A stretch of 64,000 nucleotides of DNA from Patescibacteria group bacterium (GCA_017992195.1 JAGOPC010000003.1:5127-69126), one strand, 5' to 3'; shown: positions 1-64,000, counted from the stretch's first letter. Numbers and translations are program-made. The notes: a model not told the origin generated them from the sequence alone.

Positions 1-805
1 GATTAATTATATTCTCTTGGAAGTGCTTGCAATGAAGACAGAAGAGGTGAAAGCTCTCAAGCAGAAAAATAATATGCTGAATGAGAAGAATGCTGGGTTA
101 CAGCAGACACTTAATATTATAAGTCATGATCTAAAAACTCCATTTAACAATATCATCGCTACTCTGGGACTTATTAACTCTCCTAACTTTTCAGACACCG
201 ATCTGAAAGAATGTCTGGGGATGTTAAGTACTACTGCTGTGAACGCATCGGAGTTGTTGAAACATCTGGCAGAATGGGCTAACAGCAACAGTCAACTGAC
301 TCCTGCGCCAAAGAAATTTAATATGGCAGATCATGTAGATCAAGAGATTGGTTTATTGAATACTGGTGCTTTGGAGAAGCATATCAAACTGGAGAATGCT
401 ATAGAAAAAAATATAGAAATCACTGCTGACCCAAACATGGTGGACCTTATCGTGAGAAATCTTATCAACAACGCGATAAAATTTACCCCTAATGATGGTA
501 AAGAGAGCAAGAGAAAGATCATCGTATCTTCTCAGTATGCCGAAGGTGGTGAAAAAGACTTTCTTGAGATATCTGTTTCTGATAATGGCGTAGGAATGAG
601 TCCAGACGTTCAGCAAAAAATATTTGCCGGTACTCACTTCACCAGCAAAGGGACCAAAGGAGAAAAAGGGACAGGACTATGACTAGCTATGTGTAAGAAA
701 TTCGTAGAAAAACACGGATGAAAGATCTGGGTAGAAAGCGAGCCAGGAAAGTGAACTACGTTTACGTTTACACTGCCTTTGTCTTTGGCGGAGACTCACG
801 CATAA
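1..805 (+). CDS. Sensor histidine kinase, C-terminal part (5' end lies outside the window)
   Basis: H-box SHDLKTPF, N-box NLINNAIKF, G1 DNGVGM. ORF 17..682 continues in frame through TGA at 680, 719 and 752. These fall on conserved Gly (GTGL-G-LAM, KHG-G-KIWVES, PGK-G-TTFTF). The frame ends at TAA 803-805 and is open back to base 2. Confidence 0.85.
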
Positions 806-930
806 TGTTTATTATAAACAGGGGGCGCTTCAGAGAGTAGCAGAGCAGATTTTCAAATAATAATTTCTTTATGTTAATTTAACCCAAAATCGCTACACTG
901 GTGATAACTATTTTACCAGTTTTCTTTTGC

Positions 931-1503
931 ATGAAGAAATTAATTGTGACTGCTCATCCTAACTCGCATGGTTTCACCCACCAGATCGCACGCAGATTCA
1001 TCGAGGTTTCAGAAGAGAAAGGTCATGAGACCTTTCTGATGAATCTCTACGACCCTGAACGAAAGCAGGATTACTTAATGCTTGATGATCATGGCAAGCA
1101 AATGGGCGACGATAAGAGAGAGGCGATTCATGCAAAAATTACTCGAGCAGACGAACTCGTATTTGTCTTCCCGTTACGATGGTTCGATGCACCGGCAATC
1201 ATGAAAAATTGGTTTGACGTGAATGTTTCAACGGGCTTTGCATACCGTTTTAAAAAGGACTCCCTGCTTCCGCACAGATATCTGAAAGGAAAGAGTGCAA
1301 GAATTATTTTCACTGCATGATCACCGTGGTTTGTTATCCGGACGGCGGGCATCGGTATTTTGATTAATTGGGCTATTGCAAGATTGTATTACGTTGGCAT
1401 CATCTTAAAATCGTATACTGTTTTTGGCAAGGTGCCTCAAAAGAAAACACCGGAGGAGAGAGAAAAAATGCTTGCAAAAGTCGCAAATATAGCTAGAAGA
1501 TAG
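931..1503 (+). CDS. NAD(P)H-dependent oxidoreductase, flavodoxin-like fold (Flavodoxin_2 / KefF-YwrO-like)
   Basis: ATG at 931. MKKLIVTAHPNSHGFTH... is a typical N-terminus for this family. ORF 901..1320 reads through TGA 1318-1320 (IIFTA-G-SPW) to TAG 1501-1503. Confidence 0.6.
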
Positions 1504-1531
1504 GAGTTTTATCACTTATCTTTCTCTATCA

Positions 1532-1942
1532 ATGTTTAGATTTCATAAAGGGTGTTTCGGTACACTTATTTTACGTCTCGTTGTTGGCGCTATCTTCCTT
1601 CAGTGGGGGCTCGTCAAACTCATGATGAATGGCGACGCGATCAATGCGCTTATTAGCGGTACAGCGATCACACCTACATGGTTTTGGATCGCAGCAGTTG
1701 TTCAAACAGTAGGTGGAGTGCTTCTTATTCTCGGTCTCGCAACCCGCTTTGCGGCAGTTATCCTGGGGCTTCTTATGCTTATGATCCTCAACTCACAGGG
1801 GCGAACATTCGGACCAAGCCAGCTCGAATACCTTATGCTCGGTACTCTCGTTTCTCTCGTTTTCATGGGCGGCAAAAGATATAGCTTCGATCGTCTCATT
1901 TGCGGAAGTCGCTGTGAAACTGATCACAAACATACTCACTAA
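1532..1942 (+). CDS. DoxX-family membrane protein
   Basis: 136 aa with four hydrophobic helices and a DoxX-like pattern (RLVVGAIFLQWGLVKL ... GGVLLILGLATRFAA). Ends at TAA. Confidence 0.65.
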   Translation: MFRFHKGCFGTLILRLVVGAIFLQWGLVKLMMNGDAINALISGTAITPTWFWIAAVVQTVGGVLLILGLATRFAAVILGLLMLMILNSQGRTFGPSQLEYLMLGTLVSLVFMGGKRYSFDRLICGSRCETDHKHTH

Positions 1943-1971
1943 AAATTATTCATCCAATATTTTCATTCATT

Positions 1972-1998
1972 TCCCGTTCTCCCGAGCGGGATTTTTTT
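1972..1998 (+). terminator. Intrinsic terminator after the DoxX gene
   Basis: 8-bp stem TCCCGTTC/GAGCGGGA (one G.U), 4-nt loop, then T7. Confidence 0.7.
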
Positions 1999-2073
1999 CA
2001 TATGGACAAAGAGTCTGCTACGACTATATTATAAATACACAACAATGAATTTTATTACCCTTACAAGTAACTC

Positions 2074-2340
2074 ATGAAAAAGCTTCGATTTAAAAATAAA
2101 ACATATGGCTACGGTCGGATTCCTGCAACCTGGCAGGGCCGGGTGATTATAGCTGTGTATGTTATCGTCCTTGCTGCATTAGGATTGTCTCTGGATGAAA
2201 ACTCACCTATGCGCGAAGTAGCTTTCATGTTTATACTCCCATGCATCCTACTCACTATCGCGCTTCTTCGTATTGCCTACAAGACAGGAGAGAAACCGGA
2301 GCGGAGATGGGGAAAGAAAGATGTGAACAATAAGAATTAA
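2074..2340 (+). CDS. Hypothetical small membrane protein
   Basis: 88-aa ORF with two hydrophobic segments and a TAA stop. I recognise no family. Confidence 0.4.
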   Translation: MKKLRFKNKTYGYGRIPATWQGRVIIAVYVIVLAALGLSLDENSPMREVAFMFILPCILLTIALLRIAYKTGEKPERRWGKKDVNNKN

Positions 2341-2353
2341 CTATTTGGCATAT

Positions 2354-2380
2354 AAAAAAACCGGCAGTGTAATACTGCCG
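2354..2380 (-). terminator. Intrinsic terminator of the minus-strand gene 2409..2993
   Basis: Stem CGGCAGT/ACTGCCG with loop GTAAT. The A7 run on the plus strand gives a U-run on the minus transcript. Confidence 0.65.
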
Positions 2381-2408
2381 ATCAATTGTAGAAGATTGTT
2401 CTGTTATG

Positions 2409-2993
2409 CTATCTTTGTCACGCGGTAATCCGTGGACGATAGGTGCTGTTGGCCGCTATAGGCTGGCCATTGCTACTCCAGATAGAAGGTACTATAAGGT
2501 TCATCAGGCTAGGAGTCTTGACTTTCGAACTCTCTTCCTTTTTCTCATACAGCGCCAGGATGAAGGCACGTATGCTGTGACTATTGAGCTCTGTGCGGGG
2601 AATTTCTTCCCTCCACCTTTGCAGCTCATTGCCGCTTTCAGCAGTGATGAATATCAGACGCAGCGAGATAGTTTCTGCTGATTCATCATCTATGCTCACA
2701 ACGATATAGCAGTCGTTAGGCTGGCGCTTTGCTCTTATTATCTCTTTGCGGTTTGCTACCGCTAGCCCCATAAACAATTTGAGCTCATTTGAGAACGGTT
2801 GTTTGATAAGCTCCCTCTTCCCCCAGGAGATGCGTGTGAAGACACGGTGCTGGTGCGAAGCATATAAACCATAGTAGATATAGAGGTCGTCTCCTTCAAT
2901 ATCTACATTGTTCTCATAAGCCTCCTTGAAGTTGAGGCTGGTGAACAAGAGAGCCAATAGCCCTCCTGCGGCACTAATGTGTTTTGTGTACAT
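2409..2993 (-). CDS. Hypothetical protein
   Basis: ORF 2418..2993 ends at TGA 2418-2420. Under TGA=Gly it gains three residues (G-Q-R) and stops at TAG 2409-2411. No family recognised. Confidence 0.5.
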
Positions 2994-3160
2994 AATCGTT
3001 AATGTTAGTTTTAGTGTTTATGATGTTTTTAACCTCTTTATTTTAGAGAATAGCTGAAATAAGTCAACACCTACGCTGACAAGATGTTCAAGCCAATTAA
3101 GGATTGTAAAAGAGATAAGAATCGTTTAAATGAAGCCATTATTTCTTGATATTATATGCT

Positions 3161-3496
3161 ATGGAGCAGATTCAATATGCTGATTTTGAAAAAGTGGAGC
3201 TGAGAGTTGGAACTATTCTTGAGGCTTATGAATTTCCGGAGGCGAGAAAGCCCGCGTACAAGCTCGTGATTGACTTTGGGCCGGAGATTGGTATAAAAAA
3301 ATCGTCGGCACAGATTACGTATTATTACAAGCCGGCAGATTTGGTTGGTAAGCAGGTCGTGGGTGTGGTGAATTTTCCGCCGAAGCAGATCGGACCGTGG
3401 ATCTCGGAGTGTTTAGTAACGGGGTTTCCGGAAGATGGACAGGTGGTGTTGATTAGTCTCGATAGACCAGTACAAAATGGAGTGAAATTATTTTAA
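3161..3496 (+). CDS. csaA: tRNA-binding OB-fold protein (CsaA/Trbp111-type)
   Basis: [22 protein letters not shown]...[11 protein letters not shown]...KKSSAQIT...[18 protein letters not shown] matches the CsaA/EMAP-type tRNA-binding domain. It lies directly upstream of proS. Confidence 0.75.
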
Positions 3497-3505
3497 ATGA
3501 TATAG

Positions 3506-5020
3506 ATGAAAATGGTGTTAACGAAGAGAGAGGAAGATTTTTCAGCGTGGTATAATGAGCTCGTAGAGCAGGCGCAGCTTGCGCAAGGTTCTGCCGTGCG
3601 TGGATGTATGGTGATCAGGCCGTATGGGTACGCGATTCGGGAGAACATGCAACAGACATTGGATAAGATGTTTAAGAAGACCGGCCATGTGAATGCGTAC
3701 TTTCCGTTGTTTATTCCGAAGTCGTTTTTCGCGAAAGAGGCGAAGCATGTCGATGGATTTGCGAAGGAGGCTGCGGTTGTGACTCATTACCGTTTGCGTA
3801 ATGACGGCAAAGGTGGGATCGAAGTTGATCCAGAAGCAAAGTTGGAAGAGGAGCTGATCATTCGCCCGACCTCAGAGACGATCATATGGAATACCTATAA
3901 GGATCGGATTCAGTCGTATCGCGATCTGCCATTGCTGATAAATCAGCGGGCAAATGTGGTCAGATGGGAGATGAGAACTCGTTTGTTTTTACGTACTGCA
4001 GAGTTTTTGTGGCAGGAAGGACATACGGCGCATGCGAGTGCTGAGGAGGCTATCGTTGAAGCGAAGAAGATGCGAAATGTCTATAAGGATTTCTTTGAAA
4101 ATTTCTTAGCACTCTCAGGAGTGCCTGGTGAAAAATCGGAAAATGAACGCTTTGCCGGAGCTGAAGTTACTTATACGATCGAGTGTTTTATGCAGGATGG
4201 AAAAGCGTTGCAGAATTGTACGTCGCACTATTTAGGACAGAATTTTGCTAAGGCGTTCGATGTTACATTTATGAATAAAGAAAATCAGTCGGAGTATGTC
4301 TATGCAACTTCGCGAGGAGTAAGTACACGTATGATGGGAGGTTTGATCATGTCACACTCAGACGATAAAGGATTGGTGTTGCCTCCTGCGATAGCTCCGA
4401 TCCATGTCGTTATCGTTCCTATCCGGAAGACAGAGGATGAGAAAGCGAGCGTACAGACATTTATTGACAAGAAAATTATGCCCCAGATACAGGCGGCGCA
4501 GTTCGTTGTGCATTCTGAATACCTTGGGGATGTGCAGATACCATTGAATGTGAAAATAGATCGGGACGATCAGAAAAGTCCAGGCTGGAAGTATAATCAG
4601 TATGAACTTCAGGGTGTACCGTTGCGCATCGCCGTCGGTCCAAGAGACGTTGCAAATGGCAGTGTCGAACTCGTTCGCAGAGATACCGGCGTGAAACATA
4701 GCATGACTATTATCGAGCTGCAGAAACATATCGACATCATGCTGCCGTCTATCCAGCAGGCGCTTCTCGAAAAAAACAAAGCGCTCAGAGAGCAAAATAC
4801 AGTCGTGCTCGACACGTATGATGAGTTTAAAAAAGCGCTTGATGAGGGCAAATTCGTTATGGCTCACCGAGATGGAACCGTCGCGACGGAGGAGCTTATC
4901 AAAGAGGAGACGAAAGGAACAATAAGATGTATACCAGTTGATGGCAAAGAGGAGAAAGGCGTTTGTATTCGTACAGGCGCACCGAGTAAGATGAGAGTGC
5001 TGTTTGCGAGAGCGTATTAA
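3506..5020 (+). CDS. proS: Prolyl-tRNA synthetase (archaeal/eukaryote-like class IIa type)
   Basis: 504-aa uninterrupted ORF with class II motifs, the block ...[27 protein letters not shown], and the C-terminal ...RCIP zinc-domain region. Five CGG/CGA codons fall on family-invariant Trp (see findings). Confidence 0.93.
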
Positions 5021-5060
5021 TGAACTTACAGAACTTATAAAATAGTTTACATAGAAGAAG

Positions 5061-5085
5061 CCCGCGCCGTGTGCCGGGTTTTTCT
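5061..5085 (+). terminator. Intrinsic terminator after proS
   Basis: GC-rich stem CCCG(C)GC/GCCGGG followed by TTTTTC. Confidence 0.6.
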
Positions 5086-5207
5086 TTATGTAAAACTTTT
5101 GAATATTGGAATATTCTCCTAAGATGAGATTATATGGACGTTTTTAAAATTATGATTGAAAGATTTGGAGAAGGAGGTATATAGTGAAAATTCGCCCTTC
5201 TAAAAAG

Positions 5208-5277
5208 GTATTACTATTCTCGAAAAAGTATTACCATTTGGTGTTTAAGAGTATTACTTATTGGTCTATGGTATTAC
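5208..5277 (+). repeat. Four direct repeats GTATTAC(T/C) with 20-23 bp periodicity (iteron/operator-like)
   Basis: Copies at 5208-5214, 5228-5234, 5251-5257 and 5271-5277. The array ends about 30 nt upstream of the RHH gene start. Confidence 0.6.
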
Positions 5278-5307
5278 CTTTTTTATCCCCCTTTTCCCTG
5301 GACATAT

Positions 5308-5652
5308 ATGACTCCCAAGCCTCACGCAAAAAAAACATGTGTTTCCATCAAATCATGCTATCGAGAAAGAATGCAAAACCTTGAACTCAAAAGTAAGTCT
5401 GCACTCATAAATCAAGCACTTAAACTCTATTTCGAAAGACTTGATTATATAGAGATGGCAGAAGAAAATCGGGTTGTTGAGCAACTTGCTGAGCTGCGTA
5501 AAAAAGAGTCGAAAAAAGAACCTGCGGAAATAGCAAAAGAAATTAAAGAAATTACTGAGAATTCGCCATCTAAAAACGTAGAACTGCCTACCGAAGATTA
5601 TTCTGAATACTTCCAGGATGACTGGCTTGAAAAACACCTATCTAGCCTTTAA
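5308..5652 (+). CDS. Ribbon-helix-helix (CopG/Arc-like) DNA-binding protein with an acidic C-terminal tail
   Basis: KKTCVSIKSCYRERMQNLELKSKSALINQALKLYFERL fits a beta-strand/helix/helix RHH pattern. Alternative starts exist at 5338 and 5371. Confidence 0.45.
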   Translation: MTPKPHAKKTCVSIKSCYRERMQNLELKSKSALINQALKLYFERLDYIEMAEENRVVEQLAELRKKESKKEPAEIAKEIKEITENSPSKNVELPTEDYSEYFQDDWLEKHLSSL

Positions 5653-5671
5653 AAAATTCATCTAACCTCTT

Positions 5672-7294
5672 TTACTCGCCTTCGGCTATTATATAATTTT
5701 CTCCGCTCGCCTGATCAACGACACCATCATGCGTGATTCCTCTCATCACCTTTTTCAAAGGTTTATAACTAACCAATAATATCAAACCATTCATCACAAC
5801 TAACCAGATCGCTAACCATAGATAGTCGTTATAGGCAAATGGTCTTACATAATTTGTATACCACCATGCAGTTCCGGCAATTACGATCACCGATCCGATA
5901 AGGAGAGTGAAATACTTCCGTGAAAAAACGAGTGAAACGCGCTTCCACTTGGCAACAATTATTCAGCCAAGGAGATAGAGGAGCTCCATGAGCATCTGGG
6001 TCGCGATACCTCCGACGATGCCATATGTGGGGATCATGTAGATACCGACCGCCATGCCTATGATGACACCGATGGCGTTTACTTTGAGTAGGTGATTATT
6101 GAGACCAGTCGAGACGAACATGAAATTGTAGACCTGTTTGGCGAAGCTGAGGAGCATCGTTACGGCGAGCCGGGGCAGAATGAAATCCGAGCCAAACCCT
6201 CACGCGACAAACTGCGATAGGAACTCTTTTCAACTGACGAGATAGATGATGTTGCTATCGAATACCCGGAAGTTCGCTACAAAAACCATTCCTATTCGCA
6301 GGACAAAGAGTAGAAGACTTCCGTAGCTCTTACGTTTCAAGAGGTCTGAATATGCAGTCACCTTGTGGACGATACTGTTTCCTAGTGATGACGGAACTAT
6401 CAGTAATATCTCCATCAGTGCTGAGGCGACAGCCCGCATACCAACGTAGGCGAAGCCCGTGGCAGTGGGAAAGAAGATACCGAGCAGGATCATCACACCT
6501 AGTGTGTGCAAACTACTCAGACAATACGCCAGTCCATACTGCCGGTTATCTTTGATGATCTGCCAGGTAAATCACCAGTCGGGCTTCAAGCGCAGCTTAA
6601 TATATTTGTTACTTACTCTTCGGACATACCATCATTGCACGGCGGCGCTGGCCAATACAGAGCCAATCATTAGGAGAAACGCTCAAATAGAGTGGTTCGA
6701 TGCGACGCTGAAATCAGGATTCTTATAGAGCCAGACGATTCCGACTAATACAATAATTTGCATAATTCTTGCGAGCGACAAGCCGATGCTCACATGTTTC
6801 ATTCCCCGGAAAAGTTGAAGAGGAAGTTGTAGTATACCCGCGGCCATGAAGCTTGCCGAGAAGAGCATACCGAGCGGGAGTCCCCGGATAAGATATGGAT
6901 TGTTTGTATATGCAGGTATTAAGTACGCGATGATCAATGCTACGGCGTATACAATGGTGATAGTGACATACCTCGACATGACGAACTTGCCGTAGTAGCT
7001 TTCCATCTCGGTTTTGGCCGGTCCTTCAGGTGGCATCTCATGTTTATCGAGATTGAGTTTCATCTTATCCTTGAGGCTACCGAGTTTTTTGAGCGCGATC
7101 ACGTACAATCCGAAGTCCGCAAATGCAGACCGGATCGCAAAGTATTTCAAAATCGTCGAATAATCTCCGAATCTGAGAGGTCACAGGTATGGCGTCATTA
7201 ATTTAACAACGAGAAAACCTCCGATGGCGGAGATGATTCTTCCCAGGATCTGCCGAAAGGCGTCTTTGACTACGAGTTTATATGAGGATGTCAT
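5672..7294 (-). CDS. MOP-superfamily flippase (MurJ/Wzx-like polysaccharide/lipid II flippase)
   Basis: ORF pieces 6683..7150, 6230..6511, 5963..6157 and 5672..5890 are all in one frame and joined by TGA codons. ATG at 7294, TAA at 5672. About 540 aa, polytopic, with an N-terminus MTSSYKLVVKDAFRQILGRIISAIGGFLVVKLMT typical of this family. Confidence 0.6.
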
Positions 7295-7860
7295 AATCTT
7301 TTTTTACGGGTATAGTAGAGAATGCCTGCGAACGAGAGCGATGCCGCGACTATCATCATATAGATTAGTACGTGAAATCATAGATAGATAACTGCTAATC
7401 CTCCGATGATCGCTGCGAGTCCATTGACGATATCCTGGCTTCATTCATAAAGACCCCGCTTAAATACTTCGCTTTCTTTTGCGGTGTTCTCTTCAAGTTC
7501 TTCGTCAAATACAGGGTTTGCCATAGCATTACCTAGGCCAATAACGATCTGCGTGATTAAGAGCATTCCTACCGATGCTACGGCTAGATACATGGCAATA
7601 CCTATGAGCCGAATGAGCCGGCCACCGATCAGCAAGGCTTTCTTATGTTTCGCTGATCGCTGCATGCGGTGAATCAAGATCGTCGCCAGCCCACAGGTTA
7701 TCAGGAATATTCCCATCGCTCCTGAAGCATCAAGGATGTCGCCACCGATATTCTGTACGAAGATCGCATAGATGGGAAGTAGAATTCCTTCCGCAAAACA
7801 TGAGCAGCTATACGCATAGATCAGCAGCTTATACATTCTCATGGGACGACGTGTTTTCAT
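7270..7860 (-). CDS. Hypothetical polytopic membrane protein (MFS-half-like)
   Basis: ORF 7441..7884 reads through TGA 7441-7443, a second TGA in the SQDIV...IYL-G-FHV tail (7378-7380) and a third at 7288-7290 (RL-G-HP), ending at TAG 7270-7272. ATG at 7860 (alternative GTG at 7884). Its 3' end overlaps the flippase start by 25 nt. Confidence 0.45.
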
Positions 7861-7908
7861 GGAGATCAAATCGGAAATAAACACTAACTCAGAATAGAGA
7901 AATGCGAA

Positions 7909-7940
7909 TAAAAAAAAAGAGCTTTACGCAGCTCTTTTTT
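7909..7940. terminator. Bidirectional hairpin terminator
   Basis: A-run, stem AAGAGC/GCTCTT, then T-run. The TAA stop (7924-7926) of the upstream minus-strand gene sits in the loop. Confidence 0.55.
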
Positions 7941-9135
7941 CAGACAGTTCCTCTTCTGTGGATAAGAGTGGCCCCCCTCCATATCATTTTACTTTTTTCT
8001 TTTTTCAGGCAAGCGTTTCATAGGTCTCAGGAGGTGTGATTTCCTTGATAAGATCATTATATTCATGAGGGAAAAGAATTGTTTTGTTCAGTGAGCTTGC
8101 TTCGATTCTCTTAACTAGTTGTCTTATAGGATGATTATCGGAGGTTGCAATTCGTGATCTCTCATCCGGTGTCATAAGACTATACAGATAGACTCATAAC
8201 TCTCTCATTTCTTTCTTCCTCGATCTCTCTTTTATAAGTCTATCTTCGCCATAGAATCTTTCGCCATACTGCCAACAAATACGGTCGAATAATCCACGCT
8301 TATCCTGAAAACGACGCAGTGCTTTTTTCTTTTCTACGAGGGGAGTTTTCTCGCTCAGTATACGACGAGCTACGATGTTCTCGGTGAAAATAGTCTCAGG
8401 ATCTCTTGGGTCGATCTCATCGTGGACGTGATCTAACTTCCCAAGCATTTGTCCTACGTCTTTCATCATCCATTCCAGGATGTTATCTTTTGATTCTCAG
8501 TTTTCATAACTTTTTATCCTATTGCCGACGCTGTCATGGCCATTCTTGCGATACTTTAACTTGGTATTAAGTTTCTGCATTTGAAGCTCCGCTTTTAGTT
8601 TTGCATCTTCCGCCTGATACAATGCAGACCAATTTGCATCCTGCTTCATCTTCTCATAGACAGGATACAACAGCTCATAAAGCTCCTTCTTGCTTTCGTC
8701 TCCTGCAAGATTATCAAATGCACCCGCCAATATCCAGGTAGCCACTGTCTTTGCCTTCTTCCGCGTTGCAAAAATAGTTTTTCCTGCCTGATCGTTTCCA
8801 TATTTCGCTTCCAGTTCCTCAAGCGCTTTTCTAATCGTTCCATTGGCTGCTGTTATTTTCTCTTTTTCGGCACTTATTTGTTGTTCCAGTTTTCTCTTTT
8901 CCTCGTAAAGTTTCACAAGCTCTGCTTTGATATATGAGTCCAGATCAGCGTGCTTATAACGGTCTTGTGTAACCTTAGAAAGACACTCTGCGATGAATTG
9001 CTTAAAAGCGGAGTTGATTTTTCCTGCCTGTGAAAAATTGCCCTCCAGAAACTCATTCATTGGTAGATGAGTATTCTGAAAATTGCTTATAGCATTATAC
9101 TCATGATATCTGAGCTGAACATATTCGTCGAACAT
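7924..9135 (-). CDS. Hypothetical coiled-coil protein (about 403 aa)
   Basis: ORFs 8497..9135 and 8194..8469 plus a tail are one frame joined by TGA at 8497, 8194, 8005 and 7984. Ends at TAA 7924-7926. No family recognised. Confidence 0.55.
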
Positions 9136-9206
9136 GATTTTCTCATGAAAAAGTAAGTGTCAGTGATTATATATAGATAGGGAGAGATAGCAATAGTTGG
9201 TTGTGG

Positions 9207-9683
9207 TTACTTAATAAGCTCATGACTCTTGATTTTACCCTCTTCTGAGAAGTGAAAGATGTATTCAAAGTACTCGCCAGCAAGCATCCTCGGCATCCGG
9301 TAGATGTCGTCATCCCGCATGTTTTCGTAGGGGATGTCTTTGATGTCGAACCACTTTAGGATCAATTCATCACTATCTTGAGGATCTCACACGAAATCCT
9401 TCGTTACAAAAACGTGAGCTTCCTGATCTCGATCAGGCTTATTTTCGTAATATAATTTATTGATCCCTAAGTGCGTGAAAGCTTCTTCAGGCAGTTTAAT
9501 GCCTGTCTCTTCTTCAAGCTCTCTTACAACACTTTGTAGAAGTGTTTCACCCTCATTAATCTTTCCTCCAGCTCCGTTTCGTTTGCCAATCGCTGCAGTA
9601 AATTGTCGATTCGTTTTCTTTTTTGCGCCGAGGAGGACCTGTCCTTGCGGATTGAAAAGATAGATGAGTGAGGTTGTCTTCAT
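9207..9683 (-). CDS. Nudix hydrolase, MutT/MTH1-like
   Basis: Perfect Nudix box GGKINEGETLLQSVVRELEEETGI. ORF 9387..9683 reads through TGA 9387-9389 to TAA 9207-9209. Confidence 0.8.
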
Positions 9684-9698
9684 GTTAGATGGATATTT

Positions 9699-10280
9699 TT
9701 AATGTTTGTTAAAGTATTCGTGATCTACTTCATCGAAGCTTTGTACCGGTATATATTCAATAAGCTTGCCATCATCTTCATGGTAAACTACTGCAAGAAT
9801 ATTGCCGCCTTCAATAATTTTAGGAACTCGGATTTTATCGCTCGGTCGCATCTCGTCTTCTGGTAACTTGTCACTATCGTACCACTTTGGATCTCTCATC
9901 TCGTCGCTTTCGCCATATGGCCTTGTATAATTTGTAACGAAATAGATATCGCATTCTTGGTTGTGTTTTGTCTTAGTTCTGAAGTAGAAGCGAATAGTTC
10001 ATACCTTTTGCAGATCATCTGTTGTTATGTCGACTTTTCATTCATCTTGGGATTCTCTTACTGCCGATTCTTCATTCGTTCTATCTTTTGCCGGATCTAA
10101 CTTGCCACCGAGGCCATTACGCCTTTGGAGTGAAGCATCAAATTGGTTCTGAGTAGTGACTTTCTTGTAGAGCAGTACCTGTCACTGTGGATTGAAAATA
10201 AAGACAAGATTGCTTTTCCTGAACGGGAGTTCCTCTACGCGTTTTTCCAATGATGAATAGTCGCTGCCGGGTGTGTTCAT
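9699..10280 (-). CDS. Nudix-fold paralogue with a degenerate Nudix box
   Basis: ATG at 10280. Three in-frame TGA. It shares IFNPQGQVLL and RRNGLGGK with the neighbouring Nudix gene, but the box reads GGKLDPAKDRTNEESAVRESQDEG. TAA at 9699. Confidence 0.6.
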
Positions 10281-10302
10281 AAGCGTCACGTTACTAGATA
10301 AA

Positions 10303-10569
10303 CTACTTATGACTCTTTATCCATATATTTTTTATTCGTCTGAGTCACATTGATCCTATGACAAAGCCGACCGTAGGAACGATTGCATTAAGATATCGTC
10401 TCTGGTCTCCGATGGCATACATATAGAGCCCGAGAAGTATATAGGTAATAACAGCTATTCGAAGTTTTCTTGCCAGACTAATCTCCCGAGTTTTCTCAAG
10501 TTCAACGCGGTGATTTCTGGCTTTGATAGCTTCTACATCTTTGATGAGAGAGTCGAGGTCATGGGTCAT
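10303..10569 (-). CDS. Hypothetical small membrane protein
   Basis: ORF 10345..10569 reads through TGA 10345-10347 to TAG 10303-10305. It has an N-terminal amphipathic region followed by two TM segments. Confidence 0.4.
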
Positions 10570-10593
10570 TATGTGCCTGTAGATTATAAACTA

Positions 10594-12543
10594 TTAGTTA
10601 GTAACTTTTGCTTCCACCTTCTTCAGCTCCTCATGATACTCATCAAGTAATTTCTTCATGAAGATCTCTGCATCGTGTGGCTCTTTCATGAAGCTTTCGA
10701 ACTCTTCTCTGGTGAGGTACTCTTTTTCGCTGAGTACCTTCGCCATCTTCTCCATCAGCTCTTTAGAGTCGAGGAGGATCGCTTTTGATTTTTGGTAAGC
10801 TGCGTTGATGAGTTCTTTTACTTTGAGATCGATCAGCTCAGCAGTCTTTTCTGAATATGGTTTAAACATCTCATACTCTCACATATTCTTGTTAATGTAG
10901 ACAACCTGTCCGAGCTCTTCGTCCATTCCATATTTGATGATCATATCAGTAGCGATCTTTGTCACTCTTTCAAAGTCGTTCGACGCTCCGGTTGTAATAT
11001 GTTTTTCTCCGAAGAAGATCTCTTCAGCAGCGCGTCCGCCGAGGAGTGAAACCATCTGGTCGAGGAATTTCGCCTTGCTGTATAAGTAGCTGTCTACTTC
11101 TGGCATCATCCAGGTAACACCAAGCGCCATACCACGTGATACGATAGAGATCTTTTCCACCGGATCAGACTCAGGCGTATGAAATGCAGTAACCGCATGT
11201 CCAAGTTCGTGGAACGCTATGATCTCTTTTTCTCTTCCCTGCAATGACTTGATCTTCTTCTCCGGTCACATGACCATCTTTTCGAGACCATAGTCGAGAT
11301 CTCTGTTCGTCATCACTATTCTATTTTCTTTCGCTGCTTTGAGAGCGGCTTCATTTAAAATATTTTCTATATCTGCTCCGACAAAACCACTTGTCTTACG
11401 AGCAAGGGCATCAAGATTAACACTCTTATCTATCTTCTTGTTCTTCAAGTGATACTTGATGATCAACACTCTCTCTTCGAGCGTCGGACGGTTTACCATC
11501 ACCTTACGGTCAAATCTTCCTGAACGGAGGAGCGCTGGATCTAAGGTATCAGGCCTATTTGTTGCTGCGATAACAATCAGACGAGTGCCTTGTTCAAATC
11601 CGTCCATTTCTGTCAATATCTGGTTGAGCGTCTGCTCCTGCTCCTGATGTCCGCCAGTGAAACCTGAGCCACGTCTCTTACCGATCGCATCGATCTCATC
11701 GATGAAGATGATCGCAGGAGCAGCAGCTTTTGCCTTATTGAAAAGCTCTCTGACCTTCGCAGCACCCATACCTACGAGCATTTCCATAAATTCAGAACCG
11801 CTCGCTGAGAAGAACGGCACATTCGCTTCGCCGGCAACAGCTCTCGCGAGTAATGTCTTTCCGCTTCCTGGCTCTCCGAAGAGGAGTACGCCTTTCGGTA
11901 CACGCGCACCGGCTTTTGAAAATTTATCAGGATTTTTCAGGAACTCAACAATCTCTACGAGCTCTTCTTTCACCTCGTCCATACCTGCAACATCTGAAAA
12001 TCTTGTCGTAATATCTTTCTTTGTCTTAAGTTTTCCTGCCTGGATGTTGAATGGCATACCACCTCATTTTGGTCCAAAGAATCTCAATAGGAAAAATGCG
12101 GCGATCAGGAAAAAGAGCAGCGGAAGAATATCTTCCATGAATATTTTTGATAATGTATTGCCTTCTTCTGTAGTCGCCGTAATAGGCGTACTTCCTGTAA
12201 GAGAAACACCGAGATCCTTCAGCGTCGTATTTTCCGGCTTCTCTGAGGTGAACACATTATAGTAGACTACGGGATAGTCGGCAGGAAAAAAGCTCCCTCC
12301 AGTCTTCTCCGACTTCTGGTAGCCTTCGATCAGGGTATCATTGATCACCGTCACCTTCTCGAACGTTCCGCTCTGATAGAGTGCAAGCCGCGCCGTCAGA
12401 TCACTAGCGCGAGTATTGTCGACCTTTGCGATAATTTTCTCTCCTTTCTCATCGGTGCTTATATCATAATTACTATTCACAAAATACAAAAGTGCTGTAA
12501 CAACTACGGCAAATATAATAAACCAACGTACTCCCTTTTTCAT
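10594..12543 (-). CDS. ftsH: ATP-dependent zinc metalloprotease FtsH
   Basis: Pieces 12064..12543, 11266..12057, 10879..11244 and 10594..10869 share one frame. The TGA at 12064-12066 gives ...FGPK-G-GGMPF. Walker A GEPGSGKT, SRH ...DPALLRSGRFDR, zinc motif HELGHA. TAA at 10594. Confidence 0.95.
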
Positions 12544-12593
12544 CCTTGATCGAGCAAAACAACTAAAATCTCACGATATTATCGTAGGAGCAT

Positions 12594-12621
12594 AATATAG
12601 GCAAATAGTAGATCATTGCAA
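12594..12621 (-). promoter_or_regulatory. Predicted promoter TTGCAA-N16-TATATT upstream of ftsH
   Basis: -35 at 12616-12621 and -10 at 12594-12599 (minus strand), about 50 nt upstream of the ftsH ATG. Confidence 0.5.
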
Positions 12622-12640
12622 GGGAGTGAAACCCATACTG

Positions 12641-13579
12641 TTATTGGAATCGTGCCTTCTTTGCCTTATCAAGAAGATATCTTGTAGATCTTCACAATCC
12701 TGCTGAGCGATATCCTTTCAATGATTGACCTACACTGGCATCTTTCACTATAGATGTAATAGCTTTTTTTATCTGTTCCTGCATGATCGTTCTATCGTTA
12801 AATCTCGTTACTTCTCATGCTACCTCACGAAGATGGCTAGGAAGACTATAATAAAGATTCGCGGTCTCTCTTGGCTCAAATGTTTGTTGTATCTTATCGC
12901 CATTAAGTGCTTGAAGAATATCTTTTTTTGAGTTAATAATAGGTGCATAGATATTCTCAAATCCTTCCCGGCTCCCTTTCACGATTCTTCCTACTTTGTC
13001 TTTAGGTTCCCCTCTCAGCATTTTTCTGGAATCTCCCATATACGACAGGTTAGCAATCTTCATATAAAGATCCATCTTTGAGAACTCTTCTGGCAGGAAC
13101 AAGAGAGCAGTATTGACTGCACTATTTCGGTTATTTCTCATAGCCTCATCGATCTTTTCATTTTCCAGAATGGTCGCCATTGGCTTATGCGCTCTTCCTG
13201 CTACGTATAGATGCGATCGCTCATTGAGATCTCTGATCATATCATCTACTGAAATGACGCCATACTTTATCGTCTGTCCCTCGAATGGAACATAGGGATG
13301 ATAGTAGATCTTCGCACACGTTTCTTGTAATGCGTCGATGATCTCAAGCCCATGCTTCCTCGCATATTTTGAGTAATCATTCGCATTGTTTTCGAGATTT
13401 GCCTTATGCCACTCGTGCGTATTCTCTACCGGAAAAATTAAGTCTATCATATTCTTCTTACTGACATTTCACTCTTGAGTAAAAAGTCCTGAACCATATC
13501 CGTAAACTCCGTCCTTCCCTTTTTGCAAATTATACTTTGTCGTCAATATGTCCGGATCGAAAGATAGTTGTTTATTCAT
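12641..13579 (-). CDS. Tam41/Mmp37-type phosphatidate cytidylyltransferase (CDP-diacylglycerol synthase)
   Basis: ATG at 13579. Joined through TGA at 13469, 12815 and 12692. Tam41 hallmarks: GVYGYGSGLFTQ, DLIF.V....WH..NL, KYGVISVDDM, (W)SHLYVAGRAHKP, LSYMGDSR, EPKDKVGRIV. TAA at 12641. Confidence 0.75.
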
Positions 13580-13685
13580 TATTCTAGCTTTTATCCTATA
13601 TAAAAACACCAATGTCGATACTTTACCCAATACGATATAAGAGTCAATGGTTGATTTTTGCCGCTTAATCCCTATAGTTTGCTCT

Positions 13686-14288
13686 ATGACCTACAATCCT
13701 TACGACCATTACTTTAAACAAGCGAAAAAATCCTGATATAAAGCCAGGAGTGCTTTCAAGTTGGAGGAGATTGATAAAAAGTACAAGATTTTTGATAGAA
13801 ATGTGAAGACAGTGATGGACATCGGTTGTTCGCCCGGCTCACGAATGCAGTATGTTAATGAAAACATGAAGAAAAATTCTATTAAAAATCCCGTTATCAT
13901 CGGTTTGGATATTAAACCCTCGACGGTTGAGATTCCCGGCGTTCATCGATATGTGCAGGATATTCAGGATACAGCAGCGGTTGGTAAGATAATTGGAAAA
14001 CATGGAGTGGAGAAATTTGATGCGATTATTTCTGATATGGCGCCGAATACGATCGGATTTAAGGATGTGGACGCTATAAGGAGTATCGAGCTTTTACGTA
14101 CGACATTGCCGTTGTATGCGCAGTTTCTGAAAGCCGGAGGCAAGGCTGTCATTAAAATTTTCATGGGTCCAGGCTTCGAAGAGTTTGTGAAAGAGTTTAA
14201 AGCGATCGTCGGTGACAAAAATGTGAAGGTCTTTAAGCCGAGCGCGTGCAGAAAGGAGAGTAAGGAGACGTATATTGTGAAGTTTTAA
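13686..14288 (+). CDS. rlmE: 23S rRNA (uridine-2'-O)-methyltransferase RlmE/FtsJ
   Basis: MTYNPYDHYFKQAKKS-G-YKARSAFKLEEID (TGA at 13734-13736). SAM motif DIGCSPGS(CGA)MQY, where the family has PGGW. ISDMAPN... Confidence 0.88.
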
Positions 14289-14315
14289 AAAAAGATCCCG
14301 AGGGATCTTTTTTAG
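14287..14315. terminator. Bidirectional terminator between the convergent genes rlmE and 14312..15055
   Basis: A6, stem GATCC/GGATC, then T6. Confidence 0.6.
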
Positions 14316-15055
14316 TAGTCGTCTTCTTGCTGAGTAGCAAATTTATTTCGGACCTCCTGATCAGTCGCATCCCATACGGCTTCTACTGTTTCTGGGTAGT
14401 ACTTTGCTGTACCCGCATGAAAGTACTGATGCATAAGAAAGTCAAACTTTCTTCTTGGTCGTCCTTTGATGACTATCATTATTGCGTTTGGCCTTTTCTT
14501 GTGAAGATCTTCAGTCGCGTTAACCATAGCAAATTTTCCTGAGTTTGGATCACCAAACGCCCCCGGAAAATCTATATAGTCTTCTATTCAACCATTGCCT
14601 TCGTCATCTCGCATATCGATATTATTTTCCGCATTGATTTTGTCTCCAAAGTCTGGATTCATGCCTATCCCGTGAAGATCTTTATTGTAGAAAAAGAGAA
14701 CTCTATCTACTGGCAAACCTCATCTCGACGTCGCATTCTCTTTCCCATTTTTAATAAACGCAAGAAGTTTTTTCTTTACATGTTTTCTGTGAGGCTCGCC
14801 TCCAGAAAAGAGAGGTAATAGATTGTCGAAGTAGTCAGAAAGTCATTGCTCATCATCTATCGCAATAGTATGAAATGGCTTCGCATGATTTTCGCTATAG
14901 ATGCCTTCATATACCTGCTGAAGCGTAGCTTTTAAAGCTGCTTTTTGTGCTGGCGTATATGATTCTAGGGCAAAGAGGAGTCATTGCTTAATATCATTTG
15001 TATCAGCAGTAGTAATGTCTGCTGGCGACTCTCAGGGTTTATTAGTAAGTGACAT
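14312..15055 (-). CDS. Hypothetical protein (247 aa)
   Basis: ATG at 15055. One frame through five TGA codons down to ORF 14312..14527. TAA at 14312. No family recognised. Confidence 0.5.
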
Positions 15056-15149
15056 GACTATAATATGGTATATAAATATCCCGGATATGATATCCTTTCC
15101 GTAAACTAAGTCAATAGTGCTTTAAGTCTAGCTCTATGCTAAAACCTAT

Positions 15150-15177
15150 TTGCAAATATTGTATAATTGCATATACT
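15150..15177 (+). promoter_or_regulatory. Predicted promoter TTGCAA-N16-TATACT; the -10 ends 6 nt before the ATG (leaderless candidate)
   Basis: -35 at 15150-15155, -10 at 15172-15177, ATG at 15184. Confidence 0.45.
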
Positions 15178-15183
15178 TTAACT

Positions 15184-15954
15184 ATGCCGTCAACTAACGA
15201 CAAACTTTTTCAAGAGACACTTCCACACTTTCTCACGCTTGGTTATAATGAGCTTGATTGTTTGGTGTATATGACAACATTGCCATATGGATCTGTCTCT
15301 ATGGTGACTATTGCGAGATTGACCAATAAGGCCAGATCGACGATCTATGAGTCGGTGAAGAGGCTTGTTGCTAAAGGAATCTTGGTGGAGGAGCCACAGG
15401 CAAAGACGACTCATTATAGAGCGATTAGTATAGAACAATTCTTGGTGCTTATTCAGGAACAGTCGAAAGAGCTCCACTCAGTCCAAGAGTTTTTTGCCCA
15501 GTATAAGGACCAATTTGATACACTTAAATCAGGAGTCACTGCCGCTCCATTAGTGAAATTCTATGGTACAGCTGAGATTACGAGCGTGATGTGGAAACAG
15601 ATCAAAAAATCAGAGTTCGTTCGCAGCATCCGGGATATAGATCGATGTATGGAATACTTTGCGCTTAATATAGAGCAGACGACTGAACTAGCTAATACTT
15701 CGCTCTGAATTACACATCGTATACTCTACGATTCTCCCGCTGCCAGAGCCTATAAGAAGAAGCATCAGTCGAAGACGTATCGCATTAAACTCTGTAAGGA
15801 ACCGTCTATCAAAAAGGCGGACGTGATGATCATGGATGGAAGCTATTTTCATACATCTTATGATAAACAGCTGGTAGGCATGCAGATCAATGATAAGCAG
15901 ATCTTCGATCTTCAAGCTATGCTTTTTGATCAATTACGATCTAATTTATCATAA
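15184..15954 (+). CDS. TrmB-family transcriptional regulator
   Basis: N-terminal wHTH FLTLGYNELDCLVYMTTLPYGSVSMVTIARLTNKARSTIYESVKRLVAKGILVEE. Reads through TGA 15706-15708 to TAA 15952-15954. Confidence 0.65.
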
Positions 15955-16052
15955 TTGCCGTCGAATAACGGCGCCATGAAACGCAGGTAAGAACTTGTGT
16001 TTTTTCTTTTTCGTTTTATAATATTGACATGTTTATATTCTGATCTAAAAAA

Positions 16053-17006
16053 ATGAAGCAATCAATTAATGCCTCATGGCGTCAAAAAATCACCTCTACT
16101 ATTATGTCATTTTTCGGAAAATCTAACGATGAAACAGTGAAAGCGCTTGTAACTGAAATGACGTACGAAGACCTTTTGGAGGCTTATATTAGTAGATGAT
16201 TTGATATAACTGTAGCTGAGTCTTTTGCTAAAAGAGATGTTTTGAAGCAGCGCTTGCAAAGTAAGCAGGGAAAAGAAGAGCTGATCGCATCAAAGAGAAA
16301 AGAAGAAAAGAGGAAACAAGAAGAAGAACAAAAAATGCTTGAAGATAAAGAAAGATATAATTCTCATGTGCTTTCCAAGGAGAAGAGTGATGAGTACATG
16401 CAGCAATTCTTACAGATACATGAGCTTTTACAAAACGCTTATCTTATTGATAATCGTACTAGTGGACAGAGGTCTTACGATAAGATTATTTTTGAGACGA
16501 TGATAAGAGACAAGAATATACAGGTGGATATACTATTTGATGCCAACTTCTCCACGTTCGAAGGAAATCAAGTATATAAACGTAGAAAATGAATCAATTA
16601 TGGTATTGATGCTCAAAACTATTCTGTCAAGAATTATATTGATATTGAACATTCTTTGATGAATAAGGTTTATGAGAACGTTGGACTTTTCGCTATAGGT
16701 AGTCTCCCTAGCTCGGGTGAAATTATTCTCGATCGTGTATGTCTGGAACAGGATGGAAGAGGAGATGTCTATGGAAGAGTGAATAAAATGAAGTATGTGA
16801 ATGCAAACGGTAACAATAGACAGGAGCAGTATAGATGACTCTATCCTGAAGAGCTTGTGATGCTACTGATTATGGATGGAACGTTGACGCTTGAAAATGT
16901 GAAAAAGAAATTAGAAGAGCTGATGCAAAAGCAGTTAGATGATTTACAGAGAACCCTTGACGAGACCGATGAAAAAATAAAAAAGCTCTCAGGAGAGATC
17001 TCATAA
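16053..17006 (+). CDS. Hypothetical coiled-coil protein (317 aa)
   Basis: ATG at 16053. ORFs 16242..16592 and 16656..16838 share one frame, joined via TGA at 16197-16199, 16590 and 16836. TAA at 17004-17006. Confidence 0.5.
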
Positions 17007-17008
17007 AT

Positions 17009-17034
17009 AAAAAAAGCCCCGGTAAGCCGGGGCT
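17009..17034. terminator. Hairpin terminator between convergent genes (the U-run is good only on the minus transcript)
   Basis: 8-bp stem AGCCCCGG/CCGGGGCT with loop TAAG. A7 on the plus side gives U7 for the minus-strand gene 17060..17602. Confidence 0.65.
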
Positions 17035-17059
17035 TATATGCATTCACTGAAGACGACCA

Positions 17060-17602
17060 TCAGTCATCAAGCTCTTCGAACCTACACTTCAATACGTGTA
17101 AGAAATAGTAATTATGTATTATCCAAATGTTGCGTAGGCGATTGGTATCCCAGTAGCCATCTTTCGTTATGCAGTCTGTTAGCTGTGACTTAACAACTGT
17201 GAGAAAACGATCCATGTGATCTTCTCCCCCAAGTAGCCGCCCGCATAATGCGAAGATAACGATAGCTCCTAACAACATGGGTATCGCCTGGTCGTTGATG
17301 TTATCAACGATGGCGTACACATCGCCCAAATCAATCCCACCCCTATGCTCTGGGTGTTTATATAAAAAGGGGACATATTCCTCGCCTTTTGCCACAAACA
17401 GCTCGTTGAATGTCTTGCAGCCGTCTTCTCCTAATGAGATCGACCAGCGATAGGATTTTTTTGTAAGAACATCTTCATTGTATCGCCCTGCGTATGCTTT
17501 TGTTAATACCAAAATATCGGTATCATCCAGTGGCACTCTACGAGACGAAAAGGAGCAAATAATTACTGTGCCGTCGGGAAGTGTTATTTTCAGTTTTTTC
17601 AT
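17060..17602 (-). CDS. Hypothetical protein (180 aa) whose ORF ends at TGA
   Basis: Uninterrupted ORF. Its only nearby stop is TGA 17060-17062, 25 nt before the terminator. Under TGA=Gly the frame runs on to TAG 16841 through the terminator and antisense to the neighbouring gene (see findings). Confidence 0.45.
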   Translation of the reverse strand: MKKLKITLPDGTVIICSFSSRRVPLDDTDILVLTKAYAGRYNEDVLTKKSYRWSISLGEDGCKTFNELFVAKGEEYVPFLYKHPEHRGGIDLGDVYAIVDNINDQAIPMLLGAIVIFALCGRLLGGEDHMDRFLTVVKSQLTDCITKDGYWDTNRLRNIWIIHNYYFLHVLKCRFEELDD

Positions 17603-17679
17603 AAGTATGTCTTTTAATGATCCGTGAATAGTTTTGTTTGAAAATATATTGTATGCTTATTGGTTATTAAGTCAATCCC

Positions 17680-17707
17680 TTGAAAATCACTAGGTAATAA
17701 CTATACT
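17680..17707 (+). promoter_or_regulatory. Predicted promoter TTGAAA-N16-TATACT upstream of der
   Basis: -35 at 17680-17685, -10 at 17702-17707, ATG at 17743. Confidence 0.5.
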
Positions 17708-17742
17708 CTAGCTCTATTATCTCCTGAAATAAGCATTTTTCT

Positions 17743-19212
17743 ATGAAAATTTGATTTATCTGAGCTACCAATGTCGGCAAGTCGACTCTGTTTAACCGTT
17801 TACTCGGGAGTTTTCGTGCGATCGTAACCGACATTCACGGAACGACAAGAGAGCTTCTCAGGGATCGTTCGATCTTGCGTGAACTTGAGGGTGTTGAACT
17901 CATCGACAGTCCGGGACTTGATAATTTCGACCAGGAGTTACCATATATTCAGACGATTATTGACGATGCTGATATTCTTCTGTTCATTGTCGACGGCAAG
18001 AAAGGAATGACTGCAAAAGAGGAGAAGATCCATGACATGATTATGTCGAGCGGCAAAAAAGAGAGAACCATCTTTGTCGTGAATAAACTTGAAGGACATC
18101 TTTTCGACAAAAAATACACACTTGCTCTTTCTGACTACTACACGTTAGGCTATAAGGAGGTGGTGGGAATCGCTGCAAAACACGGTGAAAACCTTGATGT
18201 TCTTATGGAAGAGGTGCATACGCTTGCAAAGAAATACTCACTCAGGGAGAAAAAATCTTCAGATAATCTCGAAGAGAGTGTTATCAATATCGCTATCGTG
18301 GGAAAACCAAATGCAGGAAAATCTTCATTACTTAACTATCTTGCTAAGGCAGAACTTGCACACGTGGACGAAAAACCGGGAACGACGCTCGACTATATTG
18401 TTACCGATCTGACGATCGGAAACCAACTTTTCAGGATGTACGATACCGCAGGTATCCGTCGTGGAGCGAGAGCCGTCCAGTTAGAGAAGATCGCATGGGA
18501 AAAGACTTTCAAGATGATTCAGTTTATGAAACCGATGATCATCATGATGATCGATATCACTGAATCTATCACCCATATGGACATGAAAATCATCGGTGAT
18601 ATGATCCGTTTTCATGTGCCGATTATCATCGTTCTCAACAAGGTCGATCTCGTAACAGCAAAAGAGCTTGAGCAGAAACAGGCACTGATCGTGAAATTTC
18701 TCGAGATGGCAAAGTGGATTCCTATCATCCCGATCTCAGCACAGAACGGTAAAGGAGTGACACAGCTCTTCAAATTCATTACAAAGATTCACAGTGAGAT
18801 GGGTCAGCGTATCACGACCTCACAGCTCAATAAAGTGCTTGGAGAAGCTATGGTCAAAAACCCTCCACGTTTCCCCAAAAACAAAATCTGTAGAATGTAC
18901 TACGCGTCACAAGTTTCAGCCCACCCGCCGCGCTTTGTGCTATTCATCAATTCGATGGCCAAGACCAACTTTGCTTACACGAGATGGGTCGACAACGTAC
19001 TCCGTCGTGCTTTCTGATTTGTCGGAGTGCCACTCGTTATTGAGTTCAAAGAGAAAGGTGACAGACATGCGTGGGACGATAAGTCACACAGAAGTGACAG
19101 AAGTGCTCACAATAAAGAGGAAGATACTGAGGCTTGAAATGTTACGCCGAATGTACGTCCTGTTAACGATGCAGACGCAGACGAGGGCGACGATGAAAGT
19201 CCATATGCGTAA
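17743..19212 (+). CDS. der: Ribosome-associated GTPase Der/EngA (tandem G domains plus KH-like domain)
   Basis: MKI-G-FI-G-ATNVGKSTLFN (TGA at 17752 and 17761). Second P-loop GKPNAGKSS, then NKVD. The tail RRAF-G-FVGVPLVIEF follows TGA 19015-19017. TAA at 19210-19212. Confidence 0.9.
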
Positions 19213-19243
19213 GAACGTTATTAATAAATAGATAATAGAAAAA

Positions 19244-19267
19244 AGCTCCCGAAATCGGGGGCTTTTG
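19244..19267 (+). terminator. Intrinsic terminator after der
   Basis: Stem AGCTCCCG/CGGGGGCT with loop AAAT, followed by TTTTG. Confidence 0.6.
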
Positions 19268-19293
19268 TGTTATATGTTCTGTCGTATAAGAGA

Positions 19294-19321
19294 TTGCAAT
19301 TTGTATCGGAGCTCATATATT
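19294..19321 (+). promoter_or_regulatory. Predicted promoter TTGCAA-N16-TATATT
   Basis: -35 at 19294-19299, -10 at 19316-19321, next ATG at 19354. Confidence 0.5.
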
Positions 19322-19353
19322 GCAGGTATTTATTTGTTTTTTTTATAGCCAAA

Positions 19354-20001
19354 ATGGATAAGCAGCAAAGTTTTTATGGCATCTTTAGACACGAGGGATT
19401 GAAGTTTGGATGGAAACATGCGAAGAAGGATTTTTGGTTTTTCTTTCAGATGTTCGTCCTGATCGCAGTAGTGAGCTATATTCCTGCGCTTGTTCAGCTG
19501 ATCGTGTGAGATAGTCAAGAAGTGTTGGTTATTGCGATTTCTTTCGTATGTCAGGTGCTGGCGATTATCTTCACCTTTGGTATGATCAAGATCTTTTTGC
19601 ATTTTGTGCATGAAAAAGCACACAAGCTTTCTGATCTCTGGGATCATAAATGGGTTCGTGTCGGACGATGGATCGTGACGAAATTCCTCGCAGGTATTCT
19701 TATCGCTATAGGATTCGTGCTGTTGATCATCCCTGGTATCTATGTCGCTGCAAGACTCTATCTCGCAGAGTACTTCGTTGTGGACCAAAATATGAATGCC
19801 ATCGAAGCTATTAGTGCAAGCCGGGAGATCACAAAGTGACACGTTCGGGAGATTATTGGTATCTGGCTGCTTACACTCGGTATCACCATCTTAGGTGTCA
19901 TCCCAGCTTTCATTGGACTTCTCTGGACTGTTCCAACTGTCAAACTTGCACAGGCAACACTCTATAAAAAACTTACTGCTCATGCAAAACATATTGAATA
20001 A
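19354..20001 (+). CDS. Hypothetical integral membrane protein
   Basis: MDKQQSFYG... The pieces 19267..19509 and 19522..19839 plus a tail share one frame via TGA at 19507 and 19837. TAA at 19999-20001. Several TM helices. Confidence 0.5.
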
Positions 20002-20428
20002 CATTACAACAACTAACATCCGCGCATTGAGTCGAAAAGAGCCTTTCGGCTCTCTCATGCTGTACGGCAAAATAGAAACAAGGACCTGGTCGACGAACTA
20101 TCGTTGACTGGTCCTTTTATGTTGTAGCCAAAAATGATACTCAGAAGCGGAGCTTTTGCGCGGGGCAAGAGAGAAACAATTTCAGCGCATAAAAAAGCTC
20201 CTTGCAGGAAAGGAGCTCCACCACTGACACGCTATCGCTGTGGGCCTATTAGTTGACTGTAGACCAATGAGGCCAGAGGACGCAGACGCATGCTTTGTAG
20301 CATTCGACCCGACGCTCCGATGCCACATCTACGAGGATGTCAGACCGATTAAACCATTTGCGTTTAAGTGAGCGCAGGGGTGGAAAAAATTAACTGTTCA
20401 GGAAATTTCTCAAATAAATAAGAAATAA
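19982..20428 (+). CDS. ASCH/PUA-like domain protein (tentative)
   Basis: KEPFGSLMLYGKIETRTWSTNYR-G-LVLL resembles the ASCH pattern (W/F.SLI..G.K..E.R.W.T.YRG). Four in-frame TGA. TAA at 20426-20428. The start overlaps the previous gene by 20 nt. Confidence 0.45.
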
Positions 20429-20456
20429 AAAAATCGGCGGGATGCCGATTTTTTTG
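20426..20456. terminator. Bidirectional terminator
   Basis: A7, stem ATCGGC/GCCGAT, then T7. It lies between convergent genes. Confidence 0.7.
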
Positions 20457-20467
20457 TCATAGACTCT

Positions 20468-21034
20468 CTAATGGCTTATTTGTAAAAGCTCAATTACCAT
20501 CTTCACTATCGGATCAGCTTCTGTTCCGTAGACCATCGCGCCGCCAAGTGCTCCTGTTATGGTCAGCGTGACGAGTCCTATTATTCACAGTATGATAGAT
20601 AATCAAAGTCTCCTATACAAAACAACAATGTTCTGTATTCGTGTATGGAGTATAGTGCTGATTACTTTTTTTCACCGACGGGTTGTGATTCCATCGTAGA
20701 GAAACCGTTGTAGCACATAGCCAATAGCAGATATCCCATACAGCCATACCGATATATTAGCAAAGTTCTCATGTCGTTCCATGATATCTCTTACGCCAAA
20801 CCCTGCATCTCCTGCCGCTTCACCAGTTGTGAGTGCTGCTTGTATTGAAATCAATCCTACGAGTAGCAGAAAGAGTTTGATATACCATACAGTTCTATTG
20901 TGGCGCACCTTGCGAAAAAGAGAGGCGATTTCAAGTAGGCTGTAGATTGTGAGTAGGGCGATAGGGAAGTGGACCATGATTGGATGAAGATTTTCAATAT
21001 TCATGTGAAAGAGTGAACTAATAAAATTATTCAT
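20468..21034 (-). CDS. DUF2231-like membrane protein
   Basis: The HPIMVHFPIALL motif is near the N-terminus. ORF 20672..21034 reads through TGA at 20672, 20602-20604 and 20587-20589 to TAG 20468-20470. Confidence 0.5.
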
Positions 21035-21091
21035 TCAATATAATTATTAAGGGTATATACATTCAATCTGTATTTACTATAAAATTTTTAC

Positions 21092-21129
21092 AAAAAAAAT
21101 AGTATGCCCGTTTGTGTGGAGACATACTA
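21092..21129 (-). terminator. Intrinsic terminator after ybaB
   Basis: Stem AGTATG/CATACT with a long loop. The A8 run on the plus strand gives a U-run on the minus transcript. Confidence 0.45.
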
Positions 21130-21181
21130 TTTCTGAGTGTTTAGTTTTGGGGTGTTTTATCCTTATGGAACGTATTCCATA

Positions 21182-21541
21182 CTAACTTAATCCAGGGATG
21201 TTTGGCATTCCACCACCTGATCCTCCAAGCATACTTCCCATTTGAGAGGGGTCAAAACCAAGGATCTCTTTCGTCTTTTCAGTCGCGATCTCCTGTGCTT
21301 TTGCTTGTCCTTTTTCAAAGGCTATTTGTATGGCTTGTTCGAGCTCTGATTTGCGCTCTACTGATAATACGCTTTCATCTACGATGTCTACTTTCTTGAT
21401 CTTCATCTCTCACGAAATCTCTACGATCACTTTCGGATTCTCCGTATTATCTTTTGCTCTGATTATGACACTTTTCAAAGCCTCTTGTAGCTTCTTATAT
21501 TTGTCATACATTTTCTTCATTTCTCCGAGCTGTCCAAACAT
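21182..21541 (-). CDS. ybaB: Nucleoid-associated protein YbaB/EbfC
   Basis: MFGQLGEMKKMYDKYKKLQEAL...VIVEIS-G-EMKIKKVDI (TGA at 21407-21409). C-terminal Gly-rich tail. Confidence 0.8.
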
Positions 21542-21603
21542 AGTAATCTGCGTAATAATGTAAAGGCTAATTTATTGCTTTGTGTTGACATATTGACACA
21601 ATA

Positions 21604-22947
21604 TTACTCTTCTTTTTTCTTTTTTGCTGCCGTCTTCTTCGGCTTCTCACCTGTGCTTTCGTCCTTTTTTGTTGATTTAGATGCGGGTTTTTTTGGAGCT
21701 TTTTCTGTGTTGTCGTGATCATGATGATCATGTGTTTTTGTGCCACCCGCACTCAACTTTTCATAGATCTTCTCTTCAGCATCGAGATTCTTGTTTCGGT
21801 CGATATTATCGATACCGAGGAGCTCCACGAGCTTTCTGAGGATGAAGAATTTCTCAAGAGATGTTCTTGCAGAGAGTTCTATATCATTATAGACTTTCGT
21901 TGTTCCTTCTTCACCGATCTGTTCAAAATACTGTTTCATGCCAGCCTCTCCGCCCATGCGGTCGCCAAGCTGTTTGATGCGGGCTCCCATCTCTTCTCTG
22001 AGGATAGTCTGCGGGATGCTGACGCTCATTGATGCGCTTGCCTGTTCAACTACGTGCTCAACTGCCTGATGTAACTCATTTTCACGCTTCTGTTGTCCCA
22101 GCACCTCGTGGATCTTATTTTTCAGTGACTCTTCTGACGTGATCTCTTCGCTCTGGAAGAGCTTCTTCAATACCTCAACATCACTGAGATCAGGCAGGAT
22201 CACATTTTTGATATCAACGATCGTTGCCGAAACTGTTGCAGGCTTAAGATCTTTCTTCTCATCATCCTTGCGGATATGCAGCACATGAGGCAACTTCTTC
22301 TCATCATACGCGAGTTCAACAACCGCATCTTTCTTCTGTCCGACAAACTCCTTCTTTACGAGAGCGAACTCTTCGTATTCTTCCTTTCCGAGGAATGCAG
22401 ACCCTTTGTCGATCTCATTACCGTCTTTATCATTTATGACAAACTTCAGTTTTGAAACACTTTCTTCCGTAATGGTGTCCGTATCCTGATAGTCGGCATA
22501 CTGGCGGCGAAGATTATTGAGCGCGTTTGCCTCTTCCTCAGCCGTTGGAGTAGTTGTGATAGCGTGAACGTGAATTGTCTCCCGCTTTTTGTCCTTCACT
22601 TCAACCTCAGGATAGACATCAAGTTTAAATGTGATCGTTCGGTTATTTTCTTCCTTTTTATCCTGCAGATCGTATGGCTGTCCGATGAACTTGATCTTCT
22701 CGTTCTCTTCGACCACCTTTTGCAGCGCCTTATTCATAACCTCTTCGTACATAGCCATCTGCATATATTCGGGCTTAATGTTCTTTTCCACAATATCCAA
22801 AGGCACATGTCCCTGTCTAAATCCTGCAAACGAAAAATCTTTTTGTGCTAATTTCAACGCACCTTCTTTCATCTCTTCCTGGGTTTTCCCATCAACGCTC
22901 ACCTTTACCTCATAATTCCCGTTGCCTTTTGTTAATTCATATTTCAT
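21604..22947 (-). CDS. tig: Trigger factor with a His/Lys-rich C-terminal tail
   Basis: 447-aa uninterrupted ORF. N-terminal ribosome-binding region ...FAGFRQGHVP. The tail reads ...THDHHDHDNTEKAPKKPASKSTKK...KKKKEE. Confidence 0.85.
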   Translation of the reverse strand: MKYELTKGNGNYEVKVSVDGKTQEEMKEGALKLAQKDFSFAGFRQGHVPLDIVEKNIKPEYMQMAMYEEVMNKALQKVVEENEKIKFIGQPYDLQDKKEENNRTITFKLDVYPEVEVKDKKRETIHVHAITTTPTAEEEANALNNLRRQYADYQDTDTITEESVSKLKFVINDKDGNEIDKGSAFLGKEEYEEFALVKKEFVGQKKDAVVELAYDEKKLPHVLHIRKDDEKKDLKPATVSATIVDIKNVILPDLSDVEVLKKLFQSEEITSEESLKNKIHEVLGQQKRENELHQAVEHVVEQASASMSVSIPQTILREEMGARIKQLGDRMGGEAGMKQYFEQIGEEGTTKVYNDIELSARTSLEKFFILRKLVELLGIDNIDRNKNLDAEEKIYEKLSAGGTKTHDHHDHDNTEKAPKKPASKSTKKDESTGEKPKKTAAKKKKEE

Positions 22948-23027
22948 CTACGTTCCTTCATAATAAAATAAAGTAGTCCCTCGTTTATAGTGATCCGGAC
23001 TACTTTTTCAATTGCTGATATATCTCG

Positions 23028-23843
23028 TTATACAAAGGCTTTCCCTATCTTTTCTTTCATGGTTTTTGCGTGCTGAGGAGAGTGGATGAGCTTGAGCGTG
23101 CAGGGAGTCTTCATCTTGATCAGCTGATAGAAGAACTCTTTTTTATATCATTCTAGATTCAGGATCGTCTGAAAGAAGAGCGTGAAGTTTTCTGTGATAA
23201 TCTTCGGGAAACTGCATTCGATAATATAGTCGCCGATAATATCGACCATGTAACCTTCCTCAGGAAAGGGTGAGTTGTCGGTGCAGACGGTTGTATAGAG
23301 TTTGTTATTTAAAATTTGTGATCCATATCTATCCAGATAATGAGTATTGCCGATAAGCATATAGGCATGCTCAAGTCAGCGCGCGATCTCCTCCATCGTT
23401 GCTTGCTCTTTTTGCGGAGCGCTGAGCAGATAGTAAGGATGCGATGAGTAGTGGTAGCTCACAGAGCATGGGTATATTTTGACGAGCTGACCGAGAAGAT
23501 CACTACGAATAATATTCAGATCGTGCAGATTGGCCTCAGTCCAGCTTTCCTGCTGGCCGACGGCAAGCTTTGCAATCGGGCTGTCCTGGTTCTCATTGAG
23601 ATGTCTTTGTATCCCATCAACCAGTCCCGCTATGTAGCGACTGAAGATCGAATGGATCTGTAGCTTGCCGTGTGGTCTTATTAGTATCTGGTCGTCGACC
23701 ATGTGTGCCACTATTTTATAAAAATTCGGTAAAGATACCGAAATTCATTTTGTGCAGACCTGTTGGTACAGCTCTTGCACGGACAAATTTTTGTACTTTG
23801 CAACTACGTCAATAATGGCGTAATTCACGCTTGTGTGGAACAT
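23028..23843 (-). CDS. Hypothetical wHTH-like protein, paralogue A
   Basis: ATG at 23843. Pieces joined via TGA at 23748-23750, 23376 and 23148. TAA at 23028-23030. Colinear with paralogue B (shared LPNFYKIV, YNSHPY/YSSHPY, NMEEI/TMEEI, PFPEEGY, IIGDYIIEC, HSP.HAK.MK.KI). Confidence 0.6.
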
Positions 23844-23996
23844 TTTATTTTTGTTTTTAGAAGATAAATTTTTGTATTTTTTGTGTAACTCTATCAATTA
23901 CTCTTTAGAAATTAATTTGCAAGTGATAGATTTTTTTTGTGGAGATATTAGAAAAATATGAGAATGAATGATGTGTGTATATGATACGTCGTGCGC

Positions 23997-24815
23997 CTAA
24001 GAGAAGAACTTTTTGATTTTTTGTTTCATCTTTTTCGCGTGTTCAGGGGAGTGGATTACTTTGATACTGCACGTGTCTTTCATCTTGATAATATGTCCGA
24101 ACATCTGGACGTTGAAAGTATCAAGAGAGTTCACCGTATCAAAGAAGATCTGATAATGCTGGGCCACGCTTTGAGGTAGCGTACATTCGATAATATAATC
24201 TCCGATGATATTGATAAAGTAGCCTTCTTCCGGAAATGGAACATCATCGCTGCACTTTATCGTGTAGCCTTTCATGCTGTAGAGTGTGCTGCCGTACTGG
24301 TCCAGAAAGGTTGTATTTCCAAAGAGAAAGTATGATTTTTTTAGGCCGCTTCCTATCTCTTCCATGTTGGCCTTTTCTTTGTCGGTGATACTGAGAACAT
24401 GATACGGGTGAGAGTTATAGTAGAATCCTTCAGCATCAGGATATTTTTTTATCAGCTGCGTAAGAATATCCATCCAGATAACATCAAGATCGTACAAGCT
24501 TGACGCGCTAAAGGTTTGCTGGTCGCCCGCCTGCAGGGTCTCGACATTGTGTGTGGCGTTTGAAAAATAAGTCTTTTGCACATTCTCTGCGAGTTTGACG
24601 ATGAAGTGAAGATACATCGTGTGGATATGAAGTCTTCCTTTTGTTTTCACAAGTACCTGACTGTCAATCATACGTCCTACTATCTTATAGAAGTTAGGGA
24701 GGGAGACTTTCAGGTTTTTGCCGTTAGTGACGGAGGCATACAACTCCTGCACAGTGATGTCTTTTTGCTCGGCGAGCGCTGCGATAATGGCGTACTCAAT
24801 ACGGATACTAAACAT
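23997..24815 (-). CDS. Hypothetical wHTH-like protein, paralogue B
   Basis: Start placed at MFSIRIEYAIIAAL (24815) by homology with paralogue A; the ORF-track start at 24881 is probably too far upstream. TAG at 23997. Confidence 0.6.
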   Translation of the reverse strand: MFSIRIEYAIIAALAEQKDITVQELYASVTNGKNLKVSLPNFYKIVGRMIDSQVLVKTKGRLHIHTMYLHFIVKLAENVQKTYFSNATHNVETLQAGDQQTFSASSLYDLDVIWMDILTQLIKKYPDAEGFYYNSHPYHVLSITDKEKANMEEIGSGLKKSYFLFGNTTFLDQYGSTLYSMKGYTIKCSDDVPFPEEGYFINIIGDYIIECTLPQSVAQHYQIFFDTVNSLDTFNVQMFGHIIKMKDTCSIKVIHSPEHAKKMKQKIKKFFS

Positions 24816-24843
24816 AATGCATATTATACAGATAAAACGGGTA

Positions 24844-24881
24844 TTATCAAAACTTGATAAAAATATTATATTTTTTATCAA
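24844..24881. promoter_or_regulatory. Palindromic operator-like array TTATCAA-N3-TTGATAA-N14-TTATCAA
   Basis: Half-sites at 24844-24850, 24854-24860 and 24875-24881, in the divergent spacer between paralogue B and the AdoMetDC-like genes. TTGATAA recurs at 25354-25360. Confidence 0.45.
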
Positions 24882-24886
24882 ATCTG

Positions 24887-24914
24887 TTGCAAGGCGAAAT
24901 ATATTAGCTATAGT
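24887..24914 (+). promoter_or_regulatory. Predicted promoter TTGCAA-N16-TATAGT
   Basis: -35 at 24887-24892, -10 at 24909-24914, ATG at 24962. Confidence 0.5.
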
Positions 24915-24961
24915 ACTGATGGCCCAAATATAAATCTCAAAAACTTTACAAAAAAATTATC

Positions 24962-25336
24962 ATGGAGAAAGATAAACTGGTGCATCACCACTTTCTTTAC
25001 TATTGCGTCGTAGGACGTGACATGAATACGTGAGGAACAACAAGACAGCTATTGGAAGAATATCTTTCGAGTCTTGTTGTTTTTCTAAATATGAGAAAAA
25101 ACAAGAAGATAGCTCTCACACACAATACTCGCTCTCATATATGGACGGGGAAGATTTTCGATGGAGGAGTGCATGCGATCGTTCATTACTTTGCTGGCGA
25201 TAATACTGTGCAGGTTGATGTCTATAGTGCTTCTTCTTACTGCAAAGATCGTCTCAGACAGCTTTGCAATCTTTTCCGAAAGCCGCAGAAAGAAGATTTT
25301 TTTTCGTTATGCAAGCATACACCGGAAATTCTATAA
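24962..25336 (+). CDS. AdoMetDC-fold (SpeH/SpeD-like) protein, catalytically degenerate
   Basis: HHHFLYYCVVGRD... and ...DGGVHAIVHYFAGDNTVQVDVYSAS align to the SpeH block ..ESH.TIH.FPE.G...IDVYTC. The Glu-Ser pyruvoyl-forming site is replaced by Gly-Gly and the Cys is lost. One TGA at 25031-25033. Confidence 0.45.
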
Positions 25337-25387
25337 TACAGCTATTATCCATACTTGATAAAAAATGGCTATAGTTTGCTAAATAAA

Positions 25388-25415
25388 TTGCAAACCACTC
25401 ATGAAAACATAGACT
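25388..25415 (+). promoter_or_regulatory. Predicted promoter TTGCAA-N16-TAGACT
   Basis: -35 at 25388-25393, -10 at 25410-25415, ATG at 25440. Confidence 0.45.
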
Positions 25416-25439
25416 CGCTGAACAAACAAAAAGACTGTG

Positions 25440-25895
25440 ATGAAAACAAAAACACTATTTACGCACTATTATACTATCTTCTCGTCTATTGATATGGGGA
25501 GGAAGGATGTATTCCAGGACAATGAGTCCCCGGATGGTCAGCGTCGAAATTCTAAGATCCTGCAACAATTTGCGCGAGATCTTGTGGCAAGCATCGGCAT
25601 GACTGAATTTATGGCTCCCATCGCTGAGATTAGCACCGGCGTTAACGAAGCATGGACGGTATTTATCGGCCTCTATGAGTCGTGTATCACAATGCACGTC
25701 TACCCGTGGGGGCAGATCGAGATTAACATTTCATCGTGTAAAAACATGAGCCCCGATGAGATGAAGGCCACAAAAAAACTTGTAACAGAGTTTTGGCTCA
25801 TGAAAGAATATGATCTTATGACTTACTCTAAAACGCCCGGTAAACAATGTAATAACTTTAAAGAAGAACACGTCATTGTTCTCCAGGCAAACTAA
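25440..25895 (+). CDS. AdoMetDC-fold (SpeH-like, pyruvoyl-type) protein with an intact Glu-Ser site
   Basis: THYYTIFSSID... and ...FIGLYESCITMHVYPWGQIEINISSCKN match the SpeH core (.SESH.TIH.FPE.G...IDVYTCG). Confidence 0.5.
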   Translation: MKTKTLFTHYYTIFSSIDMGRKDVFQDNESPDGQRRNSKILQQFARDLVASIGMTEFMAPIAEISTGVNEAWTVFIGLYESCITMHVYPWGQIEINISSCKNMSPDEMKATKKLVTEFWLMKEYDLMTYSKTPGKQCNNFKEEHVIVLQAN

Positions 25896-25926
25896 TCCTA
25901 ACCCACCTTGAACTTACCTCCCTTAT

Positions 25927-25959
25927 CACCACATGTATCTCATATAGTGGTGTTTTTTT
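25927..25959 (+). terminator. Possible terminator
   Basis: Stem CACCAC/GTGGTG with a 14-nt loop, then T7. Confidence 0.4.
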
Positions 25960-25985
25960 ATGCAAAAATTGCGATCCAAAAGAAA

Positions 25986-26012
25986 TAAAAAAAGTCCCGG
26001 CATGCCGGGACT
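25986..26012 (-). terminator. Intrinsic terminator of the lipoprotein gene
   Basis: Stem GTCCCGG/CCGGGAC. A8 on the plus strand gives a U-run on the minus transcript. Confidence 0.7.
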
Positions 26013-26040
26013 GTAACTTTAATACAATGTTTGATTGTTC

Positions 26041-26424
26041 TTATTTAGCGATAGCAACGAGTTCGTAGATGTCTTCCTGTACTGCCTCATTGCTTATAGC
26101 GCCCAGCGGATCGATACGCACACTATCTACTGCCAAAATCAAAGAGTAGTTAGCGGCCTTACAAATAATGCTCCCGTCCTTAATAGAGAGCTCGTACTTG
26201 TCTCCATCTCCTAGTTTCACGTTTCTGCCTCCGGGGTTGTTGATTATGTAGTCTTGAATACTTTTGACATACACTTCCGGCATCAGTATGTCCCTTCTTT
26301 TTTTAGGCGGAGTAGTCTTTGCTGTTTCGCTGTCTTCTGCCCAAAGTTCTGGGTGTGACTTGGATGCATTGTCGCATGATATCATGCATATGCAGCCGAT
26401 GATTATTAATAATGTCTTTTTCAT
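26041..26424 (-). CDS. Hypothetical lipoprotein
   Basis: Signal peptide MKKTLLIIIGCICMISC with a lipobox Cys. 127 aa. Confidence 0.55.
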   Translation of the reverse strand: MKKTLLIIIGCICMISCDNASKSHPELWAEDSETAKTTPPKKRRDILMPEVYVKSIQDYIINNPGGRNVKLGDGDKYELSIKDGSIICKAANYSLILAVDSVRIDPLGAISNEAVQEDIYELVAIAK

Positions 26425-26490
26425 AGATTATTGTGTCAGTTTTTTGTGTTCAGACATTATAGTGTCGTTGCTTTATAAGTCAATGGTTTT

Positions 26491-26934
26491 CTAATAATGA
26501 TACTCCTTCCCTTCAATAATACTCTTACTCCTATAGACTTGCTCTAGCAGCGTGAGTTTTGCCAACCCATGCGGGAGGGTGATGTTTCAGAAAGCGATCT
26601 TGTTGTTTATGACGTTGTCGAGTTTTTCTTCATTAAGACCATAAGGTCAGCCGATGATGAAGGTGACAGTGTTTTCGTCCTGGACGATCTTGGTCATGTC
26701 TGGCGTGTCGCATTGTTTGCCGTCCTTGGATAGCAGGACTTTATAGTTTTGATCTTTTTGAAGCTTTTCGATGAGTTTATCGGTCTCTTTGTCGATGATC
26801 TGGTCGCGATTTCCGTTCTTTTCTGGTTTTACGGAAATAATCTCGAGATCTCTCCCCAGTCTTTTGACGTATTCTTCGATAGCTGTCGAGAAATGTTTGT
26901 CGCTATCGGAAATGCATAAAATCTTTATTTTCAT
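26491..26934 (-). CDS. rlmH: 23S rRNA (pseudouridine1915-N3)-methyltransferase RlmH (SPOUT)
   Basis: MKIKILCISDSDKHF..EEYVKRL. TFIIG-G-PYGL (TGA at 26647-26649). ...AF-G-NITLPHGLAKLTLLEQVYRS...YH. TAG at 26491. Confidence 0.85.
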
Positions 26935-26983
26935 AAGGAGATAACTATACTCTGATAAATATCTTCATTATATAGTTTGTGCC

Positions 26984-28489
26984 ATGAAATTCTACGACAA
27001 AGTAAAAGTGACATTCCAGTCTGGTAAATGAGGAGACGGAGTAGTTTCCGCGCGCCGCGAATCAGGCGTGCCATTCGGTGGGCCATCAGGTGGAAACTGA
27101 GGAACAGGAGGTTCCGTTGTTTTGCGTTGATCAAAAGATGTGAACACATTGATAGATTTCAGGTACCTGAAAACCTTTGCTGCCGATAAGGGAGAGCCGG
27201 GCAGAACGAAGGATCAGTATGGAAAAAATGCCGAAAATCTCGTGCTTTTACTACCGGTGGGAACTATCGTTCGTGATGTCCAGAGTGGACACGTACTGTA
27301 CCAGTTTTTGAAAGACGGCGATGAGTTTGAGGTCTGCCATGGTGGACAGTGAGGTATCGGTAACATGCATTTTAAGAATGCCTCAAATCAGTATCCCCAA
27401 TTTGCCCTCGTCGGTGAGCCGGGCGAAGCCAGAGAAGTTGAGCTTGAACTACAGCTCCTTGGAGACGTTGCGCTGATCGGAACGCCAAGCGTCGGAAAGT
27501 CCTCGCTCATCAACGCTATCAGCAATGTAAAGGCGAAAGTCGCTGACTATCCGTTTACGACGCTGATCCCAAATTTAGGGTCTGTAAAACATCGTGACTT
27601 TACGTTTAACGTCGTCGATGTGCCGGGTCTGATCGAAGGAGCGAGCGAATGAAAAGGTCTTGGTAACGACTTTCTGCGCCACATATTAAAAGCGTCCGTT
27701 TTCGCATTCGTGATCGATGCATCACGTTACGAACAGGGAATAGAGGAGTTCGGCAAGCTATGCGATGAGATCACTCACTATATGCGTGAGACGTTTATGC
27801 AAAGCCGCGACTTCGGTAGCGAGATCACAGGTGTCAAATTTCAACTGAAGAAAGAGAACGGAAAATTATTCCTACAGGTTCACGCAACGATAGGCGGGGA
27901 GCAGAAGATACTGATGGAAAAGATGATGATGGTCTTGCTCAATAAGGCCGACATTCTTGATGATGCTGAGGTGATTGCTGAATACACAACTCACTTTATG
28001 AAACATGCTCAGGAGTATCTCAAGGGAGCTTTCGGTGTCAAGATCGATAAAGATGAGATGCCCATATTCATCGTCTCTGCCATCGCGCAAACAGGGCTTA
28101 CAGAGTGGCTAGATTTGATCCAGCACTACTTACAATACGACAGAGATCATACATCTCTGCTTCTTTTCGATATCGTTCCCATCGCGGATAAACCGGTTGG
28201 CCACATTCGCGAGGTGACCGCTGAAACACTCCCATGGCTGGTTGAAAACCTCTATGTAGAGCAGCTCGATGTCAAATATGCCAAGGTCCGAGAGGTCGCA
28301 GATGCAGAGTTCTGCCGCTTAGCGTACATGCTGCCATGGGGAAATGACGAGGCCGAACTTCGGTTCCGAAATGTCATGTCGAAAAAACGTTTTGTCGCAA
28401 AGCTCGAGACAGCCGGCCTCGTCAAAGGCGACATCATCAAGATTAAGTCGTTGTATAATGGCTTGCCTGACAGATTTATTAGATATTAA
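26984..28489 (+). CDS. obg: GTPase Obg/CgtA
   Basis: MKFYDKVKVTFQSGK-G-GDGVVSARRE..GGPSGGN-G-GTGGSVVLR-G-S.. ..HGGQ-G-GIGN, P-loop GTPSVGKSS, DVPGLIEGASE-G-KGLGN, NKAD. Pieces 27140.., 27365.. and 27710..28489 share one frame. Confidence 0.92.
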
Positions 28490-28528
28490 GAAACAATTAA
28501 TCTTGTATTCTCAGAATATTTTTATAGA

Positions 28529-29074
28529 ATGACGGTTCTCAAACAAAACACATCACTACAACAAAAAAGTATACCACTCATGGAAGAACTAAAGAATGTA
28601 GTCTACATTGTTATAGATCAAGGAATACCTTGCGACGTGAATTATGAAGAACTCTACTGGGATTCTGAAATAATATACGTTTATTGCAGGGATGTCTCTG
28701 TAACAATTAAATCATTTAGCGGAGATACAAAACAGTGCCAACTGTTTTCCTTCACAAAGTTGCCTCAAGCGATTACTAGTGGTAAAAACTATCACAGTAA
28801 GATCAAAAAGATGAGCGCTATGATGTCTAAAGTGCTGGCGAATCTACGCAATAAGTTCATTATTTGGACTTTTGCAATTAAAGTAGATCATATCGGTACC
28901 TACATACAATTCATGCACTCTCTTGAGACGCGAGGTAAAAAACTTATTTTTCATCTTTCGGCAGCTGATGTGGAAACACTCACTAACGATGCGCTCTTCG
29001 CTTCTATCAGTCGGCGGTATGTGAATGAAGGTACAGTAAAATTTCAACAACTGGAAGCACCTTCCGTTAATTAG
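28529..29074 (+). CDS. Hypothetical protein
   Basis: 181-aa uninterrupted ORF followed by a strong terminator. No family recognised. Confidence 0.5.
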   Translation: MTVLKQNTSLQQKSIPLMEELKNVVYIVIDQGIPCDVNYEELYWDSEIIYVYCRDVSVTIKSFSGDTKQCQLFSFTKLPQAITSGKNYHSKIKKMSAMMSKVLANLRNKFIIWTFAIKVDHIGTYIQFMHSLETRGKKLIFHLSAADVETLTNDALFASISRRYVNEGTVKFQQLEAPSVN

Positions 29075-29113
29075 ATTTGGCAAATTTGGTAAAATTTATT
29101 ACTAACATCAACC

Positions 29114-29140
29114 GGAAGCAGAATCTGCTTCCTTTTTTTT
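29114..29140 (+). terminator. Intrinsic terminator
   Basis: Perfect 8-bp stem GGAAGCAG/CTGCTTCC with loop AAT, then T8. Confidence 0.8.
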
Positions 29141-29144
29141 ACGC

Positions 29145-29560
29145 AAAAAAAATCCTCAGCAGACGCCGAGGAGCTTTTTAAGGGAAAGAGGTATACATCG
29201 TCAACATACATGGACAATAACGTTCATATATCTTCATATAATCATCGTGTATTGTTGTGATATATCGCTTGTGTGGTCTGATTGCTCAGAGCAACTTGCA
29301 GATATAATATCTGTGGTTTAGACAGATATAACGTTGTGGTGCATATCCTTCTCCCTAGGAGAGACACTGTCACACAGAGCCAAGCTCGCAGATCTGAATG
29401 AGGGGTTTGATCCTCAGGGTCAAAAGTGGTTTGATAGAGGGCTTAACACGGCCTATAGACAACTCTATGGCTTAATGTATTAAGTTTTTCTTTATCATAT
29501 ATGTGGCAATGTCTGTCTTAGGCAGAAAGACGCTAACTCCTTTTAATGACCTTATTGTAT
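29145..29560 (-). ncRNA. Candidate structured non-coding RNA (about 415 nt), family unknown
   Basis: Bounded by a consensus promoter (29566-29594) and an intrinsic terminator (stem CCUCGGC/GCUGAGG, loop GUCU, U8; 29145-29172). All frames are dense in TAA/TAG. There are several local hairpins, for example ATATCTGT/ACAGATAT. Confidence 0.5.
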
Positions 29561-29565
29561 GTCTT

Positions 29566-29594
29566 ATTATATCTCATCTCTCGCTTTTTGTCAA
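29566..29594 (-). promoter_or_regulatory. Consensus sigma70 promoter TTGACA-N17-TATAAT
   Basis: -35 at 29589-29594 and -10 at 29566-29571 on the minus strand. Both hexamers are perfect with a 17-nt spacer. Confidence 0.65.
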
Positions 29595-29664
29595 ATTTTC
29601 ACCCCAAAATCATTCATTTAACGTCAAATGACATCAAAACGGCTTAAAATCAATATTTTTTTAC

Positions 29665-29692
29665 AAAAAATTCCCCCTTATTTGGGGGAATT
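29665..29692 (-). terminator. Intrinsic terminator of gene 29715..30143
   Basis: Stem TTCCCCC/GGGGGAA with loop TTATTT. A6 on the plus strand gives a U-run on the minus transcript. Confidence 0.7.
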
Positions 29693-29714
29693 ACAAAAAC
29701 AAGAACATTGCTAA

Positions 29715-30143
29715 TTAGGGGCTGGTGGACTTGTGAGTCATCTTATAAGTGCCCGGAATTTCCGAATGCTTATCAAGGTGTCTGAGGAAAAGTCCTCCAC
29801 CCAAACCCACAATGAGCATACCGCATGTACAGCTTGTAAACTGATGGGAGCCTATAAGGTTGAAGAGCCATAGTAATACTATGCTTGCCATCATTGATGA
29901 GAAGGCGCTCAGCCAGATAATCTGCCAGGTCTTCTTGCCTATGCCAGTAAGGCAGAGGGCGGCAAGGCAAAATGCTCCGATGATTGAGCCGCCGCTCGTC
30001 CATTTCTCGGCTGGAGTGTAAAGAGTTGGGTGTTGACCATACATGTGAGCGTTAGTCTGGGTCCACCATGGGCCGGCTGCGTAGCTGATGTTGCTAATGA
30101 TCGTGAGCATTATAATGCTCGTGAATGAGATAAGTTTTTTCAT
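29715..30143 (-). CDS. Hypothetical membrane protein with signal peptide
   Basis: 142 aa. MKKLISFTSIIMLTIISNISYAAG, followed by three TM segments. TAA at 29715. Confidence 0.5.
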   Translation of the reverse strand: MKKLISFTSIIMLTIISNISYAAGPWWTQTNAHMYGQHPTLYTPAEKWTSGGSIIGAFCLAALCLTGIGKKTWQIIWLSAFSSMMASIVLLWLFNLIGSHQFTSCTCGMLIVGLGGGLFLRHLDKHSEIPGTYKMTHKSTSP

Positions 30144-30204
30144 ATTTTTTTCTTTTAGTAGTCAGATTGTAGTGGGAAGAAGGGGAAAGTCAATATTTAA
30201 CCAA

Positions 30205-30237
30205 TAAAAAAAGAGTGCTTATTTCTTCAGCACTCTC
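30205..30237 (-). terminator. Intrinsic terminator overlapping the rlmN stop codon
   Basis: Stem AGAGTGCT/AGCACTCT. A-run on the plus side. Confidence 0.55.
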
Positions 30238-31400
30238 AAATTTTTCCCTGTCGACTTGATCTCTTCGCGATGCTCGTAGACCTTTTCGTAGCCCAGTTGA
30301 CCGCAGGCTCATTTGACGCCGCGACCGAGAGTGTCTCTGACGGTGACGGTGACGCCACCTGCTTCGAGGATGTCTTTAAATCTCATGATTTGATTGCGGC
30401 TTGGTTCTTCGAGGTCGATGGCAGGATTTTCGTTGTAGGGGATGAGGTTTATATGTGAATGGGCTGGTCTTGCCTTCAATAGATCTATTAATTCATATGC
30501 TAGTTCTGGCTTATCTGTCTTCCCTTTGATCATGATATACTCGTAGAAAACTGTCTTGCCGGTCTTGGTAGTATACTCATCTATCTGGGCCATAAGTTTG
30601 TCGAGCGTATACATTTTGGTGATGGTTGGAATGAGTTCAGCACGGAGCTCCTGGTTTGGTGCGTGAAGTGATAATGCGAGCATGACGTCGAGGTTGTCAT
30701 CAATCATCTTTTGGATTCATGGAATAATTCCACTTGTAGAGATAGTAACGTGGCGGCGTGAAAGTGAGAAGCCGTTTTGGTCGAGGAGGTAGTGGACGGT
30801 TTTTTTGACGTTATCGTAGTTGAGAAGTGGCTCACCCATACCCATGAAGACGATATTACGGATAGAGTATCGTGAGTTGTCTTCTTTTTTGCCGAGTTTT
30901 TTCTTGAGGTAGGCGTTTGCGTAGAGGACCTGGCCGACGATCGTTTGGACGTCGAGGTTTTTGAGAAGTCATAATTTGCCCGTAACGCAGAAGATACATC
31001 CGACGGAACACCCGACTTGTGACGAGATACATAAGGTGAGACGGTTCAATTTTTTGCCGTCAACGAGGGTAGTGAATCATTTCTTATATTCCTCAGAGTC
31101 TTCGATAATTTCGTGATAATGGAACATTATTACAGACTCAATAACGTTGCCATCCGGGAGTTCAAAAAGGAACTTTGTGGTGTCCTCAGACTCCTGCATC
31201 TCTTTGAGGGCGAATGGGATGATAGAAAAATTATCCTCAAGCGACTGCCTGAGGTCTTTGCTGAGCGCTGTCATCTCCTGAAAGTCGACCACTGCGTTTT
31301 TGAAGATCTCATGAAAGATCTGCTTAATACGGAATGGTTGGACCTTGTTGGCTGCTCTTCGCTCTTCGAGTTTCTCTGTATCAAAAATAGAGGCTTTCAT
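30219..31400 (-). CDS. rlmN: Dual-specificity RNA methyltransferase RlmN (radical SAM)
   Basis: Pieces 31077..31400 and 30309..30707 plus the segments between them share one frame via five TGA codons. Cluster motif [20 protein letters not shown], then GMGEPLLN, then ...LGRGVK-G-ACGQL. TAA at 30219. Confidence 0.88.
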
Positions 31401-31441
31401 TAGCCTCTACTATAGTGATTGAATCGTCTAAATCAAGCTTG

Positions 31442-32455
31442 TTACAGCTGTTTTTCTATCTCTGTATTGATCTCAGCGGCGAGCTTTGGGAGTTGTGCGA
31501 TGAAGTCTGCTTCGAGATTTGTCTTGCAGCCGGCTGCAAACATATGTCCGCCGCCGCCAAAATGTAGCGCCAGCTTTTGGACGTCGATTCTTTTGCCGTT
31601 TGACATGAAGCCTGATCTGAGAGAGATACCTATTTTGTCATCAGTTCATTTTCTGAGGATCGCTATCACGGGGATAGCTTTTAGGGGTCTCAGATATGAG
31701 AGGAGAATGATATCAGCCTCGTCTTTATCAAATCATAATTTCTCTATCTCTTCGACAGTATACCGAGCGTAGCATACATGCTTATCACGAGTTATCCTCG
31801 GTATCATCATCTTCGAAAGTTCTATCGACGATCGTTCGCTGTTGTTGAAAATGTTCTGTATGATCCATGGCTTATTTGCACCGAGTTTGATCATGCCCAT
31901 GGCATTGCTCATCGTTCTGATAGAGTCTTTTTCATACTGAAAGTTTCCTGTATCTGTCGTAAGACCGAGATACCAGTAGGTCGCTATTTCAGCATCGATC
32001 AGCTCTGGCCGGATCTCTTTCGAGATCTCATAAAGAAGTTCTGCACAACTTGCTGCGTCTGCGTCCTTGAGCATAAGAGTATTAACGGGTGTTTCATCAC
32101 CTAGATGATGATCGATCGTCAGCTTGTCCTTTGCATTGAAATACTCCTCATGTCATGATGTAATCTTTCCTATGCGATGATAGCCAGTGAAGTCGACAAA
32201 GATGATGAGATCCCAGCTGTCAGCATAGTCAAAATCAATTCTGATCTTTCCGATTTCCGGTAAAAACTGATACGATCTGCCTGGTGTAGACGTGGTAAAC
32301 AGTCCAACATTCTTCCCAAGTTTCTCGCATATTTTTCCCCATCAGAGCAGGCATCCTACCGCATCGCCGTCGACGCTTTCATGGCTGAAGATAGCAATGT
32401 TCTTTGCTCCATTCATCTTTTCTTTACATGCGTTGAGTAGTTCGTTTGAAAACAT
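31442..32455 (-). CDS. nrnA: DHH/DHHA1 phosphoesterase (NrnA-type oligoribonuclease/pAp phosphatase)
   Basis: ATG at 32455. SHESVDGDAVGC, TIDHHLG, GGGGHMFAAG. One frame through TGA at 32342-32344, 32153-32155, 31733 and 31646-31648. TAA at 31442. Confidence 0.8.
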
Positions 32456-32478
32456 GAGATGAATATTTTTTGATAAAA

Positions 32479-34956
32479 TTATTTTGTGATGAGTCCTTTT
32501 TCGATGAGGAATTTTGCCAAGTCTCCAAAGAGTCTTCCTGCTGTATACTCACCGTACTGGCTTGATCTTGGTCTGCGGACGTGGATAACGACGATGTATT
32601 TGAGATCGTCTCTGGTGACCATGCCGACGAATGAGCCGTCTGTCCAGCCTGGTCCGCTCATATATTTTCCTTTGAAGGCGATCTGCGATGTTCCTGTTTT
32701 TCCTCATAATGTATAACCTGGCACTCCGTATTTTTTTGTCAGCCCTCTGTACACAACCTGGAAGAGGAGATCTCTGATCTTGTCGCTTGTCTCGGGTTTG
32801 ATGATCTGGCTGCCGATCTTTGGCTGATTGATCACGAACTCTTTGGTCGCAGGGTCGTAAATTTTGTCGATGATGGTTGGTTTCACCATGTGACCGCCAT
32901 TGACCAGAGCGCTGTATCCGGCCGCGACCTGAACCGGTGTTGCAAGCATACCCTGACCGAACGCATTATTATAGAACTGTGCAACAGGGATATTGTTTGG
33001 TCATTCGATCCTTCCTTTTTCTTCGCCGGCAAGCTCGATGCCTGTTGGTTTTCCAAATCAAAATTTATCCATATAATTATAGAAGATTTCCTTTCCTATT
33101 TTTTTCGCGATACCAACCATACCTACGTTACATGAAAATATTACGGCATTTATCAGCGGGTGGGTGCCGCCGCAGTTTTTCTTGTCGGCGTTGTTGATAA
33201 GCTGAATAAGGCCATTTCCGATGTCTAGTTTGAGCTGGTTATTGTCTGTATAATAATCGTATAAACTGACTTCATCACTATCGAGTCCCATTGCCATGGT
33301 GAATGGTTTGATGATCGATCCCGGTTCGTATGACTGCGCGATATTCTTATCGATAAATACCTGTGCCCCCATTTTATTGACAGCAATATACTTTTCGAGT
33401 GATGCGTCTTTCCTCTGTTCGTAGGTCGTGGGAACGATCTTTTCACCGGAAAGATAAAAGACAGGCACGTCTCTATAGGTGTCGTTGTCGACGATGATAC
33501 TTTCCGTAAGACTTAAGGGTTTGAGCTGATATGCGGTCTGGTAGTTGTTCGGGTCGAATGACGGGTAGTTTGCTGAGGCGATGATCTTACCATTGTAGGG
33601 ATCCATAATCACTGCTGAGATGCCGTCTGCGTCGAACTCCTTCGTGTAGTACTCTTCGAGCTGTTCAAGCTTCTTTTGGATCATGGGGTCGATCGTCAGA
33701 TAGATGTCGCGACCATCCGTTGGCTGTGTTATAGCTATGTCATTCGATGCGATCTGACCGAGCAGAGGAGTCGAAAGCCCTCTGATCTCACCAGCTTTTC
33801 ATTTAAGAACCTGATCAAAGTACTGTTCAACGCCGTAGAGGGCGTAACCGTCTTTCGTATAAAAACCTAAGAGATTCGCTGCGAAATTTCAGTAGGGGTA
33901 ATATCTGGTCTCATTTTTTTCCAGACCTACGCCATGGAGTAGCGGAATACCTGCCACGCATCCATTTCCCTGTTTGTCACAGGTGCTCTTAATAGTATAG
34001 TTTGTATTGATCAGGTCGTTCACCTCTTTTGCCAGCGTCGCATTGAGTCCATCTCCCAGTTTTACGTATCTGTTCTCCTGTTGGGTGAACAGGTTGCTGA
34101 TCTGCTGCTCGGAGTATGCATATCCATATTTCATCAATATGTCTGAGATCTGCTGTCTCGCTGCGACGATATTTCAGACCCTCGCAGGGATAACATAGAC
34201 GTAATGCTTGTTTTCTATCGTCACATAAGGCAGATCAAGTCACGAGAATTCGCTGAGAAATGCATCGTTCTCAAAGTATCCTATATAATTCTTTTCTTTG
34301 ATTCCGATCGAGATCTTATTGTCTAATGTGCTTTTGATCAGGTTCATCGCTTGCTCACCTGAGAAGGCCTGCATGATCTTGATCCTTTCCTGATCAATCT
34401 CGCTGTTCTGGACAATGATCTGCTGTTGCATCAGATTGATGCCAGTAGTCGATCCGTAGTTATCGCCGAGAGTTTCTCTGGTATAGAAGACCATCTTGGG
34501 TTTCGGTAATATCTGCATTTGTGCAAAACGTTCTATATTTTCAACACAGCCGAGTTTATCAACATGATTCAGGCCGTTTGTTTCACAAAGGTGTTTATAG
34601 AGGATAGGGGCGAGGATGTCGATCACTCTGGGTTTATCTCGGACAAATTTCGGATCGACGAAGAGGTTGTAGACCTCGACATTTTGCGTCAGTGCGATCG
34701 GTTTGTTGCTCTGGTCGGTCACATACACGTTTCCTCTTTTTGCTTTGATGTTCACCGCATTGAAATGCTGGGCGGTTAGTACGTCACTATATGTTCTGGC
34801 TTGCAGAACCTGTAAGTAGAAAAGTCTGACCACCACGATCACGAATAACGCAGAAAGAACCCAAAGGAGCTGTGCTTCTCTGGTTACTTTTCTTTTGCCG
34901 AGGCCAAACTTTTCGCGTATTTTCTGAGTGAGTGCGTGTCTTTTCTTGAGGATCAT
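32479..34956 (-). CDS. Class B penicillin-binding protein (PBP2/FtsI-type transpeptidase)
   Basis: Five ORF pieces (34240..35037, 33889..34137, 33058..33684, 32704..32949, 32479..32661) share one frame. N-terminal TM anchor. SxxK = SIIK, SxN = SCN, KTG = -G-KTGTS. Start chosen at MILKKRH (34956). Confidence 0.85.
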
Positions 34957-35051
34957 ATTTACTAGAGGGGTTGCAAAGACGAAATGAGGAAAACCTATAA
35001 TTCTCTTTATATGAAAACCTCCATCCAGTGCAACCAAACATTGCTCACTTA

Positions 35052-35086
35052 TAAAAAAATCCCCTCCCGATTTTAGCGAGAAAGGA
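35052..35086 (-). terminator. Possible terminator (G.U-rich stem) after the pilin-like gene
   Basis: A7 on the plus strand. On the minus transcript the stem CCUUUCUCG/CGGGAGGGG is followed by a U-run. Confidence 0.4.
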
Positions 35087-35133
35087 TTTTATATTGAGAG
35101 TGTCGACTCGTAAGGATATTCATACGAATATAA

Positions 35134-35532
35134 TTACGGAGCGATAGACTGGATAACGAAGAAGATAAGACTTACGAACAACCACGCAAGACCGATGAAC
35201 AATAGTCCAACTCCTGCCTGCTTGAGGATCTTGAAACCTGCTTTGTATTTTCCATCGTCACCTGCGGCAGTAACCATCTGGAAACCTCCCCAGAGAAGAA
35301 CGATAAGAGCGATAAGACCAAGTAATCCGAGAAGCCAGTTGATACCATTCTTTATAGTAAGGATCAAACTATCTCCTTGAAGACCTGCCTGTGCACCTGG
35401 AACGTCAGGGTTGTATGTCGAATTTTGTGAACCAAATCCACCCGGAGTAGTACTTACGGCAAATGCACTTCCTACCATTAGCAACATTCCTCCGACACCT
35501 GCAACGATAGCATAACCTGCTTTTTTCAGCAT
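35134..35532 (-). CDS. TrbC/VirB2-like type IV secretion pilin-family protein
   Basis: Signal peptide, then INWLLGLLGLIALIVLLWGGFQMVTAAGDDGKYKAGFKILKQAGVGLLFIGLAW. This is the two-helix pattern of the T4SS-pilin family that is common in Patescibacteria. Confidence 0.5.
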   Translation of the reverse strand: MLKKAGYAIVAGVGGMLLMVGSAFAVSTTPGGFGSQNSTYNPDVPGAQAGLQGDSLILTIKNGINWLLGLLGLIALIVLLWGGFQMVTAAGDDGKYKAGFKILKQAGVGLLFIGLAWLFVSLIFFVIQSIAP

Positions 35533-35652
35533 AGTAATCTCATGATTTAAAATATAAATTTAACGATATAGTTAGAGAAAATAGCGCTGAATGCAAGGGG
35601 AAAATGAAATGAACTCTCTGATATCACTTTACTTTTTTGTAAAACATTACAG

Positions 35653-35680
35653 TTGCAACGTAAAGCATAATGCATATACA
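35653..35680 (+). promoter_or_regulatory. Predicted promoter TTGCAA-N16-TATACA, 7 nt before the ATG (leaderless candidate)
   Basis: -35 at 35653-35658, -10 at 35675-35680, ATG at 35688. Confidence 0.4.
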
Positions 35681-35687
35681 CGATAGT

Positions 35688-36089
35688 ATGAAAGAAAAAT
35701 TCCGTTTACGATGTGATCTCAATGCCATAACTGATATCGCTGATATGGACCAGGTTGCAGAGCTCATAGAAAAATTTCCACGCATAGCGCCTCATCATAG
35801 GTATAGCTATCTTTTTTCATGATATCATGATCTTACTCACGGAAAGCTAGACGAGGAAGTATTCTTTACTCTCGGTGACATCTCGTCGACCACACAACTA
35901 TTTTCTTCGCATACCAACAAGGCATGACTCGAAACGCTCTTCGCGATAGAGGATTCGATAACAGACAACACATTATACTTAGTCGAACAGAGCGCTCGGG
36001 CATACTATCTTGGAAAGGTCTGACATGACAGAAGCGGAGCATTCCGTAACGACGTTACTAACCATTGATCACATCTACTCGTTATATAA
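35688..36089 (+). CDS. Hypothetical protein (133 aa)
   Basis: The frame is open only if four TGA codons are read as sense. TAA at 36087-36089. No family recognised. Confidence 0.35.
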
Positions 36090-36135
36090 TTTTTACTACT
36101 ATTTTTTCGTTTTTAATTTGTAATCTTTGATTGTA

Positions 36136-37764
36136 ATGTATCGTCCGTGATGATTTCCGGAGTTTAATCCGAAACAACAAAAAGTATTTGATGGAATATT
36201 AGCAGTTATTACAAAAGTTTTTGAACAACAGAACTTTTCACATATCTGGACGCCAGCCGTGGAACCGGTAGAGATCTTGAAGAAAGGAGGAGATATCAAC
36301 GATAAACAAGTATTTGGTCTGTATGGTCTTGCTCAGTGAGTTGAAGATGTAAAGGACTACGCACTACATTTCGATCTCACCATTCCTCTCGCAAGATATA
36401 TTCTCGATCACAGGAACGATCTGACCTTCCCATTTAAGCGCTATCAGATGCAGCCGGTATGGCGTGGCGAAAGAACAAAGCGTGGAAGATTTAAAGAGTT
36501 CCGGCAGTTCGACGCCGATGTAACCCGGCCGTCCGACTCAAACGTAGGAGTTCGGTACGATGTCGAAACAGTAGCAGTGATGTCAAAGGTGATGGCTGCG
36601 GTCTGTCGTGAGTTCAACGTTACTATTAACACCGTATTGAAGATCTCGCATATTGGTTTGACGAAATCTTTTCTTGCAAGTTTCAAACTTGATGAGGAAA
36701 CAATAAACCAAGTATTAAATCTGCTTGATAATTACTATAAGGCAGACCATGCAACATTCGTTGAAAAGCTTTCAGCCGTTGTCCCAAATAATGTGTGCGA
36801 TGCAATCTACAAACTTATTGAGACCAAGGATATTGATCTTATGAAGGGCTATGAGCGTTATGAAGATATGAACGCTATATTAAATGGTTTGAAAGGCCTC
36901 AACGTGCCATACGAGTACGATATCTGTATCGTCAGAGGACATAACTACTATAGAGGAATGGTCTGCGAGTGGTTCGAAAAAGAGGACGTCTCATTCGGGT
37001 CACTTGCTGCAGGAGGAAGATATGACAATATCACTGACTTCATAGACAAGAAACAATCATTCAGCGGAGTAGGAACGAGCCTCGGAAGATTTATGTACCT
37101 CGCGATCGAAAAGATCGGAGAACTTCTGCCTCAAGAGTCATATATGTTCGTCAACTTTGAAGACACACTGCCTGATGTGTTGGCTCTTTATAATAGATTT
37201 CTCTCTGCAGGAAAGATCGTCGATCTCTACCCAACCGCCGCAAAGATCGGAAAGCAGTTTGAGTATGCCGATAAGAAGGGGGTGACTCATGTAGTTGTAT
37301 TATGAGCGGGAGAGAAAGAGAAATGAGAGTTTAAGATGAAGAATTTAAAGACATGAGATGAAAGAGTTTATACAATAGTTGATTGTTATGGAGCTATTGT
37401 ATTTCATGATCATAAAGTGCTCTTAGTCCAAAATCATCCTGGAGGCTGGGGATTTCCAAAGTGAAAGTGAGAGAAAGGAGAAAGCATTGATGATGCGCTT
37501 CATAGGGAACTCGAAGAGGAGACTGGTATCAAGAAAGTAAAAGCGCTTTCGGATATGACCTACCAGACAAGTTACTTCTATGATAATGGAGAACCAATAT
37601 TCAAAACTATTCAATATAAAGTATTTAACATAGAGAGTGACAAAGTGAAACTACAAACGGAGGAGCTTGCTAAATACGCGTGGGCAACACAAGAGGAGGC
37701 ACTGAGGCTGCTACCTCGTGATATGCATCACCTCATAGCTTCAGTCAAAGAATATTTCAAATAA
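36136..37764 (+). CDS. hisS: Histidyl-tRNA synthetase fused to a C-terminal Nudix hydrolase domain
   Basis: ATG at 36136. MYRP-GG-FPEF..., motif 2 region YQMQPVWRGERTKRGRFKEF(CGG)QFDAD, anticodon-binding end VVL-G-AGEKEK-G-EFKMKNLKT-G-DE. The same frame then continues into GGWGFPK-G-K-G-EKGESIDDALHRELEEETGI, a perfect Nudix box. There is no TAA/TAG before 37762-37764. Confidence 0.85.
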
Positions 37765-37800
37765 AAAAAAGGCCCCGGAGATTCCGGGGCTTCTTGTTTG
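37763..37800. terminator. Bidirectional terminator
   Basis: A8, stem GCCCCGG/CCGGGGC, then a T-rich stretch. It serves hisS and the convergent lipoprotein gene. Confidence 0.7.
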
Positions 37801-37815
37801 ATGTTAGTTGAGTAG

Positions 37816-38307
37816 TTAGCGTTTTAGTATGGCGGTAAGTGTTACCGCTTTTTTACCGCTGCCGCTTAGCGGTACAACAGTGGCGGTGAGCCATGCGGGA
37901 TGCGTATCGTTGAAGCGATAATCGTTGGTTAATAGGAGATAGGTGTATGAATTCCCGGTTTGAGTTTCGGAGTGCTTTGTCGTTAATAACGTAGAATGGT
38001 TTGCACCATCATATAAAGCTATCTCTATCGCTACCTCTTTATATCCGGTCGGCAATGTCCCCCAATTGAGGACAATAGTAGTGCTGCCTGCGATACCTGT
38101 GTAATTTGTCGCATCTATCCAGGTCTTCCCATTAATGCTTCCGGTTAGATTCAGAAACGAACTTGTTCCTGTCGTATTGCCAGTAGTGTCGTTGGGATCG
38201 GTCCCTGGTGGATTGGTGATAACTGTGGTTGTCTGGGTCTGCTTTATGCAGCCGCTGTAGGTGGCAAGTGTGCCAGCGATTAATAATGCTGAGATTAGTT
38301 TTTTCAT
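37816..38307 (-). CDS. Hypothetical Thr/Asn-rich lipoprotein
   Basis: MKKLISALLIAGTLATYSGC lipobox. 163 aa. Confidence 0.55.
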   Translation of the reverse strand: MKKLISALLIAGTLATYSGCIKQTQTTTVITNPPGTDPNDTTGNTTGTSSFLNLTGSINGKTWIDATNYTGIAGSTTIVLNWGTLPTGYKEVAIEIALYDGANHSTLLTTKHSETQTGNSYTYLLLTNDYRFNDTHPAWLTATVVPLSGSGKKAVTLTAILKR

Positions 38308-38332
38308 AATTCTTCGTTTTAGCTTTTGTTTT

Positions 38333-38707
38333 TTAATTTAGATTCAAGATTTTAGATATTTCGAATTGCATTGAGGTGAAAATGCTTTGACATACTACTG
38401 CTTGTGTATATCTCACTGTTGTCGATTTAAGATGTGGTTCAAGCATACCGTCTACGTTTACAACAATAAATTTATCATGAGGGATGTGTGTAAGATGCTC
38501 CTCAATGTTAGGAGATAGCATGTCGCGATCCGCAATGTATAAATCGTATTGTGTCGTACCATAGGCTGAAGCGAACTCTTCTTTGGTCCTACAGAGAGTA
38601 CATATATGAGTGGGCAGATCTAGTTTTCTTAACCACTCCTGTACTTTTGATGCGTTGTCGGTCATCTCGTCTTTGAGAAATCCGAGTAATATATTTTTTT
38701 GTGTCAT
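38333..38707 (-). CDS. Hypothetical protein, possibly a CheY-like receiver fold
   Basis: 124 aa. ILLGFLKDE...YDLYIADRDM...KFIVVN loosely resembles a receiver domain. Confidence 0.35.
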   Translation of the reverse strand: MTQKNILLGFLKDEMTDNASKVQEWLRKLDLPTHICTLCRTKEEFASAYGTTQYDLYIADRDMLSPNIEEHLTHIPHDKFIVVNVDGMLEPHLKSTTVRYTQAVVCQSIFTSMQFEISKILNLN

Positions 38708-38825
38708 AAGTTTTATTTTTGTGCCACAACTATAGGTATTTCTTCGCCCTAAGTCAACCTTTTCATCCTCGACTCTTTTGGGGAAAACTGTAGGGAATGT
38801 GTTGAGAAAGTGTTGGAAGAACGGC

Positions 38826-38853
38826 TTGCAAAAGCGCTGTCTCTTTCTATTAT
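38826..38853 (+). promoter_or_regulatory. Predicted promoter TTGCAA-N16-TATTAT upstream of dnaB
   Basis: -35 at 38826-38831, -10 at 38848-38853, ATG at 38890. Confidence 0.5.
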
Positions 38854-38889
38854 GATAGTTCGATTTATTCCGTGAAAAGATCAGTAGAT

Positions 38890-40236
38890 ATGGTTTCTCT
38901 CGATGATATTAAGTTGCCGCCGCACAATATAGACGCGGAAAAGTGATTCCTGTGTTGTATTCTCCTCGATAATGAGGTGATGTTTATTTGAGATGGATTA
39001 TTTTTGTCGCCGGAGGATTACTATCAGAAGGAGCATCAGATGATCTTTGATGCGATGAAGGAGCTATGGATCAACCGTAAGACGATCGACGTGGTGACTT
39101 TGGCGGATATGCTGGTGAAGAAGCAGACGTTTGATCTGATCGGAGGAAATGATTACTTATACGAGCTTTCGACTGCTGTGTTGACGACGTCGGTGGCTGG
39201 TGAGTATGCGAAGCTGGTGAAGGAGAAGTCTATTTTGAGGAGTATCCTGAAGGCGTCGCAGGCGATTATTGGTGATGTCTATGAGCAGAGAGATACGGTC
39301 GAGATTGTGGATACTATCCAGAAGCGTATTTTCGACCTGACACAGTACGATATGTCAGACTCGACCAAGCATATTAAGGAGATCCTGGAGCAGCGTGTGG
39401 AGGAGCATATGGAGTTGGTGGACAATCCGGAAAAGATCAATGAGCATAAGATTATGTCTGGATATGCGAAATTGGACGATCTGACAGGTGGATTTAAGCC
39501 GGGTGAGCTTATTGTGCTCGGAGCCCGTCCTTCGATGGGTAAGACGGCTTTTGCGCTGAATTTGCTGCTCAATGCGGCTTTGAAGCATGGTAAGTCGGTG
39601 GCATTCTTTTCGCTGGAAATGGGTGGCGAGCAGATCGTGGACAGACTTTTGTCTGCCGTTTCGGAGATCCATATGAGCAGGATGCAGAGAGGACAGCTCA
39701 ATGAGTCCGACTTTGCCGAGCTCGGAGAGGCTATGGAAAAGCTAGGTGATACCAGTATTTACATCGATGATCAGGGTGGTGCGACTATTCCAACCCTCAA
39801 GTCAAAGCTCAGAAAAGTGAAAATAGAGCGCGGAAGTCTCGATATGGTCATTATTGACTACCTACAGCTGATGAGCGGGGCAGGAAGTAAGTTCGCCGGG
39901 AACAGAGTGCAAGAGATTTCGGAGATCTCTCGTGGGCTAAAAGAGCTTGCAAGGGAGCTAAAAATACCTATTATTGCACTCTCGCAACTTGCGCGTAATG
40001 TAGAAGCTCGTGTCGACAAAAAGCCCCAACTTGCTGACCTCAGAGAGTCGGGAGCGATCGAGCAGGACGCAGACAGTGTGATCATGCTTTACAGAGATGA
40101 GTATTACGACCCGGATACTGATAGAAAAGGTACTGCGGACGTGCTTGTCAGGAAGAACAGAAATGGCCAGGTTGGCGATGTAGAGCTGGTTTTCAAAGGA
40201 GAAATACAAAAATTTTACGATATTGCCAAATCTTAA
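38890..40236 (+). CDS. dnaB: Replicative DNA helicase DnaB
   Basis: MVSLDDIKLPPHNIDAEK-G-FLCCILLDNEVMFI-G-DG... (TGA at 38944 and 38989). Walker A GARPSMGKTAF, then DYLQLM and ESGAIEQDAD. Confidence 0.92.
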
Positions 40237-41048
40237 TGAGGAGGTGAAATGTAACAATAGTCGTTTTGCTTCTTATGGTAGCTTCGGGGCTCTTAGCCTT
40301 GTTGACCTTACAGTTTGTGAAGCACTTTCTTACTAGCAGTAGTGTGCTAGATAACTACTATAAGGCCTACTATATGGCTCGCGGAGGGATGGAAGCTCTG
40401 TTGACCGAGGCAAATGCCCGTGGCTATGGGTTTGAACACGACCTGGCGGTCACCCCGTCAGTTGGTGGTAACTATTACAATGATTGCCAGGGCAAGGCCC
40501 TGTGCAAGCTCCAGGGACGTATCCACTCTCATGGGGTGGCTATCTATAATAGCCCGGACAGTCTGACAAACCCGTCATGCTGATCAGGCGCTATGATCAC
40601 TCTTGCTCCCGGAGCGAGCAGTGCATATCCGCTATTCTACGACAAATGAGTGGGTGCTAACCTTTCGTTTGCACCCGTGCAAACTGCTGATTATATGAAA
40701 CTCGGCGACTTTGGATTCGATGTGACCCTGAAAGGGGGAAACCTCGAATCCTATCTGTATGATGCCGGCGGCGGCTCATTCGGACGTATCACCGCGACGA
40801 ACACCCTGACACCACCCAGTGTCTCAAATCTCTTCAGTACGCAGCCTCTGGTTTATACCCACCGGCTCATACTGAGTAATCCAACCAGTTCTACCACTGC
40901 TGTATCATATTGCCTCAAAAGCGATGAGACGGCACAGTTACTTGTGGGTAACTACACGTTAATAAGCTCGCAAGCAACCTACAACGATAAAACCGTGGGT
41001 GTGACAGCAATAAAGAAATTTGTCTTCCCTAGTGCGTTTATCCAGTAG
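40236..41048 (+). CDS. PilX/ComGG-like pilus minor-pilin-type protein (tentative)
   Basis: The ATG overlaps the dnaB stop (TAATG). MRR-G-NVTIVVLLLMVASGLLALLTLQFVKHFLTSSSVLDNYYKAYYMARGGMEALL resembles a PilX N-terminal domain. ORFs 40266..40583 and 40650..41048 are joined through TGA at 40581 and 40647. Confidence 0.45.
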
Positions 41049-41071
41049 CATTTTATTACTGTTACGGTTAC

Positions 41072-41923
41072 ATGTATAACTCCCGGAAAATTGTCTTAAC
41101 AACATGATTACTATTTACTGCTTTTTGCTCGTATGCTATCGGCTACGACATGACATCACACGATACCAATCTCGTCTGGCAGCTTAACGGTCAGGTAGAT
41201 AAAGCTATCGCTGATACCAACAGATCTCCTGAATTCTTGGAGAAAGCAGCAACAAGATTTAGTACCCTGGTGGATAGCCTTCAATCCGATCCTAGAAAAC
41301 AGGCAATTATGAAGAATGTCTTTGAACACGCACACAATCAACTCGCATTGCTTACAGATACAGCAACTCGCAGCTTCAAGCAGCAGTTTGTCTCTACCTA
41401 TATTAATGATCTGCAAGGTGATTCATTTGAGCTGAGATTACAACGGTGTGTCCAGAAATTTGACATGGTCAATACCATTGCAAAGAAACATAATGTTCCA
41501 ACAGCCCTTATCCTTGCTACATGGTTTATGGAGTCGAGCTGTAGGATGGCTAATCCGGACAACGGAGATGGACTCTTCCAGATCGTTTCAAGCCACTATG
41601 AGCCGGGACCGATCAACGATGCTCAGCTTGAGCAAGAAATCATTGATTTCATCATGTTCTCTCGCAAAAAATGGGACCGATATCATAAAAGTAACCCAGA
41701 CCGCAGAATAACTCTTACATATAAAAAATGGGATCTTGAAAGTCTCGAATCCCAGGGTGCGCTCTATAACAGCGTCGGCAGTACTATCAACGCATGGCCT
41801 CTAAGAGCAACCAACGAATATTACAACCGGTGAAACTTCAATCCTGAACGAAAATCAAGTGTCAAAGACGGGTTGATCACTGCGTTTGTTAGACTTGCCA
41901 ACCGAGAACTACAAAATAGATAA
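41072..41923 (+). CDS. Membrane-anchored lytic transglycosylase (SLT domain)
   Basis: The extension upstream of ORF 41150 gives a signal/anchor KIVLTT-G-LLFTAFCSYAIG. Catalytic region ATWFMESSC...GDGLFQI. Reads through TGA 41831-41833 to TAA 41921-41923. Confidence 0.6.
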
Positions 41924-41935
41924 CATATGCACGAT

Positions 41936-41966
41936 AAGAAAAACTCCCACGTAGGGAGTTTTTTTG
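41936..41966. terminator. Bidirectional terminator (SLT gene / murD)
   Basis: Stem ACTCCC/GGGAGT with loop ACGTA, T7 downstream and an A-rich stretch upstream. Confidence 0.65.
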
Positions 41967-41967
41967 T

Positions 41968-43221
41968 TTACAATGCTTTGACTGCATCGACGAAATGGTG
42001 GGCACGGTCGAGGTAGTCTTTGAACATGTCGAAGCTGGCACAGCCGGGACTCATGAGGATGATGTTGATTCAGTTTGCTTTTGCATAATCGTAGGCAAGT
42101 TGAACCGCCTGTTCGAGGGTCTCTCATTTAGCATGCTCGATTCCCATCTGTTCTGCGATGGTCGTAAACTGTGGACCGGTAGTTCCGATGAAGACTCAGT
42201 AGCCTATTTTTTGCTTCATTAATTCAGCGAGTGAACTGAAGTTGTCGCCTTTGTCTGATCCACCAGCTATTAAGACAATCGGGCCAGGGAAAGCTTCTAA
42301 GGCGACCCTCAGAGCCTGTGAGCTGGTCGCTTTGTTATCATCATAAAACCTGATGCCTTGTTTCTCAGCGATAAACTCGATCCTATGTGAGAGTGGTTTG
42401 ATGCTCTTCATAACGGCATGAATTGTCTCATCTGCAATGTCGATTCCATAATCAGCAAGCATCGCTTGTACGACGAGGTAGCAGACTTGTAGATTTCACG
42501 AATTATGTCCTCCGACAAACTGTGTCCCCTCGAGAGGATAATCGTTCCCATAAACAGTTAATGGGGCAGTATGATCGAGGGGTAGTCCAAGTTCCTCCAT
42601 CGCATCCAAAACGCCCTTCGTTGTAAAAACATGCATGGTGGTATGCGTGAAAAGTCTGTATTTTGTTGAAGTATAATCTTTCATATCAGTATGTCGATTG
42701 AGATGATCCGGAGAAATATTTGTCCAAACGCTATAATCAAAGAGGAGGTCATTCAATCCGTAGAGGAGGAACGACGAAAGCTCAGTGACGATGATATGCT
42801 TCTCATCGGTCAGGCCGCCATCAATAATATGATTCAAAGTCGTCGCGATAGACTCGTCAAAATTGCCGCTCAGCCGGATGTGATGGCTTGTATTCAACCC
42901 CTTGAGCAGCTCATACAGTACGTAGCAGGTCGTAGACTTCCCATCTGTCCCGGTAACTCCAACGAAATGGAGGTTGCTTCCCCGAGCTTGATTCTTCAGA
43001 AGCTGACCAATGAAATTGAGCTCTGAGATACATTTCGGGCCATATTTCATATAGATCTCGCTATCCGGTTTCATCGCCTGATGAACGATGATCTGTTCTG
43101 CGTTGCTGAATAACTCTTCGTCCCGTTCCTTATAGTCGATCGACTTTGCCTCGACACCAAAATGAGCGAGCAGTTTCTCGAGCGGTTCTCCGATCTTTCA
43201 CTTTCCGAATATAGCGATCAT
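41968..43221 (-). CDS. murD: UDP-N-acetylmuramoylalanine--D-glutamate ligase MurD
   Basis: MIAIFGK-G-KIGEP..., GVTGTDGKSTT, ...ILMSPGCASFDMFKDYLDRAHHF. Pieces 42496..43074 and 42196..42462 plus tails share one frame via five TGA codons (43198-43200, 42496, 42196, 42124-42126, 42070-42072). TAA at 41968. Confidence 0.85.
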
Positions 43222-43350
43222 GGCTTATTTATTAAGCGTGCTAAATATATAAACAGTATAAAAAAACACTCCTACGAGGCAAGCAATAAATAAGGTTGCA
43301 TGCTCCCTCCAGATCAGTACATAGAACTCGTTTAGTATTTATCAAAGCAG

Positions 43351-44016
43351 ATGTGTTTTTCAGCAGAGGCGAGTTTTACAGCAGGAGCAGTCCTGTCGGT
43401 GGTTGGGGTCTATTCACTTATAGTTAATAAAAAACCGAAATATATTCCGCTTGCGATCATACCGTTGTTCTTCGGTGTTCAGCAGCTGGCAGAGGGAGGA
43501 GTGTGGCTTTCTTTGACTCATCAGTGGGAGGTTCGGGCAAAAACGTTCACGTATATTTTTCTATTCTTTTCGCAAATATTCCGGGAGACCCGGGTTCCTT
43601 TTGCATTCCGGCGTGCGGAGGCCCCATGATTGCGTAAGAAATTGCTTTGAGCGCTGACGATCATAGGATCGATAGCCTCTATCTATCTCATATTTAGTGT
43701 GATCGTCTTCGGAGGAGCAGCAACGATAGTTGACCATCATATCGTCTATGATGTGTATCTGGATCCTTCTACTACAGCTATTAAACCGCTTATGACTGTC
43801 TGTTATTTACTCTCTATCCTCGGTGCGCCGTTTATATCGAGTCTCCGTAGGATAAAGATGCTCTGAGTCATCCTTGTCGCGACTGCGATCGTTGCGTATG
43901 TGTCGTACGCCTACTATTTCATCTCTGTCCGGTGCTTCTTTGCAGCTTTGGTGAGTATTTTCCTGGTACATATTCTCTTGTACAATAAGAAAAAAGACGC
44001 AGCGCTCATCAAGTAG
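43351..44016 (+). CDS. Hypothetical polytopic membrane protein
   Basis: ORF 43351..43629 continues through TGA at 43627, 43648 and 43864 to TAG 44014-44016. Four CGG codons lie in hydrophobic context (IF-W-ET-W-VPFAF-W-, ISV-W-CFFAA if CGG=Trp). Confidence 0.5.
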
Positions 44017-44031
44017 CTATTTCATATCTAT

Positions 44032-44061
44032 AAAAAAAGACCCGCCAGACGGGTCTTTTTC
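44032..44061. terminator. Bidirectional terminator
   Basis: A7, stem GACCCG/CGGGTC, then T5. Confidence 0.7.
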
Positions 44062-44074
44062 TTATTATAATCTT

Positions 44075-46585
44075 TTACTCATCATCACTCTCATCTTCTT
44101 TGTCTGCTTTCTTCTCGGCCTTCGTTGCTTCTTTTCTTTCTTCTTTCCACGCTGTGTTTTCTGACTTTTCTTCCCATGGTCTGTAGATGCGTTCGATCGT
44201 TCCGGTAACGATCTTCTCCATCGGAGTGTCCGGCATATCGAGAAGAACCTTATCTGAGTGAACAGTCTTGAGTTCTCCGGTAGTGAGTTTGATCCTGATA
44301 GATCCTTCTACCATCGCGATAGCTCCGGTGATCTTATCTTTTCCGTCAACCTCAGCGACCTGTACCACCTTACCACCGCGCTTACCGAACTGTGACTTAC
44401 CAAATCTCAGATCTTCGAGCGCTACCATCTTTGCAGCGTTCGTACCATTGAGAAGGATGAACGGCTCTGTCTTGTAGATGAACATAGCAGCTGGTGCATC
44501 TGTCGCATCTTCCAATGTGATAGCTTTCACACCTGCAGCAGTCTTACCCATAGGGCGGCATTGCTCTTCAGGGAAGAGCGAGATGTATCCTTTCTGTGAA
44601 AGCACTCCGATCTTATCCTGATCTCTGACTGCTTCTACAGCGATGATCTTTTCTTTGTCGGCAAGTGCCATCACGGTCGTAGGGAACTTCTTGAATGAGA
44701 GGAGTACGTCTTTCTTGATCTTCTTTAAGTTGTTTTGATTTGAAAGGAATACGAGCTCTTTGTAATCGTGGAGCATAGAGCTACAGAATACGATGTTCCC
44801 CTTGAGATTCCGCTGTTCTTTCGGATCGATAGCAGGGGATTTCATATTGTGAGAACCGATATCTTTGAGTCTCTGGATGACGAGCTCTCCCTTGTCGGTG
44901 ATGACAATGAGTTTGTCCTGATTGTGCGTGTAGACGAGCTCGATCGTGTCCTCAGGCAGTACATTCACTCTTGACTGGTAGAGGATTCTAAATGAGTGAT
45001 CCGCTCCGATCCAGAGGATTACGTCCTCCTTCTTTGCATCTTCCTGCTTGAGAAGCTCTTTCATGCTTCCCGCAAGGTTTGCTGAATCGCCACCACCTAC
45101 GAGTTCTGTTCTTCTAGCATCACCGTATGTCTTCTTGATATATTTCATCTCATCAGTAACTACCTTGTCGAGTTTTTTCTTGTCGTTGATGATTCCTTCA
45201 AGGTACTCGATAAGCTCTTTCTTTTCTTTCATTTCATCGATAATCTTCTGGATCTCGAGACCAACCAACGACTGAAGTCTCATCTGGAGGATATACTCAG
45301 CCTGTACATCGGTGAAATCAAACTTCTTACCCATCAATTTCTCCTTTGCCTGTTGCTTATCATCCGAATGTCTAATAGCATAGATTACATCATCAAGGAT
45401 GTCGATCGCGCGCTTCAAACCTTCGAGGATGTGCATTCTATCCTTTGCTTTCCCGAGTTGGAATACTGATCTTCTGTACACTACCTGTCTTCTAAACTCT
45501 ACGAACTCAACGAGCAGATCCTTGATATTCAGCAATCTTGGCTGCATACCTTTCTCCACGAGAGTCACGTTGTTGATGTTGAAGTTTGACTGGAGCTCTG
45601 TGTACTTGAAGATCTTCGTCAGGATCGCATTTGCTTCCACACCTTTTCTGAGCGTGATAGCAACTCTCATCCTTACTCTGTTCGACTCGTCACGGATATC
45701 GGTCACGCCTTCCAGTTTCTTATCAACAGTGAGCTCTCCGATCTTTGCTACGAGCGTAGACTTATTTACCTGATAAGGTATCTCATCGATAACAATAATC
45801 TTTCCATTTTTCCCGTCTTCAATGTGCGTCTTTCCTCTCACGGTAATACCACCTTTCCCGGTTTCATATACTTTCTTAATATTTTCTTTATCATACATCA
45901 AGCCTCCAGTAGGGAAGTCAGGTCCCTGGATGATCTCCATGATCTCATCGATCGTTGCTTCAGCATTTCCCATGAGGAGAAGTGACGCGTCTATAACTTC
46001 AGTAAGATTATGTGGAGCCATATTTGTCGCCATACCGACGGCGATACCCATCGTACCATTACACAAATGGTTTGGAAATTTCGTTGGCATCATGATAGGT
46101 TCCTGGCGCGACTGATCGTAATTTTCTCTTCGGTCAACAGTATCCTGGTCGATATCCTCGAGCATCTCTTCAGCGATCTTTGTCAGTCTTGCTTCCGTAT
46201 ATCTCATCGCAGCAGCCCCGTCTCCATCGATAGAACCGAAGTTACCCTGTCCATCAACAAGCGGATATCTGAGTGAAAATGGCTGAGCAAGTCTTACCAT
46301 AGCGTCGTACACAGACGAGTCTCCATGTGGATGGTACTTTGCAAGCACCTCTCAGACTACAGCCGCAGACTTTCTATATTTGGCATTATGCAAGAGTCCG
46401 ATGTCGTACATAGCATAGAGGATACGTCTGATAACCGGTTTCATACCGTCTCTTGTGTCCGGAAGAGCGCGTGAAACGATCACCGACATCGCATAGTCGA
46501 TATATGATTGAGTGATCTCTTTTTCTATCGAATGAGGAGTTGTCTGATCGAAAATTTCCTTTTGTTCTGGGTTCTTTTCTGCCAT
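44075..46585 (-). CDS. gyrA: DNA gyrase subunit A
   Basis: ORFs 46352..46585 and 44075..46348 share one frame. TGA 46352-46354 gives [18 protein letters not shown] (E. coli: KSARVVGDVIGKYHPHGD). RYTE is the active-site Tyr region. Acidic/Lys-rich tail. Confidence 0.95.
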
Positions 46586-46634
46586 TTGTGCGTATATGAC
46601 CTAATAACTAAAAAACCTGTTGCATAGTCTCTTC

Positions 46635-46662
46635 ACTATAGAGATTTGAGAGGTGTTTGCAA
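46635..46662 (-). promoter_or_regulatory. Predicted promoter TTGCAA-N16-TATAGT upstream of gyrA
   Basis: -35 at 46657-46662 and -10 at 46635-46640 (minus strand). Confidence 0.5.
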
Positions 46663-46783
46663 GTGAGTATAAAGCTGGAAAGTCTCTCATTGGACGGTCA
46701 TTATAAATTGACTTCTACTCGGCATTCTTGTATAGTGCGAGCTAGATATCTCGAGAAAATTTTATCATTTTTTCTCATTAAAA

Positions 46784-47416
46784 ATGGAAGCAAACACACC
46801 CGAGTTTTTTGCTGAGTTATATGCGAAAGGGTCGTACGATGAGCTGATAGAAAAAGGTGAACTCTTTCTGGAAAAGAGTGATTCGGCTGATGTTCGTCAG
46901 TATCTCGTTTTGGCCTATCAGACGAAAGGAGATTTTCTCAAAGCGTTAAAACATAGTCAACTGATCGCTGAACAATCGACAGATGAGATAGACTGGTTTT
47001 CATATGCGGTCAATGCGATCAAAACAAAGCAGATCGACCTTGGTCTGGAGGCATTCGAAAAAGCGCTACGTCTCAATAAAGAACACGCTCCTCAGAAGGA
47101 GAAGGCAGATGTGTGGCGATCGGAAGCCTGGATGTGCTATCGTATCGTGGGAGCCTTATTTGTGGAGGGGGCCTACGAGAAAGCATTTCAGTGGCTGACG
47201 GTTTTGAAGAACGTCTATGCGCAATACAAGATTACTGATACAACCTTTTTGATCATCAGATGAGTGCCGAACTTTGAGCAGTTTATAGAAGCTGCGAGCA
47301 AGATTCTGCCTCATCAAACGAAAGCAGATGCGCTTAAACGGCTTGATGATCTCTATCCGGAGGTCGACGAAGAGGGGCAAAAGGCTATAAAGGAGTTACA
47401 GAAACTCTTCTACTAA
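46784..47416 (+). CDS. Hypothetical helical-repeat (TPR-like) protein
   Basis: ORF 46784..47263 reads through TGA 47261-47263 to TAA 47414-47416. Confidence 0.45.
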
Positions 47417-47442
47417 AAAACTCTCCAACAGGAGAGCTTTTC
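47415..47442. terminator. Bidirectional terminator
   Basis: A6, stem CTCTCC/GGAGAG with loop AACA, then CTTTTC. Confidence 0.6.
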
Positions 47443-47467
47443 TTATCTTATGAAATGAGTATTCTTC

Positions 47468-48031
47468 TTAGAGCTGATTGTATAAGTCGCCAAGTTTTTC
47501 TTCTTTCTCAGCCTCCGCTTTTTGAGAAGCGACGTGAGTTTCTTCTTGTGTGACGACGAGTTTTCGTCTGTTCATTCTGGCTTCGCGCTGAGAGAGGATG
47601 GCTTCTTTTTCTTTCTCGTCCTCGTGGATGAGGATCTGGAGGTTCATCTGTTCTTCGATGTAGATCTCGAAGAGTCTGAGGATCTGGAAGCCCCGGAGTT
47701 CTGAGACTTTCTTGACTACCACCTGGTCTCCGCTTTGTACAGAGATGACGAAGTCAGGAAGCTCTTTTTCGTTTTGCGGATCGAAGACACCATCCGAGCT
47801 GAACGAAGCGGCAACTAACTGGATCAGGACATCCCGATCAAAATCTTCCTTGATCTCTTCAGGAACGAGGTAGGGCATAGGAGGAAACTTATTGACGTAC
47901 TCCTCATACCGGCTCTGATCTTTGATATCTCACTGGATAGGACCGAAAAGTTTTTCGTACTTTTCCACTGTCTCTTTCTTCTCGTCCTTTTCCCTGAGTT
48001 CAGCGACGTATGATTGAAAATCAAAAAGCAT
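47468..48031 (-). CDS. Hypothetical protein (187 aa)
   Basis: ATG at 48031. Joined to ORF 47468..47878 through TGA 47930-47932. Acidic C-terminal coiled coil. Confidence 0.45.
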
Positions 48032-48061
48032 GGTAGTTATTTACGCGATGACAATATAAAA

Positions 48062-48544
48062 TTATTTTACTAACTGTTTTTTCAACTGTTCATAATGCTT
48101 GTGGAGTGCTTTCACTTTTTCTTCAACCTGATATTTCTCATTTACATCGTTCCACTTGCCGGTTAATTTCTCCTGTACGTCACTGAAGCGATCGTGGAGC
48201 ATAGTGCTGAGTTCTTCGGCTTTCTGATGAGCCATATCGTTCGCTTTCTCTTTCCACTCAGCTACTTTCTCTTCGAACTCTGCCAACTTATCTTCGATCA
48301 TCTTTACCTCTTTCTGGAAAAACGATTTTACATCTTCCCGAGTTCCCTCATAGTCGAAACTTTTTACGTCATCTATCATTTCTTTATTCGTATCGAGCCA
48401 GCTATCAAAAAAAGTCTTTACTTTTTTCCCAAAGGTAGGAGCTTTCGCTACACTTTTTTGTAAGTTCTTGTCCTTATACCAAAGAACTGCAGCCTGTCCG
48501 AGCGCAAATCCTACAATTCCCCATTTTAATTTTCTGAGCGTCAT
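48062..48544 (-). CDS. Hypothetical membrane-anchored coiled-coil protein (YtxH-like)
   Basis: N-terminal TM WGIVGFALGQAAVLW followed by long amphipathic helices. 160 aa. Confidence 0.45.
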   Translation of the reverse strand: MTLRKLKWGIVGFALGQAAVLWYKDKNLQKSVAKAPTFGKKVKTFFDSWLDTNKEMIDDVKSFDYEGTREDVKSFFQKEVKMIEDKLAEFEEKVAEWKEKANDMAHQKAEELSTMLHDRFSDVQEKLTGKWNDVNEKYQVEEKVKALHKHYEQLKKQLVK

Positions 48545-48584
48545 GTTCGTTGGGTAAGAAAATAAATCTACCGCTTACAGTAAA

Positions 48585-48612
48585 ATACTATTCAATATAT
48601 CACTATTTGCAA
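48585..48612 (-). promoter_or_regulatory. Predicted promoter TTGCAA-N16-TAGTAT
   Basis: -35 at 48607-48612 and -10 at 48585-48590 (minus strand), upstream of gene 48062..48544. Confidence 0.45.
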
Positions 48613-48617
48613 GTGGA

Positions 48618-49760
48618 TTACAAGACGAACTGTTTGAAGCACTCGTAGAGGATTCCTAAGGAGAAAACGATGATTATGAGGTATGAGAAAAATGTGTTAT
48701 AGGGCAAAATATGTACTTCAGTCTTGCCGTGTTTTCTGTGTAGAATAAGATTCATGGCACCAACAGTGATGCAGATGAAGCCGGTAAAAACGGCTCACGA
48801 AAAGCCAATGGTGCCAATGAAGTTGGTTTGGAGGTAGATATAAGCGATCAGGGGAAGAAGGGTGACCGTCATTCGCGCGTCGAATGTGTGAAAACGGAAC
48901 GATTGTTTTAATGTGTCGATAAAGTGTTCGCCTATAAGTAGGTGAGGAGAGATGATAGCAAGGATCCCTATGAGTCCGCTGAGTTTCATGAGTCGGCCGG
49001 GGAGAAAATGTGTAAGGCCAGAGAGAGCATCTTCTGAGGTTGCGATGCCTGAAACGCCGACCACCGATCGTCATCGCAGTAATACTAAAGACATACAGAT
49101 GATTCCACCGATGATGATAATATAGGGCATATCTTTTTTCTCTCTGTTGAGTACCTCTTCGAGAACAGGAATAACGGTAACGCTATTGAGTGCGTAGATG
49201 AGTACGCCGTAGGGAAGAAATCGTTGCGCTTTATCGCCGAGCAGAAAGTGTTCGGGCGTTCCGACGCCAAATCCGTAACAGATTAAGAAGACCAGCGCGC
49301 CGATAAAAATTGTCACTACTGTTCTTTGGTATTTTTCTATGCCAAGATTTCACTTATAGAGGATCCGGCTTATGACGGCTGTATATATTGCTGCACCGAT
49401 CATGGGATCTAAGGTAAGATGCGGGGCAAGAAAGGTATTGATAAATGCGCCCACGAGCGACGTATAGGCAAAAATAGCGATGAAAAACTGCATACAGGTG
49501 ATGAAGATCCCTAAGAATCCCAGGCGTTTCGGAAAGAGTTTCTGGATCTGACCGGCAAGGCGCAGATGCGGCGGCATGCTGAGTGAGACCTCCGCCTGGA
49601 GCAGATTCAATATGATCAAAATCGCGCCTATAATCACCGTCCAAATCGTTCACTGTAGTACGCCAGCTTGTGCAAACACATAGGGGACCCCAAAAAGTCC
49701 GGCGCCGATGGTGCCTCCGATAACAGTCGTTAAACCAAGTCGACCTCTTTTTGTTACCAT
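48618..49760 (-). CDS. Amino-acid transporter-family membrane protein
   Basis: ATG at 49760. Pieces 49350..49637, 49071..49316 and 48795..49064 plus a tail share one frame through four TGA codons. N-terminus ...TTVIGGTIGAGLFGVPYVFAQAG is typical of amino-acid permeases. TAA at 48618. Confidence 0.55.
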
Positions 49761-49781
49761 ACCTTATATTTCAAATGGGAT

Positions 49782-52700
49782 TTAATACGACAGTAAGCTG
49801 CGAAGTCTTTCTATTCACATGGGATTCAACTGTCTTTCGATGTTTCCGATCTTCACCGTGTGTTCTCCTGGGTGATCTTTGATAACCTGTGCGATCGACT
49901 GAAACAGTCATGGGTTGTCGGGCAGCGCAAAGTGGAGCGGTCCGCCGATCTCTTCGTTGTTCATGTCGCTTGTTCCAATATTGCTTCATGAGGATTTCTC
50001 ATTATTTCAGCCTGTATCTGTATCTGAATCCTCATCTTCTTCGCTCAGTCCATCCGGGATCTTTTCAGTAAGCTCGATCTTGATCACCTCACCGGTTTCA
50101 GTATCGACAAGTTCGTCTTCGATGTCGGTTCCCATACTCAAAATATTCATTCAAAGTCTTGTCACCTTCACTTCACTTACTGACTCATCATTGTACTTAT
50201 TGGCTTTCTTCGCGTCTTCAACAACTTTCTCCAGAGAGGTCTTGACGATCTTGCTGACTTTAAGGGACTTATTTTTCCATCCTTCTATAATCAAAATATC
50301 AAACTTCTGAATATCCAGGGTCTCCTTCATAAATATTTCTATCTCGTCCGAGATATCTTCCACCGCCATAAAAAATCATTTCTTTTTTGCTCTCTGGATG
50401 TTCTTCACGTAGCAGAGGATTTTCACATTTCCAAATGGTTGCTCTTTATCGTAGTTCTTGAACATGCTGATCAATGAGAACGATCACTTGATGAACGGAT
50501 AGAGACCGTCAAATGGGTGACCTGAGACGAAGGTCTTGAAGACCTCGTATTCAGTCAGCAATCTTTCCATCTTAGAACTCTCTTCTGTTTTGTCCAGAGT
50601 GAGCGCGGGCTTGACCGCAGCCATGGCGAACAGGCTGTTTGCTGAGCTTTCCGCATTCGACATTTTGGTCCGGTCGATGATGCGGGACACATTATGCAAG
50701 ATCGTTTTACGATCCATGAAACCGTTGAATGCTCACGCTTTGGCAAGAGACTCGAGGGTCTTTTTGTTGATGATAGTTTGGCATCTTGTAAGAAAATCTT
50801 CGAGTGAAGTGTATGGTCAGTTTTTGCTTCTTTCGGTTTCGATGAGTTCGCTCACATCAGCACCGACTCCTTTAATACACTGGAAGCCGAGTCTGATAGT
50901 ATCGTCGACCGCGGCCACGTGCGAAAATGATTCGTTCACATGGGGAGGAAGAACCTTGTATCACTGGAGTTTTAATTCGTTAATGAATTTACTGAGTTTC
51001 TCAGTGTCTTCTTCCACAGACCTTAACAGCGCCGCATTAAACTCGATAGGGTAGTTCGCTTTGAGGTACGCTGTCTGATACGAGAGCATTCCATAGGTGA
51101 CTGAATGGGATTTGTTGAACGAGTAGAACGCTGCAGGTTCGATCATCTTCTCGTAGACCCACGTTGAGGTCTCCGCCTTGTACTCTCTGAAGGTAGCAGC
51201 CTTTTCGATGAACTGTCATTTGATCTGTTCGATGACCTCTTTAATTTTCTTTCCGATACCACGTCTGAGATTGTCCGCTTCGGCGAGCGAGAATCCGGCC
51301 ATCGCCTGTACGAGGAACATCAGCTGCTCCTGGTAGACGGCGATACCATACGTCAGTCCCAGGATCGGATCGAGATCCTCTCTGAGTTTTCTTTTTTCAT
51401 CTTCCGCTGTCGCCTCATCGTACTTCGCAACTAATATTTGATAGAGCTCCGGCAGCATATATTCGATCGCCTCCTTGCCGTGCTTTCTGTCGATATATCT
51501 CGGAATGAACTCCATCGGTCCTGGACGGTAGAGCGCACCCATCGCTATGATATCGTTCACATTATTCGGTTTCAGTTTTACCAAGAAATTTCTAATACCA
51601 TCTCCTTCAAACTGAAATACTCCTGATGTATCTCCCTTCTGTAAAACTCTTTCAAAAGTGTTCTTGTCGTCGAGCGCTGGTTCAAACACCATCGTCGCAA
51701 AATAGTCGGCAAACAGTTTTGGCAATTTCTTTCCTGACTTGGCATATTTTGCTCTCACGATCTTCATCGTGTTCTTGATGAGCGTTAGCGTCCTAAGTCC
51801 CAGAAAGTCCATCTTCAGAAGACCGATATCTTCGAGATCGTGTCATTCATATTGCGTCACCAGCTCCTTATGCACTTCTTCAGCGCCGGCTTTCCCTTGC
51901 GGCTTAGGCGGATGCTGCACAGGAGTATAGTGTGTAATTACTTCAGGAGCGATGATGATTCCACACGCATGGACGCCAGTTCCTCTCACTGTTCCTTCAA
52001 GCTTGATCGCCTCATCAAATGTCTTTTTGAGGATCGGATCGTTCTCATAAAGGTTGCGTAAATCTTCAGTCGCCTTCATAGACTCTTCGATACTTTTTTC
52101 GTTGATGAGCGAAGCGATAAAGTTCGACCTGTCGAACGGTATACCCATGGTTCTCGCAACGTCCTTGAATGCAGCACGCGCAGCCATGGTCATATAAGTC
52201 CCTACGTGGGCAACTTTATCTTTTCCATATTTCAGCGATACATATTCAACTACTTTATCTCTCTGTACATCTTCAAAGTCGACGTCGATATCGGGCATCG
52301 ATACACGGGCAGGATTCAAGAATCTTTCAAATAGCAGGCCGTATGGAAACGGATCCACATCCGTAATGCGCACAAAATACGCCATCAGCGAACCAGCAAC
52401 CGAACCACGTCCTGGCCCCACCGCGATATTGTTCGCTTTCGACCGGTTGATGAAATCCTGTACGATCAGGAAGTAGGTATTATAACCCATCTCTTTCACC
52501 ACCTTCAACTCGTACTCCAGACGCTCAATATAGTCAGCCACAGAGATCTCACCGTGCATCACATTCTTGTTATTTTCAATCAATTTCTTCTTGGTATCTG
52601 TATATGTTAATGTCGTGATCTCCTTCAACTCTGCAGGCGTCGTCTCCGTCAACTTTTTCGTCAATTGCCCCTGATCCGTAATCTGCACCATCCTCAAAAT

Positions 52701-52787
52701 ATCCTCGTCGGACCATCTATCCAGATCGAGTCTTCTCTTCATTCCTGTATACGACAAATAGCGCAGCTCAAACTCAAAAATATCCAT
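49782..52787 (-). CDS. dnaE: DNA polymerase III alpha subunit, C-terminal fragment (palm/thumb/fingers, HhH, OB; about 1001 aa)
   Basis: Starts MDIFEFELRYLSYTGMKRRL. An in-frame TAA at 52818-52820 lies upstream. Pieces 51843..52787, 51216..51812, 50961..51146, 50484..50717 and 50151..50369 plus a tail share one frame. AVGPGRGSVAGS, SMPDIDVDF, FDFLGLRTLT-type block, NKSHS. TAA at 49782. Confidence 0.9.
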
Positions 52788-52820
52788 TCAACGTTTCCAA
52801 ATTACATTAAACAAAAATTA

Positions 52821-52853
52821 TGACGGACTTAACTAGGATTTATTGACGGACTT
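52821..52853 (-). repeat. Two perfect 10-bp direct repeats TGACGGACTT (23-bp period) upstream of dnaE-C
   Basis: Copies at 52821-52830 and 52844-52853, 34-66 nt upstream of the dnaE-C ATG. Confidence 0.5.
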
Positions 52854-52907
52854 TGTTTTGGTTTGGCCCCTTTATAAAAAAATGATAATGGAAGTCTATG
52901 GATAAAT

Positions 52908-52932
52908 AAAAAAATCTCCCGAAAAGAGAGAT
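52908..52932 (-). terminator. Intrinsic terminator of gene 52952..53734
   Basis: On the minus transcript: stem AUCUCUC/GGGAGAU, loop UUUUC, then U7. Confidence 0.65.
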
Positions 52933-52951
52933 TTGTTATGAGAGAGGTTGG

Positions 52952-53734
52952 TTATTTCGTTTGTAGTTCACTTTCTTTAATATCTATCTCGCTGTAGTCA
53001 TGAGTAGATTGTACTCTCTGTCCGTTAGTCGCTGATCGTGTTGCTCGTGTGCTCAATCCATTGTTTATTTTAAGATACAGAGATCCGTCTGAAGAAATCC
53101 CTCATCTTGAATAGAGAAGAAGGTTAATCTGCTGTTGTTCATTAGTAGGAAGTGTTTCAATGTGATCTATATATACATATGCTCTTTTTCAGCTCTCTTT
53201 GAGTATCTTTCCCATGACGCGTACAGCGACATCTATTTCAAATTTCTTAACAGTCTTTTTTTGATCATCATTCTCATACTTTTGAAGTAACTGATCAAAC
53301 ATCGCATAATAATGAGGTAGTATATCTCCTGATATCGTTTTAAGTTGAGCTTTCTGGTCGTCATCAAGCATGCTTGATTGCGCAATAACTTTCCTCACTA
53401 TCTCATCAGCGTTCTCAGGTTTCTGTCTTCCTAGAAGTTGCTCCATAAGGAAGAACATGATTTCTTTCTCTCCTTTGATAGAACAGTCAGCGTAGACGAT
53501 AGGCGATATATCTGTTAATGCGCCTTGAAGTTGTTGCTGATAATTATTCACCATCACTTTAGAGATTGTTTTTTCGAGGATATCTAAATTGCCTGGCTGT
53601 CGAGGCACTTTGCTATTATCAATGCTTCCTCCGGTATACTTGCCGTATTCATATCTTGGGCCAATCATCGTACACGTCTGATAGGGCAGTACGAGTCATA
53701 CGTGAATTTCAGCGGCTGAGGGTTTATTGTTCAT
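52952..53734 (-). CDS. Hypothetical protein (260 aa)
   Basis: ATG at 53734. ORF 53189..53668 is extended on both sides through TGA at 53696, 53189 and 53102. TAA at 52952-52954. Confidence 0.45.
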
Positions 53735-53841
53735 AAGAAAGGAGGGAATAATATAAGGCAATCAATAAAGGATTTTATACTTATTCCAGATGAGAAGTCA
53801 ATTAAGTATTGTGGTTCCGGAGAATGGCTAGTGTCATCATC

Positions 53842-53869
53842 TTGAAATCACATCTCCGTTTCCTATAGT
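53842..53869 (+). promoter_or_regulatory. Predicted promoter TTGAAA-N16-TATAGT upstream of gyrB
   Basis: -35 at 53842-53847, -10 at 53864-53869, ATG at 53910. Confidence 0.5.
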
Positions 53870-53909
53870 GGGGCATAAACGACTTTATTTTTGAAATAGA
53901 ATACGACAT

Positions 53910-55835
53910 ATGGCAGACAAAAAACCGCAGGAGTATGACGCATCCCAGATTAAGGTTCTCGAAGGTTTGGAGCCGGTGAGACAGAGACCTGGTATGTATA
54001 TCGGTTCAACGGATATCAGAGGATTGCATCACTTAGTATATGAAATTGTTGATAATGGTGTTGACGAGGCTCTCGGTGGACACTGTAAAAATATTTCTCT
54101 TGTCCTCAAAAAAAATGGATGGGTCGTCGTAAAAGATGACGGACGTGGTATCCCAGTCGGTATTGTAGGAAAGACAGGGAAGTCAGGTGTTGAAACTATT
54201 CTTACAGTATTGCATGCCGGAGGTAAGTTTGAAAAAGGTGCATATAAAGTTTCGGGAGGTCTTCACGGTGTGGGTGCTTCAGTAGTGAACGCGCTTTCAA
54301 AAGATCTCAAGGCAACAGTCTATAAAGACGGGCAAGAACATGTTATCACCTTCAAACGCGGTGTTGCAACGGGACCACTTGCAGTCGTTGGTAAGACAGA
54401 CGTTCGTGGAACAACTATCGAGTTTCTTGCTGATGATACGATTTTCGAGACAACAAAATACGTCTATGAAACCCTCGCAACGAGAATGAAATACGCAGCG
54501 TATCTTACGCCAGGTGTGACATTCACTATTACTGAAGAAGCAACTGGTAGAGCAGAAAGATTCTACTATGAAGGCGGTATCAAGACATGGCTGAGAAATC
54601 TTGTTGATGATCAAAAGCCACTTTCAGCACTTCACTACATCAACAAAGAAGGAAATGACGCTCTCGTAGAGATCTCATTCCAGTATGTGAACTCAAGCAA
54701 CGATAATGTCTTATCGTTCGTTAACAATATTAATACGACAGACGCTGGTACGCACGTTGTTGGTTTCAAGAATGCGCTCGTCAGTGTGATCAATGAGATT
54801 GCAAAAGCGAAAGGAAAGATCGACGGTAAGATCGGTGAGTTCCAGCCTTCTGATATTATCGAAGGTCTCTATGCGATCGTGACAGTGAAGATCCCTGAGC
54901 CTCAGTTTGAAGGACAGACAAAGGGTAGACTTGGTAACAGTTATGTAAGAAAAGAAGTTGAAGATATCGTGACCGCCTACCTCAAGAAAAATTTTGCAGA
55001 GAACGAAGAGGAGTTCAATTCGATCCTTGAAAGAATTACTCTTTCAGCGAGAGCAAGACTTGCTGCTAAGTTCGCGCGTGAAACGGTTCTGAGAAAAAAT
55101 GTACTTGCCGGAGGAGTTCTCCCAGGTAAACTTTCTGACTGTTCAAGACGTGGAAAGAACGGTACGGAGATGTATATTGTCGAGGGAGATTCAGCGGGTG
55201 GTACAGCGAAACAAGGTCGTGATAGTGAATTCCAGGCGATCCTTCCACTCAAAGGTAAGATCCTCAATACTGAGCAGGCGATGGTACAGCGTATCATGGC
55301 AAACGATGAAGTGAAGGCGCTTATCACTGCTATCGGAGCTGGACTTAAGGATATGTACGATGAGGAAAAATTACGTTACGATAAGATCGTGATCATGACG
55401 GATGCCGACGTTGACGGTGCGCATATTAGAACATTGCTCTTAACATTCTTCTTCAGATATATGAGACCGCTCATCGAGAATGGTCACCTGTTCATCGCTG
55501 TGTCTCCTCTCTATAAGATAAAGCAAGGAAAGAAAGAGGAGTATATTTATCCGATGGATGTTGAAGGTGGTGAGCTTACACATGCGCTGAAGAAGGCGGG
55601 TTTCAAGACAGAAGAAAAATATGAGATCCAACGTTATAAGGGTCTTGGAGAAATGAATGCAGAACAGCTCTGGGATACGACAATGGATCCTGCTAAGAGA
55701 AAAATGCTTCAGGTTACTGTAGACGATGCAGAGGAGGCTGATAAATTATTCAGAATTCTTATGGGCGAAGATGTGATGAGTAGAAAGCATTTCATCCTCA
55801 CACATGCGAAGAATGTAAAAGATCTCGATATCTAA
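53910..55835 (+). CDS. gyrB: DNA gyrase subunit B
   Basis: 641-aa uninterrupted ORF. YDASQIKVLEGLEPVRQRPGMYIGST, ..GGLHGVGASVVNALS.., EGDSAGG, PLKGKILN, DADVDGAHI. I found no in-frame TGA, CGA or CGG. Confidence 0.96.
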   Translation: MADKKPQEYDASQIKVLEGLEPVRQRPGMYIGSTDIRGLHHLVYEIVDNGVDEALGGHCKNISLVLKKNGWVVVKDDGRGIPVGIVGKTGKSGVETILTVLHAGGKFEKGAYKVSGGLHGVGASVVNALSKDLKATVYKDGQEHVITFKRGVATGPLAVVGKTDVRGTTIEFLADDTIFETTKYVYETLATRMKYAAYLTPGVTFTITEEATGRAERFYYEGGIKTWLRNLVDDQKPLSALHYINKEGNDALVEISFQYVNSSNDNVLSFVNNINTTDAGTHVVGFKNALVSVINEIAKAKGKIDGKIGEFQPSDIIEGLYAIVTVKIPEPQFEGQTKGRLGNSYVRKEVEDIVTAYLKKNFAENEEEFNSILERITLSARARLAAKFARETVLRKNVLAGGVLPGKLSDCSRRGKNGTEMYIVEGDSAGGTAKQGRDSEFQAILPLKGKILNTEQAMVQRIMANDEVKALITAIGAGLKDMYDEEKLRYDKIVIMTDADVDGAHIRTLLLTFFFRYMRPLIENGHLFIAVSPLYKIKQGKKEEYIYPMDVEGGELTHALKKAGFKTEEKYEIQRYKGLGEMNAEQLWDTTMDPAKRKMLQVTVDDAEEADKLFRILMGEDVMSRKHFILTHAKNVKDLDI

Positions 55836-55862
55836 AACCATATTTAACTTTCCCACTATTCG

Positions 55863-56441
55863 ATGTTTCATATATTCAAAGGGCAGTTAGAGGTACACGG
55901 AGGCAGAAACTTCCTTACCAATGAGCTTTTTGGTATAGACGTTCAATATAATGGGACCCCTGCCTCAATGGCGGGGAAAAACGAAAAAGGAAAAGGAACC
56001 TGGTTCCTTTTTCCGTATATGGATGAAAATAATAAGACCATCCACTACTTTGCATTTGATACGATCGAGCAGAAGCAGGTCTTCGAGCAGATGATGAAGA
56101 TCTCTGGGATCGGACCAAAGACGGCATTTGCTATTGCCGCGATCGACAAAAAAGAGCTTCAGAATGCAATTGATACCTTTGATGTGAAGGCTGTACAGAA
56201 GATTCCTGGTGTCGGACCGAAAACTGCCAAGAGACTCCTTGTTGAGCTTAAGGCGACGCTTCGTACGTCTGACATCAAAAAACTTGATATTGATGATAAG
56301 CTCTTCAAAAGCATCGTCGCTACCATGAAAAACATGGGTCGGAATGCTAATACCGTCAGAAAGAAACTTTCAGAGTGTCCTATCCAGTTGGACAAAGAGC
56401 ATGTGCAGGAGATCGTCAAGTGGCTGATCGGGCAGGTCTAA
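55863..56441 (+). CDS. ruvA: Holliday junction DNA helicase RuvA
   Basis: OB-like N-terminus. HhH pairs ISGIGPKTAFAI and IPGVGPKTAKRL. 192 aa. Confidence 0.85.
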   Translation: MFHIFKGQLEVHGGRNFLTNELFGIDVQYNGTPASMAGKNEKGKGTWFLFPYMDENNKTIHYFAFDTIEQKQVFEQMMKISGIGPKTAFAIAAIDKKELQNAIDTFDVKAVQKIPGVGPKTAKRLLVELKATLRTSDIKKLDIDDKLFKSIVATMKNMGRNANTVRKKLSECPIQLDKEHVQEIVKWLIGQV

Positions 56442-56477
56442 GCTACTATCCATATCATACATTAATTAATTATATAC

Positions 56478-56508
56478 AAAAAACACGCTCGGAAGAGCGT
56501 GTTTTTTA
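56478..56508. terminator. Bidirectional terminator
   Basis: A5, perfect 8-bp stem ACACGCTC/GAGCGTGT with loop GGAA, then T6. Confidence 0.75.
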
Positions 56509-56527
56509 TCTATTCGTAAGCGGATGA

Positions 56528-56668
56528 TTACTCACCAGCTTCTTCAGTAGTTTCTTCAGCGGCAACGTCAGCGTCAGTCGCGTCAGTACCTGTAGTTTCT
56601 TCAGCGTTAACTTCAGTTGCAGAAACCTCTGCATTCTCGTCAACTACTACCTCTTCTGTATTATTCAT
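56528..56668 (-). CDS. Tiny hyper-acidic ORF (46 aa), speculative
   Basis: MNNTEEVVVDENAEVSATEVNAEETTGTDATDADVAAEETTEEAGE. Same strand as dnaE-N and downstream of it; it ends just before the terminator. Confidence 0.3.
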   Translation of the reverse strand: MNNTEEVVVDENAEVSATEVNAEETTGTDATDADVAAEETTEEAGE

Positions 56669-56776
56669 GGTAGACGGGGGTAAGGGGATAAAAAAGCTAC
56701 TACCCAGTAGTAACAGGGAAAGGGTACAAAAACTCTCCTTTAAGTCAAGGGAATTGTCCGGAGCCGCAAAAGTAGA

Positions 56777-56908
56777 CTATGCCCGGCTTTTATTGTCCTC
56801 ATTTTCCTCGCTGTTGTCCTCTTCGTCTGCATACATTTGTTCTACCTCGTCGGTACCTGGTTGCAACGGATGAAAACCATTTCTTTCGAGTTCTTTATTT
56901 GTGTACAT
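56777..56908 (-). CDS. Tiny acidic ORF (43 aa), speculative
   Basis: MYTNKELERNGFHPLQPGTDEVEQMYADEEDNSEENEDNKS.A. Same strand, between dnaE-N and the other acidic ORF. Confidence 0.25.
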   Translation of the reverse strand: MYTNKELERNGFHPLQPGTDEVEQMYADEEDNSEENEDNKSRA

Positions 56909-57001
56909 TTTGAGCCATTCTTACAAATCTAAAACACATCATACTGTAAACTCATGCTCTATTGATACTCAAGATATACTACAATTTCAACAAAAGGTAC
57001 A

Positions 57002-57922
57002 TTATTTTATCTGCTGGAAGGTCTCATAGAGCTGGGTGATCTCTTCAGGGCTTTCGTAGGCTGGGAAGAGAAGCTGATGTAATGGGATCTGAACGTCGAT
57101 CATATCAATCAGTTGCTGATTGTTGCTTATCCATTCATCGATCATTTTCCCCTCGTAGCCATTCTTTTCAAGTGTTTTCATGACCTCTTCCTCACTCATA
57201 ATATGCCACGCGCCTTCTTTCTTCTTTCTGCCATGCTCGTAGTATTGCTTGCCGTCTTTGATACAGGTCGCAATATCAAAGGCGTCTTTGTCATCCGGCG
57301 CTATATAGTGAAAGTTGTTGTCGACAAGACATGGGATGGATAATGTTTGAGAAAGAGAGAGAATACAGCTGTCGATTTTTTTGATGAGGGGAAGTTCAAT
57401 GTGGGATTGTGCGGTGATCTCAAAGAAAAATTGGCCGGTGGGGAAGTAGGTCGCATACATTCACATGAGTTCTTCGACTTTTTTAGGGTTTTCGCCCTGT
57501 TGGATGAGTCGCGAAAGGTAGCTGCAGTCGCCTCCCACTATGCCGATGAGGTTCTCCGATCTGTCTTTGATCTTTTCCAATGGGAGCGAGGCGATCGTCG
57601 TGGTCGAGAGCGTATGAGCTTCTGAAACTATCTCCAATAAGGCACGGTATCAATCGTAGTTCTTCGCGAGAAGGGTCATATAAAACCCCCTGTCTGTTTT
57701 GCCATCCTTGACGACGTGGGTGCAGAGATCGACGCCAATCAAAGGTTTCAAGCCTTCTTTCTTTGCTATTTCGTACTGCTGTATGCTGCCGTACATACCA
57801 TTGTAGTCGCAGATCGGCATAGTTTCCTGACCAAGTGATTTGATCTTTTTGGCAATTGCCTTCAGATTGCCGATCGCCTGTAAGAGCGAATAATGACTAT
57901 GTCAGTGGATGTGGTTGAACAT
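57002..57922 (-). CDS. dnaE: DNA polymerase III alpha subunit, N-terminal fragment (PHP domain; 306 aa)
   Basis: MFNHIH-G-HSHYSLLQAIG (TGA at 57902-57904), CDYNGMYG, LIGVDL, MTLLAKNYD-G-YRALL, ...NNFHYIAPDD.... Ends at a genuine TAA at 57002-57004. An in-frame TAG lies upstream of the ATG. Confidence 0.88.
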
Positions 57923-58009
57923 TTCGCGAGCGACAAATGACTAAAGAGATAAGTGGTTAATTCGTGTATATTTATTTTGTGCTCATGTTCAATGTCAATG
58001 ATGACTGAT

Positions 58010-58037
58010 TTGCAATGAGTTAATATTTTATTAGTAT
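58010..58037 (+). promoter_or_regulatory. Predicted promoter TTGCAA-N16-TAGTAT upstream of the amidase-SpoIID gene
   Basis: -35 at 58010-58015, -10 at 58032-58037, ATG at 58084. Confidence 0.5.
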
Positions 58038-58083
58038 AGAAAAAGGAAAGCCGGAATTTTATTCCTTCCTGAATTCTAGAGAT

Positions 58084-60399
58084 ATGAGAACTTCTAAGAT
58101 AGCCTTGATAGGCTCTATTGTGCTGATGGCATGCGGCCTTGGTTTTGCGCATGCCGACTGACGAAATCTTCCGGGTGTGCCGATCGTGACGCGTGCTCAG
58201 CGGTGAGCTGATGAGACGATGAAATATGCGGATCATTACGAATATGCGAAGCTGCAGGAGAGCTGGGAAGAGGCGAGAAAATATATAACTGCAGCTCAAA
58301 AGGAGCAACAGGAAGCCGAATCTGAGAAAAGTAGCATAGCACGCGACTATGCGTTGAAGAATTTTCCGAGTGATATTTTGCTTGACACGACCGTTGCTAC
58401 TGAAGACGGTAAGGCACTTCGGTGGAAACACGAGTATCAGCATCAGAAGACAAAAATTATCGTCCATCACACAGTAAATGATATGGATAAATTTCTGACG
58501 GAAAATAAGGTGGAGTGACTGCTGCAGTCGATCTATAAGCTCCACGCATTCGGTAATGGTCGGTGAGATGTCGGCTACAATTTCATTATCTCTCCCGGTG
58601 GCATTATTTACGAAGGAAGAAGTGGTGGTGAATGAGTTGTGGGTGCACACGCAACCCGGAATAATCAGCCAAGTATCGGTATAGCATTAATTTGAAATTT
58701 TAATAATGATAAGCCGACTGATGCGCAGATAAAGGCACTTACAAATCTCATTACAGCGTTAGCGGCAAAGTATAATATTGATCCGGAAAGTAAGGCTGAT
58801 TGGCACAAAAAAACTGCTGTCTATCCCTATGTCTCAACATTTCAAAACTATACAGTGGTTGGTCATAGAGATGTCGGTGCTACGGCCTGTCCGGGTGAAA
58901 ATCTCTATAAACTCTTGCCTGCGATCCGTGATCGTGTCGACATGAATCTGAAGTCGGGTTCATATATAGCGACAGCGAATGCCTCAACTCCTTCAAAAAA
59001 TTCCTCGAACCAGTCAACGAGCAACATGTCTTCAAGTTCTCCCTCTTTGCCTGTAACAAAACCAAATAACATTATCACGCTACCGACGGTCTACAATACG
59101 GTGAAGGATAGTTATGCAATCCGCGTGCGTACTAGTGATATAACTACGGCGCTACCGAGATGCGAGATCATCAAGTGAGAGGTCGCTCTGGCGGGGTGTG
59201 TGTACCGTTCAGGAGAGCTTATTATGTGAATTAGAAAAAAGAACAGCGTTGTCGTGCCATGAACCGTGCGAATTAAAGTAACCTCTCGTGGTAAGCAGAT
59301 TACCTATGCGATGGAGGTTTCATGGGATGGAGCAGCGAGAAGTCAAGGATCGACAACTTCGACTAAGCCTGCCGCCCTCAGTTCTCCATCGACTATTGGT
59401 ACAACGCAAGGTTTACCTTCTCTGCCTGTTGGTAATAATCCTGTACTTGAGGATCTCAAAAGGAAATTTTCCATCACTATCCCGGGTAACACTATCAAGA
59501 TAGCATTGCCGACAAGTAGTTCTGATGCGCCGATGCTCATGAAGAAAAACATGAGTGTGCTACTGTATAATGCTTCTATGCAATCGTCATCGCGGACGAT
59601 CGCCTGTAATGGAGGATGTTCTCTTTCTAATGCGCCGTTCTCTCGTGTGACAGTCAGCTTTTCAGACGGGTTGTTAAAGGTTCAGAAAAATGGTTTGGTC
59701 TGGAATGAATCTATGCTGACATTGATCGCAAGCTCAGGTTCAACTTTTACTATCACTGATGCGTTAACGCAAAAACAGTATGGCGTCTACAGAGGAAAAC
59801 TCGACATTCTGACGCAGCAGATCAAGAAGATTGATGGCAACTATGTGACCCAATACGCTCTGGTGAATACGCTGCCACTCGAGCAATATTTAGCAGGTAT
59901 TGCTGAGGCTTCTGATAGTCAGCCGATAGAGAAGACGAAAGTGCTCGCATTGCTGACGAAAGCCTACGCGCTTTACTATGCAGGAGGAAGTAGTTCACAC
60001 CCTTCTATCCCGAAGTGAGTTGTCTATAACTCGATCGATGATCCTCGTTTCTTCCAAAAATATGTAGGTGTCACGCGAGAGCAGAGATCAAAGAACCGAC
60101 CCGTTGCACTTGAAGCGACTAAAGACAAGTATGTCGTCTATAATGGTATTCTTCCTATATTGCCTTATTTCCACTGTTCTCCTGGATTTACTCGGTCTGC
60201 TCGTGAAAAACGGGGTTGGAACGATACTCCGTATCTACAATCTATCCTCGATGAAACCGCTTCTGCGTGTACCAATTTTGAATGACATGGTGTAGGCTTG
60301 AGCGGTGAGGGCGCCAACAAAAAAGCAGAAAAAGGTGAAAGCGCAGAGGCGATAATTGCCTACTACTATCCCGGGACAGTAGTGCAGACGATTAGATAG
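58084..60399 (+). CDS. Secreted/lipid-anchored fusion protein: N-acetylmuramoyl-L-alanine amidase (Amidase_2/PGRP) plus SpoIID-type lytic transglycosylase domain
   Basis: Signal sequence MRTSKIALIGSIVLMACG. Amidase_2 region: RAQ(CGG)GA, IIVHHT, GNG(CGG)GDVGYNFIISPGGIIYEGRSGG, VGHRDVGATACPG. A Ser/Thr-rich linker follows. SpoIID region: EQYLAGIAEA, YVVYNG..LPYFHCSPGFT.SA.EK.GWNDTPYLQS, GHGVGLS. Pieces 58219.., 58855.. and 59266..60018 plus a tail share one frame through about 11 TGA codons. TAG at 60397-60399. Confidence 0.75.
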
Positions 60400-60449
60400 G
60401 CGTTTAGAAAGCTAGAATTATCCAAGGAGTTCATTATACTTATCGGACA

Positions 60450-62276
60450 ATGAAAGATCTTAAAGAACTTCTAGAACAAATAGATCTTATATGAGGATCT
60501 GATACTCTTAATGCGGTGAAGCGCGCTAAGAGAGATTTTTCGAAGAAGCATAATATTGCTGATATACCGAGTAATGTAGATCTGTTGAAGTATTATCGTC
60601 AACTTGTGTCGAGTGGTGTCTACTCTCAGAGTAAGCATCTGGAGACGCTTTTGAAGAAAAGAGGGATTCGCTCCGATTCGTGAATAGTACCTATCCAGGT
60701 TTTGACAAAGCCATTCCGGTGTCCGGGCAAGTGTATTTTCTGCCCGAACGATGCAACGATGCCAAAGAGTTATATCAACACAGAACCTGGCGCTATGCGT
60801 GCATTGCTCAATCAGTTCGATCCATACAAACAAGCATATAACAGATTGCTCTCATTGCATCTGACCGGTCATGCAACCGATAAGATCGAAATGATTGTAT
60901 TAGGCGGTACGTGGGATGTTTATCCGAATGATTATAAGAGAGATTTCTTAAAGGGTTTATATGATGCATGTAATACGTTTGATCAGTTTCTAGAAAAGTA
61001 CGAGCAGTTCAACGTGCGTGGTGGAAGCTATGATCTTGCTGCATTAGAAATATCTTATCCTGCGACGATCGAAGAGTCGATGGAGATCAATGAGACTGCT
61101 GAGCATCGTGTGATCGGATTAACGATCGAGACGAGACCTGAATACATGACTGATGAGAACTGTCAGATGCGACGTAGTCGATGAGTGACGCGTCTGGAGA
61201 TGGGCTTACAGTCTATGTTTGACGATGTGCTCGATGCTAATAAACGCTGACATTCTGTCCAGCAAGCAAGAGAGGCGATGCATAAGATGCGTCAGTATGG
61301 TTTCAAATTTTCTGTCCACTTCATGCCGGGACTGTATGGTTCTACGGTCGAAAAAGATATTGAGTCATTCAAACTTGCCTATGCAGATCCATATATTAAG
61401 CCGGACGAAATAAAGTTCTATCCGACGTCGGTTATTCCAAATACGGAGCTTTACGAGCTCTATCGCAAAGGAGAGTATGAGCCACTGAAAACAGAGGATA
61501 TCGTCGATATCATTCGCAAGGTGCAACTTGAGATCATTCCGCCATATACGAGGATCAAACGTCTGATCCGTGATATCCCATCAACGGAGATCGCCGCAGG
61601 AAGCAGCGTGACAAATCTGAGACAGCTGACAGAGATAGACTTACTGAGCGATCTTGCAAAGAGCGAAGCGATGAGAAAAGAGCTCTACGGAAGACTCTAT
61701 GAGAACGAACAGGTCTACTTATCATTAGACCAGTGGCTCGCAAATGATACGAAGAGAGCCGATATCCATGGCATGGAGACGATCATCGTCTGAACAGAGC
61801 CTCTTATTGGTCATGAGAGAAACTTTGTATCCCTCGACACCAGAGCTCGTGAAATCCGTAACAGAAAGAACAGACCGGAAGACGAGACAGTAAATCTCGT
61901 CATCAGAAAGTACGACTCATCTGTTGGTACAGAGTATTTCATCTCCTATGAAGATGAGCTTGGATATCTGTACGGATTCACAAGATTACTGCTGCCAAAA
62001 GAGGAGCACATTATGAATCGGGACGGATTATGAATCGGAACGGCGCTCATCAGAGAGCTTCACGTCTACGGCCAGGTAGCTAAGATTAACTCAACCGATG
62101 AGACGAAGACACAGCATAAGGGCTTCGGTTCAAGGCTGATGGAGACGGCTGAAAAGATCGCCACACATTACGGCTATAAGAAAGTGTCGGTTATTTCTTG
62201 AATATGAGTCAAAGAGTACTATAAGAAGATTGGTTATCACAAAGAGTGAACCTATATGCTTAAAAACCTTTCATAA
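60450..62276 (+). CDS. elp3: Elp3-type radical-SAM/GNAT tRNA-modification enzyme
   Basis: Pieces 60702..61184 and 61278..61793 plus flanks share one frame through about 11 TGA codons. FRCPGKCIFCPN cluster region, GVTRLEMGLQS, HFMPGLYGST, IKFYPTSVIPNTELY, C-terminal GNAT ...HKGFGSRLMETAEKIA. TAA at 62274-62276. Confidence 0.8.
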
Positions 62277-62479
62277 TGCTCACATTCTTCAAAGATTTTT
62301 TCGTCTATCCATTCACTTCGGCAAAAGAATCAAATAGATTCGGACAATTTCTTCAATTTATTGCTAAGGACTATCCGGCGTATTTCCGGGCGAAACCTAC
62401 GCTTCGACGCATATTGGTTATGCCTTTTTTGGCGATGCGTGTGATGATAAGAGGAAGCGTGGAAGAAATAAAGAGGTAA
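62276..62479 (+). CDS. Hypothetical small protein (67 aa)
   Basis: The ATG overlaps the elp3 stop (TAATG). No family recognised. Confidence 0.3.
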   Translation: MLTFFKDFFVYPFTSAKESNRFGQFLQFIAKDYPAYFRAKPTLRRILVMPFLAMRVMIRGSVEEIKR

Positions 62480-62541
62480 AGAGAGCAATAAGTAAAAGAT
62501 AATGAGCTTTTTTTTGATGAAGATTTTTCTATAATCAAGGT

Positions 62542-63444
62542 ATGATCTTAGGTAACAACAGCGTGCAGGAGACGATGCACGGATATATTCAAACGGTGAA
62601 GGCGGCAGGAGTAGTGTCTGCTCCTTTTATTATTTTTCATGGGCCGGATCATATTGGAAAGAGTTCGTTTGCGCAGGCATTGGCTCAGGAGCTCGTCGGA
62701 CCTTTTGGTTATAGAGATATTTTACTGGTGAGAGATATGTCCCAAATCATAGGGAAGAAGCACGCATTGAAAGTGGAAGCTGGTGAAAATATAGAGTATG
62801 ACGGTCAGATTTATGAAGATGTCGGCGCGAGAGAGATTCGTGAATGGATGTCAAAGACATCTGCCGGAGAGTATAAGGTCCTCATACTGGAAAATATTGA
62901 ACGCATGACAGTGAGTGCTGCGAACTCATTTCTGAAATATTTTGAAGAGCCCTTTGCGAAGACACAAATCATTGCGACAACGAGAAATAAGAGTGAGATC
63001 ATGGATACTATTTTGTCGCGCGCGTTGCTGATCGCGTTTAACTATGTTGGCGACGGAGAGGTGAAACGTCTGCTGCAGGAGACTTATCCTGACCTGGTAG
63101 ATGCGAAGCTCCATGCGTTGGTTGATCTGGCTGCGTGAAGACCATGATTTGTGCTGACGCTGATGGGAAGAGATAAGGAGATGATCGGTGATCTGCAGGA
63201 TAGCATCATGCGCTTTGTGGCGTTGCACAAGCAGGGAGCGCGCTTGTCGAGCGTATTCCGTTTGTTGGTTGAAATGCAAAAGAAAGGCTATATTGAAGTT
63301 TTTCTCGACACGCTTTTGTATCACTATGAACGTGAGGGAAACTATAAGATGATTAATGAGCTGATACAGACAAGAAAAAAACTTGACTATAATATCTCGG
63401 CAGAGAATGTCCTTTTTAGCTTCGCGCTCCATGACGTAGAGTAA
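62542..63444 (+). CDS. holB: DNA polymerase III delta' subunit (HolB)
   Basis: FHGPDHIGKSSFAQALAQEL, ILENIERMTVSAANSFLKYFEEP, TILSRA. Reads through TGA at 63136 and 63145 (LAA-G-RP-G-FVL) to TAA 63442-63444. Confidence 0.8.
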
Positions 63445-63445
63445 G

Positions 63446-63922
63446 ATGTTGGCAAAAAAATTGAAACTGACAGGTAAGGATGTACGCTTTTTGTTGCGTA
63501 AGAAACAGACCATCTACGGCAAGTGAATGGTTTTTCTTGTTTATCCGCAATATCCTGATAGAGCATATAATCAGCGAAGTTTACAGGTGACTACAAAGAT
63601 CGCAAAGTCGTCGGTGAAAAGAAATATGATAAAAAGACTCTTTTATCAGCAATTGGAAAAGGACCTTCCGGTAGAAAAAACATTGAATGAAAATTTTTAT
63701 AAGATCTTTGTCTACTTCCATAAGGCGATGCCGGAAGAACTGGCAAAGCTGCTTGCAAATACTGACAAAAATACTATAAAGAACCAAATAATCGCTCAGT
63801 TTCACGAGCACTTTATATCATTTCCTGATCTTGTATGTCGCTTTTCGGATTTTTCAAAAACGTCAGTACAGCCATCCAGAAGAAAACCCATCGCTTGAAA
63901 GTCGCTAAGAAAAAAGAGTTAG
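63446..63922 (+). CDS. rnpA: Ribonuclease P protein component
   Basis: MLAKKLKLTGKDVRFLLRKK..., ...VTTKIAKSSVKRNMIKRLFY (the RNR/KR motif region). TGA at 63524 and 63896 read as Gly. TAG at 63920-63922. The 3' end is uncertain. Confidence 0.7.
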
Positions 63923-64000
63923 AAGAGATCGATCGTTTATATAGCGAGCTTGAAAAGAAAGATGCAGCACTTGCTCATGCGGAAGAGCACGCTTCGAAGC
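63835..64000 (+). CDS. Hypothetical protein, 5' part (continues beyond the window)
   Basis: ATG at 63835. MSLFGFFKNVSTAIQKKTHRLKVAKKKELEEIDRLYSELEKKD... is open to the window end and overlaps the rnpA tail. The identity is not assignable. Confidence 0.35.
   Translation, partial: MSLFGFFKNVSTAIQKKTHRLKVAKKKELEEIDRLYSELEKKDAALAHAEEHASK

What the first reader, a model, noticed from the sequence alone, without database searches (positions are those of the whole stretch)
49782..57922. dnaE is split, without an intein, into a PHP-domain gene and a polymerase-core gene 4.2 kb apart
dnaE-N (57922->57002, 306 aa) encodes the PHP domain and ends at a true TAA after ...LLFPAYESPEEITQLYETFQQIK. dnaE-C (52787->49782, about 1001 aa) begins MDIFEFELRYLSYTGMKRRL. 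That is the next conserved block of DnaE (compare E. coli ...[27 protein letters not shown]...), so no segment of the protein is missing.
The two parts cannot be one ORF. An in-frame TAA lies at 52818-52820 upstream of dnaE-C. Between the halves lie two terminators, a hypothetical gene (52952..53734), gyrB and ruvA on the opposite strand, and two tiny acidic ORFs.
There are no intein blocks: no Cys/Ser-initiated insertion after the N-fragment, and no ...HN-C/S/T junction at the start of the C-fragment. This differs from the cyanobacterial split-intein dnaE and resembles the intein-less split genes of Nanoarchaeota. It implies either a replicative polymerase assembled from two polypeptides or a decoupled PHP (exonuclease/pyrophosphatase) subunit.
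Basis: partly seen in the sequence, partly recalled or inferred. Interest (0 to 1): 0.8.

Follow-up and report, generated by a model that had tools for sequence, protein, structure and literature searches.

The report
Replicative polymerase split into two genes
In this bacterium, and in the whole group of stop-codon-recoded relatives, the main DNA-copying enzyme is encoded by two separate genes with no protein-splicing element. The enzyme is a single protein in every other bacterium examined here and in the literature read here, so it is probably built here from two proteins.

Summary
dnaE-N (57922->57002, 306 aa) is a PHP domain only. dnaE-C (52787->49782, 1001 aa) is palm, thumb, fingers and HhH. 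Each reads as one ORF only if TGA is a sense codon: all 15 internal stops are TGA, and conserved columns show UGA = Gly (code 25).

The pieces tile the nearest unsplit DnaE exactly: N 1-293 matches residues 1-290 and C 5-899 matches residues 296-1181. Nothing is missing and there is no room for an intein.

The split is not an assembly artefact. About 50 species-representative genomes of the UGA-recoded CPR clade (SR1/Absconditabacteria type) have a 293-315-codon PHP gene ending at TAA/TAG. None of the 120 closest core-protein clusters carries PHP. In the closed RAAC1_SR1_1 chromosome the halves lie 197 kb apart on opposite strands. Other CPR relatives (120 of 120) are unsplit.

Both halves are under purifying selection. 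The PHP subunit has lost metal ligands 4, 6 and 7 but keeps the Lys-Pro that contacts the proofreading subunit epsilon in E. coli. The most likely reading is a non-catalytic scaffold subunit that assembles non-covalently with the core.

Overlapping synteny suggests the window's compact layout is close to the ancestral fission locus. I found no published description. Verdict: a new variant of a known kind, of moderate to high interest.

The parts
57002..57922 (-). dnaE-N: stand-alone PHP subunit of Pol III alpha, 306 aa, with 3 in-frame TGA read as Gly and a TAA stop
   Evidence: Pfam PHP, E 2.3e-24. Aligns to E. coli alpha residues 6-281 and Taq alpha 7-302. The AlphaFold2 model has pLDDT 85.6, and Foldseek gives TM 0.75-0.79 to Pol III alpha PHP domains. 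There are 33 stand-alone homologs, most of them 295-327 aa.
49782..52787 (-). dnaE-C: polymerase core subunit (palm, thumb, fingers, HhH, divergent OB/C-terminal region), 1001 aa, with 12 in-frame TGA read as Gly and a TAA stop
   Evidence: Pfam DNA_pol3_alpha, DNA_pol3_finger and HHH_6. Aligns to Taq alpha residues 383-1074, E 4.5e-148. Catalytic motifs PDIDVDF and GLLKMDFLGL are present. Residues 5-899 align to residues 296-1181 of the unsplit relative P0216.
52788..52951 (-). Spacer upstream of dnaE-C, holding in-frame TAA (52820-52818) and TAG (52835-52833) and a hairpin plus T-run (52934-52912)
   Evidence: Stop list; terminator-like site with a 9-bp stem; sequence read directly.
52952..53734 (-). 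Hypothetical gene of 260 aa between gyrB and dnaE-C; present in L001/L005 but not detected in L004 or L087
   Evidence: ORF call with TGA as sense. Only a sub-threshold ORC-CDC6-like hit, E 0.004. Synteny table.
53910..55835 (+). gyrB on the opposite strand, part of the block lying between the two dnaE halves
   Evidence: 641-aa ORF. GyrB Pfam domains on the orthologs in L001 and L087. The gyrB-CORE adjacency recurs in L087 and L088.
55863..56441 (+). ruvA-like HhH protein on the opposite strand, part of the intervening block
   Evidence: Pfam HHH_5, E 2.6e-13. The syntenic ruvA-gyrB block occurs in L001, L004, L005 and L087.
56528..56908 (-). Two small acidic ORFs (56777-56908, 43 aa; 56528-56668, 46 aa) with a hairpin plus T-run between them (56714-56696), downstream of dnaE-N
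   Evidence: ORF list; no Pfam hit; terminator-like site; sequence. Whether they are real genes is untested.
58084..60399 (+). Amidase_2/SpoIID-like gene divergent from dnaE-N; the conserved neighbour of the PHP gene across the clade
   Evidence: Pfam domains on the orthologs. The amidase(-)/PHP(+) adjacency is seen in more than 30 loci.
48618..49760 (-). Trp/Tyr-permease-family gene immediately downstream of dnaE-C; the conserved neighbour of the core gene
   Evidence: Pfam Trp_Tyr_perm, E 6.1e-16. The CORE-permease adjacency occurs in L001, L004, L005, L087 and L088.

Best explanation
The window comes from a UGA=Gly recoded CPR bacterium of the SR1/Absconditabacteria type. Its only detectable C-family replicase is encoded by two independent genes.

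- A 306-aa PHP subunit.
- A 1001-aa core subunit carrying palm, thumb, fingers and HhH.

The break falls exactly at the PHP/palm domain boundary.

Shown:
- The split is real and intein-free, and no segment is missing.
- It is shared by the whole recoded clade.
- Both genes are under purifying selection.
- The polymerase catalytic residues are intact.
- The PHP metal site is degenerate.

Inferred:
- The two polypeptides assemble non-covalently to rebuild the canonical alpha fold. The PHP subunit would act as a structural scaffold, and probably as the docking platform for a separate proofreading exonuclease, not as an enzyme.
- The two unusually conserved cut ends (LFPxY...LY at the N tail; MDxxEFELRY at the C head) form part of the retained interface.
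- The fission happened once, in the ancestor of the recoded clade, by a rearrangement that placed an inverted ruvA-gyrB block inside dnaE. The window's compact layout is close to that ancestral locus, and later rearrangements scattered the halves in most lineages.
For: Anatomy:
- N is PHP only and C is the core domains.
- N maps to Taq alpha 7-302 and the C core to Taq alpha from residue 383.
- Against the nearest unsplit DnaE (P0216, standard code), N 1-293 matches residues 1-290 and C 5-899 matches residues 296-1181.
- The divergent linker is also colinear with that relative.

Clade-wide distribution:
- 33 N homologs at 34-99% identity, most of them 295-327 aa, all without a polymerase-core domain.
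- The best 120 core-protein homolog clusters all lack PF02811.
- In an exhaustive search of 1.84 billion cluster representatives, about 60 clusters at E <= 1e-30 are nearly all 300-320 aa; full-length DnaE appears only below about 120 bits.
- In about 50 species-representative loci the PHP ORF is 293-315 codons and ends at TAA/TAG. No core gene lies within the flanks held (up to 10 kb each side), except in the window's two nearest relatives.
- All 26 Planctomycetota/Flavobacteriales control loci continue directly from PHP into the polymerase core.
- In the closed RAAC1_SR1_1 genome, N lies at 578.7-579.6 kb (-) and C at 378.5-381.3 kb (+).
- All 120 relatives of P0216 from other CPR lineages are unsplit.

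Function retained:
- pN is 0.17-0.22 for N and 0.11-0.13 for C, with pS saturated at 0.77-0.95. gyrB has pN 0.08-0.09.
- PDIDVDF and the KMDFLGL Asp are present.
- 95 of 121 C proteins start at the same Met with near-invariant EFELRY.
- Both cut ends are more conserved than their surroundings.

PHP status:
- Ligand 4 is H->Y in 44/53, ligand 6 is H->N in 39/53, ligand 7 is C/H->G in 50/53, and ligand 9 is often F. The full-length controls keep all nine positions in most sequences.
- The Lys-Pro that contacts epsilon in E. coli is kept in 46/53 and 50/53 (positions taken from PMC3666897).
- The AlphaFold2 model is confident, and Foldseek gives TM 0.75-0.79 to Pol III PHP domains. These include the E. 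coli PHP domain crystallised on its own as an epsilon chimera, 4GX8/4GX9.

Literature:
- PHP integrity modulates the stability and activity of E. coli Pol III, and variant PHP domains correlate with a separate epsilon subunit (PMC3666897).

Origin:
- Three overlapping synteny blocks point to one compact ancestral locus:
  - alaS-hyp687-amidase-PHP in at least 25 loci.
  - alaS-hyp687-ruvA-gyrB-CORE-permease in L087 and L088.
  - amidase-PHP-ruvA-gyrB-CORE-permease in the window clade.
Against: - Physical association of the two proteins is not shown.
- Whether these genomes encode a DnaQ-type epsilon subunit or a second C-family polymerase could not be checked, because whole genomes were not searchable.
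- The PHP subunit evolves faster than the core: 34-45% identity against 48-64% across the clade. This would also fit a loosened or changed role.
- The ancestral-locus inference rests on synteny overlap without a rooted species tree. Secondary re-association in the window clade is not formally excluded.
- Submitters' taxonomic labels on the MAGs (SR1, Absconditabacterales, 'Peribacteria', Gracilibacteria) are inconsistent, so the exact phylogenetic boundary of the split is not fixed.
Confidence: 0.75

Rival explanations
1. The halves are functionally decoupled. The PHP protein has become an independent enzyme (a phosphoesterase, exonuclease or pyrophosphatase acting in trans or on other substrates), and the core polymerase works without any PHP domain.
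For: - In most genomes the genes are unlinked and not co-transcribed.
- The PHP protein diverges faster than the core.
- Five to six of the nine ligand positions still hold metal-compatible residues: H, H, E, E and N, plus H at position 9 in 18 of 53.
- Stand-alone PHP enzymes exist, such as RNase AM, which appears in the fold search.
Against: - Ligands 4, 6 and 7 are lost across the clade. The pattern matches the 'variant', inactive PHP domains described for E. coli.
- The fold is much closer to Pol III PHP domains (TM 0.75-0.79) than to stand-alone PHP enzymes (TM 0.40-0.45).
- The DnaE-specific C-terminal LFPxY segment, the C-head EFELRY and the epsilon-contact Lys-Pro are all conserved.
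Confidence: 0.15
2. Artefact or decay. The split reflects a misassembly or an annotation error, or the pieces are pseudogene remnants while an intact dnaE or polC elsewhere replicates the genome.
For: - The NCBI record of this MAG was annotated with code 11 and shows only fragments of 58 and 152 aa.
- Whole genomes could not be scanned for a second polymerase.
Against: - The same break point occurs in about 50 species representatives assembled by different groups, and in a closed chromosome where the halves are 197 kb apart.
- There are no TAA or TAG interruptions, the catalytic motifs are intact, and pN is well below pS.
- The fragmentation in the record is fully explained by UGA = Gly.
- None of the 120 closest core-protein clusters has PHP.
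- No full-length relative scores above about 120 bits in an exhaustive search.
Confidence: 0.03
3. The two products are joined after translation, or at the RNA level, into a single chain by a cryptic or atypical split intein or by trans-splicing.
For: Split-intein dnaE genes exist in cyanobacteria (PMC3919608).
Against: - No intein or Hint family was found at E <= 0.01.
- Only 13 N-tail and 4 C-head residues lie outside the alignment to an unsplit DnaE, against a 5-residue gap in that protein.
- The C head is itself the conserved DnaE helix and has no HN-Cys/Ser/Thr junction.
- The genes lie on opposite strands, 197 kb apart, in RAAC1.
Confidence: 0.02

Closest known systems
Canonical DnaE1-type Pol III alpha subunit (E. 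coli, Thermus aquaticus, M. tuberculosis)
   Same: The domains, their order and the catalytic residues are the same. The sequence is colinear from PHP through HhH. The PHP fold matches at TM 0.75-0.79. The degenerate 'variant' PHP metal site resembles that of E. coli.
   Different: PHP and the polymerase core are separate polypeptides encoded by separate genes that are usually unlinked. The literature describes PHP-Palm-Thumb-Fingers as lying within a single polypeptide in all C-family polymerases (PMC3666897).
Cyanobacterial split dnaE with a naturally split intein (Synechocystis/Nostoc type)
   Same: dnaE is encoded by two separated genes on the chromosome.
   Different: In cyanobacteria, intein halves flank the break and trans-splicing regenerates a single alpha chain. 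From my own knowledge, that break lies inside the polymerase part and not at the PHP boundary. Here there is no intein and no room for one, and the break is at the PHP/palm boundary.
Intein-less split protein genes of Nanoarchaeum equitans and other reduced genomes
   Same: An essential protein is cut at a domain boundary into two unlinked genes in a small-genome episymbiont lineage, presumably with non-covalent reassembly.
   Different: It is a different domain of life and a different protein. This is an analogy only, recalled from my own knowledge and not tested here.
Modular distribution of accessory domains in C-family polymerases (epsilon as a separate subunit in DnaE1, inserted in PolC, fused N-terminally in some Bacteroidetes DnaE1)
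   Same: It shows that accessory modules of the replicase can be placed in cis or in trans in different lineages (PMC3919608).
   Different: Until now the variable module was the DEDD exonuclease. PHP itself was reported as invariably in cis.
Engineered isolated E. coli alpha PHP domain (alpha-epsilon chimera, PDB 4GX8/4GX9)
   Same: A PHP domain of about 270-300 aa exists as an autonomous folded unit. The model of the window's N protein superposes on it with TM 0.74-0.77 normalised to either chain.
   Different: That is a laboratory construct. Here the stand-alone form is natural, and it carries an extra conserved C-terminal helix at residues 293-303.

Membership tests
C-family replicative DNA polymerase, DnaE type (Pol III alpha) | Pol-beta-like palm with three catalytic Asp (PDxDxDF plus the Asp in KxDFLGL) | tested here: met
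   PDIDVDF at C residues 165-171 and GLLKMDFLGL at C residues 322-331, aligned to Taq D618.
C-family replicative DNA polymerase, DnaE type (Pol III alpha) | Palm/thumb, fingers and (HhH)2 domains | tested here: met
   PF07733 E 5.6e-89, PF17657 E 2.1e-48, PF14579 E 4.2e-25. Aligns to Taq alpha residues 383-1074.
C-family replicative DNA polymerase, DnaE type (Pol III alpha) | An N-terminal PHP domain is present | tested here: met
   It is present, but as a separate gene product: PF02811 E 2.3e-24, and the fold matches at TM 0.75-0.79.
C-family replicative DNA polymerase, DnaE type (Pol III alpha) | PHP-Palm-Thumb-Fingers organised within a single polypeptide | tested here: not met
   N ends at TAA. 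C has its own ATG with in-frame TAA and TAG upstream, and opposite-strand genes lie between the two. The same holds in about 50 genomes.
C-family replicative DNA polymerase, DnaE type (Pol III alpha) | Internal beta-clamp-binding motif (QL[SD]LF-like), OB fold and C-terminal domain | tested here: inconclusive
   No strict motif match. 'NSLFA' sits at the position aligned to Taq 'GLFA'. The alignment reaches residue 1181 of 1254 in P0216, but PF01336 is not detected, unlike in the unsplit relatives.
Split-intein dnaE (cyanobacterial type) | An N-intein at the end of the N gene, a C-intein at the start of the C gene, and a +1 Cys/Ser/Thr nucleophile | tested here: not met
   No intein or Hint Pfam hit. 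Only 13 plus 4 residues are unaligned at the junction. The C head, MDIFEFELRY, is itself DnaE sequence.
Catalytically competent PHP exonuclease (Taq / M. tuberculosis DnaE1 type) | Nine metal-coordinating residues (H, H, D/H, H, E, H, C/H, D/N, H) | tested here: not met
   The window protein has H, H, Q, Y, D, Y, G, N, H at these positions. The clade consensus is H, H, E, Y, E, N, G, N, F/H. Positions 4, 6 and 7 are lost throughout (positions).
Genetic code 25 (SR1/Gracilibacteria, UGA = Gly) | In-frame UGA falls at conserved Gly positions, and only TAA/TAG act as stops | tested here: met
   Four of the four strongly conserved columns that are Gly hold TGA, and none is Trp. There are 170 in-frame TGA in 19,662 codons, and the ORFs end in TAA (49) or TAG (15). 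No tRNA gene lies in the window, so the suppressor tRNA-Gly(UCA) was not seen.
Stand-alone PHP phosphoesterases (RNase AM/YcdX-like) | Closest fold and sequence relatives are stand-alone PHP enzymes with a complete metal site | tested here: not met
   Foldseek gives TM 0.40-0.45 to RNase AM and putative phosphoesterases, against 0.75-0.79 to Pol III alpha. All sequence hits in the PDB are Pol III alpha or PolC.

The most novel reading that the evidence does not exclude
Freed from the polymerase chain, the PHP protein may have become a separately regulated, dissociable subunit. [quoted passage not shown] That would be a replication control or fidelity switch unique to this recoded episymbiont clade. 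The conserved extra C-terminal helix of the PHP protein and the invariant EFELRY head of the core would act as a reversible docking pair.
Probability: 0.15. Interest if true: 0.8.

Novelty: new variant of a known kind. Interest (0 to 1): 0.62.

Why it matters
Published surveys describe C-family replicases as always carrying PHP, palm, thumb and fingers in one chain, and the role of PHP in enzymes that do not use it for proofreading is still debated. A whole bacterial clade that supplies PHP in trans is a natural experiment on that question.

- It shows that covalent linkage is dispensable.
- It offers a system in which PHP's contribution to polymerase stability, activity and proofreader docking can be titrated biochemically.
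- It gives a discrete genomic marker for the UGA-recoded SR1/Gracilibacteria lineage.

There is also a practical point. The genes are annotated as 'PHP domain-containing protein' and a PHP-less 'DNA polymerase III subunit alpha'. Under code 11 they appear only as fragments, so pipelines may score dnaE as partial or missing in these genomes.

Tried and rejected
1. Overlap or duplication at the junction. A profile built from 36 full-length DnaE sequences aligned some C heads to profile positions 259-275, which overlaps the N coverage. Those stretches have posterior values of only 3-4 across a divergent linker, and direct BLASTP against the nearest unsplit relative shows clean abutment. I rejected this as evidence. 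The conserved N-tail 'I/VxxLY' helix could still be a remnant or a new docking element; that is untested.

2. dN/dS. Synonymous sites are saturated, so no ratio can be given. Only pN against pS is reported.

3. A candidate proofreader. An RNase_H_2-superfamily gene abuts the core gene in L090, but it has no homolog in the window or in any other locus. I dropped it.

I reran it with the 99%-identical database copy P0001.

5. P0188, a 653-aa 'PHP' protein. It is a PHP subunit read through into a downstream membrane or secreted-looking ORF, not a PHP-core fusion.

6. Promoter scan. The counts equal the shuffled expectation (17 against 16.6), so it is uninformative.

7. Literature. Six searches for any description of an intein-less dnaE split, a stand-alone PHP or a PHP-less DnaE in SR1, Gracilibacteria or CPR found nothing relevant. 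The library lacks most subscription-journal papers, so this is absence of evidence only.

8. Complex modelling was not possible.

Full report
**Observation.**
All 15 internal stops are TGA: 3 in the N piece and 12 in the C piece. Both pieces end at TAA.

With TGA read as sense:
- dnaE-N is a 306-codon ORF (57922->57002) ending ...LLFPAYESPEEITQLYETFQQIK.
- dnaE-C is a 1001-codon ORF (52787->49782) starting MDIFEFELRYLSYTGMKRRL.
- In-frame TAA (52820-52818) and TAG (52835) lie upstream of the C start.

The whole window becomes gene-dense when TGA is sense. There are 170 in-frame TGA in 19,662 codons, and all 64 retained ORFs end in TAA or TAG.

At the TGA columns that are strongly conserved in 36 non-recoded full-length DnaE proteins, the residue is Gly in 36/36, 35/36, 30/36 and 25/36 sequences, and never Trp. 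The organism therefore uses UGA = Gly (code 25). No tRNA gene lies in the window.

**Domain content.**
- The N piece is a PHP domain only (PF02811, E 2.3e-24).
- The C piece carries DNA_pol3_alpha (E 5.6e-89), DNA_pol3_finger (E 2.1e-48) and HHH_6 (E 4.2e-25).
- Against solved structures, N aligns to E. coli alpha residues 6-281 and Taq alpha 7-302.
- The C core aligns from its residue 86 to Taq residue 383 onward, at E 4.5e-148.
- The catalytic motifs PDIDVDF and GLLKMDFLGL are intact.

**What lies between the halves.**
The 4,215 bp between them hold:
- a hypothetical gene at 52952-53734 (-);
- gyrB at 53910-55835 (+);
- a ruvA-like gene at 55863-56441 (+);
- two small acidic ORFs on the minus strand;
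- hairpin plus T-run sites at 52934-52912 and 56714-56696.

The total count of terminator-like sites in the region is not above the shuffled expectation.

**The junction.**
The nearest unsplit relative found is P0216. It is a 1,254-aa DnaE from a 1.6-Mb contig of a standard-code MAG labelled Gracilibacteria, with no in-frame TGA.

- N residues 1-293 align to its residues 1-290.
- C residues 5-899 align to its residues 296-1181.
- Only five residues of the unsplit protein fall between the two alignments. They are covered by 13 N-tail and 4 C-head residues.
- The poorly conserved linker after the break is also colinear. Window 'SDEDILRMVQITDQGQLTKKLTETTPAELKEIT' matches P0216 'SEADLPILVNKADSGGLGKKLGDTSPEELHEFT'.

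So nothing is missing and nothing large is inserted. No intein or Hint family is detected, and there is no room for one. An apparent overlap seen in profile alignments was low-confidence and I rejected it.

**Is it an artefact? No.**
- The N piece has 33 database homologs down to 34% identity. Most are 295-327 aa and none carries a polymerase-core domain; several are labelled Absconditabacteria.
- The best 120 homolog clusters of the C piece (47-82% identity, 894-1100 aa) all lack PF02811. They include the protein from the closed SR1 genome RAAC1_SR1_1.
- An exhaustive HMMER search of 1.84 billion cluster representatives was run with P0001, a 99%-identical database copy of the N piece. About 60 clusters at E <= 1e-30 are almost all 300-320 aa and match end to end. 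Full-length DnaE of 1,150-1,500 aa appears only below about 120 bits.
- A scan of species-representative genomes returned 80 loci. In about 50 recoded loci the PHP ORF is 293-315 codons, ends at TAA/TAG 0-14 codons after the match, and contains 0-22 in-frame TGA.
- No core homolog lies within the flanks held (up to 10 kb each side), except in the window's two closest relatives: JAUIDC01 (core 4.6 kb downstream) and OZ246420.1 (core 4.05 kb downstream).
- All 26 Planctomycetota/Flavobacteriales control loci from the same scan continue directly from PHP into the polymerase core.
- In the closed RAAC1_SR1_1 chromosome, the PHP gene is at about 578.7-579.6 kb (-) and the core gene at about 378.5-381.3 kb (+). 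They are 197 kb apart on opposite strands.
- In MAG JBBQVK01 the two genes lie on different large contigs.
- All 120 closest relatives of the unsplit P0216 carry PHP and core in one chain. Their labels include Gracilibacteria, Peregrinibacteria, Parcubacteria, Moranbacteria and Falkowbacteria.

The split therefore tracks the UGA-recoded clade and not CPR bacteria in general. Submitters' labels are inconsistent. Many recoded loci are labelled 'Peribacteria', so I do not fix the exact taxonomic boundary.

**Are both halves functional?**
Between the window and its two nearest relatives, synonymous sites are saturated (pS 0.77-0.95). Nonsynonymous differences stay low: pN is 0.17-0.22 for N and 0.11-0.13 for C, compared with 0.08-0.09 for gyrB.

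The ends created by the split are unusually conserved:
- The N family has invariant L285, F286, P287 and Y289 and a conserved '...LY' tail.
- 95 of 121 C proteins start at the same Met with near-invariant EFELRY. This matches the canonical 'eeYLRelceeGLkkRy' helix position by position.
- The mean top-residue frequency is 0.72 for N residues 281-299, against 0.64 for the family overall.
- It is 0.74 for C residues 1-16, against 0.47-0.52 for the adjacent linker.

An AlphaFold2 model of the N protein is confident (pLDDT 85.6, pTM 0.83) and has a terminal helix at residues 293-303. Foldseek matches it to the PHP domains of Taq, E. coli and M. tuberculosis Pol III alpha at TM 0.75-0.79. The same holds for the isolated E. 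coli PHP domain of the alpha-epsilon chimera 4GX8/4GX9. Stand-alone PHP enzymes match only at TM 0.40-0.45.

**Is the PHP subunit an enzyme? Probably not.**
I used the nine metal-ligand positions tabulated by Barros et al. (PMC3666897).
- The window protein has H, H, Q, Y, D, Y, G, N, H at these positions.
- Across 53 distinct clade members, ligand 4 is Y (44), ligand 6 is N (39), ligand 7 is G (50), and ligand 9 is F (21) or H (18).
- In the 24 full-length controls each of the nine positions holds a canonical residue in nearly all sequences.

This is the 'variant PHP' pattern. That paper links it to a separate epsilon proofreader and to a structural role for PHP in polymerase stability and activity. 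The Lys-Pro that contacts epsilon in E. coli (PMC3919608) is retained in 46/53 and 50/53 sequences.

**Most likely mechanism.**
Shown:
- There are two genes and two polypeptides.
- The polymerase active site is intact.
- The PHP metal site is degenerate.
- Both genes are under selection, across the whole clade.

Inferred:
- The PHP subunit binds the core non-covalently and restores the canonical alpha architecture.
- It serves as a scaffold and probably as a docking site for a trans-acting proofreader.
- The conserved N tail and C head, which are consecutive in the ancestral chain, sit in the interface.

I put this at about 0.75. The main rival, at about 0.15, is functional decoupling: an independent PHP enzyme and a PHP-less polymerase. 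Artefact or decay (about 0.03) and post-translational joining (about 0.02) are essentially excluded.

**Origin.**
Marker-protein tblastn over all loci shows three overlapping synteny blocks:
- alaS(-)-hyp687(-)-amidase(-)-PHP(+) in at least 25 distant members.
- alaS(-)-hyp687(-)-small ORF-ruvA(-)...gyrB(-)-CORE(+)-permease...gyrA in two intermediate lineages (L087, L088).
- holB-radical SAM-amidase(-)-PHP(+)-ruvA(-)-gyrB(-)-CORE(+)-permease in the window clade.

The pairwise overlaps are most simply explained by an ancestral order of alaS-hyp687-amidase-PHP-ruvA-gyrB-CORE-permease. On that reading, the window's layout is close to the original fission locus: both halves on one strand, 4.2 kb apart, with an inverted ruvA-gyrB block between them. 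The halves were then dispersed later, and L084, L089 and L090 are further rearranged. This is an inference made without a rooted tree.

**Comparison with known systems.**
The enzyme is a DnaE-type Pol III alpha in every tested respect except one defining feature, the single polypeptide. [quoted passage not shown] Timinskas et al. surveyed about 2,000 genomes and report split dnaE only with inteins in cyanobacteria, or as frameshift artefacts.

- It is not a split-intein dnaE.
- It resembles the intein-less split genes of Nanoarchaeum only by analogy (my own knowledge).
- The nearest conceptual precedent within the family is the variable cis or trans placement of the DEDD exonuclease.

Six literature searches found no description of this split. 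The library is incomplete. The sequences are public under routine names.

**Verdict.**
This is a new variant of a known kind: a natural, clade-wide, intein-free two-subunit form of the bacterial replicative polymerase catalytic subunit. Interest is about 0.6. A replication specialist would find it surprising, and it makes the long-debated non-catalytic role of PHP directly testable. The biochemistry is still inferred, and the underlying sequences are already in databases.

Noticed in passing
window 57002-57922 and the whole window: The matching NCBI MAG record ('Patescibacteria group bacterium', locus tags KBC03_02275 and KBC03_02280, 79,104-bp contig) was annotated with code 11. The PHP gene therefore appears there as 152-aa and 58-aa 'hypothetical proteins'. 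Every gene in this record that contains TGA is likely fragmented in the same way.
   Followed up: partly
window 49782-50150 (dnaE-C residues about 880-960): The C-terminal part of the core subunit has a long acidic, low-complexity insertion (...TDIEDELVDTETGEV...SEEDEDSDTDTGG...). It falls in columns that are gaps in 22-33 of 36 full-length DnaE sequences. Its function is unknown.
   Followed up: no
L086 5105-7066 (JBPLRL010000027.1): In one relative the PHP ORF has no TAA or TAG after the usual '...LYDKIKDKLVISKK' end. It runs on for about 350 more codons into a sequence that starts like a signal peptide or transmembrane segment. The ORF holds 43 in-frame TGA. It could be a gene fusion, a lost stop codon or a sequencing error.
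   Followed up: partly
L002, L009, L010, L012, L014-L016, L018, L019 and others; window 58084-60399: The PHP gene keeps a divergent Amidase_2/SpoIID-like neighbour across the whole clade. In most members alaS and a gene of about 690 aa with unknown function lie beyond it. This is a deeply conserved gene order for such rearranged genomes.
   Followed up: yes
L090 9029-9973: A 314-aa RNase_H_2-superfamily (PF13482) gene ends 28 nt before the core polymerase gene in one lineage. This raised the idea of a lineage-specific proofreader, but no homolog is present in the window or in any other fetched locus.
   Followed up: yes
window 57002-57043 (N residues 293-306); alignment A1 columns 311-330: The PHP subunits carry a conserved C-terminal helix ('E[DE][IV]xxLYxx[YF]k', predicted helix 293-303). 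It has no aligned counterpart in the unsplit relative. It might be a docking element or a remnant of the duplicated junction helix.
   Followed up: partly
window 52952-53734: The 260-aa hypothetical gene between gyrB and dnaE-C has only a sub-threshold ORC-CDC6-like Pfam hit (E 0.004, 16 bits against a cut-off of 27). It is present in one close relative (L001/L005) but not in L004 or L087.
   Followed up: no
window 23028-23843 and 23997-24815: Two adjacent minus-strand genes of 271 and 272 aa have visibly similar N- and C-termini (MFHTSVNYAIIDVVAKY... and MFSIRIEYAIIAALAEQ...; ...KEKIGKAFV and ...KQKIKKFFS). This looks like a tandem duplication. Their function was not examined.
   Followed up: no
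one search hit list compared hit list: Unsplit CPR DnaE proteins almost all carry a detectable OB-fold hit (PF01336). None of the 120 split-clade core proteins does. The OB domain may therefore be divergent in the split clade.
   Followed up: no
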